Shown: one piece after another, positions 1-34,117 of the stretch
Position numbering within the stretch: position 1 is the stretch's first letter
Layout: every line of letters begins with the position of its first letter
Assembly: GCA_015489565.1 (NCBI GenBank)
Contig: WFZM01000004.1
Coordinates: 1-34,117, forward strand
Source of the DNA: Patescibacteria group bacterium
GTDB taxonomy: Bacteria > Patescibacteriota > Minisyncoccia > Phycocordibacterales > UBA2100
Direction of reading: 5' to 3'
DNA: 34,117 nucleotides
Position numbers and translations under genes: made by a program
Notes under the pieces: generated by a model
Seen by the model: only the letters and a program-made list of their open reading frames with translations
The model's database searches: none
Told to the model about the DNA's origin: nothing

Positions 1-19
1 ATATTTATATAAAAATAAA

Positions 20-1003
20 ATGACGCTAAGCGACAAGGAAAAAGAAGCTTTAAAAAAAGAAGCTGCAGAAAAAAGCAGTATAGCTTTTTTGCTGGAGCAA
101 ATAAAAAATATAGAAAAGAAAAAGTCAGAATCCGAAGCTCTACTTGAAGATCCGGAAATGAAAGAGCTTGCCCAAGCGGAGCTTGAAGAGCTTAAAGTCC
201 AAGAAGAAAATATATATTTGGAAATAAAGAAGGTCATAGATAAAGAAAAAGAGGAGCAAGAATTCCCAAATGAAATAACTCTTGAGCTTCGCGCAGGCGC
301 AGGAGGTGACGAAGCTTCGCTTTTTGCATACGAGTTGGCCGACATGTACATAAAATATGCAGAAAAAAAGGGCTGGCAAGTGGCAGTTGTGGACGAATCA
401 AGAAACGATCTGGGTGGATACAAAGAAGCCATATTTACAATAAAGGGTGAAGGAGTCTATAAGACCCTTATGTATGAGACCGGAGTACACAGAGTCCAAA
501 GAGTGCCCTCCACGGAAAAACAAGGGCGCATACATACATCAACCGCTTCTGTCGCCGTTTTGCCCATATATAAACAAACTACGGTAGAAATAAAAGAGTC
601 TGATCTTGAAATAGACTTCTTTAAATCCGGCGGAAAAGGGGGTCAAAATGTAAATAAAGTTGAAACTGCCGTCCGTATTACTCACAAGCCTACGGGCGAG
701 GTGGTAAAATGCTCCGCAGAGCGTTCACAGCAAAGAAACAGAGAGAAGGCGATGCAAATGCTGGCGTCAAGACTTCAGCAAGCGGAAAACGAAAGGCTCG
801 CCAAAGAAGCGTCGTCCGAGCGGAGCGCGCAAATAGGACGCATGGACAGGTCAGAGAAAATACGCACTTACAACTTCCCACAAGACCGCATAACAGACCA
901 CCGCATTAAAAAGAGCTGGTCAGGCATAGAAAAAGTCATGCAGGGAAATCTGGATGAAATTATAGAAACTCTGCACGAAGAGATGAGTAGAATTCAAAAT
1001 TAA
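20..1003 (+). CDS. prfA: peptide chain release factor 1
   Basis: 327-aa ORF. GGQ motif (SGGKGGQNVNKVETAVRITH). RF1-type PST tripeptide (RVQRVPSTEKQGRIHTS). C-terminal IRTYNFPQDRITDHR signature. Confidence 0.93.
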   Translation: MTLSDKEKEALKKEAAEKSSIAFLLEQIKNIEKKKSESEALLEDPEMKELAQAELEELKVQEENIYLEIKKVIDKEKEEQEFPNEITLELRAGAGGDEASLFAYELADMYIKYAEKKGWQVAVVDESRNDLGGYKEAIFTIKGEGVYKTLMYETGVHRVQRVPSTEKQGRIHTSTASVAVLPIYKQTTVEIKESDLEIDFFKSGGKGGQNVNKVETAVRITHKPTGEVVKCSAERSQQRNREKAMQMLASRLQQAENERLAKEASSERSAQIGRMDRSEKIRTYNFPQDRITDHRIKKSWSGIEKVMQGNLDEIIETLHEEMSRIQN

Positions 1004-1044
1004 ATTGTTGCATTTTTTTTAAAATATTGTATCATAGCGCGCAT

Positions 1045-1710
1045 ATGTCAAATAGTAATATAATAAAAGAACTTCAAGAAAAAGGAGCGCATTTTGCGTA
1101 TTCCAAATCAAAGAGACACCCATCAGCGGCAAGCTATATTCTGGGACGCAAAGATAGTAAAGAAATTTTTGACCTGGAAAAAACACTTGAAAAAATGGAT
1201 GAGGCTAAAAAACTTATCAAAGAAACACTTGAAGCTAAAAAAGATGTGCTTTTTGTGGGTACAAAAAATGAGGCTAAAGCAGCCGTAAAGAAAGTTGCAG
1301 AGTCTTTGTCCATGCCTTATGTAAATATTCGCTTTGTAGGTGGCACCATAACAAACTTCCCCGAGATTAAAAAGCGTTTATCAAGACTTTTGGACTTGGA
1401 GGCAAAATTTGCTGCCGGAAATTTGGAGGGTTATACCAAAAAGGAGAAGTTGCAACTTGAAAGAGAATTAAATAAACTCAACGAAAAGTTCGGGGGTATA
1501 AAGAAAATGAGTAGCTTGCCGGCCTTGCTTGTCGTGGTAGACCCAAAACATGAAGAGATAGCTGTTAAAGAAGCAAAAGACAAGGGTATCAAAGTTGTAG
1601 CTATAGCTAACAACGATTGTAACTATGATGAGTTGGATTTGGCAATACCTGCAAATGACAGCTCCAAAGATGCTATTGAATATATCTTGGATTATATTAC
1701 TAAAAACTAA
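1045..1710 (+). CDS. rpsB: 30S ribosomal protein S2
   Basis: S2-family core (AHFAYSKSKRHP, LFVGTK, LLVVVDPKHEEIAVKEAKDKGIKVVAIANNDCN). The ORF track opens at TTG 1027, but ATG 1045 lies 9 nt after a TATCAT -10-like box, so it is preferred. Followed by tsf as in the conserved rpsB-tsf pair. Confidence 0.9.
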   Translation: MSNSNIIKELQEKGAHFAYSKSKRHPSAASYILGRKDSKEIFDLEKTLEKMDEAKKLIKETLEAKKDVLFVGTKNEAKAAVKKVAESLSMPYVNIRFVGGTITNFPEIKKRLSRLLDLEAKFAAGNLEGYTKKEKLQLERELNKLNEKFGGIKKMSSLPALLVVVDPKHEEIAVKEAKDKGIKVVAIANNDCNYDELDLAIPANDSSKDAIEYILDYITKN

Positions 1711-1742
1711 CTAAAAATAATAAATTTAACTATCATAAGCCT

Positions 1743-2324
1743 ATGAGCATAAGTTTGGATGATGTAAAAAAACTAAGAGAAGAAACCGGGGTTTCAATAA
1801 TGCAATGTAAAAAAGCACTTGAGGAAGCTGACGGTGATTTTGAAAAAGCGCGTGTTATTTTGCGCAAAGTAAGCGCACAAATAGCGGAAAAGAAAGCTGA
1901 CCGTGAACTTGGTGCCGGAGCGGTGCAAGCTTACGTACACGCCGGAAATACCGTAGCGGGTGTGGTTGTGCTATCTTGTGAGACAGATTTTGTTGCCAAA
2001 AATGAAGAATTTGCAGCACTTGCAAAGGATATAGCTATGCATGTTGCAGCGATGGCTCCACAATTTATATCAAAAGACGATGTAAAAGACGAAGATATAG
2101 CTGCAGCCAAAGAAGTTTTCAAAGAAGAGGTGGCAGACAAACCGGAAGATTTGCAAGACAAAATACTTGAAGGAAAAATTAATTCTTACCTGGAAGATAA
2201 GGTACTTATGGAGCAAGCATTCATAAAAGACCCTTCAAGAAAGATAAAAGATTTGATAAGCGAAGCTACTCAAAAGTTTGGCGAAAGAGTAGAGATAACT
2301 CGTGCAGAGCGTTTCTCTGTTTAG
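1743..2324 (+). CDS. tsf: elongation factor Ts (short form)
   Basis: N-terminal UBA-like EF-Ts motif VKKLREETGVSIMQCKKALEEADGDFEKA. 193 aa. Immediately downstream of rpsB. Confidence 0.9.
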   Translation: MSISLDDVKKLREETGVSIMQCKKALEEADGDFEKARVILRKVSAQIAEKKADRELGAGAVQAYVHAGNTVAGVVVLSCETDFVAKNEEFAALAKDIAMHVAAMAPQFISKDDVKDEDIAAAKEVFKEEVADKPEDLQDKILEGKINSYLEDKVLMEQAFIKDPSRKIKDLISEATQKFGERVEITRAERFSV

Positions 2325-2327
2325 TCT

Positions 2328-2684
2328 ATGTTAGCTGAAATCAGCTTAGTAATTTCAAGTATTATTTTTATCGCTTTTAACTTTGCGCTTTACTTGGAGC
2401 GAAAAAAAGGGGTAAAGCGGTTTCAAGACCTGCGTGAGAAGATGGACACGAAGGTATTGAGGCTCTGGGCCCTTTTTTTGAATTTTAAAAAAGAAATGCG
2501 AAAGCGGTCTTTCTATTGCAAAGCACGCTATTTTTTCTTTCGCGTTTTAGCTATTTTTTTACAGGGAATTAAAGTTTTGGCTGCGTATCTTGAAAGAAAA
2601 AGCAAAAAAGGATTGCAAAAGATAGAAAAGGCGGAAGCCTCCAAGCACCTTCAAGAAATCCAAAAACTTAAATCCAGTTTATAA
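2328..2684 (+). CDS. hypothetical small membrane/basic protein
   Basis: 118-aa ORF packed 3 nt after tsf and 2 nt before mnmA. Hydrophobic N-terminal segment (ISLVISSIIFIAFNFALYL) followed by a Lys/Arg-rich region. No recognisable family. Confidence 0.45.
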   Translation: MLAEISLVISSIIFIAFNFALYLERKKGVKRFQDLREKMDTKVLRLWALFLNFKKEMRKRSFYCKARYFFFRVLAIFLQGIKVLAAYLERKSKKGLQKIEKAEASKHLQEIQKLKSSL

Positions 2685-2686
2685 AA

Positions 2687-3850
2687 ATGAAGAGTAAAAA
2701 AACAGTTTATCTAATGCTGTCCGGGGGCGTAGACAGCAGTGTAAGCGCTTACCTACTGAAAAAGGCGGGCTTTAAAGTTGTAGGGGTATATTTTAAGCGC
2801 TATAAACCTGATGGAGACAAGAGTATTTGCAAAGAAGACGGGCTCTCAGCTCAAAAAGTTGCAGAGGAGCTTTGCATTGACTTTAAGGTCTATGACTTAG
2901 AGAAAGAATACAAAGAAAAGGTCTTTGAATATATGTTAAATAGTTACAAATCCGGACTCACTCCAAATCCGGATATTTTATGCAACCGAGAAATTAAATT
3001 TGGAGAATTCGCAAAAAGAGCTTTTAAAGAAGGGGCGGATTATATAAGCTCGGGACACTATGTAAGACTTGCTTTTTATATTTATATCTTAGGCCTTGGC
3101 TTTCGTGTACCTAGATTTTTATTTAATAAATTGAAATTCCTAAATCATAAAGTCCTAATACAAGAAGGCAGAGATAAAAATAAAGACCAGAGTTATTTTT
3201 TAAGCCAAGTCAGTCCGGAAATTTTAGAAAGAAGCATTTTCCCTCTTGGGAAAATGAAATCAAAAAGAGATACTCGCAAAATTGCCGAAAGGATAAAAAT
3301 CCACACAGCCAAGCGGAAAGACTCTCAAGGCATTTGCTTTATAGGTAAGAAAATCAAGCTTAAAGATTTCTTAAAAAAATACATAAAGCTCAGTCCAGGC
3401 TTCGTCTATGACTTAAAAGGCAGAAAAATAGGCAAGCATGAGGGAGTGGAACTATATACCATTGGCGAAAGGCGCGGATTCAAGCTCTTCCCGGACTTTC
3501 AAAGTGATAATACACCGGCTCTTTATGTTATAAGAAAAAATCTTGATGATAAATCTTTAGTAGTGGGTAGCAAAAAGGACTTTGAAAGAGAAAATGCAAA
3601 AATAAAATTTTTAAAAGGAGACAAACTTAATACATTTAAAAGCATTGATTTAAATAAAAGATACCTTTTACGAATAAGGCACAGAGGTGAAAAAAGCTAT
3701 TGCAAGATTTTGGAGCTAGATAATAATTCTTTGCTTCTTGAGCTTGAAGAGCCTGTTTTTGCCCCCAGCCCCGGGCAGTTCTTGGCTCTTTATGACAAAG
3801 ATAAGTTGTTGCTAAGCGCAGAGATAAAAGAGCTTTTGCCTGAGATTTAA
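2687..3850 (+). CDS. mnmA: tRNA-specific 2-thiouridylase MnmA
   Basis: PP-loop SGGVDSS near the N-terminus, plus NPDILCN, SGHY, KDQSYFL and GICFIG motifs typical of MnmA/TrmU. Confidence 0.88.
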   Translation: [387 protein letters not shown]

Positions 3851-3898
3851 AAGTGTGGCGGCCTTGGGTCATCATACTTTTTTATTTCAAAATCAATA

Positions 3899-3907
3899 TG
3901 TTAAAAT
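3899..3907 (+). promoter_or_regulatory. extended -10 promoter (TGtTAAAAT), 6 nt before ATG 3914
   Basis: TG at 3899-3900 and TAAAAT at 3902-3907. No SD between the box and the ATG. Confidence 0.5.
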
Positions 3908-3913
3908 AGCCTC

Positions 3914-4738
3914 ATGCAAATATTGGTCAAAAAGATGGACGGAGAGCTGGAACCGTTTGATATTGAAAAGTTAAAAAGTTCTTTAAGAAATGCAGGTGCA
4001 AGCGAAAGAGCGGTTGAAACTATAAGCAATCATCTGGCATCTGAGATTTACAACGGCATAAGCACACAGGAAATTTATGCGCATGCATTTGAAATATTAA
4101 AACATTTTGAAAAAAAGCCTGTGGCGGCAAGATACTCTCTTAAAAGAGCAATATTTGACCTGGGCCCCTCCGGCTTTCCTTTTGAGCAGTTTATAATGGC
4201 GGTCTTTACTGAACTGGGTTATAAAAATGCACGTGCCGGAGTATCTATGCAAGGGCGCTGTGCTCCACACGAGCTGGATTTTTTAGCTCAAAAAGATGGA
4301 AGAACAATAGGAGCAGAACTCAAATTTCACAATACGCCGGGCTACAAGACAGATTTAAAAGTGGCTCTTTATGTTTCTACTCGCTTTGAAGACTTAAAAA
4401 AAGCGGATCACAAAATAGATGAGGGTTGGTTAATAACAAATACCAGATTTACTAAAAATGTGATACGCTTTGCAGAGTGTTCCGGTTTAAAAATACTGGG
4501 CTGGGATTATCCTTACGGAGCCGGGCTTTTGCAAATAATAGAAAAATCCAAAGTCCATCCCATAACCGCACTGGTGAGCCTGAAAAAATCTCAAAAAAAA
4601 GAACTTATGGAGCGTGATATTGTAACTTGCAAGCAAGCTCTCAGAATAATAAAGAAAAACGGCTCCTTGGGCTTGCAGCTTGACAACTTTGAAGAGGTGG
4701 AGGAGGAATTACGCTCGCTTTGTAACGGTTCAGTTTAA
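3914..4738 (+). CDS. ATP-cone domain fused to a PD-(D/E)XK (Mrr/restriction-endonuclease-like) nuclease domain
   Basis: N-terminal ATP-cone pattern (MQILVKKMDGELEPFDIEKLKSSL ... AARYSLKRA). Downstream nuclease core with D ... ExK (HELDFLAQKDGRTIGAELKFH). Confidence 0.7.
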   Translation: MQILVKKMDGELEPFDIEKLKSSLRNAGASERAVETISNHLASEIYNGISTQEIYAHAFEILKHFEKKPVAARYSLKRAIFDLGPSGFPFEQFIMAVFTELGYKNARAGVSMQGRCAPHELDFLAQKDGRTIGAELKFHNTPGYKTDLKVALYVSTRFEDLKKADHKIDEGWLITNTRFTKNVIRFAECSGLKILGWDYPYGAGLLQIIEKSKVHPITALVSLKKSQKKELMERDIVTCKQALRIIKKNGSLGLQLDNFEEVEEELRSLCNGSV

Positions 4739-4772
4739 AATATAGTACGAGCTAAAAAATTAAAAGACATTG

Positions 4773-4801
4773 AAAGACTTGCCGCAAGAGCAGGTCTTTT
4801 T
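4773..4801 (+). terminator. rho-independent terminator candidate
   Basis: 10-bp stem AAAGACTTGC / GCAGGTCTTT (one G-U pair), 7-nt loop, then TTTTT. Sits 35 nt after the stop at 4738. Confidence 0.5.
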
Positions 4802-4840
4802 GTATAATGGAAGCATTAGTAAAATTAATTATTATTGAAT

Positions 4841-5404
4841 ATGGAGATGATTAAAAAGTATTTATCACAAATAATAGCTTTTCTCTTGGGTTTTTTTATA
4901 GCTTTTAGTTTTCTGTACTTTTATAAAAACGAGAAAAAGGATGAGGAAATAAAGCAACTGGAGACAGCAGTGCAAGAAGAAGTAGCAAGCACTACAGAGG
5001 CTGAGGAAAAGCTTGTAGAAGAGCTAAACAAAAATAGCAATGAGGCTATAATAGCGCAAAACGCAAGCACTACGGACGAAGGCAGCTTTGATTATATAAA
5101 GGTGAGCGACCAGAAAGCCGGCAAGTCTATAGATGTGGCATATGCCAAGGCAGACTTTCCTTTCTGGCTTGTGGTGCATATGGAAAAAGATGGTAAAATC
5201 TGGAATGCCTTGGGTGCGCGCAGAAAAGAAGCAGGAGAATACACAGGTGTAGTGGTTCCGCTACTTGCAGGCACGAAAGCCGGAAATAGATACTGGTTGG
5301 TACTCTACAAGGATAATGGAGATAAAATGTTTGACCTGAAAACTGACTTTCCTGTTAAAAACAAAGATGGCAAGTTTATAATGGTTGATTTCAAAGCTTT
5401 GTAA
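4841..5404 (+). CDS. hypothetical membrane-anchored protein
   Basis: The ORF opens at TTG 4835; the first ATG is at 4841. N-terminal TM segment (IIAFLLGFFIAFSFLYFY), an acidic linker, and a C-terminal beta-rich domain (FPFWLVVHMEKDGKIWNALG ... RYWLVLYKDNGDKMFD). Family not recognised with certainty. Confidence 0.55.
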   Translation: MEMIKKYLSQIIAFLLGFFIAFSFLYFYKNEKKDEEIKQLETAVQEEVASTTEAEEKLVEELNKNSNEAIIAQNASTTDEGSFDYIKVSDQKAGKSIDVAYAKADFPFWLVVHMEKDGKIWNALGARRKEAGEYTGVVVPLLAGTKAGNRYWLVLYKDNGDKMFDLKTDFPVKNKDGKFIMVDFKAL

Positions 5405-5430
5405 GAGAGCTTACCAGCTTGTGGTTAAAA

Positions 5431-5463
5431 AGCGGCTCTTGCTACGCAAGAGCCGCTTTTTTA
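5431..5463 (+). terminator. rho-independent terminator
   Basis: Perfect 11-bp stem AGCGGCTCTTG / CAAGAGCCGCT (5431-5441 / 5447-5457), 5-nt loop, followed by TTTTTT. Confidence 0.78.
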
Positions 5464-5474
5464 TAAACTTTTTA

Positions 5475-5483
5475 TGTTATAAT
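5475..5483 (+). promoter_or_regulatory. extended -10 promoter (TGtTATAAT), 7 nt before ATG 5491
   Basis: TG at 5475-5476 and TATAAT at 5478-5483. No SD. Confidence 0.55.
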
Positions 5484-5490
5484 ACCCTTC

Positions 5491-6003
5491 ATGTTAGATG
5501 CACAATATTTAGACATTTTTTTGCGCTTGTTGGCAGCTGCCGCGTTCGGGCTTCTTATAGGCTCTGAAAGAACATTGGCCGGAAAAGTAGCCGGTATGCG
5601 AACATACGCTTTAGTATCTCTGGGCTCAGCCCTATTTGTGATAACGGGACTTCTTATTACTAACGCATATTTGGACAGGACCCCTTTTGACCCGGCAAGG
5701 ACTCTGGGGAGCATAATTACCGGTATAGGTTTTATAGGTGCAGGCTTGATTTTAATGCGAGACAAACTGGTCAGAGGCTTGACCTCTGCGGCGGGTCTTT
5801 GGGTCTCGGCCGGAGTTGGCGCGGCTGCAGGTTTTGGCTTCTATAAACTGGCCTTTTTCAGTAGCATACTTACGGTTTTGATTTTTACTGCGGTCTGGTT
5901 CTTAGAATTCGGCCTGAAAAGATGGTGGACGGCCAAGGGTCCTAAAAAAGAAGAATCTACTGAAAGAAAGCGCAAAACTTTAAAAGCGAAAATGAATGAC
6001 TAG
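5491..6003 (+). CDS. MgtC/SapB family membrane protein
   Basis: N-terminal MgtC-family signature LRLLAAAAFGLLIGSERTLAGKVAGMRTYALVSLGSALF. Multiple TM segments. Confidence 0.8.
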   Translation: MLDAQYLDIFLRLLAAAAFGLLIGSERTLAGKVAGMRTYALVSLGSALFVITGLLITNAYLDRTPFDPARTLGSIITGIGFIGAGLILMRDKLVRGLTSAAGLWVSAGVGAAAGFGFYKLAFFSSILTVLIFTAVWFLEFGLKRWWTAKGPKKEESTERKRKTLKAKMND

Positions 6004-6790
6004 ATTTTACAATCCAAAAAGAAATGCGGCTTGGAATTACGGCGGAAAAAATTGGAAACTCTCACGGTCTAAAATAGACTTGTTCTTAGACTGTCCACGC
6101 TGTTTTTACCTAGACAACAAACTCGGAGTAGCGCGCCCTCCCGTATATCCTTTTAATTTGAATTCCGCTGTAGACGCATTGCTTAAAAAAGAATTTGATA
6201 TTCACAGAAAAGCGCAGAGCAAGCACCCGCTGCTTGATACATACGGCATAGATGCTGTGCCTTTCCAGCATGAAAAAATGGACGAATGGAGGGACAACTT
6301 TAAAGGGGTACAATTTTTTCACGAAAAAACAGCAATGACCATAAGCGGGGCTGTGGACGATATTTGGATTAATCCTGCCGGAGAGCTTATTGTGGTAGAT
6401 TACAAGTCAACAAGCAAAGACAAGCGCATAGAAGCACTGGATGAGGACTGGCACGACGGCTATAAGCGCCAGATGGAAGTCTATCAGTGGCTCTTAAGAC
6501 AAAACGGTTTTGAAGTTTCAGATACCGGATACTTTGTATACGCCAATGCAAGCAAAGAAGAAGAAGCCTTTGACGGAAAACTGATATTTGACGTAACCTT
6601 AATAGCCCACAAAGGAGACGACAGCTGGCTGGAGCCAACTATTTTACAAATCAAAAAAGTCTTGGAAGACCCGCGTGTACCCCTTGCTTCTCCTGAGTGT
6701 GACTACTGCAGATACAGAGAAGCGGCCGGCCAAGCCCTGGTAAAACAACAAAAAAGCAAAGCTAGTCATTCCTCAAAGAAAAATAAATAG
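5996..6790 (+). CDS. PD-(D/E)XK nuclease family protein (RecB/Cas4-like, four Cys)
   Basis: GAVDDIW, VVDYKSTSK and RQMEVYQWLL match the RecB/Cas4 nuclease motifs (GxhD, D/ExK, QhxxY). CPRC near the N-terminus and CDYC near the C-terminus. The ATG overlaps the MgtC-family stop by 8 nt. Confidence 0.65.
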   Translation: MTRFYNPKRNAAWNYGGKNWKLSRSKIDLFLDCPRCFYLDNKLGVARPPVYPFNLNSAVDALLKKEFDIHRKAQSKHPLLDTYGIDAVPFQHEKMDEWRDNFKGVQFFHEKTAMTISGAVDDIWINPAGELIVVDYKSTSKDKRIEALDEDWHDGYKRQMEVYQWLLRQNGFEVSDTGYFVYANASKEEEAFDGKLIFDVTLIAHKGDDSWLEPTILQIKKVLEDPRVPLASPECDYCRYREAAGQALVKQQKSKASHSSKKNK

Positions 6791-7238
6791 AAATTATTAT
6801 TATCAAGATAGCCAGAGCGCTAAAAAAGAGCTTGTACTTTAGAAGGAATATGGAGCCGGAAAGCCCTAAGCCCAAAAGCGCCACTATTGGTGCTACACAA
6901 GCGGTACAAGTTGCGGTACCAACTATAGCCGCAAAAATCGCTGTCAGAGCGGTGCCGGAGCTTCCATAAATAGGGAGGGCGGGCTTGCAAGTTTTGCTGG
7001 GGTTTCTCCATCTGTAAATTTGCACCATTAAAGAAAGGGCAGAAAGTATCGCCAAAATCAAAAGAAGCAAGACGTCTTTAGAATTGTAAGTGCTGATTTG
7101 GAAAGTGAAATTATTGCCGGGTATCGTCAAGACCGGAACAGCCACAAAAAGTAATAAAAAGATTATAAAGCTCGCCACAAAGACTCCGGCGCAAAGAGGC
7201 TTTTTGATTATCTTTAATACTTTAATCAATATCTGCAT
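6762..7238 (-). CDS. hypothetical integral membrane protein with intramembrane CxxC
   Basis: 158-aa ORF with about 4 hydrophobic segments. GTATCTACVAPIVALLGLG contains C-T-A-C inside a TM segment. Its 3' end overlaps the convergent 5996..6790 gene by 29 nt. Confidence 0.55.
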   Translation of the reverse strand: MQILIKVLKIIKKPLCAGVFVASFIIFLLLFVAVPVLTIPGNNFTFQISTYNSKDVLLLLILAILSALSLMVQIYRWRNPSKTCKPALPIYGSSGTALTAIFAAIVGTATCTACVAPIVALLGLGLSGSIFLLKYKLFFSALAILIIIISIYFSLRND

Positions 7239-7245
7239 GTGATAT

Positions 7246-7254
7246 ATTCTACCA
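7246..7254 (-). promoter_or_regulatory. extended -10 promoter (TGgTAGAAT), 7 nt before ATG 7238
   Basis: The reverse complement of 7246-7254 reads TGGTAGAAT. No SD. Confidence 0.5.
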
Positions 7255-7373
7255 TACCGAATCTAGGTTTCGTACCTAATTGCTAACAAGATTTTCCGCT
7301 AGAAACTTTGTGTTTAGAACTTGGAAGCATCCAAATGTGATTTTTAATGTTTGAGACATTCTTAAAATTAACC

Positions 7374-7397
7374 TTATAACGTCGATCGACATTATAA
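7374..7397. repeat. 24-bp imperfect palindrome TTATAACGTCGA|TCGACATTATAA
   Basis: 11 of 12 arm positions are complementary, centred on TCGATCGA. TTATAACGT also recurs directly at 7374-7382 and 7392-7400. Confidence 0.8.
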
Positions 7398-7628
7398 CGT
7401 TAATTTTAACTAACAAGCCTGGAATGAAATTCTGAGACAAGCTTGAAAATATTTGGAACTTAAAGCTCTTGAGCTAATTTGTTTACAGGCTGTTTTGAGT
7501 ATTTTCAGAGACTTAAAATCTTGGAAAACTTTGTTATATTATTGTACGCAATGGAACTGGGTGCGTGCCGTCTTTGTGTTAATGAAAATCAATAGCAATT
7601 TATTTAAAAATGTGTAAAATAAAGCAAT

Positions 7629-9515
7629 ATGGATATAAATACAATCAGAGAAAAATACATAAATTACTTTAAAGAAAAAGGACACAAAGAAATCCCGAGT
7701 GCTTCTTTAATACCTGAGAATGATCCAACCACACTTTTTACCGGCTCTGGAATGCAGCCACTTTTGCCATACCTTCTCGGTGAAAAACACCCTGAAGGCA
7801 AAAGGCTTGTGGATTCACAAAAAGCCTTTCGCGCAGAAGATATAGAAGAAGTGGGGGATAATCGTCATACAACTTTCTTTGAGATGCTTGGTAACTGGTC
7901 GCTAGGCGATTATTTCAAAGAGGAGCAACTTGAGTGGATTTTTGACTTTCTGGTAAATGAAATAGGCTTAAATCCGGAAAAGCTTTATGTTTCGGTATTT
8001 GCAGGTGAGGAAAAACTGGGCATAGAAAAAGATGAAGCGGCAGTTAAAAAATGGCAAGAGCTTTTTGCCTCCGTGGGCATAGAAGCAAAGGTGGCTTACA
8101 TAGGCTCAGAAGAAGATGGCTATGAAAGAGGTATAAAAGAGGGTGAGAGAATATTTTACTATGATAGCAAAAAAAACTGGTGGAGCCGTGCCGGAGTGCC
8201 CGAGAAAATGCCTGCAGGTGAGCCCGGCGGGCCTGATAGTGAGATTTTTTACGACTTTGGCGGCGAACATGACGAGAAGTTTGGCAAGCACTGTCATATA
8301 AACTGCGATTGCGGGCGCTTCATGGAGATAGGCAACTCCGTCTTTATGATGTACAAGAAAAACGAAGACGGGAGCTTCACTGAGCTGGAACAGAAAAACA
8401 TAGATTTTGGTGGTGGTCTGGAACGTATTGCCGCCGCCAAAAAAGAAGAGCCTGATGTATTTTTAGCTACAAATAGCTTGGCAAATATAATCAAAAAACT
8501 GGAAGAGTTATCCGGCAAGAGCTATGCGCAAAATCCGGAGCCGTTTCGTGTTATAGCAGACCATATACGTGCCGCGGTATTTTTGATAGCAGATGGAGCG
8601 TTGCCGTCTAATGTTGAACAGGGCTACTTCTCTCGCAGACTCATACGGCGCTCTATTCTCTTTGGAAATAAACTTGGCATAAAAGAGTTTACTCCGTCTT
8701 TTGTCGTAGATACCATAATAAACGACTACAAAAAGCACTACAGATATTTAGAAAATAAAAGAGATGAAATAGTAGAAGCGATAGAAAAGGAAGCCACTCA
8801 GTTCAGGCAAACACTTCAAAAAGGCCTTAAGGAATTTGAGAAGCGTCAAGGAGGCGATCTAATCAGTGCTGATGATGCTTTTGTACTTTTCACAACCTAC
8901 GGCTTCCCTATAGAGCTTATAGAAGAGATGGCAAAGGAAAAAGGTCTTACAGTGGACAAAGAGGGGTTTAAAAAGAAGATGCAGGAGCACAAAGAGCTTT
9001 CTCGCAAAGGAGCCGAGCAAAAATTTAAAGGCGGACTTGCAGACCATTCTGAAAAGACTACGGCATTCCATACAGCAACACACCTGATGCTTGCAGGACT
9101 TAGAAAATACCTGGGTGAGCATGTAACTCAAAGAGGCTCAAATATCACGGCAGAACGTGCACGCTTTGACTTTACGCACAATGAAAAAGTTCCTCGCGAA
9201 ATACTGGACAAGGTTGAAGACTATGTAAATGAGGCGATAGAAAAAGGAATAGATGTCACAATTGAAGAAATGAGCAAAGACAAAGCAAAAGAAAGTGGCG
9301 CAACGGGAGCTTTTTGGGAGAAGTATCCGGACACTGTGACTATTTACAATATAATAGACAAAGATGGCACGGAGTATTCCCGCGAGCTTTGCGGTGGCCC
9401 ACACGTCAAAAACACCCGCGAAATCGCCAAATTCGGCAAGTTTAAAATTAAAAAAGAAAGCTCATCATCCGCCGGGGTAAGGAGAATCAAAGCGGTTTTT
9501 GAGGAGGAGAGCTAA
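7629..9515 (+). CDS. alaS: alanine--tRNA ligase (lacks the C-Ala domain)
   Basis: Class II AlaRS N-terminus (FTGSGMQPLLPYLLG, RHTTFFEMLGNWSLGDYFK). Editing-domain motifs HTATHLM and CGGPHV. Ends at 628 aa just after GVRRIKAV. Confidence 0.92.
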   Translation: MDINTIREKYINYFKEKGHKEIPSASLIPENDPTTLFTGSGMQPLLPYLLGEKHPEGKRLVDSQKAFRAEDIEEVGDNRHTTFFEMLGNWSLGDYFKEEQLEWIFDFLVNEIGLNPEKLYVSVFAGEEKLGIEKDEAAVKKWQELFASVGIEAKVAYIGSEEDGYERGIKEGERIFYYDSKKNWWSRAGVPEKMPAGEPGGPDSEIFYDFGGEHDEKFGKHCHINCDCGRFMEIGNSVFMMYKKNEDGSFTELEQKNIDFGGGLERIAAAKKEEPDVFLATNSLANIIKKLEELSGKSYAQNPEPFRVIADHIRAAVFLIADGALPSNVEQGYFSRRLIRRSILFGNKLGIKEFTPSFVVDTIINDYKKHYRYLENKRDEIVEAIEKEATQFRQTLQKGLKEFEKRQGGDLISADDAFVLFTTYGFPIELIEEMAKEKGLTVDKEGFKKKMQEHKELSRKGAEQKFKGGLADHSEKTTAFHTATHLMLAGLRKYLGEHVTQRGSNITAERARFDFTHNEKVPREILDKVEDYVNEAIEKGIDVTIEEMSKDKAKESGATGAFWEKYPDTVTIYNIIDKDGTEYSRELCGGPHVKNTREIAKFGKFKIKKESSSSAGVRRIKAVFEEES

Positions 9516-9563
9516 TCTAAAACAATGACTTCAATTATTAGCACTTAATCGAAAAGCGTAAAT

Positions 9564-10481
9564 TTAACACCCGCCACCGCCGCAATCTCCATTTGGAATA
9601 ATACTACCGCCGCCGCTACTACTGCTTGACGAACTTTGAGTTCCGACTCCTATCGTTGAGCATGAACTACCACAGCACAATTGCATCTGAAGTACCATAT
9701 TGTTGAGTGTGGATAGGTAAGTTTTACCATTAGCTCTTCCTGTAAAAGCTAGAATCCCGTCTTGCTGCCAATTAGACCAGTGATTACCATCTCCGGCTAT
9801 CCTGTAAGCTATAGAACAAATCTCTCCACTACCTTGAATTTTGGCTCCAAACACAGCGTTGTTAGGCCTTGATAATTTTCTTGTTTTAGCGACTCCTCCT
9901 TCTTCAATACCGTCTTGTACTGCCGGAACACTGGCATGATGAGCCTGATTTATATCTGCAATAGTACTTCCATCCCACTGGTCTTGATTAATGGCGTATT
10001 CTATAGACATAGGAGCGGGTGCCTGTTGACACTCAAGCTTTAATTGAGCTTTACCGGGATTTACCCAAGAGCCGGGCGACTGAGTACTTGCTCCGGAATA
10101 CCACTGACTATCAAAGTTAGCCCATGGCGTACTTTCCCAATTAGACCAGCCGTTGGAATCTCCTCCTATTCTGTACCACAAACGGCACATTTTACTAGAA
10201 ACGGCATTGCTCTCACATATCCAAGCATTGTTTTTCCAGCCCAATTTTTTATCTGCACCCCAGCAATCCGGAGGTACAAGCTCGCCACCGGGCCCAACTC
10301 TGGAGTACAAATATTCAAAATTCTCCGCAATCTTTTTAGATTCAATCATGGCTCCGGATTGTATCCAATCTGTCCCATGCCAGACGGCATTCCAGGCAAA
10401 AGTAAATCCTGTTGCAAAAATAATTCCAATTAATAATCCTATAAAAATACTTTTGTTTAATTTACTTGGGGCTTTTTTCAT
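9564..10481 (-). CDS. secreted Cys/Trp-rich protein, paralog A (conserved mature N-terminus, variable C-terminal modules)
   Basis: ATG 10481 is preferred over TTG 10490. Signal peptide MKKAPSKLNKSIFIGLLIGIIFATGFTFA|WN. 63 aa are identical to paralog B. Two internal modules (CRLWYRIGGDSNGWSNWES and CSIAYRIAGDGNHWSNWQQ). Ser/Gly/Cys-rich tail. Confidence 0.7.
   Translation of the reverse strand: MKKAPSKLNKSIFIGLLIGIIFATGFTFAWNAVWHGTDWIQSGAMIESKKIAENFEYLYSRVGPGGELVPPDCWGADKKLGWKNNAWICESNAVSSKMCRLWYRIGGDSNGWSNWESTPWANFDSQWYSGASTQSPGSWVNPGKAQLKLECQQAPAPMSIEYAINQDQWDGSTIADINQAHHASVPAVQDGIEEGGVAKTRKLSRPNNAVFGAKIQGSGEICSIAYRIAGDGNHWSNWQQDGILAFTGRANGKTYLSTLNNMVLQMQLCCGSSCSTIGVGTQSSSSSSSGGGSIIPNGDCGGGGC
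10209..10397. repeat. left copy of a 189-bp inverted repeat (pairs with 13331-13519)
   Basis: Identical to the reverse complement of 13331-13519 at 186 of 189 positions by manual alignment (three transitions). Also visible as mirrored shadow ORFs 10153..10539 (+) and 13237..13521 (-) sharing a 64-aa identical peptide. Confidence 0.95.
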
Positions 10482-10489
10482 ATATGCCA

Positions 10490-10518
10490 ATTATCGCAAA
10501 TTAATTTGCTATGAGCAA
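10490..10518 (-). promoter_or_regulatory. promoter of paralog A (TTGCTC-17-GATAAT with TGc extension)
   Basis: The minus strand reads TTGCTC, a 17-nt spacer ending in TGC, then GATAAT. 8 nt to ATG 10481. Confidence 0.5.
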
Positions 10519-10553
10519 GAAGTTTTCCACAATGGATAAAAGCTTTTAAAAGT

Positions 10554-12005
10554 CTAGTGTTCGTTTTTCTTGAATACTCTTGAGATTTTACGCAATATAA
10601 AAAATAGACTAAGCAGCATAACGGCGAATAAAACGAATGTCATCTTAACCCCAAAACTTGTGGTATTTGTCGCGTCTTGTTTGTGTTTTGAAAGCTTGAC
10701 TCTGAAGTCTTCCCATGCTGCTTTCTCCGCTACGGCGTCAAAGGGCTGCTTTTCTCCCAAGCCGTCTTTGGTAGCGCTTATTTTCTCGCCTCCGTTTACC
10801 ACGACGCTGCCACCTCCGGCTTTGGCGCGATAGGAAATGCTCCCTTCAATAACTTTTAGAGTCGAGCTTTTGCCGTCGTCTTCCAAAACGAAAGTGGTGC
10901 CCTTTATTCCCAAAACCGCTTGGTTCATGGTAATGTCCATGCTGCCGTCCTTTATCATTCTTTTTATGTTTGCCCAGATTTTTCCGGCAACCATGCGAAT
11001 CTTGCTTTTCCTGCCAGGAGGAGTATCAAAAACAATGGTTGATTCTGGACAGAGTACAAAAGTGCTCATGTCGGCAAAAGAGATAATCGCTGAGCTATCT
11101 TCTTCAGTGTGGACAGCCTCGCCAACTTTTAAAATGTCGTCCATCTCGGCGATTCGCGAATCTTCCGGATCGCTGATAGGGTACACTATCACTTGTCCGC
11201 TAAGGTCGCTAAAACGCGCGCCGGAATCGCGTGCCAGCGCAAGCTCGCCTAAAATGAACGGCATAACTGTACGTTCCGTTTTTATTTTAGAGAGAGTTTC
11301 AAAACTCACGCCACATACATTTCCCTCCTCAAAGCCGTAGAACGGATCTTTTGTCTCTATTTTCAACGCTGGCATGTAACTATGGTGCGGCAGAACTGAG
11401 GCCTTCATAGGTCTGTCGTTCAGAAGAAGAAACTTTACTTCCTTGCCATCTATGACTTGCGCCTGTGCTTGAGGAGCTTTACCCATGCGATATGGCGGCA
11501 ACTCATAAAAGGTGCCTTCTGGCCCGCCGGTAAAACGAAAGCTGTACTCAACAGGTGCAAGCTCAGGCGCCTCTTTTGCCGGCTCGTATTGCAAGCGAGT
11601 CGTCTCGCCGGGGCTCTGCAACTGAGCTGGGAGCTTCTTCTCCACCGCTATCATTCCCGGACTTAGCTGGTACTGCAAGGTCAGCTTGGCTAATCCGTGC
11701 TCCGGGCGCCACAGCGGTAAAACTCCTTTACCCATTTCTCCAACATTGTAAAACTCAAGCCTGTAATCAACTCCGATAATGTCGACTATGTGTTGCCCCG
11801 GGTATATTTCTTTCTTGTAAAGCAGTTTGCCGTCTTTGACCTCGGCTTCGTAAGCGATTTGTTTATCCAAATGACCGCTCGCCACAAGTTTTGTAATGGA
11901 AACTTTCGGAGTGATGCTCGCCAGCGCCAAAAATGGCTTGAATAAAATAAGCAATATGACAATAGCAAAAATTTTATAGATAGATAGTGTTTTTGTGTAC
12001 TCCAT
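10554..12005 (-). CDS. FecR-domain protein with N-terminal signal peptide and C-terminal TM anchor
   Basis: FecR-like pattern (FSDLSGQVIVYP ... LKVGEAVHTEEDSSAIISFADMSTFVLCPESTIVF ... VLGIKGTTFVLEDDGKSSTLKVIEGSISY ... VVNGGEKISATKDG). N-terminal hydrophobic leader and C-terminal hydrophobic segment TFVLFAVMLLSLFFIL. Confidence 0.62.
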   Translation of the reverse strand: MEYTKTLSIYKIFAIVILLILFKPFLALASITPKVSITKLVASGHLDKQIAYEAEVKDGKLLYKKEIYPGQHIVDIIGVDYRLEFYNVGEMGKGVLPLWRPEHGLAKLTLQYQLSPGMIAVEKKLPAQLQSPGETTRLQYEPAKEAPELAPVEYSFRFTGGPEGTFYELPPYRMGKAPQAQAQVIDGKEVKFLLLNDRPMKASVLPHHSYMPALKIETKDPFYGFEEGNVCGVSFETLSKIKTERTVMPFILGELALARDSGARFSDLSGQVIVYPISDPEDSRIAEMDDILKVGEAVHTEEDSSAIISFADMSTFVLCPESTIVFDTPPGRKSKIRMVAGKIWANIKRMIKDGSMDITMNQAVLGIKGTTFVLEDDGKSSTLKVIEGSISYRAKAGGGSVVVNGGEKISATKDGLGEKQPFDAVAEKAAWEDFRVKLSKHKQDATNTTSFGVKMTFVLFAVMLLSLFFILRKISRVFKKNEH

Positions 12006-12157
12006 AACTCAAAAAATATTAAAGCTAAGTTAATACTAACATTTATGTAGTATAATTCAAACCATGATTTATAGTGGCAAGCAGATAAAATAATATTTTG
12101 TATGTTACAATGCACAGTACTTTAATAAACATTTAAATATTTAAAAAATAAAAACTT

Positions 12158-12304
12158 ATGAAAGTTAAAATTTTTGTGCTTATACTAATGGTTAATATAT
12201 TAACTTTTATTGCGCTTAGTCCACAGCAGTCTAAAGCCGCCCAGTTAAACTCATCGCAAATATCAGCCATAATAAACCTCCTTAGTACGATTCCAAATAT
12301 ATAG
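12158..12304 (+). CDS. candidate small secreted peptide (48 aa)
   Basis: Not in the ORF track (under 60 aa). MKVKIFVLILMVNILTFIALSPQQSKA|AQLNSSQISAIINLLSTIPNI has a textbook n/h/c signal peptide. TGtTACAAT box at 12103-12111. It overlaps an antisense 45-aa ORF, so it is uncertain. Confidence 0.35.
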   Translation: MKVKIFVLILMVNILTFIALSPQQSKAAQLNSSQISAIINLLSTIPNI

Positions 12305-12324
12305 AAGCAGAACAAATTTCAATA

Positions 12325-12609
12325 TTGGATAAGAAAAATTTTATTATAGGAGATTTTTGTTATATCTATACTCGCCGCTTATCTGACAACTCATTGAGTC
12401 TTAAGATGCCTCTTGGAGTTTACGCAACTGAATGTCGCGGGTTCACAACACGTGCAGGGGAAAAATATCGTATAAAATTAAAAGCTGTGGCTTGCGATAA
12501 ATCAGATACCAGTAGAATAGGTTTGGATGATAAGCTCGCTTGTGATTTAACAAAGGGGTCAAGACAGGATGTTTCGGGGTATTCAAACTGGTTTACTATT
12601 ACAGAATAA
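12325..12609 (+). CDS. hypothetical protein, possible orphan module related to paralog C-terminal domains
   Basis: TTG start; the next in-frame Met is codon 28. Contains EKYRIKLKA ... SGYSNWFTI, reminiscent of the YRI...WSNW modules in paralog A. No signal peptide. Confidence 0.3.
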   Translation: MDKKNFIIGDFCYIYTRRLSDNSLSLKMPLGVYATECRGFTTRAGEKYRIKLKAVACDKSDTSRIGLDDKLACDLTKGSRQDVSGYSNWFTITE

Positions 12610-12627
12610 AATAATGAGATTTATTAT

Positions 12628-13218
12628 ATGAATATAGCATGCACAACTATACCCTTGCGCAACTGTGAAGTTCGTGCTAGTATGCCCCAATGTCTGAAGG
12701 AATTAAAAAAAATAGGAAATTTTGCCCCAGAAGCCGTAGGTATTTCAGAATTACAGCAAATCAAACTAAAGGCTCGCAAGTGCTATCTACAAAAAGCCTT
12801 GTACGAGGATAATTTTGGCAATATAGAAGACTGGGCAGAGCTGTCGCTGGTCATCGGCGAAGAGCAATTTAGATTGGTTCAGAAAAGTATGCTGCAATTT
12901 ACTTATCTTATGCCGTATATAATGATAAACGAAAAAGAAGTACTAGTCTTGTTGGAATTTCACGAGTACTATAGCATGTTACAAACAGGAATTGGCTACA
13001 GCTTTCTTGTAAGTCTAGGAGAGCGCATTGAATTAATTAGTATATCTAACCCAAAACCAAAATATTCAGCACAGTTTCCGGACTTGACTACACTGCAAGA
13101 GTACAAGCGCAAAGGTAGGCTAATAATAAAGCTACAATCCCACCTTAAAAATCAAAAAATGGCAATGTTTATAGAACAGCCATATGCAAATGGGCTATTT
13201 GCGAATTACTTTCACTAA
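12628..13218 (+). CDS. hypothetical cytoplasmic protein
   Basis: 196-aa ORF with an ATG start, no signal peptide and no recognisable family. Confidence 0.5.
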   Translation: MNIACTTIPLRNCEVRASMPQCLKELKKIGNFAPEAVGISELQQIKLKARKCYLQKALYEDNFGNIEDWAELSLVIGEEQFRLVQKSMLQFTYLMPYIMINEKEVLVLLEFHEYYSMLQTGIGYSFLVSLGERIELISISNPKPKYSAQFPDLTTLQEYKRKGRLIIKLQSHLKNQKMAMFIEQPYANGLFANYFH

Positions 13219-13234
13219 AAACTAAAATCTCATA

Positions 13235-13243
13235 TGTTATAAT
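13235..13243 (+). promoter_or_regulatory. extended -10 promoter (TGtTATAAT), 9 nt before ATG 13253
   Basis: TG at 13235-13236 and TATAAT at 13238-13243. Confidence 0.55.
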
Positions 13244-13252
13244 TCCCAGTAT

Positions 13253-14020
13253 ATGAGATTTGTAAAAATAAGTAAAAAATTCTTTTTATCGTTATTGTTT
13301 GGACTGGGTCTTGCCGCGGGTTTTAGCTTCGCCTGGAACGCCGTCTGGCATGGGACAGATTGGATACAATCCGGAGCCATGATTGAATCTAAAAAGATTG
13401 CGGAGAATTTTGAATATTTGTACTCCAGAGTCGGGCCCGGTGGCGAGCTTGTACCTCCGGATTGCTGGGGTGCAGATAAAAAATTGGGCTGGAAAAACAA
13501 TGCTTGGATATGTGAAAGCACAAGCTTAAAAGGCTGTAAGTTGCGCTATAAACTAATAGACTCGGACGGAGTTGAATCTGATTGGGCCGAGACAGCTTTC
13601 GGTGGTGAAGGAGCCGGTGATTGGGTTTATGGCCCTTATTTGACTACTAATTATCTTGGAAAAAGCAAGTTAAAAGTGGGCTTATACTGTGAAGATTCCA
13701 ATCTTAAGATGGGTTATAAAATACGAGGGAATCGTGGCCCTTACTGGGATAACGGTATGACCGTTGTGGAATCCATAAAAGGACAGTGGGTAGACGGTGC
13801 ATGGAGTGGTACCGGGTCATACAGCTGTGCCATCAAAGGTGGAGACGGAGCTTGCGGATCTTCGGTAAAGGATTATGTAAGCAATGGCTGTACCACACTG
13901 GTAGAACTTGTAGACAATAGAGGTCGGGTTAGCACAGATACCGGTGTAGAGAGTACCAAGACACGAGCAGCTACTAGAGGATATGCCAAGTTCCGTATGG
14001 GTATAAAGTGTAGTAAATAA
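13253..14020 (+). CDS. secreted Cys/Trp-rich protein, paralog B
   Basis: Signal peptide MRFVKISKKFFLSLLFGLGLAAGFSFA|WN. Residues 27-89 are identical to paralog A. The C-terminus is divergent (CKLRYKLIDSDGVESDWAET ...). Confidence 0.7.
   Translation: MRFVKISKKFFLSLLFGLGLAAGFSFAWNAVWHGTDWIQSGAMIESKKIAENFEYLYSRVGPGGELVPPDCWGADKKLGWKNNAWICESTSLKGCKLRYKLIDSDGVESDWAETAFGGEGAGDWVYGPYLTTNYLGKSKLKVGLYCEDSNLKMGYKIRGNRGPYWDNGMTVVESIKGQWVDGAWSGTGSYSCAIKGGDGACGSSVKDYVSNGCTTLVELVDNRGRVSTDTGVESTKTRAATRGYAKFRMGIKCSK
13331..13519. repeat. right copy of a 189-bp inverted repeat (pairs with 10209-10397)
   Basis: See the left copy. The block starts at codon 27 (Ala of FA|WN) and ends at codon 89 (..WICES) of paralog B. 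Confidence 0.95.
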
Positions 14021-14051
14021 CAATAAATCTTAGAAAACAGCATTCTTATCA

Positions 14052-14060
14052 TGCTATAAT
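14052..14060 (+). promoter_or_regulatory. extended -10 promoter (TGcTATAAT), 6 nt before ATG 14067
   Basis: TG at 14052-14053 and TATAAT at 14055-14060. Confidence 0.55.
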
Positions 14061-14066
14061 ACTCTC

Positions 14067-15224
14067 ATGCCTTTTTCAAAGAAAGAAAAACAACAAGCTG
14101 TACTGCTTATAGATTTATACAAAAGCGCGGTTGATTTTAGTTTGGTATACACCAAAAATACAGAGTGTGATTTTATCAACAGTACAGACACTCTAGACTA
14201 CCTGCGCATAGAAGAGCCTAAAAGAGAACTTAGGGAAGAATCTCTGCGCAATGCACTGCAGGACGCATCTAAGAAATTAAACAGAAAACTAAAAAAATTG
14301 GGAATAGATGACTTTGTGATTTTTGTTTTACCGCACGGCGATTTATCCAAAATGCAAAATGATGAGTTGTATGTGAAGTTGCCGGAAAAAACAAATATAA
14401 ACGAAGACAGTATAGCGGACATAGTGGAAAAACACCATTTAAATGAAAGCTCGTTCAAGAATCTGCTGGAAAACAAAGAAAATGAAAAAATGTTTTTCAA
14501 ATCACGCAAAGTCATATCGCGTATATCCCCGAACCTTTATAGGACAAAATCATGGCGCAGGTCGGATATAAGTGAACTCAGTTTTCTTGTAACACAAACT
14601 TTAGTTCAAGAAGATTTATACAAAATATTGCAAGAAGAGCTCCAAGCTTTGTACCCTGAAAAAAAGCTGATTTTTATGAACCCCAATGCTCTTTTGGTTA
14701 TAAGTTTGGAAAATAAACGAAGAGAAATGGGGCTTGCGGCAAACTTTAATATCTTGGATTTAGGAGCGGAGTTCATGTCCTTTTTCCAAATATACGATGG
14801 TCATGCCATAAGCTCTCATTTACTGCCCAAAGGGGTAAACCATTTAATACGCAAGATAGATTCTTTTGAAGAAAGCTTTGAATTGTCAGAATCTGCGCTA
14901 AGAGCCTATCTTAGCGGTAATTGCAAGGGAGAAAATTGTAAGAAAATCAAATCCCTTCTTGAAGAATTTGAAAAGGAGCTTAAGGAAGAAATATCAAAAA
15001 TGAAATTAAATCCTTTCTTGAAATCAGACATAATAATCATGAGCAACCCGGACTTAAATAAAAATATAGTGATATGGCTATCAAACGTTTTTGCAAAGCT
15101 TCTAGGCGAGCATTTGCAACTTGATTTGGATTTTGAAAAAAACAGCAGGAATATAATGAGACAATATTTCTGCAGTAATAAACTTATAAACGATAAAAAA
15201 GACAGAATAATAATATTTGAATAA
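14067..15224 (+). CDS. hypothetical protein, possibly a degenerate actin-fold (PilM/FtsA-like)
   Basis: 385-aa ORF. AVLLIDLYKSAVDFSLV and FNILDLGAEFMSFFQIYDG resemble the phosphate-1 and phosphate-2 motifs of ASKHA proteins, but the conserved glycines are partly missing. The assignment is weak. Confidence 0.4.
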   Translation: MPFSKKEKQQAVLLIDLYKSAVDFSLVYTKNTECDFINSTDTLDYLRIEEPKRELREESLRNALQDASKKLNRKLKKLGIDDFVIFVLPHGDLSKMQNDELYVKLPEKTNINEDSIADIVEKHHLNESSFKNLLENKENEKMFFKSRKVISRISPNLYRTKSWRRSDISELSFLVTQTLVQEDLYKILQEELQALYPEKKLIFMNPNALLVISLENKRREMGLAANFNILDLGAEFMSFFQIYDGHAISSHLLPKGVNHLIRKIDSFEESFELSESALRAYLSGNCKGENCKKIKSLLEEFEKELKEEISKMKLNPFLKSDIIIMSNPDLNKNIVIWLSNVFAKLLGEHLQLDLDFEKNSRNIMRQYFCSNKLINDKKDRIIIFE

Positions 15225-15284
15225 GTTTTATGTTATAATACAAAAGATTCTGAATTATTTAGAATTTGTTAATTAAATAAAATT

Positions 15285-16559
15285 ATGAATCCGGAAAAAA
15301 AACACAATAAACACTCAATAAGAGATATAGAAATATCAAGGGTGAACAGTCCTGCAAAAGCAGGCAGAGTCAATAATCCAAAAAAGAAATTGAACAAGAA
15401 CGTAGTTTCCAGAAAGCGAAAAAAAAGCCTGGGACTCACTTTTGTGGCAAGTGTTTTGCTTTTGGTTGCCAGTGTTTTTTTGCTTTACTCCTTCCTTAAA
15501 CCTACCAAAGCAACGGTTGAAATACAGACCTTTTCTAAAAACGTACTCTTGACGGATGATCTTGTGCACGTGGCATACAAGGAAGCAGAGCCCGGACAGC
15601 TGGGGTTCAAGGTCCTGGAAAATAACTTTGAAAAAAGTGCTGATATTCAAGCCGATAAATTTGAATACAGTGAAGACAAAGCCTCCGGAACCCTTACCGT
15701 ATACAACAACTATTCAAACAAGCCTCAAAGAATAATAAAAAACACCAGGTTTAAATCTCCGGATGGCAAGATATATCGCGCTAAAAAAGCCTTCACTATA
15801 CCGGGTAAAAAATCCGGTACCCCGGGGCAGGTAGACGTAAAAGTTTATGCAGATGAAGCCGGCGAAAGTTATAATTTGAAATCTGGTACAAAATTTACAC
15901 TGCCGGCACTAAGTGGAGATGCTGCAGAGGGTATTTATGCTGAGGCCAAAACCGATATAAAAGGCGGCTTCAAAGGCAAAAGGGCCAGCGTATCTGAAGA
16001 AAAGAAAGAGCAAGTCTTGGTGGAGCTAAAAGAAGCTCTAAAAAAAGAAGCTTTGCAAAAGGCTTTGCTAAAGTTGGGCCCAGACTATATAAGCTTCCCT
16101 GATGCTGTTATGGTGGAGTTTGAAGAGCCGGAATACAGCTACAGCCAAAACAGCGCAAATATAAAACTTAAAGCCAAAGCTTTGGTGCCGGTATTTAACA
16201 AATACGACTTTGCAAGAGAGGTCTTGGCTCCAGCAGACGCCGAACTTGACTTTGACACAGGAAATAAAATATACATAGATAACCCGGAAGACTTGGAACT
16301 TAAAGTAACCAACAAAGATTCACTCGACCTTGAGGAGGACGAGCTTTTGAAGTTCACAGCAAAAGGGACGGCAGTAGCTAAATACTATCTGGACAAAGAA
16401 GCGATAAAGAAAGAGCTTCAGGGTAAGAACGAAACTGTTGTAAGATTTCTAAAAGAAGCTTACCCGGCAATTGAAAAAATAAACAGCATGATAGAGCCTG
16501 TCTGGAGAGATACTTTCCCTGAAGACCCTCAAAAAATACAAATAGTGGAATTGAAATAA
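15285..16559 (+). CDS. hypothetical membrane-anchored extracytoplasmic protein
   Basis: 424-aa ORF. Basic N-terminus, one TM segment (LGLTFVASVLLLVASVFLLYSFL) and a large beta-rich ectodomain. GTLTVYNNYSNKPQRIIKNTRF ... GQVDVKVYADEAGESYNLKSGTKFTLPAL faintly recalls baseplate-J-like repeats (low confidence). Confidence 0.55.
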   Translation: MNPEKKHNKHSIRDIEISRVNSPAKAGRVNNPKKKLNKNVVSRKRKKSLGLTFVASVLLLVASVFLLYSFLKPTKATVEIQTFSKNVLLTDDLVHVAYKEAEPGQLGFKVLENNFEKSADIQADKFEYSEDKASGTLTVYNNYSNKPQRIIKNTRFKSPDGKIYRAKKAFTIPGKKSGTPGQVDVKVYADEAGESYNLKSGTKFTLPALSGDAAEGIYAEAKTDIKGGFKGKRASVSEEKKEQVLVELKEALKKEALQKALLKLGPDYISFPDAVMVEFEEPEYSYSQNSANIKLKAKALVPVFNKYDFAREVLAPADAELDFDTGNKIYIDNPEDLELKVTNKDSLDLEEDELLKFTAKGTAVAKYYLDKEAIKKELQGKNETVVRFLKEAYPAIEKINSMIEPVWRDTFPEDPQKIQIVELK

Positions 16560-16565
16560 AAAGAC

Positions 16566-16594
16566 TTGCCAAATTAAAAGTTTTTTGCTAATAT
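16566..16594 (+). promoter_or_regulatory. promoter of the infA-ribosomal protein operon (TTGCCA-17-TAATAT with TGc)
   Basis: -35 at 16566-16571, 17-nt spacer ending in TGC, -10 at 16589-16594. 12 nt to ATG 16607. Confidence 0.55.
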
Positions 16595-16606
16595 AACGCG
16601 GCACTT

Positions 16607-16825
16607 ATGACAAAGAGTAAAGATTCGGAACAGTTGACGGAGGGTGTTGTAACCGAAACGATGCCCAACACACTGTTTAGAGTGCAATATGATAACGGGG
16701 AAGAAGAAATCGCTTACCTGGCCGGTAAAATGAGGATTCACCGCATTAAAGTATTGGTGGGAGACAAGGTGCTTGTTAAAAGAGATCCTTATGGTGGCAA
16801 AGGTAGGATAGTAAAACGTATATAA
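16607..16825 (+). CDS. infA: translation initiation factor IF-1
   Basis: 72-aa S1-like OB fold (GVVTETMPNTLFRVQYDNGEEEIAYLAGKMRIHRIKVLVGDKVLV). Confidence 0.93.
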   Translation: MTKSKDSEQLTEGVVTETMPNTLFRVQYDNGEEEIAYLAGKMRIHRIKVLVGDKVLVKRDPYGGKGRIVKRI

Positions 16826-16831
16826 TTTTTT

Positions 16832-16945
16832 ATGAAAGTAAAATCATCAGTAAAAAAGATTTGTCCAAAATGTAAAACCGTCCGCAGAAAGGGAAGGGTT
16901 TATGTTTTGTGTGAGAACCCTCGTCACAAGCAAAGGCAGGGTTAA
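16832..16945 (+). CDS. rpmJ: 50S ribosomal protein L36
   Basis: Below the ORF-track cutoff. Manual translation gives [37 protein letters not shown] (CxxC...CxxxH zinc ribbon). In the canonical position between infA and rpsM. Confidence 0.9.
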
Positions 16946-16982
16946 TTATAAGTTTGTAATTTTAATAGTTTAATTAGTTTAT

Positions 16983-17363
16983 ATGAGAGTAGCAGGTGTT
17001 ACAATACCAAACGATAAAAGGCTCGAGATAGGACTCACGGCCATTTTTGGAATAGGGCGCACAAGAGCCAAGAAGATTTTAGACGAAGCTAAGATAGATT
17101 ACGGCAAAAAAGCCAAGGACTTAACACCTGATGAAGAAGCTACTTTGGCAAAACTTATACAGAACTACAAGATCGAAGGTGAGCTAAGGCGCGAAGTGGC
17201 GGCGAATATTAAACGCCTAAAGGACATAGGTGCTTACAGGGGTATAAGGCACACGCTTAGACTTCCGGTTCGCGGACAAAGAACCAAGACAAACTCACGT
17301 ACTGTTCGTGGCAATGTCAGAAAGACTATGACATCGGGAAAGACTAAGGTTGAGAAGAAGTAA
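16983..17363 (+). CDS. rpsM: 30S ribosomal protein S13
   Basis: MRVAGVTIPNDKRLEIGLTAIFGIGRTRA ... YRGIRHTLRLPVRGQRTKTNSRT. Conserved operon position. Confidence 0.93.
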   Translation: MRVAGVTIPNDKRLEIGLTAIFGIGRTRAKKILDEAKIDYGKKAKDLTPDEEATLAKLIQNYKIEGELRREVAANIKRLKDIGAYRGIRHTLRLPVRGQRTKTNSRTVRGNVRKTMTSGKTKVEKK

Positions 17364-17392
17364 TTTTAACATAATAGTATAGTAGTTTAAAT

Positions 17393-17827
17393 ATGGGTAA
17401 AAAAAGAATAGTAAAAAAGAGTGGTAATGTTGTAGATAAGGGTGTGCGTGCACGCCTTCTTGCCAAACTGCCTAAAAAGAAACTGGCAAAAGGAATTTTG
17501 AATATAGAGGCGAGCTTCAATAACACCAAAGTTCTCCTTGCAGACGAGAATGGTAACACTGTTATGTGGGCTACTGCAGGATCTTTGGGCTTTTCCGGTG
17601 CTAAAAAGAGTACTCCTTTTGCTGCAGCTAAAGTTGCTGAGCTTATCGGAGACAAAGCGTCTCAAATAGGTGTAAAAGAAGTTGATGTGGTTGTTCGTGG
17701 CATAGGTGCGGGACGCGAATCAGCTATACGCGCTTTCGTTGCCAAAGGTATAGCTGTGAATACCATTCGTGATGAAACACCTATCGCACACAATGGTCCA
17801 AGACGTAGACGCCCGCGCAGAAACTAA
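17393..17827 (+). CDS. rpsK: 30S ribosomal protein S11
   Basis: ILNIEASFNNTKVLLADENGNTVMWATAGSLGFSGAKKSTPFAA ... VVVRGIGAGRESAIRA. Confidence 0.93.
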   Translation: MGKKRIVKKSGNVVDKGVRARLLAKLPKKKLAKGILNIEASFNNTKVLLADENGNTVMWATAGSLGFSGAKKSTPFAAAKVAELIGDKASQIGVKEVDVVVRGIGAGRESAIRAFVAKGIAVNTIRDETPIAHNGPRRRRPRRN

Positions 17828-17885
17828 GGTTTAATTTAATTAGATTTTTTATAAATTATTAAAATATAATTTTTTTGATAGTAAT

Positions 17886-18488
17886 ATGTTAAGTAAAGCA
17901 AAATACAAACTTTGTAAAAGACTCGGAGGAGCACTTTTTGAGAAGTGTCAAACTCAAAAATATGCTCTTTCTGAGGCAAGGGCTCGCAAGTCCAAAGGAC
18001 GCAAGCGCCAAATGAGCGACTATGGTCGCCAGCTTATAGAGAAGCAGAAAGTACGCTTTGCTTACGGAATAACGGAAAAGCAGCTTCGCAAGTACGTTCA
18101 CGAATCTATGAAAGCTCAAGATACTGTCTCTACTCTCAACCAGAAGCTTGAGATGCGTTTAGATAACGTTGTCTACAAACTGGGATTTGCCCCAACTCGC
18201 CGAGCGGCACGCCAAATGGTAAACCATGGCCACATAACCGTTAACGGACGAAAGTTAAATATCCCGTCTCACATATTAAAAGTTGGGGACGTGGTGGCTG
18301 TTCGCGAAGGTAGCAAGGCACGTACACTTTTCTCACAGCTTATGGAAACTATCTCAAAACACAAAACCGAAGAATGGCTAAATTTGGACGCAAAGAAACT
18401 CTCAGGTGAAGTAAAAGCCTTACCAAGCTTTGAGGCTGACAAATCTATATTTGACTTTGTATCGGTATTTGAGTTCTACAGCAGGTAA
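17886..18488 (+). CDS. rpsD: 30S ribosomal protein S4
   Basis: SDYGRQLIEKQKVRFAYGITEKQLRKY, RLDNVVYKLGFAPTRRAARQMVNHGHITVNGRKLNIPS (S4 RNA-binding domain). Confidence 0.93.
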   Translation: MLSKAKYKLCKRLGGALFEKCQTQKYALSEARARKSKGRKRQMSDYGRQLIEKQKVRFAYGITEKQLRKYVHESMKAQDTVSTLNQKLEMRLDNVVYKLGFAPTRRAARQMVNHGHITVNGRKLNIPSHILKVGDVVAVREGSKARTLFSQLMETISKHKTEEWLNLDAKKLSGEVKALPSFEADKSIFDFVSVFEFYSR

Positions 18489-18544
18489 AGCTCTAAGAAT
18501 TGAGTTTAAAAAGTTATTAAAAGTTTTAACGCTTAATAAAACGT

Positions 18545-19501
18545 ATGTCATACACAACACAAATCAGCTTACCAAGCAAACCTAAAACAATAAAAGAGGA
18601 TGGGAACTCAGCGCTTTTTGAGATAGAAAACCTCTACCCGGGTTATGGGCACACTTTGGGCAATTCACTTCGTAGAATAATACTTTCTTCCTTGCAAGGC
18701 GCTGCGATTACCCGCATAAAGATAGACGGGGTTGAGCATGAGTTCTCAACAATGGAAGGTGTAAAGGAGGATGTGATAGCTATCATTTTGCATCTTAAAA
18801 AGCTTAGGTTCAAAATGTTAACTGATGAGGCTCAGACTCTAAGCTTGGATGTAAAAGGACCTAAAGTGGTAACAGGTGCAGACTTTGAATTGCCGGGGCA
18901 GCTAGAGCTTCTAAACAAAGATGAGTACATCATGGAAATTACCGGAAAGGTCAACGTAAAGATGGAGCTCACGGTTGAAAAAGGTATGGGCTTTCTACCG
19001 AAGGAAGTTTTGCAAAAAGATAAAGTAGAAATAGGTACTATAGTTCCGGATGCAGCATTTGCACCTATAAGACGTGTAAACTACGAAGTGGAAAACATGC
19101 GTGTTGAGGACAGGACTGACTACAACAGACTACGCATTTTTATAGAAACAGACGGTAGCATAAGCCCTAAAGAAGCCCTTGAAGAAGCTATTCGCATAAT
19201 GATACAGCAACTCAAGGCAATAGTTGGCTTTCAAGACAATGACGAGGACTTGGCTGACACAAGCAAGGAGGAAAAGAAAGAAGAAGATGGCTCAAACACT
19301 GAGGCTTTAAAAGTTTTGATTTCTGAACTGGAGCTTTCCACCCGTACAGAATCAGTCCTTAACGAGGCAGGTATAAGAACCGTAGGAGGCCTGGTTAGAA
19401 AGAACGAAGAGGACATCTTGGGACTACCCGGCCTGGGCCAAAAAGGTCTGCAGGAGATCAAAGATGCCTTGCAAAAATTAAATTTATCTTTGAAATCATA
19501 A
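18545..19501 (+). CDS. rpoA: DNA-directed RNA polymerase subunit alpha
   Basis: N-terminal domain (GYGHTLGNSLRRILLSS-like: GYGHTLGNSLRRIILSSLQGAAI). C-terminal HhH domain (LELSTRTESVLNEAGIRTVGGL). Between rpsD and rplQ. Confidence 0.93.
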   Translation: MSYTTQISLPSKPKTIKEDGNSALFEIENLYPGYGHTLGNSLRRIILSSLQGAAITRIKIDGVEHEFSTMEGVKEDVIAIILHLKKLRFKMLTDEAQTLSLDVKGPKVVTGADFELPGQLELLNKDEYIMEITGKVNVKMELTVEKGMGFLPKEVLQKDKVEIGTIVPDAAFAPIRRVNYEVENMRVEDRTDYNRLRIFIETDGSISPKEALEEAIRIMIQQLKAIVGFQDNDEDLADTSKEEKKEEDGSNTEALKVLISELELSTRTESVLNEAGIRTVGGLVRKNEEDILGLPGLGQKGLQEIKDALQKLNLSLKS

Positions 19502-19540
19502 CTTGAAATTTATATAAATAAATGTTAAATTATAGCGCCT

Positions 19541-19894
19541 ATGAAGCATCACAAAAAAGGAAGAAAATTCGGCAGAGTCAGAAAGGTACGCGTTGGACTT
19601 ATGCGTTCTCTTGCCAGGGCTTTGGTTTTGCACGGTAAAATAGAGACAACTGTGGCAAAAGCCAAGGAGCTCAGGCCATTTATAGAAAAGCTGGTAACTT
19701 TGTCAAAGAAAGATACGGTGGCTTCCCGCAGACTGGTTGAGGCCAGAATGGGTAACGATAAAGAGGTTGCATCCAAGCTCCATAAAGAAATAGCTCCAAA
19801 ATACAAAGATAGACCCGGAGGTTACACTAGGATTGTAAAACTAGGTAAGAAATCTGACCTAAGCAATGATAAAGCTGTAATAGAATTAGTATAA
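19541..19894 (+). CDS. rplQ: 50S ribosomal protein L17
   Basis: MKHHKKGRKFGRVRKVRVGLMRSLARALVLHGKIETTVAKAKELRPFIEKL ... GGYTRIVKLG. Confidence 0.92.
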   Translation: MKHHKKGRKFGRVRKVRVGLMRSLARALVLHGKIETTVAKAKELRPFIEKLVTLSKKDTVASRRLVEARMGNDKEVASKLHKEIAPKYKDRPGGYTRIVKLGKKSDLSNDKAVIELV

Positions 19895-19905
19895 AAAGAC
19901 TTAGT

Positions 19906-20253
19906 ATGACACGAGAACTTAAAATAGACGCAAAAGGGCAAAAATTAGGTAGGCTTGCTACTTACATAGCTAGTGTTTTGAGTGGTAAAGATAGCCCTGA
20001 CTACGCACCAAACAAAGTAGCCGACGTGCAAGTTGTAGTTGAAAATGTAGATGAGCTAGATATAAGTGAGAAAAAAATGGACTCTGAAACTCACGAGCGA
20101 TATTCGGGCTACCCCGGAGGTCGCAAAGTGCTAAGCTGGAGAGAGGTAGCAGAGAAAAAAGGTGTGGCTGAGCTTTTAAGGTTGGCTGTGAAAGGTATGT
20201 TGCCAAAAAACAAACTTCAAGACAAGAGGCTGAAGAATTTAATAATTAAATAG
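19906..20253 (+). CDS. rplM: 50S ribosomal protein L13 (short, 115 aa)
   Basis: KIDAKGQKLGRLATYIASVLSGKDSPDYAPN ... YSGYPGGRK ... AVKGMLPKNKL. The C-terminus is shorter than a typical L13. Confidence 0.85.
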   Translation: MTRELKIDAKGQKLGRLATYIASVLSGKDSPDYAPNKVADVQVVVENVDELDISEKKMDSETHERYSGYPGGRKVLSWREVAEKKGVAELLRLAVKGMLPKNKLQDKRLKNLIIK

Positions 20254-20257
20254 TATT

Positions 20258-20650
20258 ATGTCAGAGAAAAAATACACAGAGGGTATAGGTAGACGCAAAG
20301 TTGCGGTTGCAAGAGTACGCATCTTTGAGGCGGCTAAAAATACTTTTGAAGTAAATGGCAAAAAGCTTGACGACTACTTTAAAACAGAAGAGCAAATAAA
20401 AACAGTAAAAGACGCCTTGGACTTAGCAGGACAAAAATTTAAAGTTAGCATAAAAGTTCTGGGGAGCGGTCTGAATGCTCAGGCAGAAGCGGTACGCCAC
20501 GGCCTGGCAAGAGCTTTGGAAAAGTTTGACCCGGCTCTACGTGCTGAACTTAAGGAAAAAGGATACATAAAGCGTGATCCACGCAAGAAAGAGCGCAAAA
20601 AATTCGGACTCAAGAAAGCACGCCGCGCACCTCAATGGTCAAAGCGTTAA
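20258..20650 (+). CDS. rpsI: 30S ribosomal protein S9
   Basis: GIGRRKVAVARVRIFE ... GSGLNAQAEAVRHGLARAL ... RDPRKKERKKFGLKKARRAPQWSKR. Confidence 0.92.
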   Translation: MSEKKYTEGIGRRKVAVARVRIFEAAKNTFEVNGKKLDDYFKTEEQIKTVKDALDLAGQKFKVSIKVLGSGLNAQAEAVRHGLARALEKFDPALRAELKEKGYIKRDPRKKERKKFGLKKARRAPQWSKR

Positions 20651-20673
20651 AATACCATGGATTTATATATTGA

Positions 20674-20708
20674 AAGTCTCTCTTATAAAAAGAGAGACTT
20701 TTTGCTTT
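20674..20708 (+). terminator. rho-independent terminator after rpsI
   Basis: Perfect 10-bp stem AAGTCTCTCT / AGAGAGACTT (20674-20683 / 20691-20700), 7-nt loop, T-rich tail TTTTGCTTTT. Confidence 0.7.
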
Positions 20709-20718
20709 TAATCTTTCA

Positions 20719-20727
20719 TGCTAAAAT
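20719..20727 (+). promoter_or_regulatory. extended -10 promoter (TGcTAAAAT), 6 nt before ATG 20734
   Basis: TG at 20719-20720 and TAAAAT at 20722-20727. Confidence 0.5.
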
Positions 20728-20733
20728 GAGCTC

Positions 20734-21444
20734 ATGCTAAAAAATCTCAATCCTAAAGAAGTCTGGGACAGGGAATATTCTGAAAGGCGTCTGATGAAAG
20801 GAGAAAAGCCTCCTAAGTCCCTTTTAAAATTCATAAAATTTCTAAAAAAAGAGGAGGGGCTGCGTGGCAAAGAATTGCCATTTGAAAATTTCAAGATTCT
20901 TGACCTTGGCTCCGGAGAAGCTAAAAATGCTGCGCACTTTGCCGGCTTGGGTGCAGAGATTTGGGCACTTGAGTTAAGCTCTGTGGCGCACAGAAACGCT
21001 ATTGCAAAATATTCCAACCTTGAATCTATACACTTTTTAAATGAGAGCTTTGCTAAAAAACTTGACTTTGAAGATGCCTTCTTTGATATAGCGTTGGATG
21101 TGACATCATCTAACTCACTCACCAGCGCAGAAAGAGACTTGCATCTTGGTGAAGTTTCTCGGGTCTTAAAGCCGGGTGGCTTCTTTTTTGTGCGGGCCCT
21201 ACTGAAAGATGGAGACGAAAATGCCAAAAAACTTCTTAAACTATATCCGGGATCCGAAGAGGGAAGCTATATATTGCCCGGCCTTAATTTGCAAGAAAAA
21301 GTTTTCTCTAAAGATGAATTCAAAAAACTCTATTCTAAGTATTTTGATATATTAAAATTAGAAGAAGAAACTCATCATATAAATTTTGAAGGCAGAATAT
21401 ACAAAAGGCGCTTCTTGATAGCTTATTTACATAAGAAAGCTTAA
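20734..21444 (+). CDS. class I SAM-dependent methyltransferase
   Basis: Motif I ILDLGSGEAKNAAHFA and post-I/II pattern (ALELS ... FDIALDV ... LKPGGFFFV). Substrate unknown. Confidence 0.7.
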   Translation: MLKNLNPKEVWDREYSERRLMKGEKPPKSLLKFIKFLKKEEGLRGKELPFENFKILDLGSGEAKNAAHFAGLGAEIWALELSSVAHRNAIAKYSNLESIHFLNESFAKKLDFEDAFFDIALDVTSSNSLTSAERDLHLGEVSRVLKPGGFFFVRALLKDGDENAKKLLKLYPGSEEGSYILPGLNLQEKVFSKDEFKKLYSKYFDILKLEEETHHINFEGRIYKRRFLIAYLHKKA

Positions 21445-21513
21445 GTAAAAAATAAAGCTTAATAAACTAAGGGGTATTAAGTTTTAAGGCTAATTGTTGC
21501 TGACTCTCAAATC

Positions 21514-21541
21514 TTGAAATTCACTTGGGATTTGCTATGCT
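21514..21541 (+). promoter_or_regulatory. grpE promoter (TTGAAA-16-TATGCT with TGc)
   Basis: -35 at 21514-21519 and -10 at 21536-21541. 9 nt to ATG 21551. No CIRCE-like element seen. Confidence 0.45.
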
Positions 21542-21550
21542 TAAGAGCAT

Positions 21551-22132
21551 ATGAAAAATAAGCCGGAAAAAAAGCAGAAGGATGAAGAAAAGGACTTAAA
21601 AATAGAAGAGCCTGCAGAAGAAATAGAATACGAAGATGAAGCTTTGCCACAAGATAAGCTCAAAAAACTGCGTGAAAAATTGAAAAAATGCGAAGAGGAA
21701 AAGCGGGAATTTCTGGAAGGCTGGCAAAGAGCAAAAGCGGATGCCGTGAACGAGAAAAAACGCTTTGCCGAAGACTTAAAACGAGCCAGACTGGACGGTA
21801 AAAAAGAAGCCCTGGAAAAAATTATCCCTGTTTTAGATAGTTTTCACATGGCTTTTCAAGGAGATGCTTGGGAAAGTTTAGATCCAGCATATAAAAGTGG
21901 TATAGAATACATATTTAATCAGTTTAACAGCGCTCTTGCAGACTTGGGAGCTAAAGATTATGCAAAGGAAGGGGAGAGCTTTGACCCACTTTTGCACGAG
22001 GCGTTAAAAGACATAGAAACAGACGAAGAAGACAAGGATTCAAAAATAGCAAAAGTATTGCGCAAAGGATATGTGATAGAAGAGACAGTGCTCCGCCCTG
22101 CGCAAGTTGAAGTCTATAAATTTAAAAAATAA
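21551..22132 (+). CDS. grpE: nucleotide exchange factor GrpE
   Basis: Acidic/coiled N-terminus, then WQRAKADAVNEKKRF ... IIPVLDSFHMA ... FDPLLHEAL ... KGYVIEETVLRPAQVEV, typical of GrpE. Confidence 0.88.
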   Translation: MKNKPEKKQKDEEKDLKIEEPAEEIEYEDEALPQDKLKKLREKLKKCEEEKREFLEGWQRAKADAVNEKKRFAEDLKRARLDGKKEALEKIIPVLDSFHMAFQGDAWESLDPAYKSGIEYIFNQFNSALADLGAKDYAKEGESFDPLLHEALKDIETDEEDKDSKIAKVLRKGYVIEETVLRPAQVEVYKFKK

Positions 22133-22150
22133 ATTTCCCAAAATACAAAT

Positions 22151-22308
22151 AGACTTGTTCCCAAACAACAAAAAGTGAATTTTAGACGATTTTTGAGCGA
22201 GGTGAAGTTGAGGAAACCGAGCAAATACAGCGTATTTGTGAGTGTTGACGAAGCAAGTCACAGCCAAAAAGCGTCAAAATGAAAAAATGCTTGTTTGGGA
22301 ACAAGTCT
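22151..22308. repeat. 158-bp element bounded by perfect 18-bp terminal inverted repeats (MITE-like or structured RNA)
   Basis: AGACTTGTTCCCAAACAA (22151-22168) is the exact reverse complement of 22291-22308. The 122-nt interior has further nested pairings (22185-22195 / 22265-22275; hairpin CAAATAC-AGC-GTATTTG at 22222-22238). Confidence 0.6.
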
Positions 22309-22325
22309 CATCTAAAAAGCCGGCA

Positions 22326-23108
22326 TCAGTCCGGTTTTTTAGCGCTTTGCCATAGAAGCTCAAAGATATTTTTATGTGTTTGGCTTATAAAACGGTCTTT
22401 GATTAAAACCGCACTTTGAGTTTTGTAAGATACGAAGGCCGTTTTTTCATAGCTTATTAAAATGTCATTTAGAACTTCTGTTTTCTCAAGTAATCGCACT
22501 GGGCGCTTTTTGAACTTAAAAGGCTTGCCAAGTAAAGGCGTATAGCCATACTGAGCATAAAGCATTCCATCCTCGTCGTCCGGCACTAACTCTTTTAAGT
22601 CTATGCCGTGCTCTTCAACATTTTTTAAAAATTTTACTCCGTCATTTTCATTAAACACTTCAAACAGTTCTTTTGGGGAAAAAATACTATATAAAAAACC
22701 TGTATCACGCGTCATCTCGTCGTAAAGCTCACGCACAGCTCGCAAACCCTCAAAGGAAATTACTTTCAGAGCTGACGATTGAGAGTTTTGATACAATTCT
22801 TGCAGTTTTGGAAGGGACTCTTCAATAAGCCTGTCCTGTCTTTTTTTAAGCTCAAGTATCTTTCTTGGCTCTTGTGCCAGGTAGGCTATGCGCTTGCCCT
22901 TGATAGACTTGCGCACAAGATCAAAACCAAGCAAACGCTCCATATAAGGGTAAAGTGTGGTTCTGTTAGCGCCTATCTCGCGGGCGATATCGCTAAGTAG
23001 CGCCTCTCCAAGTTTCAATAAGGACAAATAGATTCTTACTTCTTCTTCCTTTAAGCCCAGCGACTCTAGGGCTTCAAACAGTTTCTTGGAATGCTCTGCT
23101 TTTATCAT
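22326..23108 (-). CDS. TrmB-family transcriptional regulator
   Basis: N-terminal winged HTH of TrmB type (EEEVRIYLSLLKLGEALLSDIAREIGANRTTLYPYMERLLGFDLVRKSIKGKRIAYLAQEP). 260 aa with a C-terminal effector-like domain. Confidence 0.7.
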   Translation of the reverse strand: MIKAEHSKKLFEALESLGLKEEEVRIYLSLLKLGEALLSDIAREIGANRTTLYPYMERLLGFDLVRKSIKGKRIAYLAQEPRKILELKKRQDRLIEESLPKLQELYQNSQSSALKVISFEGLRAVRELYDEMTRDTGFLYSIFSPKELFEVFNENDGVKFLKNVEEHGIDLKELVPDDEDGMLYAQYGYTPLLGKPFKFKKRPVRLLEKTEVLNDILISYEKTAFVSYKTQSAVLIKDRFISQTHKNIFELLWQSAKKPD

Positions 23109-23116
23109 TAAGGCAA

Positions 23117-23125
23117 ATTATATCA
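23117..23125 (-). promoter_or_regulatory. extended -10 promoter (TGaTATAAT), 8 nt before ATG 23108
   Basis: The reverse complement of 23117-23125 reads TGATATAAT. Confidence 0.5.
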
Positions 23126-23300
23126 AATCAAAAAATAAATGTAAATTTACTTGACACTTTTTTGCCACTTTTAGTCCTGCAGAGGCGCCTCAAAAAGGAG
23201 CTTAGAAGTTTTTACTTTTTCTTTTCAATTAACTGCGCTAAGATGCCCGAATATGGGCCAGATAAAAACCCGAAACACATTTTTATATTTTTTTTAATTC

Positions 23301-23328
23301 TTGACCTTGTGGAACAATTTGCTATAAT
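23301..23328 (+). promoter_or_regulatory. promoter (TTGACC-16-TATAAT with TGc), 6 nt before ATG 23335
   Basis: -35 at 23301-23306 and -10 at 23323-23328. The GTG at 23329 listed in the ORF track would lie inside the promoter/TSS window. Confidence 0.6.
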
Positions 23329-23334
23329 GTGGCT

Positions 23335-23658
23335 ATGTCAGTTAAGCACGTCATAGTTATAGGCAAGAAAAAATATGATTATGAATTACAGCCTGCAAGA
23401 CGCTTTACAGTGCTTGTTTTGCGTGAGCTTGGAATAGAAGAGAGGGTGCCCAACGAAGAATTACCTAAAATACTTTTAAAACTTCCGGAAATAATAATGC
23501 GCTCTCGCGAAGACGAAAGCTCCAAGCAAAGCGAGGTGATGCGCTTTAGGGTATCTCCGGAGGAAAAAACTGAAATAGAACGAATGGCTTTTGAAAACGG
23601 TTTTGAGAGTGTCTCGGCATATATCCGAGCGGTTGCTTTGGGTAAGTTCAGAGCTTAG
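23335..23658 (+). CDS. ribbon-helix-helix (MobC/CopG-like) domain protein
   Basis: C-terminal FRVSPEEKTEIERMAFENGFESVSAYIRAVALGK matches the RHH/MobC pattern (beta strand then two helices). ATG 23335 is preferred over GTG 23329. Confidence 0.55.
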   Translation: MSVKHVIVIGKKKYDYELQPARRFTVLVLRELGIEERVPNEELPKILLKLPEIIMRSREDESSKQSEVMRFRVSPEEKTEIERMAFENGFESVSAYIRAVALGKFRA

Positions 23659-23661
23659 TCC

Positions 23662-23708
23662 TGCGCCTTGGCGCGCGCCGACCTTGTGTCGGCGCGCGCC
23701 AAGGCGCA
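23662..23708. repeat. GC-rich perfect palindrome (21-bp arms, 5-nt spacer) between the RHH gene and dnaK
   Basis: TGCGCCTTGGCGCGCGCCGAC-cttgt-GTCGGCGCGCGCCAAGGCGCA. Begins 4 nt after the stop at 23658 and ends 45 nt before the dnaK ATG. No U-tract follows. Confidence 0.9.
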
Positions 23709-23752
23709 AGGTCGCGCCATTAATTAAAAATAATTTTAAGCAAAACTAGGAT

Positions 23753-25678
23753 ATGGGAAAAATATTGGGAATAGACTTGGGAACCACCAACTCAGCTATG
23801 GCTGTGGTTGAGTCCGGTGAACCAAAAATAATAGAAAATACAGAGGGTGCAAGAACCACGCCTTCTATTGTGGCTGTAAACAAAGCCGGTGAGCGCCTGG
23901 TGGGAGTTCTTGCAAAAAGACAAGCGGTAACCAATCCTAAAAATACTATTTTTGGGGTTAAGCGCTATATTGGTCACAAATTCAAAGACGAAGCGGTGCA
24001 ACGGGATTTAAAAACAGTTCCTTATACAATGAAAGAAGCAGACGATGGAGGTGTGTTGATTGAGCTGGAGGGCAAAGACTATCGTCCGGAAGAAATCTCC
24101 GCAATGATACTGCAAAAGCTTAAAAAAGACGCGGAAGAAAAGCTTGGAGAAGAAATTAAAGAGGCTGTTATTACGGTTCCGGCATATTTTAACGACTCGC
24201 AACGCCAAGCAACAAAAGATGCCGGTAAAATCGCCGGCCTTGAAGTAAAGCGCATAATTAACGAGCCGACAGCGGCAGCGCTTGCCTATGGATTTGACAA
24301 GAAAAAAGATGAAAAAATAGTTGTATTTGACTTTGGTGGGGGAACTTTTGATGTTTCTGTCCTTGAAGTTGGAGACGATGTTGTGGAAGTGAAAGCTACA
24401 GATGGAGACTCCCACATGGGTGGCCGCGACATAGACCAAAAAATCGTAAACTGGATTATAGATGAGTTCAAAAAAGAAAACGGTGTAGACCTGTCGCAAG
24501 ACCCGCTTGCGCTTCAAAGAATAGATGAAGCTGCAGAAAAAGCTAAAATAGAGCTTTCAAGCGCAACACAAAGCGAGATAAACATACCGTTTATCACTTC
24601 TGACGAGTCCGGACCTAAGCACTTACTACTTACACTTACAAGAGCAAAACTTGAGGAACTTGCGCGTGAATATGTAGACAGAGCGATAGAAATAACAAAA
24701 GCTGCCGTAGAAGCTTCTCCTTTTGAAATGGGTGATATAAATGAAGTGGTACTTGTAGGAGGTCAAACTCGCATGCCACTTATCATAGAAGAAGTAAAAA
24801 AACTATTTGGCAAAGAGCCTAACAAATCAATCAATCCTGATGAGGTGGTAGCGCTTGGTGCGGCCATACAAGCCGGGATTTTCCAAGGGGATGTGAAGGA
24901 TGTGCTTTTGCTAGATGTGATACCGATATCACTTGGAATAGAAACCATGGGCGGCATTGCAACAAAGCTTATAGACAAAAATACAACGATACCTACAAGC
25001 AAATCGCAAATTTTCTCAACAGCGGTAGATAACCAGCCGTCTGTGGAAATACACGTAGTGCAAGGAGAACGTGAGATGGCTGCTGACAACAAGTCGCTCG
25101 GCCGCTTTATACTTGACGGCATTCCACCTGCGCCTCGTGGTGTTCCTCAGATTGAAGTTACTTTTGACATTGATGCTAACGGTATCTTGACCGTGACTGC
25201 AAAAGATAAACAGACCGGCAAAGAACAATCAATAAAAATAGAAGGTTCTTCAAACTTGTCAGAAGAAGAAATAGAAAAAATGAAACGCGATGCCGAAGAA
25301 CATGCCGAAGAAGACAAGAAAAAGAAAGAGTTTGTGGAGGCGAAAAACATGCTTGAGCAAATGATTTCTGTTACGGAAAAGACTCTCAAAGAAGCAAAGA
25401 ATGTGCCGGACGATGTGAAAAAAGAGGTGGACGAGGCTCTAGAGGAAGCTCGCAAAACCCACAGTGAGTCAAGCGACACATCTGAGATAAAATCTGCAAC
25501 AGATAAGCTTACCCAAACTGCACAAAAGCTCTATCCATACGCTCAAAGTAATTCCCAGACAGATCAGACAAGCTCTACTGAAAGCAGTGCGGACGATGCA
25601 ACTGAAGAAAATAGCGGAGCTGAAAATACCTCAGATATTCACGACACAGAGGCAAAAGAAGCGGATAAAAAAGACTAG
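23753..25678 (+). CDS. dnaK: molecular chaperone DnaK (Hsp70)
   Basis: [17 protein letters not shown]-like [21 protein letters not shown] and the substrate-binding domain. 641 aa with an acidic C-terminal tail. Confidence 0.97.
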
Positions 25679-25708
25679 GGGGAGACTGAGAGTCTGCACA
25701 AGGCAGAT

Positions 25709-25745
25709 AAAGCCCGCGCGCCGTCAGGCGCGCGGGCTTTTAGTA
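25709..25745 (+). terminator. terminator after dnaK
   Basis: Perfect 14-bp stem AAAGCCCGCGCGCC / GGCGCGCGGGCTTT with loop GTCA, followed by TTTTAGTATTT. Confidence 0.8.
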
Positions 25746-25759
25746 TTTCAAAACAACGC

Positions 25760-26788
25760 TTAAGACTCAAGTTTAAATCTTATGATAGCGCCCAAGTTCA
25801 TACTTTGCTCACTTATATATTTTTGAAATTCTTTAGCGCTTAAATAGTTTTCCTTATCCCAAGAAAATAAATATTTAATTCCCGAAGCACTTTTTATAAC
25901 ATAAAGCTCTCCCTGAGATTTAATATTTGCCGAGATTGCTCGGGCAGATTCAAAAAGATATACGGAAAAGCTCAGTACACGAGCTTGAGGCTTAAAATTA
26001 AAGTACTGCCCAGCTTTGGCAATCACACCATAATTATCAAGAAAAAGATTTTGTGACCTTTCTTTTTTCTCGCTTTTTCTAGATGCTTTAAGGATGCTAT
26101 TTGATTCCAGCTCAAATCTTTGTATTAAAATTTGCAGACTGGAAATCAAGTTTCTCTCGGTGGGACTAAACTGCTCAAATTGCAATTTCCTGGAGCGAGA
26201 TTTCTCAGATTTAAAACTCGCTGATGACAAACCTAAAAAAGCAGGAGCATCTTCCAGGTCAAGTTTTAAACGTACCAGCAGATAAACTAATACCTTACGC
26301 GCTCTTCTTATAATTTCCCCGCCTGCATGTTTTTTAGAAATTATAGTTTTTTCCACACCGTAGAAGTCAGCCAGATAAGAAAGGATAAATTCCGCAAGCT
26401 CTTTTTTACTTTTCGGGCAAAAGTCAAGTCCCATCAAGGCTACAGCACTTTCATCACGAAAATCTATACAAGCCTTCAGATTCGCTATAAGTTTTTTTTC
26501 ATCACGGTCAAAACTAAGCTTTGCCAAGACTCTTGAAAGGTGGTGAACGCTACTGTGGTCCATATTAAGCTCAGAGGCTATAGACGAGCTTGGCAGCTTT
26601 AAATACTCCTTTGCTAAATAGACAAAAATTTTTTTAGCTCTGACTATCTTGCTTTTTCGCGAACCGTTTGTAAGCTCCATGGGGTGGAAGCTATAAAAAT
26701 CGGCTAAAATTTCTTTTATATGCACTATTGTTTGTTTCAAGCTGGGGGCACTGCTCATTATTTCCCCGGAATAAAGTTCCATGTTCAT
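25760..26788 (-). CDS. protein with two tandem DnaA C-terminal (domain IV)-like HTH modules, no AAA+ domain
   Basis: Module 1: IVHIKEILADFYSFHPMELTNGSRKSKIVRAKKIFVYLAKEYLKLPSSSIASELNMDHSSVHHLSRVLAK. Module 2: ILSYLADFYGVEKTIISKKHAGGEIIRRARKVLVYLLVRLKLDLEDAPAFLGLSSAS. Both follow the DnaA domain IV pattern (R..i..aR.iamYL...l...S...Ig...DHstV). No Walker motifs. Confidence 0.6.
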   Translation of the reverse strand: MNMELYSGEIMSSAPSLKQTIVHIKEILADFYSFHPMELTNGSRKSKIVRAKKIFVYLAKEYLKLPSSSIASELNMDHSSVHHLSRVLAKLSFDRDEKKLIANLKACIDFRDESAVALMGLDFCPKSKKELAEFILSYLADFYGVEKTIISKKHAGGEIIRRARKVLVYLLVRLKLDLEDAPAFLGLSSASFKSEKSRSRKLQFEQFSPTERNLISSLQILIQRFELESNSILKASRKSEKKERSQNLFLDNYGVIAKAGQYFNFKPQARVLSFSVYLFESARAISANIKSQGELYVIKSASGIKYLFSWDKENYLSAKEFQKYISEQSMNLGAIIRFKLES

Positions 26789-26798
26789 AACAATATAA

Positions 26799-26827
26799 AG
26801 AATACAATCTTTTTATATTTCTGTCAA
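26799..26827 (-). promoter_or_regulatory. promoter (TTGACA-17-TATTCT) for the 25760..26788 gene
   Basis: The minus strand reads TTGACA, a 17-nt spacer, then TATTCT. 10 nt to ATG 26788. Confidence 0.5.
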
Positions 26828-26845
26828 GAGGTAAATTGAAAAGAT

Positions 26846-26882
26846 AATAAAGGCGTGCGAGCTCCGCCCGCACGCCTTTATT
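26846..26882. repeat. GC-clamped hairpin (GCGTGC family) between divergent promoters
   Basis: AATAAAGGCGTGCG (26846-26859) pairs with CGCACGCCTTTATT (26869-26882) around a 9-nt loop. A-rich before and T-rich after, so it looks like a bidirectional terminator, but no gene reads into it. Confidence 0.7.
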
Positions 26883-26935
26883 TAAAAGGACTCACAAAAT
26901 CGCCTGCTTGTACATTAACTTAAAATTTTTAAAAT

Positions 26936-26964
26936 TTGACTTTAAAGCTTAATTTTTATATCAT
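26936..26964 (+). promoter_or_regulatory. promoter of the thrS leader (TTGACT-17-TATCAT)
   Basis: -35 at 26936-26941, 17-nt spacer, -10 at 26959-26964. Predicted TSS near 26971. Confidence 0.55.
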
Positions 26965-26970
26965 TTATTT

Positions 26971-27184
26971 AGCTGGAGATTGCCTTGTCTACCAAACAAG
27001 GTCAACTCTTGGGAGTTGAGAGCAATAATAAGTTGCTCCTAATCCGGCATGAAAATGAGTGCTCGAGCTAAACCCTCGAGAAGCTCGGTGGAACCGCGGT
27101 TCAGTTTTTATTTATATTTTGAATCGTCCGAGCAAGTGTGTGTTTGTATCGCTTACATACACTTGCTCGGACGATTTTTGTTTT
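26971..27184 (+). promoter_or_regulatory. T-box riboswitch leader of thrS
   Basis: T-box core GCTCGG-TGGAACC-GCGGTTC at 27083-27102. Contiguous 3' partner GAATCGT-CCGAGC at 27121-27133 (antiterminator A1/A2 with the 7-nt UGGNACC bulge). Competing 18-bp terminator at 27122-27139 / 27159-27176 plus TTTTTGTTTT. Stem III-like hairpin at 27062-27080. ACC-A displayed in a hairpin loop at 26989-26995. Confidence 0.75.
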
Positions 27185-27186
27185 CC

Positions 27187-27239
27187 CCCGGAACTTCATG
27201 ATGGAGCTTCAAGCTCCATCATGAACTTTAAGTTCCGGG
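27187..27239 (+). promoter_or_regulatory. second long hairpin in the thrS leader
   Basis: CCCGGAAC + TTCATGATGGAGC (27187-27207) pairs with GCTCCATCATGAA (27213-27225) and GTTCCGGG (27232-27239), with a 6-nt bulge. No U-tract follows. Confidence 0.7.
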
Positions 27240-27328
27240 ACGGCTTGAAAATAATTTTAATTATATTTTATTTATTATATATTAGTTATTAGTTTTTATT
27301 TATTAGTTATTATTTAATTTATTTGCCT

Positions 27329-29098
27329 ATGCCAAAAGAAGAAAAGCAAAATAACAAATTGTACAAAATTCGCCACACTCTCGCTCATGTTCTTGCAAAG
27401 GCGGTACTTGAGCTTGACCCGGATGCGAAGCTTGCAATAGGTCCTCCGGTAGATAACGGCTTTTACTATGATTTTGAGCTCACAAAGCCACTTGGTGATG
27501 AAGATTTAAAAAAGATAGAAAAACGCATGCGCAAGATAGTCACTGCGGGCTTTGAACCGGAGAAAAAAGTTTATTCTTTTGAAGAAGCAAAGCAAAAGCT
27601 CAAAGGGCAAGAATACAAACTGGAACTTTTGGAGGAATTTCACAATGCAGGGGAAGAGCTGAGTTTTTACAGCATAGCCGACTTTGAAGACCTCTGCGAG
27701 GGACCACATGTTGACTCAAGTAAAGACATAGATCCAAAGAGCTTCAAACTAAACAAGATAGCGGGCGCATACTGGCGCGGTGACGAGAAAAACAAAATGC
27801 TTACTCGCATTTACGGCCTTGCTTTTGAAACAAAAGAAGAGCTTGATGAATACTTGCAAATGCTTGAAGAAGCAAAAAAGCGCGACCACAGAGTGCTGGG
27901 TAAAGAACTTGGACTTTTCACTTTCTCAGATCTTGTCGGTCCGGGGCTCCCTCTTTGGACTCCAAAAGGAACCGTGCTTCGCGAAGAACTGGACAAATTT
28001 GTACAAGAGCTCCGGGCTAAGAAGGGCTACGAGCGAGTAACAATTCCACATCTGGCAAAGGTGGCGCTTTATGAGACTTCCGGACACTGGCAAAAATACA
28101 GTGAAGACCTCTTTAAAGTGCAAGCAAAAGAGGGTGACGATCACGACACTTATGTTCTCAAGCCGATGAACTGCCCACATCACACTCAAATATACGCTTC
28201 AAGCCCTCGTTCTTACAAGGAATTACCAAAACGCTTTGCCGAAACCACAATGGTCTACCGCGCAGAGCAGTCAGGCGAGCTTGCAGGGCTCACAAGAGTG
28301 CTTTCAATCACGCAAGACGATGCACATGTTTTCTGCCGCGAGTCACAAGTAAAAGATGAGATAAGAGCGATTTGGGATATTGTGGATAGATTTTATTCTG
28401 CGTTTGATTTGCCACTTGAGGTTAGTCTTTCTTTCCGCGATATGGAAAATCAAGATAAATACATAGGCGCGCCTGAGCTTTGGGATGCGTCAGAAAACGC
28501 CTTGCTTGAGCTTGCAAAGGAAAGAAATGCGAACTACTTCATTGACCCGGGAGAAGCAGCGTTTTATGGTCCGAAGCTTGACTTTATCGCGCGTGACTCT
28601 ATCGGTCGCAAGCATCAAGTTGCAACCATACAGCTTGACCGCAATCTGCCGGAGCGCTTTGATTTGTCTTGCATTAACGAAGAGGGCGAGAAAGAGCGTA
28701 TAGTGATGATACACGCCGCTATCACCGGCTCTCTTGAGAGATTCTCTGCAATCGCAATAGAGCACTTAGCGGGCAAATTCCCAACTTGGCTTGCGCCGGT
28801 GCAAGTCTATATAGTGCCTATTGCAGATGCACATAGTAATTACGCTCAGAAAGTCTACGGGGTGCTGAAAGAAAAAGGAGTGCGCGCAGAAATCCTAAGT
28901 CCAAAAGAATCCTTGGGCAAACGCATACGAACTTTCAAAAAAGACAAGGTTCCATATGCCCTGGTTCTTGGTGACAAAGAAGCGGGCGAAAATGCCGTAA
29001 CCGCAGAAAGGCGCGATGGCGACAAGCTTGAGATGTCACTTGATGAATTCATTAAACAAATAACAAAAGAAGTAAAAGACAGAGAATTTACTGCTTAA
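27329..29098 (+). CDS. thrS: threonine--tRNA ligase (lacks the N-terminal TGS domain)
   Basis: Starts in the editing (N2) domain at the HxxxH motif (IRHTLAHVLAKAV). Class II core (KPMNCPHHTQIY, YRAEQSGELAGLTRV, FTQDDAH-like ITQDDAHVFC) and anticodon-binding domain. ATG 27329 is preferred over TTG 27323. Confidence 0.93.
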   Translation: MPKEEKQNNKLYKIRHTLAHVLAKAVLELDPDAKLAIGPPVDNGFYYDFELTKPLGDEDLKKIEKRMRKIVTAGFEPEKKVYSFEEAKQKLKGQEYKLELLEEFHNAGEELSFYSIADFEDLCEGPHVDSSKDIDPKSFKLNKIAGAYWRGDEKNKMLTRIYGLAFETKEELDEYLQMLEEAKKRDHRVLGKELGLFTFSDLVGPGLPLWTPKGTVLREELDKFVQELRAKKGYERVTIPHLAKVALYETSGHWQKYSEDLFKVQAKEGDDHDTYVLKPMNCPHHTQIYASSPRSYKELPKRFAETTMVYRAEQSGELAGLTRVLSITQDDAHVFCRESQVKDEIRAIWDIVDRFYSAFDLPLEVSLSFRDMENQDKYIGAPELWDASENALLELAKERNANYFIDPGEAAFYGPKLDFIARDSIGRKHQVATIQLDRNLPERFDLSCINEEGEKERIVMIHAAITGSLERFSAIAIEHLAGKFPTWLAPVQVYIVPIADAHSNYAQKVYGVLKEKGVRAEILSPKESLGKRIRTFKKDKVPYALVLGDKEAGENAVTAERRDGDKLEMSLDEFIKQITKEVKDREFTA

Positions 29099-29102
29099 AT
29101 TG

Positions 29103-29111
29103 TGCTAAAAT
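29103..29111 (+). promoter_or_regulatory. extended -10 promoter (TGcTAAAAT), 6 nt before ATG 29118
   Basis: TG at 29103-29104 and TAAAAT at 29106-29111. Lies just after the thrS stop. Confidence 0.5.
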
Positions 29112-29117
29112 AGTAAT

Positions 29118-30353
29118 ATGAAACTATCAGAAGATTTAAAAAGGCGCGGGTTGATTCATAACGCTACGGAAAATATAGAAAAAGTGCTTGACGAAGAAAA
29201 ACCGGTCTTTTATATAGGCGCCGACCCGACAGCTGACTCTTTGCATCTGGGCAATTTACTTGGGCTTATTACCGCAAAAAGGCTGGTCAACGCCGGGCTT
29301 AAAGCGATACTGCTTGTGGGCGGGGGTACGGGAAGAATAGGCGACCCCAAGCCGGACGCAGAAAGAAAATTACTTGATGAAAATACTCTTGAGAAAAATA
29401 TTGAGGCTATATCTCGACAATACAAGCGCATAGTTGATAGCGACTCTGTGCAAATAGTAAATAACTATGAATGGCTGGGGAAATGGAACTTAATAGATTT
29501 TTTGCGTGACATAGGTAAAAACTTCACAGTTAACAATCTCATAAAAAAAGATGCTATAGCCGAGCGTTTAAAAAGCGACATAGGGCTTTCATATACCGAA
29601 TTTGCTTACCCCTTGCTCCAAGCTACTGACTTTTTGGAACTTTATAAAAGATATAACTGCAAACTGCAAATAGGTGGCTCCGACCAGTGGGGCAATATCG
29701 TAGCAGGAGTTGACTTGATACGCAGAAAAGAAGGTTCTGATGTTGCCGCTTTTACTTTCCCTTTGCTTATCGACAAATCATCCGGCAAAAAATTTGGTAA
29801 GTCTGAAGGAAATGCCATATGGCTCTCTGCAGAAAAAACAAGTCCTTATACTTTTTATCAAGCACTTCTAAACAGCAGTGATAAAATGGTGGAAGAGCTT
29901 TTGCTAAAGCTCACTCTGCTTGATGTAGACGAAATAAACAAAATACTCAAAGAGTGGGAAAAAGCTCCACATGAGAGGCTGGCGCAAAAGACTCTTGCCT
30001 TTGAGGTAACTAAAATCGTTCACGGAGAAAATGCGGCCCGGGCTGCGGAAAAAGTAAGCGAAATACTTTTTGGCAAGGAGTTTAAAAAACTAGGCAAAGA
30101 CGAGAAAGAAATGCTTATAAAAGAAGCACCGAGCTTTAGCGCAGAGCAGCTCTCCGGAGATATTGTAGAAGATTTAATAACACTTTCTTTAGCATCATCC
30201 AAGCGCGAAGCTAGAGAATTCTTGGAAAATTCATCCATAAAAGCTTTTGGCAAAAAACTGGGACCAGAGGATTCGCTCACTGAGCTAGATTTTATAGATG
30301 ATATACTTGTGCTTAAAAGAGGCAAGAAAAAAACAGTTGTAATATACAAGTAG
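29118..30353 (+). CDS. tyrS: tyrosine--tRNA ligase
   Basis: HIGH-type motif (ADSLHLGNLLG), KMSKS-type motif (KFGKSEGNAIWL), GGSDQWGNI and a C-terminal S4-like domain. Confidence 0.93.
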   Translation: MKLSEDLKRRGLIHNATENIEKVLDEEKPVFYIGADPTADSLHLGNLLGLITAKRLVNAGLKAILLVGGGTGRIGDPKPDAERKLLDENTLEKNIEAISRQYKRIVDSDSVQIVNNYEWLGKWNLIDFLRDIGKNFTVNNLIKKDAIAERLKSDIGLSYTEFAYPLLQATDFLELYKRYNCKLQIGGSDQWGNIVAGVDLIRRKEGSDVAAFTFPLLIDKSSGKKFGKSEGNAIWLSAEKTSPYTFYQALLNSSDKMVEELLLKLTLLDVDEINKILKEWEKAPHERLAQKTLAFEVTKIVHGENAARAAEKVSEILFGKEFKKLGKDEKEMLIKEAPSFSAEQLSGDIVEDLITLSLASSKREAREFLENSSIKAFGKKLGPEDSLTELDFIDDILVLKRGKKKTVVIYK

Positions 30354-30356
30354 TTT

Positions 30357-30554
30357 ATGACTAAAGAAAGATTTATCGCAAACGCAGGTACTAAGCCCTT
30401 TGAGCCTTGGAAAAATACAGGATACAAAAGCCGCGAGCTAAAACGCCAAGAACGAAAAGAAAAAAGAGCGGTGAGACCTTTAAGTGGTGGAGACTCTCGC
30501 AAACCCGAAAGATACAGTGGAAACAGACCGGGGGGCTTTCCAAATAGCCACTAA
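30357..30554 (+). CDS. hypothetical small basic protein
   Basis: 65-aa ORF starting 3 nt after the tyrS stop. Arg/Lys/Gly/Pro-rich, predicted disordered, no family recognised. Could be noncoding. Confidence 0.3.
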   Translation: MTKERFIANAGTKPFEPWKNTGYKSRELKRQERKEKRAVRPLSGGDSRKPERYSGNRPGGFPNSH

Positions 30555-30667
30555 AACCCCAAAACAAAAACCACTCCACAAGCCTAAGCTCTGCAAACTT
30601 TAAATCTAACAGGCGAGACTTGTTGGATTTTAATTTTTGCTAGGCTTGGTGTATAATTGTGCCTGTT

Positions 30668-31753
30668 ATGGCAAAAGATTACTATGAAATATTAGGTGTA
30701 GATAGAACTGCAAGCCAAGATGAAATAAAAAAGGCGTTTAGAAAACTTGCCCACAAATACCATCCTGACAAACAGGGCGGAGACGAGAAGAAGTTTAAAG
30801 AGATATCAGAAGCTTACGCTGTATTGTCAGATGAGAAGAAGCGTCAGCAATACGATATGTTTGGGCAAGCTGGCACCGGAGCCGGCGGTTTTGACTTTTC
30901 CGGTTTTCAAAACGGGGGATTTGACTTTTCGCAGTTTGGCGGCTTTGGAGGACAAGCCGGGAATGTAGAATTTGACCTTGGAGATATATTTTCGGAATTT
31001 TTTGGAGGAGCGGGGACATCACAAAATAGACGCAAAAAAGGGTCAGACATACAAATAGACCTTGAGATTAGCCTAAAGGATGCCGTTTTCGGCAGCAAAG
31101 AAAAAATACGCTACAGTCATTATGTGAAATGCTCAGAATGCGGAGGAAAGGGTGGTAGTGATTTTAAAAAATGCGATAAATGCTCAGGTACTGGGATTAT
31201 AGAATCTTTACAAAAAAGCTTTTTTGGAAGCTTTAAAACTCAAAAAATCTGCCCTGCCTGTGAAGGAGAAGGGGAGGTTCCAAGTAAAAGCTGCTCCAAA
31301 TGCTCCGGGATAGGAGTGCTAAGAGAGAGCGAAGAGATAGAAATAGAGATCCCGCCGGCATCACAAAATCAGGATATTATAAAAGTCCCGGGCAAAGGAG
31401 AAGCGATAAAAAATGGCGAGCCTGGAGACTTATATATAATTTTACATATAAAAGAAGAGAAAAACTGGTCAAGACAAGGGCAGGATTTGATTACGGAAAT
31501 CAACATAAAGCTGAGCGAGTCACTCCTTGGGGCTGAAAAGGAAATAGAAACTCTGGATGGGAAAAATTTAAAAGTAAAGATACCCACACTTATAAAGCAC
31601 AAAGATATACTGCGCATAAAAGGCAAAGGAGTTCCGCCCAGAGGCTACGGTCGCACGGGTGATTTGCTAATACGAGTAAATATTGACTTGCCGAAAAAAT
31701 TAAGTCGTAAGCAAAAGGCACTTATTGAAGAGTTAAAGGAAAGCGGAATCTGA
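30668..31753 (+). CDS. dnaJ: molecular chaperone DnaJ
   Basis: J domain (KDYYEILGV ... KYHPDK), G/F-rich linker, four CxxCxGxG zinc-finger repeats, C-terminal domains. ATG 30668 (MAKDYY) is preferred over GTG 30659. Confidence 0.93.
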
Positions 31754-31822
31754 TAAATAATTAAGCTTAAAAAATTTGATTGAACTTTTAAAGGTCAAAA
31801 CAAAAGAGGCGGACAAGTGGCC

Positions 31823-31853
31823 GCGTGCAAATCGGCAAAGCCGATTTGCACGC
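31823..31853. repeat. GC-clamped hairpin (GCGTGC family) after dnaJ
   Basis: GCGTGCAAATCGGC-AAA-GCCGATTTGCACGC, a perfect 14-bp stem. No U-tract on either side. Confidence 0.75.
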
Positions 31854-31877
31854 CCTGATGCCTATTTAAAAACAGCA

Positions 31878-31886
31878 TGTTATAAT
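31878..31886 (+). promoter_or_regulatory. extended -10 promoter (TGtTATAAT), 6 nt before ATG 31893
   Basis: TG at 31878-31879 and TATAAT at 31881-31886. Confidence 0.55.
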
Positions 31887-31892
31887 TAAAGA

Positions 31893-33893
31893 ATGTCAAA
31901 GAAAAGAAGAAAGAGATTTAGACGCAAAAGAAGAGCTTTTAAAGATAAAAATCAAATCAAGAAGAATAAATACACAAACGAAAATACAGAATCGCATATT
32001 GGTATTTTTTACCCTATACGCTCAAAAGATGCTTTTGTAGTTATGCCGGATGGCTCCGAGTTCTTTGTGCCATCTTTTTGTACAAATACCGCTATTTATG
32101 AAGACGAGGTGGAACTTGAAATCCTAAAGAATGCTCCGGGTAGAGGCAGGCTTCCGGAAGCTTGCATAGTACGCATAGTCAGGCGCAAACACAAAAACTT
32201 TGTTGGAAAAATAGCCAAGGATTTAAATGGCCTGTATTTTGTACCCGACAGAAAAAAACTTCCTGAGAAAATGCTTATCTCGGAAGAAAGCGAGTTACAG
32301 TACAATGAACATGACAAGGTTTACGTGAGCTTGCTCTCTTGGGAGAAGCCGACAGACTATCCGAAAGTTAAAATAATAGAGAACTTGGGCAAAGCAGGAG
32401 AACACGAGGTAGAAACTAGGGCCATACTTTTAGAGCACCACTTCAAAAGCAGCTTTCCACCGGAAGTCGAGAGCTACGCAGAAAAAATTCGCGCCATAGC
32501 TGAGACAGAAAAGCTAGATTTCCTAGACAGGGAGGACTTTAGAAATAAAATAACTTTTACCATAGACCCTGAAAACGCAAAGGACTTTGATGATGCGCTT
32601 TCAGTTCACAAAAGCCAAGAAGGTTATGAGATTGGCGTGCATATAGCTGATGTGAGTCACTTTGTCAAATACCAAGACCCAGTAGACAAAGAAGCGCAAA
32701 AGCGCGGCACCAGCGTCTATTTGGTAGACAGGACTATCCCTATGCTTCCCGAGGCTTTGTCCAACGACCTTTGCAGCTTAAACCCGGAAGAGGACAAGCG
32801 AGCTTTTTCTGTAATATTTAATTTTAATGAAAATCTTGAATTTTTAAATTATAGATTTGCCAAAACAGTAATCCGTTCAAACAGGCGTTTTACATATCAA
32901 GAAGCGCAAAATATACTGGACCTTAAAAGCGGAGAGTTCTATGAGGAATTGAAAATATTAAAAAAGCTGGCAGATAAGTTGCGCAAAGAGCGCTTAGAAA
33001 AAGGCGCACTGGATTTTGATAGTCAAGAGATAGCCTTTGAGCTTGATGAAAACGGTAGACCTATAAAAGCATACATAAAAGAACGCTTGGAGACAATGAA
33101 AATGATAGAAGACCTTATGCTTTTGGCCAACAAAAGCGTTGCCGAGTTTATGCAAAAGAAACTTAAAAAGGACAAGGGCTCTTCTTTTATTTTCAGAATA
33201 CATGATAAACCGGACCCGGAAAAAATAGAGGAGCTGGCAGTCTTTTTAGACGCGTTGGGGCTAGAGCTTAAACACAAAGCAGGGGAGCTTGATTTGCTCA
33301 GTTTATCCAAACTGCTAAAGAGTCTTGAAAATCACACACTAAAAGCAAGCATAGAACAAAGCACCCTGCGCGCTATGGCAAAAGCTGTCTATAGCCATAA
33401 AAATATAGGGCACTTTTCTTTAGGCTTTCAAGATTATACGCATTTTACTTCTCCCATAAGACGCTATCCTGATATTATGGTTCATAGAATTTTATGGGCA
33501 ACTCTGCAAAACGAGCCACTAAGCAAAAAAGAGCTTGACCACTACAAAGTCTTGGCAGTGGAGTCTTCAAGAAGAGAAATAGAAGCAAGCCAGGCAGAGA
33601 GGGAATCCATCAAATATAAGCAGGTAGAATATATGCAAAGTTTTGTAGGAAAAGACTTTAATTGCACTGTAACCGGCATTACCAAAAACGGCCTTTTCCT
33701 TGCTGAGGAGCAGACACTTGCCGAAGGTTTTGCAGCGTTTTCCAGCGCCAGCAAAGTTATATACTACGACGAGGAACAACGACTAGCCAAAAGTACAGAT
33801 GGTCTGGAAATACGGATTGGAGACAAGCTAAAAGCCAGACTTGTAAAAGCCGATTTGGAAACTAAGCAGATAGATTGGGGGTTGCTGCTTTAA
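31893..33893 (+). CDS. rnr: ribonuclease R (RNB family 3'-5' exoribonuclease)
   Basis: Basic N-terminus, cold-shock-like region, RNB catalytic core (TIDPENAKDFDDALS, HIADVSHFV, GTSVYLVDRTIPMLP, HFSLGFQDYTHFTSPIRRYPDIMVHR), C-terminal S1 domain. Confidence 0.88.
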   Translation: MSKKRRKRFRRKRRAFKDKNQIKKNKYTNENTESHIGIFYPIRSKDAFVVMPDGSEFFVPSFCTNTAIYEDEVELEILKNAPGRGRLPEACIVRIVRRKHKNFVGKIAKDLNGLYFVPDRKKLPEKMLISEESELQYNEHDKVYVSLLSWEKPTDYPKVKIIENLGKAGEHEVETRAILLEHHFKSSFPPEVESYAEKIRAIAETEKLDFLDREDFRNKITFTIDPENAKDFDDALSVHKSQEGYEIGVHIADVSHFVKYQDPVDKEAQKRGTSVYLVDRTIPMLPEALSNDLCSLNPEEDKRAFSVIFNFNENLEFLNYRFAKTVIRSNRRFTYQEAQNILDLKSGEFYEELKILKKLADKLRKERLEKGALDFDSQEIAFELDENGRPIKAYIKERLETMKMIEDLMLLANKSVAEFMQKKLKKDKGSSFIFRIHDKPDPEKIEELAVFLDALGLELKHKAGELDLLSLSKLLKSLENHTLKASIEQSTLRAMAKAVYSHKNIGHFSLGFQDYTHFTSPIRRYPDIMVHRILWATLQNEPLSKKELDHYKVLAVESSRREIEASQAERESIKYKQVEYMQSFVGKDFNCTVTGITKNGLFLAEEQTLAEGFAAFSSASKVIYYDEEQRLAKSTDGLEIRIGDKLKARLVKADLETKQIDWGLLL

Positions 33894-33928
33894 TTTTAAA
33901 GCTACTTCACGATACAGCTAACAGTGTA

Positions 33929-34041
33929 ATCAAACTTTTAGGGTTATTTAAACACAAAAAGCCAAGAAGTAAATAACGTTATAATGTCGATCAAACTTTT
34001 AATGTTATTTTGCTTTGCTGGGTGTATTTTGCTGGGTGTAT
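33929..34041. repeat. two sets of direct repeats in a noncoding region
   Basis: ATCAAACTTTTA(GG/AT)GTTATTT at 33929-33949 and 33990-34010 (19 of 21 identical). TTGCTGGGTGTAT at 34015-34027 and 34029-34041 (13 of 13), just upstream of a TATAAT box at 34047-34052. Confidence 0.8.
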
Positions 34042-34067
34042 ATGGTTATAATTTTAGAGATTTTTTT

Positions 34068-34102
34068 AAGCGTGCGTTTTGGCGAAGCCAAAACGCACGC
34101 TT
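34068..34102. repeat. GC-clamped hairpin (GCGTGC family)
   Basis: AAGCGTGCGTTTTGGC-GAA-GCCAAAACGCACGCTT, a perfect 16-bp stem. Preceded by T7 and followed by ATAACAT. Confidence 0.75.
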
Positions 34103-34117
34103 ATAACATATTAGCTC

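Follow-up and report, generated by a model that had tools for sequence, protein, structure and literature searches.

Probable gene conversion between two divergently oriented genes for secreted proteins in a Patescibacteria-type bacterium

We analyzed a stretch of DNA of 34,117 nucleotides (the window) from a small uncultured bacterium of the CPR/Patescibacteria type, in which two genes, here called A and B, share a near-identical 189-bp block. This block is probably the result of a single non-reciprocal gene conversion that placed the module of gene B onto gene A; since the two genes are divergently oriented, the tract and its source form an inverted repeat, which would be a by-product of the event rather than a programmed switch. 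The locus would thus be a case of ordinary gene conversion between paralogs, in an uncharacterised protein family.

The locus and its near-identical block

Genes A and B are divergently oriented and flanked by housekeeping genes, and they do not lie within a prophage (Table 1). The neighbour of gene A on its 5' side has the same orientation and lies between the two copies of the block; its product matches the Pfam family FecR (6.8e-12) and the NCBIfam family LipL45 (3.3e-12, under the curated cut-off of the latter). The three small ORFs that the sequence-only reading had placed in this interior are not equally supported: the 196-aa ORF is conserved in relatives, the 45-aa ORF is called in public records, and the 94-aa ORF is absent from those calls. 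The 196-aa ORF, which the closest relatives also have in front of their B-type gene, is 83% identical at the amino acid level to L003_175 of the nearest relative, L003 (dS 0.21, dN/dS 0.40); its product has no signal peptide, and searches of Pfam, NCBIfam and PHROG returned no match. The -10-like boxes found in front of both genes suggest separate promoters for A and B and mRNAs that are nearly leaderless.

Table 1. Coordinates of the features of the locus, counted from the first nucleotide of the window
Feature	Position	Strand	Remarks
Gene A	9564..10481	-	ORF list; 305 aa from ATG at 10481; alternative start TTG 10490
Inverted-repeat arm in gene A	10209..10397	-	189-bp tract, probably converted; encodes the 63-aa module at the mature N-terminus
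Signal-peptide segment of gene A	10398..10481	-	~60% identical (nt) to its gene B counterpart
GATAAT, -10-like box	10490-10495		5' of the signal-peptide segment of gene A
FecR-domain (LipL45-like) gene	10554..12005	-	Membrane or secreted protein, 483 aa; Pfam/NCBIfam
45-aa ORF	12133..12270	-	Called in public records
94-aa ORF	12325-12609		Absent from gene calls of public records
196-aa ORF	12628..13218	+	5' of gene B; kept in closest relatives
TATAAT, -10-like box	13237..13242	+	10 nt 5' of gene B start codon; consensus match only
Gene B	13253..14020	+	ORF list; 255 aa
Inverted-repeat arm in gene B	13331..13519	+	Putative donor copy of the N-terminal module

Realignment of the two arms confirmed that the reverse complement of the copy in gene B is identical to the copy in gene A at 186 of 189 positions, with three transitions, and translation confirmed that both proteins carry the same 63 residues there. 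The mismatches, at block positions 9, 102 and 186 (AAT/AAC, GTT/GTC and GAG/GAA), are all synonymous third-position transitions, and the longest exact runs are 92 and 83 nt. Within the block, dN between genes A and B is 0 and dS is 0.086; outside it, dS is 1.7 for the signal peptides and 2.5 for the C-terminal parts (heads). The window contains a 35-mer of the block at exactly two places, whereas 100 shuffles give an expectation of 0, and tblastn detected no third copy. An inverted-repeat search of the window returned somewhat wider arms, 10208-10463 and 13265-13520 (256 nt, 89%). The 3' edge is sharp, in line with the earlier reading, and ungapped identity beyond it drops immediately to ~25%. 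The 5' edge is less sharp than had been noted: the signal-peptide segments are ~60% identical over ~60 nt, and the -10-like box and the start region are alignable as well. The block with the same flanks was also found in contigs of three other assemblies, namely, the NCBI MAG assembly GCA_027043545.1, a second ENA sample and a Logan assembly, showing that it is real and not an assembly artefact.

A family of secreted proteins with a common N-terminal module

Genes A and B are old paralogs belonging to a small family of secreted proteins of CPR/Patescibacteria-type bacteria, an undescribed and uncharacterised family that we define here; the nearest named relative is a Kaiserbacteria MAG. Its members have a signal peptide ending FA in front of W, a conserved N-terminal module (N-module) and an interchangeable C-terminal head. 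The N-module has the consensus W-N-A-V-W-H-G-T-D-W-I-x-S-G ... I-A-E-N-F-E-Y-L-Y, the latter part being a helix, and continues with either one or two short hairpins of the pattern C-x-G-x-x-K-L-x-W-x-x-x-W-x-C, closed by Cys. Both A and B fit this pattern, with the signal peptide followed by WxAxWxGTxW...G..I.A..IAENFEYL at the extreme N-terminus, and the family-wide conservation, together with the sequence itself, points to a cleavage site between FA and W. The 189-bp block is one complete N-module, the helix IAENFEYLY plus a Cys hairpin: codons 1-31 encode the family-wide helix module, and codons 32-63 encode a linker with a Cys hairpin of the type found in B.

The protein of gene A, identical to P0001 called on public contigs, consists of the signal peptide, the N-module, an A-type beta-sandwich head and a Ser/Gly tail ending IIPNGDCGGGGC. 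That of gene B, identical to P0005, which is carried by five public contigs, consists of the signal peptide, the N-module and a B-type Cys-rich head. The AF2 model of the gene A protein (pLDDT 74) has strands spanning residues 98-270, and for the arm in gene B the AF2 helix and beta-hairpin of the N-module stop exactly where the block ends. The heads of A and B, both beta-sandwich folds, had no match in Pfam, NCBIfam, PHROG, PDB or BFVD and no Foldseek neighbour at E<1e-3, and neither gene itself encodes a tail-fibre, collar or S74 chaperone domain.

A profile of the N-module (A3) matched 188 clusters at E<=1e-3, 97 of them at E<=1e-10; among the 150 of these 188 clusters that were listed, nearly all carry the module at the N-terminus. 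The heads attached to it include Peptidase_S74 (seven), TSP1 (seven), Hint (four), PA14, F5/8-C, Fibrinogen_C, GLEYA, Gp10_C and tail-collar PHROGs. In a distant member, P0054, one domain is also present in the constant part of PilV of R64. Since the heads of these distant members are phage-tail-fibre, tail-collar, lectin-like or Hint domains, the proteins of the family are most likely surface fibres or adhesins; tail-fibre-type domains occur solely in the distant proteins that share the N-module, and no relatives were found in viral contigs.

Synonymous identity and the origin of the block

We compared the 90-nt helix part of 12 modules from 9 loci. Identity among the other family members is 65-80% at the DNA level and ~50-60% at third positions, and the two paralogs within the related contig L009 share 71% and 50%, respectively, while the A/B pair of the window shares 99% and 97%. 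It might be argued that nothing was recombined here, and that purifying selection on an essential module, or else an assembly or chimera artefact, produced the identity. The helix part is indeed strongly conserved as a protein throughout the family. However, selection on the protein leaves synonymous sites free, as seen in the other near-identical peptides, whose genes keep only ~50-60% identity at third positions, so protein-level selection cannot explain the identity of the block; moreover, its linker half is not kept in the A-type orthologs, and an artefact is excluded by the block with the same flanks in the three other assemblies. This explanation, contradicted on all three counts, is very improbable. 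Fainter still is the chance of a diversity-generating retroelement or other templated mutagenesis, although a near-identical pair of repeats with a copy in a gene for a surface protein loosely recalls a template repeat/variable repeat pair. This mechanism is contradicted by the window, which has no reverse transcriptase; by the differences, which number just three, are all synonymous transitions and show no adenine specificity; and by the position of the repeat in the conserved N-terminal module instead of a variable ligand-binding C-terminus.

The orthologs of the two genes indicate the direction of transfer. The A-type orthologs P0002, P0003 and P0004, which are 42-68% identical to the gene A protein, have RLPDPN...C...C...C...C in place of the B-type linker, whereas the linker of the block, SRVGPGGELVPPDCWGADKKLGWKNNAWICES, with its single hairpin, is common to the B-type orthologs P0007 and P0008. 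In nucleotide sequence, gene A and its ortholog in L028 are 79% identical in the head and 69% in the module, do not match in the linker, and become homologous again at 10191, 17 nt beyond the tract. The head of gene A thus groups with this ortholog while its linker is identical to that of gene B. As the orthologs of A have a different linker and those of B have the linker of the block, gene B appears to be the donor and gene A the recipient, judging from this handful of orthologs. Gene conversion had already been raised by the sequence-only reading, and it is supported both by the excess of synonymous identity over the rest of the two genes and over other family members, and by the linker half of the block, which is B-type and foreign to A-type orthologs.

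We propose that the whole module of gene B was copied to gene A in one non-reciprocal homologous recombination event, presumably RecA-dependent, with the conserved module DNA as the seed. The copied piece of 189 bp, comprising the helix part and the single-hairpin linker of B, would have replaced the previous module of gene A with its double-hairpin linker, and the three synonymous changes would have been gained after copying.

On the other hand, a third family member similar to P0009 and now absent might have given its module to A and B separately. The helix part of the block is 92-93% identical (80-83% at third positions) to the module of a 215-aa gene in L009, a level close to that between the two genomes as a whole, and just 74-78% identical to the positional orthologs of B in L003 and L009; P0009 shares the C-terminal tail of gene A, and the P0009-like gene in L009 sits between the B gene and a 385-aa gene. 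Since the module of B looks imported when compared with L003 and is closest to that of P0009, such a donor could have converted both genes. However, P0009 departs from the block immediately past ...AENFEYL and does not have the VGP...WICE linker, i.e. the second half of the block, which occurs with B-type heads (P0007 and P0008), and two separate conversions with the same end points are less parsimonious than one. We thus regard a third donor as unlikely, and prefer a direct transfer from B to A.

Timing of the conversion and recombination in relatives

The dS values between the window and its nearest relative L003 are 0.22 for infA, 0.44 for rpoA, 0.44 for the 385-aa gene and 0.60 for a 424-aa gene, all above that of the block. 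The three diagnostic SNPs are found on their parental flanks in the window scaffold and in all four block-carrying contigs from other assemblies. Together, these results indicate one fairly recent past conversion rather than continuing homogenisation. The divergence of the block (1.6%) is at least ~10 times the 0-0.15% that separates the contigs from other assemblies, and the fixation of the SNPs in every one of these contigs means that the A and B copies now evolve independently. The suggestion that conversion is ongoing was therefore not borne out, nor is the block homogenised within related genomes, whose paralogs have diverged, as in L009, an outcome that the sequence-only reading had itself named as refuting it.

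Recombination around the N-module recurs in the family. Gene B and the B gene of L003 differ little in the signal peptide (dS 0.22) and are saturated from ~13375 on, P0011 has a double-hairpin linker in front of a B head, and P0009 combines a module like that of the window (92% nt) with the C-terminal tail of gene A.

Inversion of the interior

The sequence-only reading had raised a candidate invertible cassette; if functional, its 189-bp arms would regularly flip the 2.9-kb interior and thereby swap promoter, signal peptide and operon partners, giving phase or antigenic variation. Paired inverted repeats do bracket the interior, and their length and exact runs would suffice for homologous recombination; since the reading frame is the same in the two arms, a flip would leave both ORFs intact; both promoter regions are within the interior; and PilV, with which P0054 shares its domain, is a shufflon-switched adhesin. 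However, the arms are coding homology far longer than recombinase sites, and no recombinase, invertase, tyrosine recombinase, reverse transcriptase or transposase is present in the window, which holds only housekeeping genes and hypothetical ORFs without a family match, in agreement with what had been noted from the sequence. This result comes from Pfam scans of the ORFs at 7.6-16.6 kb and of the larger unannotated ORFs, NCBIfam scans of the genes of the locus, and precomputed Pfam lists for the remainder, and its scope is the window.

Furthermore, neither chimera expected from a flip, i.e. the signal peptide of A with the block and the head of B or the reverse, occurs among 5.8e9 protein clusters, in which P0001 and P0005 each form a cluster with a single member. 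The assemblies hold a single orientation, and the linkage of the edge SNPs (9 and 186) to parental flanks in the four contigs counts against flipping, since crossovers within the block would scramble it. The divergent arrangement is also missing in relatives, which have same-strand arrays (L009, L023 and L026) or single copies (L011, L015 and L016). Finally, by sequence logic a flip would exchange two ~60%-alike promoter and signal-peptide segments that share a -10-like box; operon partners would change and neither head would be silenced, so that it is hard to see how a flip would act as a switch. Rare inversion of the RecA type over a 189-bp repeat is physically possible, and a minority inverted sub-population may exist, but a regularly inverting cassette is improbable and, with the evidence above, unsupported.

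Comparison with known systems

Gene conversion between paralogous surface-protein genes (concerted evolution) is seen in the mosaic tail-fibre genes of phages and among paralogs of bacterial adhesin and antigen families. The locus resembles these cases in its short, sharp-edged tract of near-identity within otherwise saturated paralogs, in a non-reciprocal transfer that leaves the donor intact, and in a conserved N-terminal module as the source of homology, with receptor-binding-type heads that remain distinct. In contrast to these cases, there is one tract between two complete and presumably expressed genes, with no bank of silent cassettes and no sign of repeated events between A and B, and the host is an uncultured CPR-type bacterium with an undescribed family. 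In pilE/pilS of Neisseria, the variable part moves at high frequency from promoterless silent copies into one expression locus. The transfer described here is likewise a non-reciprocal one of coding sequence between surface-protein paralogs, but here the conserved part moved, A and B are both complete genes with a putative promoter each, and on the scale of the population the transfer is not a recent one.

Inversions that overlap genes are enzyme-mediated in the G segment of Mu and the C segment of P1 (Gin/Cin), and in the R64 shufflon (Rci, PilV). Gene-overlapping DNA inversions have also been described as 'partial intergenic invertons' (10.1101/2023.03.11.532203). Similar to all of these, the locus has inverted repeats in coding sequence, at the point where the constant N-terminal part of a fibre or adhesin protein meets its alternative C-termini. 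However, those systems have short recombinase sites with a site-specific recombinase next to them, whereas here there is 189 bp of coding homology and no such enzyme; and they carry the alternative C-termini inside the segment, with one fixed promoter, whereas here the heads are outside the repeats and an inversion would probably switch nothing on or off, because the interior holds two similar promoters. With phage tail-fibre and tail-collar proteins, and with bacterial 'tail fiber domain-containing' proteins, the family shares a conserved attachment end and an exchangeable binding end, and its distant members have S74 chaperone domains, GNVGIGT-type repeats or tail-collar heads. Genes A and B differ from the tail-fibre proteins (Peptidase_S74; PHROG families) in having none of these domains and in their location outside any prophage.

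A near-identical inverted tract in two old paralogs

A repeat search of the window recovered two inverted arms of 256 nt with 89% identity, within which a core of 189 nt (hereafter the block) differs at three positions when the copy in gene A is reverse-complemented and compared with that in gene B, the two genes encoding divergently transcribed secreted paralogs (Table). All three differences (AAT/AAC, GTT/GTC and GAG/GAA) are synonymous third-position transitions, and either copy encodes the same 63-residue peptide, AWNAVWHGTDWIQSGAMIESKKIAENFEYLYSRVGPGGELVPPDCWGADKKLGWKNNAWICES, which bears out the sequence-only reading of this DNA. Within the window, exactly two occurrences of a 35-mer taken from the block were counted (zero expected by chance), and tblastn found no third family member there. 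That reading had also described the sequence just outside both blocks as non-alignable by eye. This holds on the 3' side, where identity falls immediately to random level; however, similarity persists 5' of the block, at about 60% over about 60 nt across the signal-peptide codons and a -10-like box, so genes A and B are old paralogs over their full length, with a young tract superimposed. Since the block and its flanks are found again in contigs of three other assemblies, it is not an assembly artefact.

We considered a break in the assembly GCA_027043545.1, where JALUFK010000086 and JALUFK010000177 overlap by 127 bp, as a sign of structural variation, and rejected it because it is located in the AT-rich interior (GC 0.34), away from the repeat arms. 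In a second sample, the scaffold is interrupted by a gap elsewhere in the interior, and contig L006, tried as a variant with different upstream genes, proved to be the same sequence interrupted by a scaffold gap. In both genes a TATAAT/GATAAT box ends about 8-10 nt ahead of the ATG and no Shine-Dalgarno sequence is visible, which suggests near-leaderless transcripts. In the tandem family members of locus L012, the upstream region is repeated too.

Coordinates of features in the window and in related loci
Feature	Sequence	Position	Strand
Gene A	window	9564-10481	-
Gene B	window	13253-14020	+
Arms	window	10208-10463 / 13265-13520	
Block copies	window	10209-10397 / 13331-13519	
Interior	window	10398-13330	
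FecR-domain gene	window	10554-12005	-
196-aa ORF	window	12628-13218	+
-10-like box and start-codon regions	window	10479-10495 / 13237-13255	
Break in GCA_027043545.1	window	12264-12390	
Scaffold gap, second sample	window	12787-12822	
Gene A tail	window	9564-9605	
Counterpart of gene A tail	L009	2894-2937	
Synonymously saturated part of gene B	window	13375-14020	
Counterpart of saturated part	L003	1566-2256	
385-aa gene	window	14067-15224	
424-aa gene	window	15285-16559	
PDDEXK_1/Cas4-like gene	window	5996-6790	+
342-aa gene	window	25760-26788	-
Minimal family members	L003	2282-2605	
	L009	1933-2247	
	L023	1094-1447	
	L026	2940-3263	
Multi-pass membrane protein	L023	2649-3308	
	L026	4517-5167	

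Gene conversion and its direction

By Nei-Gojobori estimates, dS and dN between genes A and B are 0.086 and 0 in the block, 1.7 and 0.43 in the signal peptides, and 2.5 and 1.16 in the heads, i.e. the C-terminal parts beyond the N-terminal module (N-module). Protein-level constraint does not explain this DNA identity, since other family pairs are far less alike at third positions: over the 90-nt helix part they share 65-80% of positions (about 50-60% of third positions), and two paralogs on one contig of a closest relative, L009, share 71% (50%), compared with 99% (97%) for the window pair. A DGR was rejected as the source, because the window encodes no reverse transcriptase and the mismatches, three synonymous transitions that are not adenine-specific, do not fit one.

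The simplest history would be a single non-reciprocal transfer from gene B to gene A. This direction is indicated by the second half of the block, the linker (SRVGP...WICES), which is the native linker of the B-type proteins P0007 and P0008, while the A-type orthologs P0002, P0003 and P0004 and the genes of loci L023 and L026 carry another, double-hairpin linker. It is also indicated by the uneven similarity of gene A to its ortholog at locus L028, to which the head is 79% identical at the DNA level, the signal peptide and module only 69%, and the linker unalignable, with homology restarting at 10191, 17 nt past the block.

The conversion post-dates the split from the closest relative, L003 (about 91% nucleotide identity to the window), because the block dS is below the window-L003 dS of flanking genes, namely, 0.22 for infA and for the gene B signal peptide, 0.44 for rpoA and for the 385-aa gene, and 0.60 for the 424-aa gene. 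The two block copies differ by 1.6%, at least 10 times the 0-0.15% found between the contigs recovered from other assemblies, and the three diagnostic SNPs keep their parental flanks on both sides in L002 (gene A) and in L006, L007 and L008 (gene B). Repeated conversion would wipe out these SNPs, and repeated crossovers, i.e. inversions, would link them to opposite flanks. Moreover, paralogs in relatives are not homogenised, exactly the outcome that the sequence-only reading had set beforehand as its refutation. The conversion is one event, not a running process. The earlier interpretation as a candidate cassette for gene conversion or inversion is partly supported: gene conversion by the low block dS between divergent flanks and by the linker, its ongoing and invertible parts not, given the SNP linkage and the lack of chimeras described next.

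The inversion reading

It is physically plausible that an inverted 189-bp pair flips the interior as a rare RecA-type event, which would yield genes joining the gene A signal peptide and block to the gene B head, and vice versa. However, both chimeras are absent among 5.8 billion protein clusters, in which native gene A and a synthetic query of the former type retrieved parental proteins only, each in a single-member cluster. As the sequence-only reading had stated, no recombinase, reverse transcriptase or transposase is present in the 34-kb window. The divergent layout is not conserved in relatives either: L023 and L026 have a same-strand array of an A-type gene, a 107-117-aa minimal member and a B-type gene; L003 and L009 have, on one strand, a B-type gene followed directly by a minimal member and, in L009 only, a 215-aa member; and L011, L015 and L016 have single family copies in unrelated contexts. 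Neither an inverted pair nor a long inter-paralog repeat was found among the relative loci from GTDB representative genomes (4) and JGI metagenomes (8). The geometry, too, speaks against a switch: the repeats do not enclose the variable heads, and they do enclose two similar promoter and signal-peptide units, so by sequence logic both heads would still be expressed after a flip, which would only exchange their operon partners upstream (the FecR-domain gene for one head, the 196-aa ORF for the other).

A family of N-module proteins with diverse heads

Neither gene A nor gene B has a match in Pfam, NCBIfam or PHROGs, against which their neighbours were scanned too. A word-indexed search returned 23 relatives, and a profile of the first ~65 residues run against 1.84 billion representative proteins detected 188 clusters at E<=1e-3, of which 97 reach E<=1e-10; the same profile had no match among PDB sequences, and IMG/VR viral contigs yielded no relatives. 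Of the 150 matches listed, nearly all begin with the module; the few exceptions have it internally or as weak repeats. Family members share a signal peptide with FA|W at its end, the motif W-N-A-V-W-H-G-T-D-W-I-x-S-G...I-A-E-N-F-E-Y-L-Y, and one or two small hairpins, C-x-G-x-x-K-L-x-W-x-x-x-W-x-C. Among species-representative genomes, the nearest named relative of gene B belongs to a Candidatus Kaiserbacteria MAG, which would place the source of the window among CPR/Patescibacteria-type bacteria.

AF2 models of genes A and B reached pLDDT 74 and 60, respectively. In that of gene A, IESKKIAENFEYLYSR forms a helix and KKLGWK/NNAWICES a beta-hairpin, the end of which coincides exactly with that of the block, so that the 63-aa block would be one whole structural module rather than an arbitrary stretch. 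When the gene A model was compared with PDB and BFVD by Foldseek, no match reached E<1e-3 and the remainder was unspecific beta-sandwich noise; as modelled, both heads have beta-sandwich-type folds, for which PDB and BFVD hold no significant neighbour. Beyond the module, family sequences are highly diverse. Among 133 members surveyed with Pfam, the heads were Peptidase_S74 (tail-fibre chaperone) and TSP1 in seven each, Hint in four, Gly_rich_2 in three, and PA14, F5/8 type C, Fibrinogen_C, GLEYA and Gp10_C in one each. P0081 and P0134 match tail-fibre and tail-collar PHROGs (1e-29 and 2e-49), and P0054 has a domain in common with the R64 PilV tip adhesin (sequence from NC_005014), residues 239-370 in the constant region. 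We infer that the family members are secreted and fibre- or adhesin-like, and that interchangeable binding heads sit on a base that stays constant. The sole Shufflon_N match in the Pfam survey was dismissed as a clue to this locus, as it belongs to the distant P0054.

Several members outside the window (among P0017, P0052, P0075, P0116 and P0162) end in a Hint (bacterial intein-like) domain, and P0116, P0141 and P0056 contain the module internally in two or three copies. Minimal members of 104-117 aa are headless, with a signal peptide, the N-module and two Cys hairpins; they lie between A-type and B-type genes or directly after the latter, and none is present in the window. The tandem arrays of L023 and L026 are followed by a gene for a multi-pass membrane protein of 216-219 aa, conserved between the two and bearing a CVFYPCDL motif, which may process or anchor the family proteins; tblastn detected no counterpart of it in the window.

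Mosaic genes with breakpoints near the module

Compared with its positional ortholog in L003, gene B is near-identical from the promoter through the signal peptide to ~45 nt into the module, then synonymously saturated to the stop codon, and past the gene identity returns to about 91%. This pattern marks an allelic replacement of the entire mature protein with its breakpoint within the conserved module. Likewise, P0011 combines a B head with the double-hairpin linker, and P0009 combines the window's module (92% at the nucleotide level) with an unrelated middle and the gene A C-terminal tail (IIPNGDCGGGGC, 86%). Crossovers thus seem to recur within the conserved module DNA of the family, which favours a role of this DNA as a recombination handle, yet shows no programmed mechanism.

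The tail ...GGSIIPNGDCGGGGC-stop is common to gene A and its ortholog P0002, and also to P0009, which is unrelated to them in other respects. Known CTERM-type models gave no match to this tail, which may sort or anchor the protein by its C-terminus or else act as another recombination handle, at the 3' end.

Gene content of the window

The window is nearly the entire 34,129-bp metagenomic scaffold (REYS20-1_SAMN12239311, scaffold_965) and is filled with housekeeping genes: a prfA/B-type release factor, rpsB, tsf, mnmA, nrdR, alaS, infA, rpsM-rpsK-rpsD-rpoA-rplQ, rplM-rpsI, grpE, dnaK, dnaJ, thrS, tyrS and RNase R. Scans of the window for tRNA and Rfam RNAs gave zero matches. Two genes past gene B, the 424-aa protein combines a membrane segment at its N-terminus with a beta-barrel resembling Baseplate_J and phage baseplate wedges (Pfam 9.8e-5, PHROG_6 3.7e-8). 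Together with the 385-aa protein, which is 97% identical to its L003 counterpart, it adjoins fibre-like genes in L003 and L009 also, while L023 and L026 lack both; the 424-aa protein may be a baseplate-like partner of the fibre-like proteins. The 342-aa protein has only the C-terminal helix-turn-helix domain of DnaA, without the AAA+ part, and a stand-alone PDDEXK_1/Cas4-like nuclease lies amid the housekeeping genes.

Implications and comparison with known systems

The locus is a clean, textbook gene-conversion tract, a new example of a well-known phenomenon, and cautions against taking every long, in-frame inverted repeat that joins divergent surface-protein genes for a switch. A by-product, maybe more useful, is the N-module of ~188 clusters, previously undescribed and lacking a Pfam model, which marks a secreted tail-fibre-like protein family with swappable heads in CPR/Patescibacteria-type bacteria; we found no account of it in the literature on tail-fibre-like surface proteins of Patescibacteria. 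How CPR/Patescibacteria attach to host cells is poorly understood, and the family is of modest independent interest. The positions of the mosaic breakpoints hint at the way in which its head repertoire is reshuffled.

We regard it as quite improbable that the module DNA serves as a recombination handle, reassorting heads, linkers and promoters between paralogs and strains with no dedicated recombinase, the inverted pair flipping rarely by RecA. If it did, host-dependent CPR bacteria would reassort fibre or adhesin heads via N-module DNA, low-frequency RecA flips would produce sub-populations with re-wired operons, and the locus would do the work of tail-fibre invertible segments and shufflons without a recombinase.

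The Mu G segment and the R64 shufflon are gene-overlapping inversion systems. Another is formed by the 'partial intergenic invertons' (10.1101/2023.03.11.532203). Unlike the locus described here, all three have short recombinase sites with an adjacent recombinase, and they carry the alternative C-termini inside the invertible segment, whereas the heads of genes A and B lie outside it.

Follow-up and report, generated by a model that had tools for sequence, protein, structure and literature searches.

Introduction

The leader of the threonyl-tRNA synthetase gene thrS in a Patescibacteria group bacterium raises the question of whether a T-box riboswitch can control transcription with a decoding domain from which the elbow platform, the K-turn and the S-turn specifier loop are all absent. 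T-boxes serve as a model of how one structured RNA recognises another. Four classes of them are distinguished, and the elbow platform is deemed necessary for those that act on transcription: these generally depend on a platform in Stem I against which the tRNA elbow stacks (PMC7583486). The leader described here lies in a 34,117-nt stretch of DNA (contig WFZM01000004.1 of assembly GCA_015489565.1), which is called the window in what follows. An earlier note on this DNA had proposed a T-box antiterminator and terminator upstream of thrS, with a reduced and atypical Stem I. From the sequence of the leader and those of its relatives, we conclude that it is very probably a working transcription-attenuation T-box riboswitch that is specific for tRNA-Thr(GGU) and controls thrS and probably tyrS. 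Few mechanisms of gene regulation can be recognised from sequence in ultrasmall bacteria that have not been cultured, and this would be one of them.

Genomic context, promoter and downstream genes

The assembly has a size of 664 kb, a G+C content of 40% and a completeness of 96.6%. A comparison of protein homologues placed the ThrRS of the window closest to those of metagenome-assembled genomes (MAGs) of Parcubacteria/Paceibacterota, Nomurabacteria and other Patescibacteria. The suggestion that the genome is CPR-like is borne out by its size and by the nearest ThrRS relatives, which all come from Parcubacteria/Paceibacterota MAGs. A DnaA-domain-IV-like gene is located upstream of the leader on the minus strand (25760-26788), and a G+C-rich 17-bp hairpin (26846-26882) was observed between the divergent promoters of this gene and of the thrS leader. 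Elsewhere in the genome, only partial matches of 13-14 nt to this hairpin were found.

All the features described below are on the plus strand. A sigma-70-type promoter of the form TTGACT-17 nt-TATCAT occupies positions 26936-26964, with TTGACT at 26936-26941 and TATCAT at 26959-26964. It was the top promoter-like site of the region in a promoter scan and has 10 of 12 consensus matches, in agreement with the promoter that had been read there before. Placed from the promoter position, the transcript start would fall at about 26970-26972, at the foot of the helix P1 that closes the decoding domain. In the family of related leaders presented below, every one of the 41 members has a TAnnnT hexamer that begins 9-20 nt upstream of the model start; in 25 of them it begins at -12 or -11. 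Since a -10 box lies directly before P1 in all 41, the transcript is expected to start at P1, so that no upstream RNA could supply the missing Stem I.

The thrS gene (27329..29098) encodes a threonyl-tRNA synthetase with the Pfam domains tRNA-synt_2b, HGTP_anticodon and tRNA_SAD. It is followed by tyrS (29118..30353; Pfam tRNA-synt_1b), which begins 19 nt past the thrS stop codon. Site scans of the plus strand between the two genes (29099-29117) found no promoter-like or terminator-like site. Because the gap is this short and holds neither element, thrS and tyrS are probably co-transcribed, and the threonine-specific switch probably also sets TyrRS levels.

The region between the switch and thrS has features of its own. 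Just past the T-box terminator, a strong hairpin without U-tract was observed at 27187-27239 (-36.7 kcal/mol). Its core, ATGGAGCUUCAAGCUCCAU, is present at seven other sites of the genome (C6, C8, C11, C13, C14, C23 and C40), and at most of these sites the copy lies between an A-run and a T-run, which gives it the look of a standard bidirectional terminator. As the gap between T-box and start codon is much shorter in relatives, this hairpin looks like a local insertion and not like a part of the switch. It is followed by about 90 nt of near-pure A/T with short internal repeats (27240-27328), which extend to the thrS ATG at 27329. No clear Shine-Dalgarno sequence was seen before the thrS start (GCCUAUG).

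Discriminator half of the leader

The segment 27049-27082 was aligned to RF00230, the Rfam family of T-boxes, with high posterior probability. It comprises a linker that ends in GAGUG (27057-27061), then Stem III, formed by CUCGAG/CUCGAG (27062-27067 / 27075-27080), and AA (27081-27082). GAGUG is an instance of the RRRNG motif, and the whole corresponds to the RRRNG-Stem III-AA motif as it has been defined (PMC7778990). The antiterminator follows at 27083-27133, where it is supported by the RF00230 alignment, by folding and by covariation of its two helices A1 and A2. A1 (GCUCGG, 27083-27088) pairs with 27128-27133, and A2 (GCGGUUC, 27096-27102) pairs with 27121-27127 across an 18-nt loop. Between their 5' strands lies the T-box bulge UGGAACC (27089-27095), which is shared by 45 of the 46 aligned hits. 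The return strand GAAUCGU-CCGAGC (GAAUCGUCCGAGC) occupies 27121-27133. Stem III, A1, the bulge, A2 and the return strand had all been assigned earlier, and every one of their coordinates was confirmed on the sequence of 26700-27400.

An intrinsic terminator was found by folding at 27121-27184. Its 23-bp stem (27121-27143 / 27155-27177) is followed by the U-tract UUUUUGUUUU, and its energy amounts to -40.9 kcal/mol. The earlier note had described a stem of 18 bp; the alternation with the antiterminator and the U-run hold as described, but the stem is longer by this count. The terminator was not listed by a terminator scan because its stem and loop are beyond the limits of the scan, while folding shows it clearly. 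When the alternatives were folded, as had been recommended, Stem III plus the antiterminator gave -22.9 to -25.3 kcal/mol against the -40.9 kcal/mol of the terminator. The 5' arm of the terminator is the 3' strand of the antiterminator (27121-27133 is common to both), and the two structures are thus mutually exclusive.

The published T-boxes with a specifier in an apical loop are translational (10.1101/2023.02.28.530422; PMC10482949). By analogy, the leader could be viewed as a translational switch that sequesters the ribosome-binding site, in the manner of class III/IV short-Stem-I T-boxes of Actinobacteria. This reading is very unlikely, given that the alternative helix is a G+C-rich hairpin of 23 bp with the U-tract directly after it, that the start codon lies about 145 nt beyond the terminator, and that nothing from the switch pairs with the start codon. 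Moreover, the same geometry, in which the 5' arm of the terminator starts inside the 3' strand of the antiterminator and a T-run comes at once after the hairpin, is present in 37 of the 41 members of the family. Termination of transcription is therefore retained as the output of the leader. At the level of sequence, the discriminator half has every feature by which a T-box is recognised. On this ground, the leader would sense at the 3' end whether the tRNA is aminoacylated, and would form terminator or antiterminator accordingly, by the established mechanism.

Match to the T-box family model

At curated thresholds, no match to any RNA family was returned by Rfam across the window. In E-value mode, RF00230 aligned to 26920-27134 of the window with 26.7 bits (E = 4e-4), and over the 664-kb genome the thrS leader was the sole match (E = 1.3e-4). 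The gathering threshold of RF00230 is 93 bits and was not reached. Only AGUG, Stem III and the antiterminator were well aligned, the Stem I half being skipped, and the gap between 26.7 bits and the cut-off is attributed to the absence of a canonical Stem I. The covariance search that the earlier note had called for thus returned a significant match, locally and over the genome, but one far under the curated threshold.

By RF00230 and by motif scan, the thrS leader is the sole T-box-like element detectable in the genome. The motif scan itself found strings of the form TGGNACC[AG]CG at seven further sites of the genome, so that an ordinary promoter, some hairpins and a terminator might happen to contain UGGNACC by chance. 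In the whole-genome search none of these seven sites matched RF00230, and the folding z-score of the whole leader against shuffles is -8.6. With the strong conservation and covariation among orthologous leaders reported below, the probability of a chance resemblance is negligible, and the comparative data refute it for practical purposes.

Decoding domain

The minimum-energy fold closes positions 26972-27048 (77 nt) as a four-way junction that consists, in order, of P1, the strand GAUUG, the hairpins P2, P3a and P3b, the strand CUAA and the return of P1. P1 is the closing helix of the domain and is formed by GCUGGA (26972-26977) and UCCGGC (27043-27048); it is seen in the fold and supported by covariation in the family, where six of its six pairs change on both sides. 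The junction strand GAUUG (J1/2, 26978-26982) is present in 34 of the 46 aligned hits, with the variants AAUUG and AGUUG.

P2 is the specifier hairpin (26983-27001). It has a 6-bp stem (26983-26988 / 26996-27001) and a 7-nt loop, CUACCAA (26989-26995), in which the threonine codon ACC (26991-26993) is followed by the purine A26994. This specifier matches the amino acid of the regulated gene thrS. In the model alignment all six stem pairs covary and 96.6% of the cells are paired. The loop is exactly CUACCAA in 28 of the 46 aligned hits, and ACC is found in the loop in 40 of 41 members, the remaining one having ACA. It had been claimed that the codon lies in a terminal loop and not in an internal Specifier loop, and the family agrees with this. 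The same hairpin had been taken for a minimal Stem I. The hairpin (26982-26988 / 26996-27002) and its ACC are indeed present, but they form one arm of a conserved four-way junction and do not stand alone.

P2 is abutted with zero linker by P3a (27002-27019), in which UCAACUC and GAGUUGA enclose the loop UUGG. P3a is abutted in turn by P3b (27020-27038), in which GAGCAAU and GUUGCUC enclose the loop AAUAA. P3b abuts the second junction strand CUAA (J3/1, 27039-27042). CUAA stands before the 3' strand of P1 in 32 of the 46 aligned hits, in the contexts CCUAA (21), ACUAA (5), GCUAA (4) and UCUAA (2). The two hairpins were drawn from the fold. Since their sequences cannot be aligned among relatives, their support is folding energy and not column covariation: the segment between P2 and CUAA has a mean folding z of -2.1 in the family and a z of -5.0 in the window. 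Among 35 distinct sequences of this segment, two clear abutting hairpins were found in 17, and one hairpin with a weak mini-hairpin in another 17. The loop of P3a is A-rich in about half of the members; that of the window is UUGG.

In P3a and P3b of the window, inspection by eye recognised no S-turn, purine string or pseudoknot pairing. The two short hairpins stand where Stem II and the IIA/B pseudoknot of a class III T-box would be. The conserved CUAA recalls only loosely the CCGUUA-type F-box of the aspS and trpE leaders of relatives. In addition, the GAU and UAA strands beside P1 may resemble the UAA/GAN internal-loop motif, and this resemblance is a lead. K-turn and distal-platform motifs had been sought in vain in the earlier reading; in keeping with this, the Stem I positions of RF00230 stay unaligned and the region folds as the four-way junction.

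Other arrangements of the domain were considered and rejected. An alternative register of the closing helix, GAUU/AAUC, is out because members with GCAGG/CCUGC, GCGAG/CUCGC, AGCU/AGCU or GGC/GCC keep P1 and cannot form this alternative. Other ACC or ACN triplets were weighed as specifier, for example the ACC in the loop of Stem III (27072-27074), and were discarded since they are not conserved in relatives. Finally, downstream sequence was inspected by eye for a pseudoknot partner of the P3b loop AAUAA; the sole complement lies in the A+U-rich loop of A2 and is not conserved.

Cognate tRNA

Three tRNA-Thr genes were found in this genome with Aragorn, with the anticodons GGU, CGU and UGU; the GGU gene lies on contig C24 at 12272-12345. 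All three have U73 and no encoded CCA. The 3' end of mature tRNA-Thr is accordingly UCCA, the exact complement of the UGGA of the bulge. The earlier note had asked for a tRNA-Thr(GGU) gene with U as the discriminator base; the gene is present, and U73 is found in it as in both other tRNA-Thr. Of the three, tRNA-Thr(GGU) alone pairs fully with ACC. In sequence, the loop segment UACCA is complementary to U33-A37 (UGGUA) of this tRNA, and as the second loop position is U, C or A in relatives, pairing past the three codon bases is not required. The specifier ACC ends in C, which agrees with the known 'C-rule' (PMC7778990).

A hairpin with an anticodon-loop-shaped 7-nt loop in front of thrS also calls to mind autoregulation by the synthetase. 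The translational operator of Escherichia coli thrS shows an anticodon and binds ThrRS. The two are both thrS leaders with an anticodon-arm-like hairpin, and the leader of the window could by this likeness be an operator of the same type, whose hairpin would mimic the anticodon arm and bind the synthetase. This is extremely unlikely: the loop shows the codon ACC and not a threonine anticodon (NGU), which makes it complementary to tRNA-Thr and not a mimic of it, and the hairpin is joined to a complete T-box discriminator whose UGGA bulge matches U73. Furthermore, the element lies 330 nt from the start codon, too far to compete with the ribosome. The leader of the window thus appears to be built for tRNA, as a T-box would be.

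Family in related Patescibacteria

A search with RF00230 by RNA alone, below threshold, was carried out in 61 related genomes. It yielded 28 T-box-like loci of 19-67 bits, none of them above the 93-bit threshold. Fifteen loci have a UGGA bulge; 14 of these precede thrS and the fifteenth (L012) leaves its contig before any open reading frame. The layout of P1, GAUUG, a hairpin with ACC, further hairpins, CUAA and the return of P1 was found in 13 of the 15. The remaining loci of the 28 precede aspS-type, trpE-type and other genes, and they have UGGC or UGGU bulges and different decoding domains. In parallel, upstream regions of ThrRS homologues in named MAGs provided further members in Parcubacteria, Nomurabacteria, Minisyncoccia, Falkowbacteria and Komeilibacteria, among others. 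Altogether, the four-way-junction layout is common to about 40 thrS leaders of related Patescibacteria.

In 39 of 41 members, thrS starts no more than 700 nt downstream of the end of the model. For the loci L030-L109, which were picked through ThrRS, the link to thrS exists by construction, while those from the RF00230 search of 61 genomes and from the R1 search of 151 genomes were found by RNA alone. R1 is a covariance model that was built from 15 members and that specifies only the pairs of P1, P2, A1 and A2; its E-values are rough because of a short calibration. In an even sample of 151 genomes from the order it matched in 30, with about 19 full-length matches of more than 40 bits. A phylum-wide sample gave weak hits only (33-45 bits), which on inspection were thrS T-boxes with other decoding designs. 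The four-way-junction form is therefore concentrated in this order and in some neighbouring CPR groups and does not extend through the phylum as a whole. R1 detects elements that are missed by standard annotation.

Covariation was observed in two alignments. In a MAFFT alignment of the 15 members, which is not fitted to structure, 95.2% of the cells pair, against 77.7% in shuffles and 27-46% with slid partners, and 15 of the 21 pairs change on both sides. When 45 distinct sequences were aligned to R1, 92.6% of the cells paired against 69.4% in shuffles. Both-side changes were seen here in 20 of 21 pairs, including all six of P1 and all six of P2. The helices with strong covariation are P1, the specifier hairpin, A1 and A2. 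The earlier note had asked for covariation in homologous leaders, and had made its reading depend on conservation of the bulge or of the terminator alternation in orthologous thrS leaders. All were found, with UGGAACC in 45/46, ACC in the loop in 40/41 and the alternation in 37/41.

These data also bear on whether the leader is the relic of a decayed canonical T-box. In such a relic the 5' region would not decode tRNA, and what is left of the switch, discriminator and terminator, would be a simple attenuator or terminator that works constitutively. The unaligned Stem I part of RF00230 and the 26.7 bits against a 93-bit cut-off are what such a relic could give. Nevertheless, constraint on the leader is strongest in the 5' domain: across about 40 genomes its ACC, GAUUG and CUAA are conserved, and every pair of P1 and P2 shows compensatory changes. 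A relic would not retain such features, and decay is highly improbable. A functional decoding domain is the reading that is kept.

Several other leaders came up in these searches. Four loci (L003, L008, L014 and L016) are aspS-type genes whose T-boxes combine a UGGC bulge with a 6-nt apical loop that contains GAC-A (for example GCUG-CUGACA-CAGC). Next come a Stem II-like helix with AGUAGA, a hairpin of the form CGGG...CCCGUUUA and then an intrinsic terminator, so that a decoding domain like that of class III is combined with a transcriptional platform. Another locus (L023) has AAC in the loop and a UGGU bulge. In six loci (L007, L010, L011, L017, L021 and L118), the same kind of leader precedes a short ThrRS of about 406-413 aa that aligns only from residue 178-185 of the window protein and is without the N-terminal region that holds the editing and SAD domains. 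The thrS leader of L007 (genome G009) is reduced further, to a single small GCUACC hairpin directly before Stem III, with no four-way junction.

Proposed mechanism

Transcription would start at the foot of P1, and the first 77 nt would fold as the four-way junction. Its first arm, P2, would present ACC in an anticodon-loop-like loop of 7 nt, C-U-ACC-A-A, which would pair with the anticodon GGU. An uncharged tRNA, once bound, would pair through its 3' end UCCA with the UGGA of the bulge; this would stabilise the weaker antiterminator stacked on Stem III and lead to readthrough. With a charged tRNA, the 23-bp terminator, which is by far the stronger of the two structures, would form and transcription would stop at the U-tract. 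This scheme builds on direct observations: the sequence elements, two structures that exclude each other, a tRNA that matches, and conservation and covariation throughout the family. The binding of tRNA itself, and the way in which the junction would substitute for the missing parts of Stem I, are what we infer from them.

By position, we would tentatively equate P2 with Stem I, P3a with Stem II and P3b with a flush hairpin that replaces the IIA/B pseudoknot. A flush hairpin can replace the IIA/B pseudoknot, which acts as a hinge, with only a sixfold loss of binding (PMC10482949). The three arms would be joined by zero-length linkers as in class III, and P1 with GAUUG and CUAA would be an added clamp that ties them shut.

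Comparison with known T-boxes

Among the papers searched, no report of T-boxes in Patescibacteria, CPR or Parcubacteria was found; the short-Stem-I model of TBDB was searched in Actinobacteria only. The proposal that the leader extends the distribution of T-boxes is in line with this, as no paper in the literature searched links T-boxes with the phylum Patescibacteria. The leader is a genuine T-box, and its design, an apical-loop specifier in a four-way junction, is not described in the T-box papers searched.

The class I transcriptional T-boxes (RF00230), such as those of Bacillus subtilis tyrS and thrS, have the same logic and the same 3' half as the thrS leader. Both have a specifier that matches the synthetase, the RRRNG-Stem III-AA motif, a UGGN bulge that matches the discriminator base and an antiterminator opposed to a stronger terminator. 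By contrast, the thrS leader lacks a long Stem I, a K-turn, an internal specifier loop with an S-turn, an AG bulge and a distal double T-loop platform. Neither a Stem II S-turn nor a IIA/B pseudoknot is recognisable in it, and its codon is in an apical loop inside a four-way junction. The class II glyQS T-boxes are also transcriptional and without the S-turn Stem II domain, but they retain a long Stem I, the elbow platform and an internal specifier loop, and they are specific for glycine.

The class III T-boxes with an 'ultrashort' Stem I, found on ileS in Actinobacteria (Nocardia farcinica, Mycobacterium tuberculosis and M. smegmatis), have an apical-loop specifier and no elbow platform, like the thrS leader. 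Their loop has 5 or 6 nt, they depend on an S-turn in a long Stem II and on a IIA/B pseudoknot, and they are translational and all on ileS (10.1101/2023.02.28.530422; PMC10482949). They clamp the anticodon stem-loop between Stem I and the S-turn of Stem II (PMC10482949). In the thrS leader, by comparison, a 7-nt loop is followed by two short helices that are plain hairpins, and an additional helix, P1 with its strands GAUUG and CUAA, closes the module; the output is a terminator, the gene thrS and the lineage Patescibacteria. What is unusual is thus the combination of an apical-loop specifier, a transcription terminator and thrS, and not shortness alone. A conserved, covarying family couples a very small apical-loop decoding domain with a strong terminator, on thrS instead of ileS. 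Counted from P1 through the antiterminator, the leader measures about 165 nt and is a candidate for a compact natural tRNA sensor.

We are evenly divided on whether these leaders form a fifth architectural class beside the four recognised ones. If they do, elbow docking is not required for terminator-type T-boxes. Such a class would be defined by a cloverleaf-like junction at the 5' end of the transcript, an anticodon-loop-like heptaloop and a mainly loop-loop contact with the tRNA, without elbow platform, S-turn or pseudoknot. It would act co-transcriptionally, and many Patescibacteria would have it as their principal and often their sole T-box.
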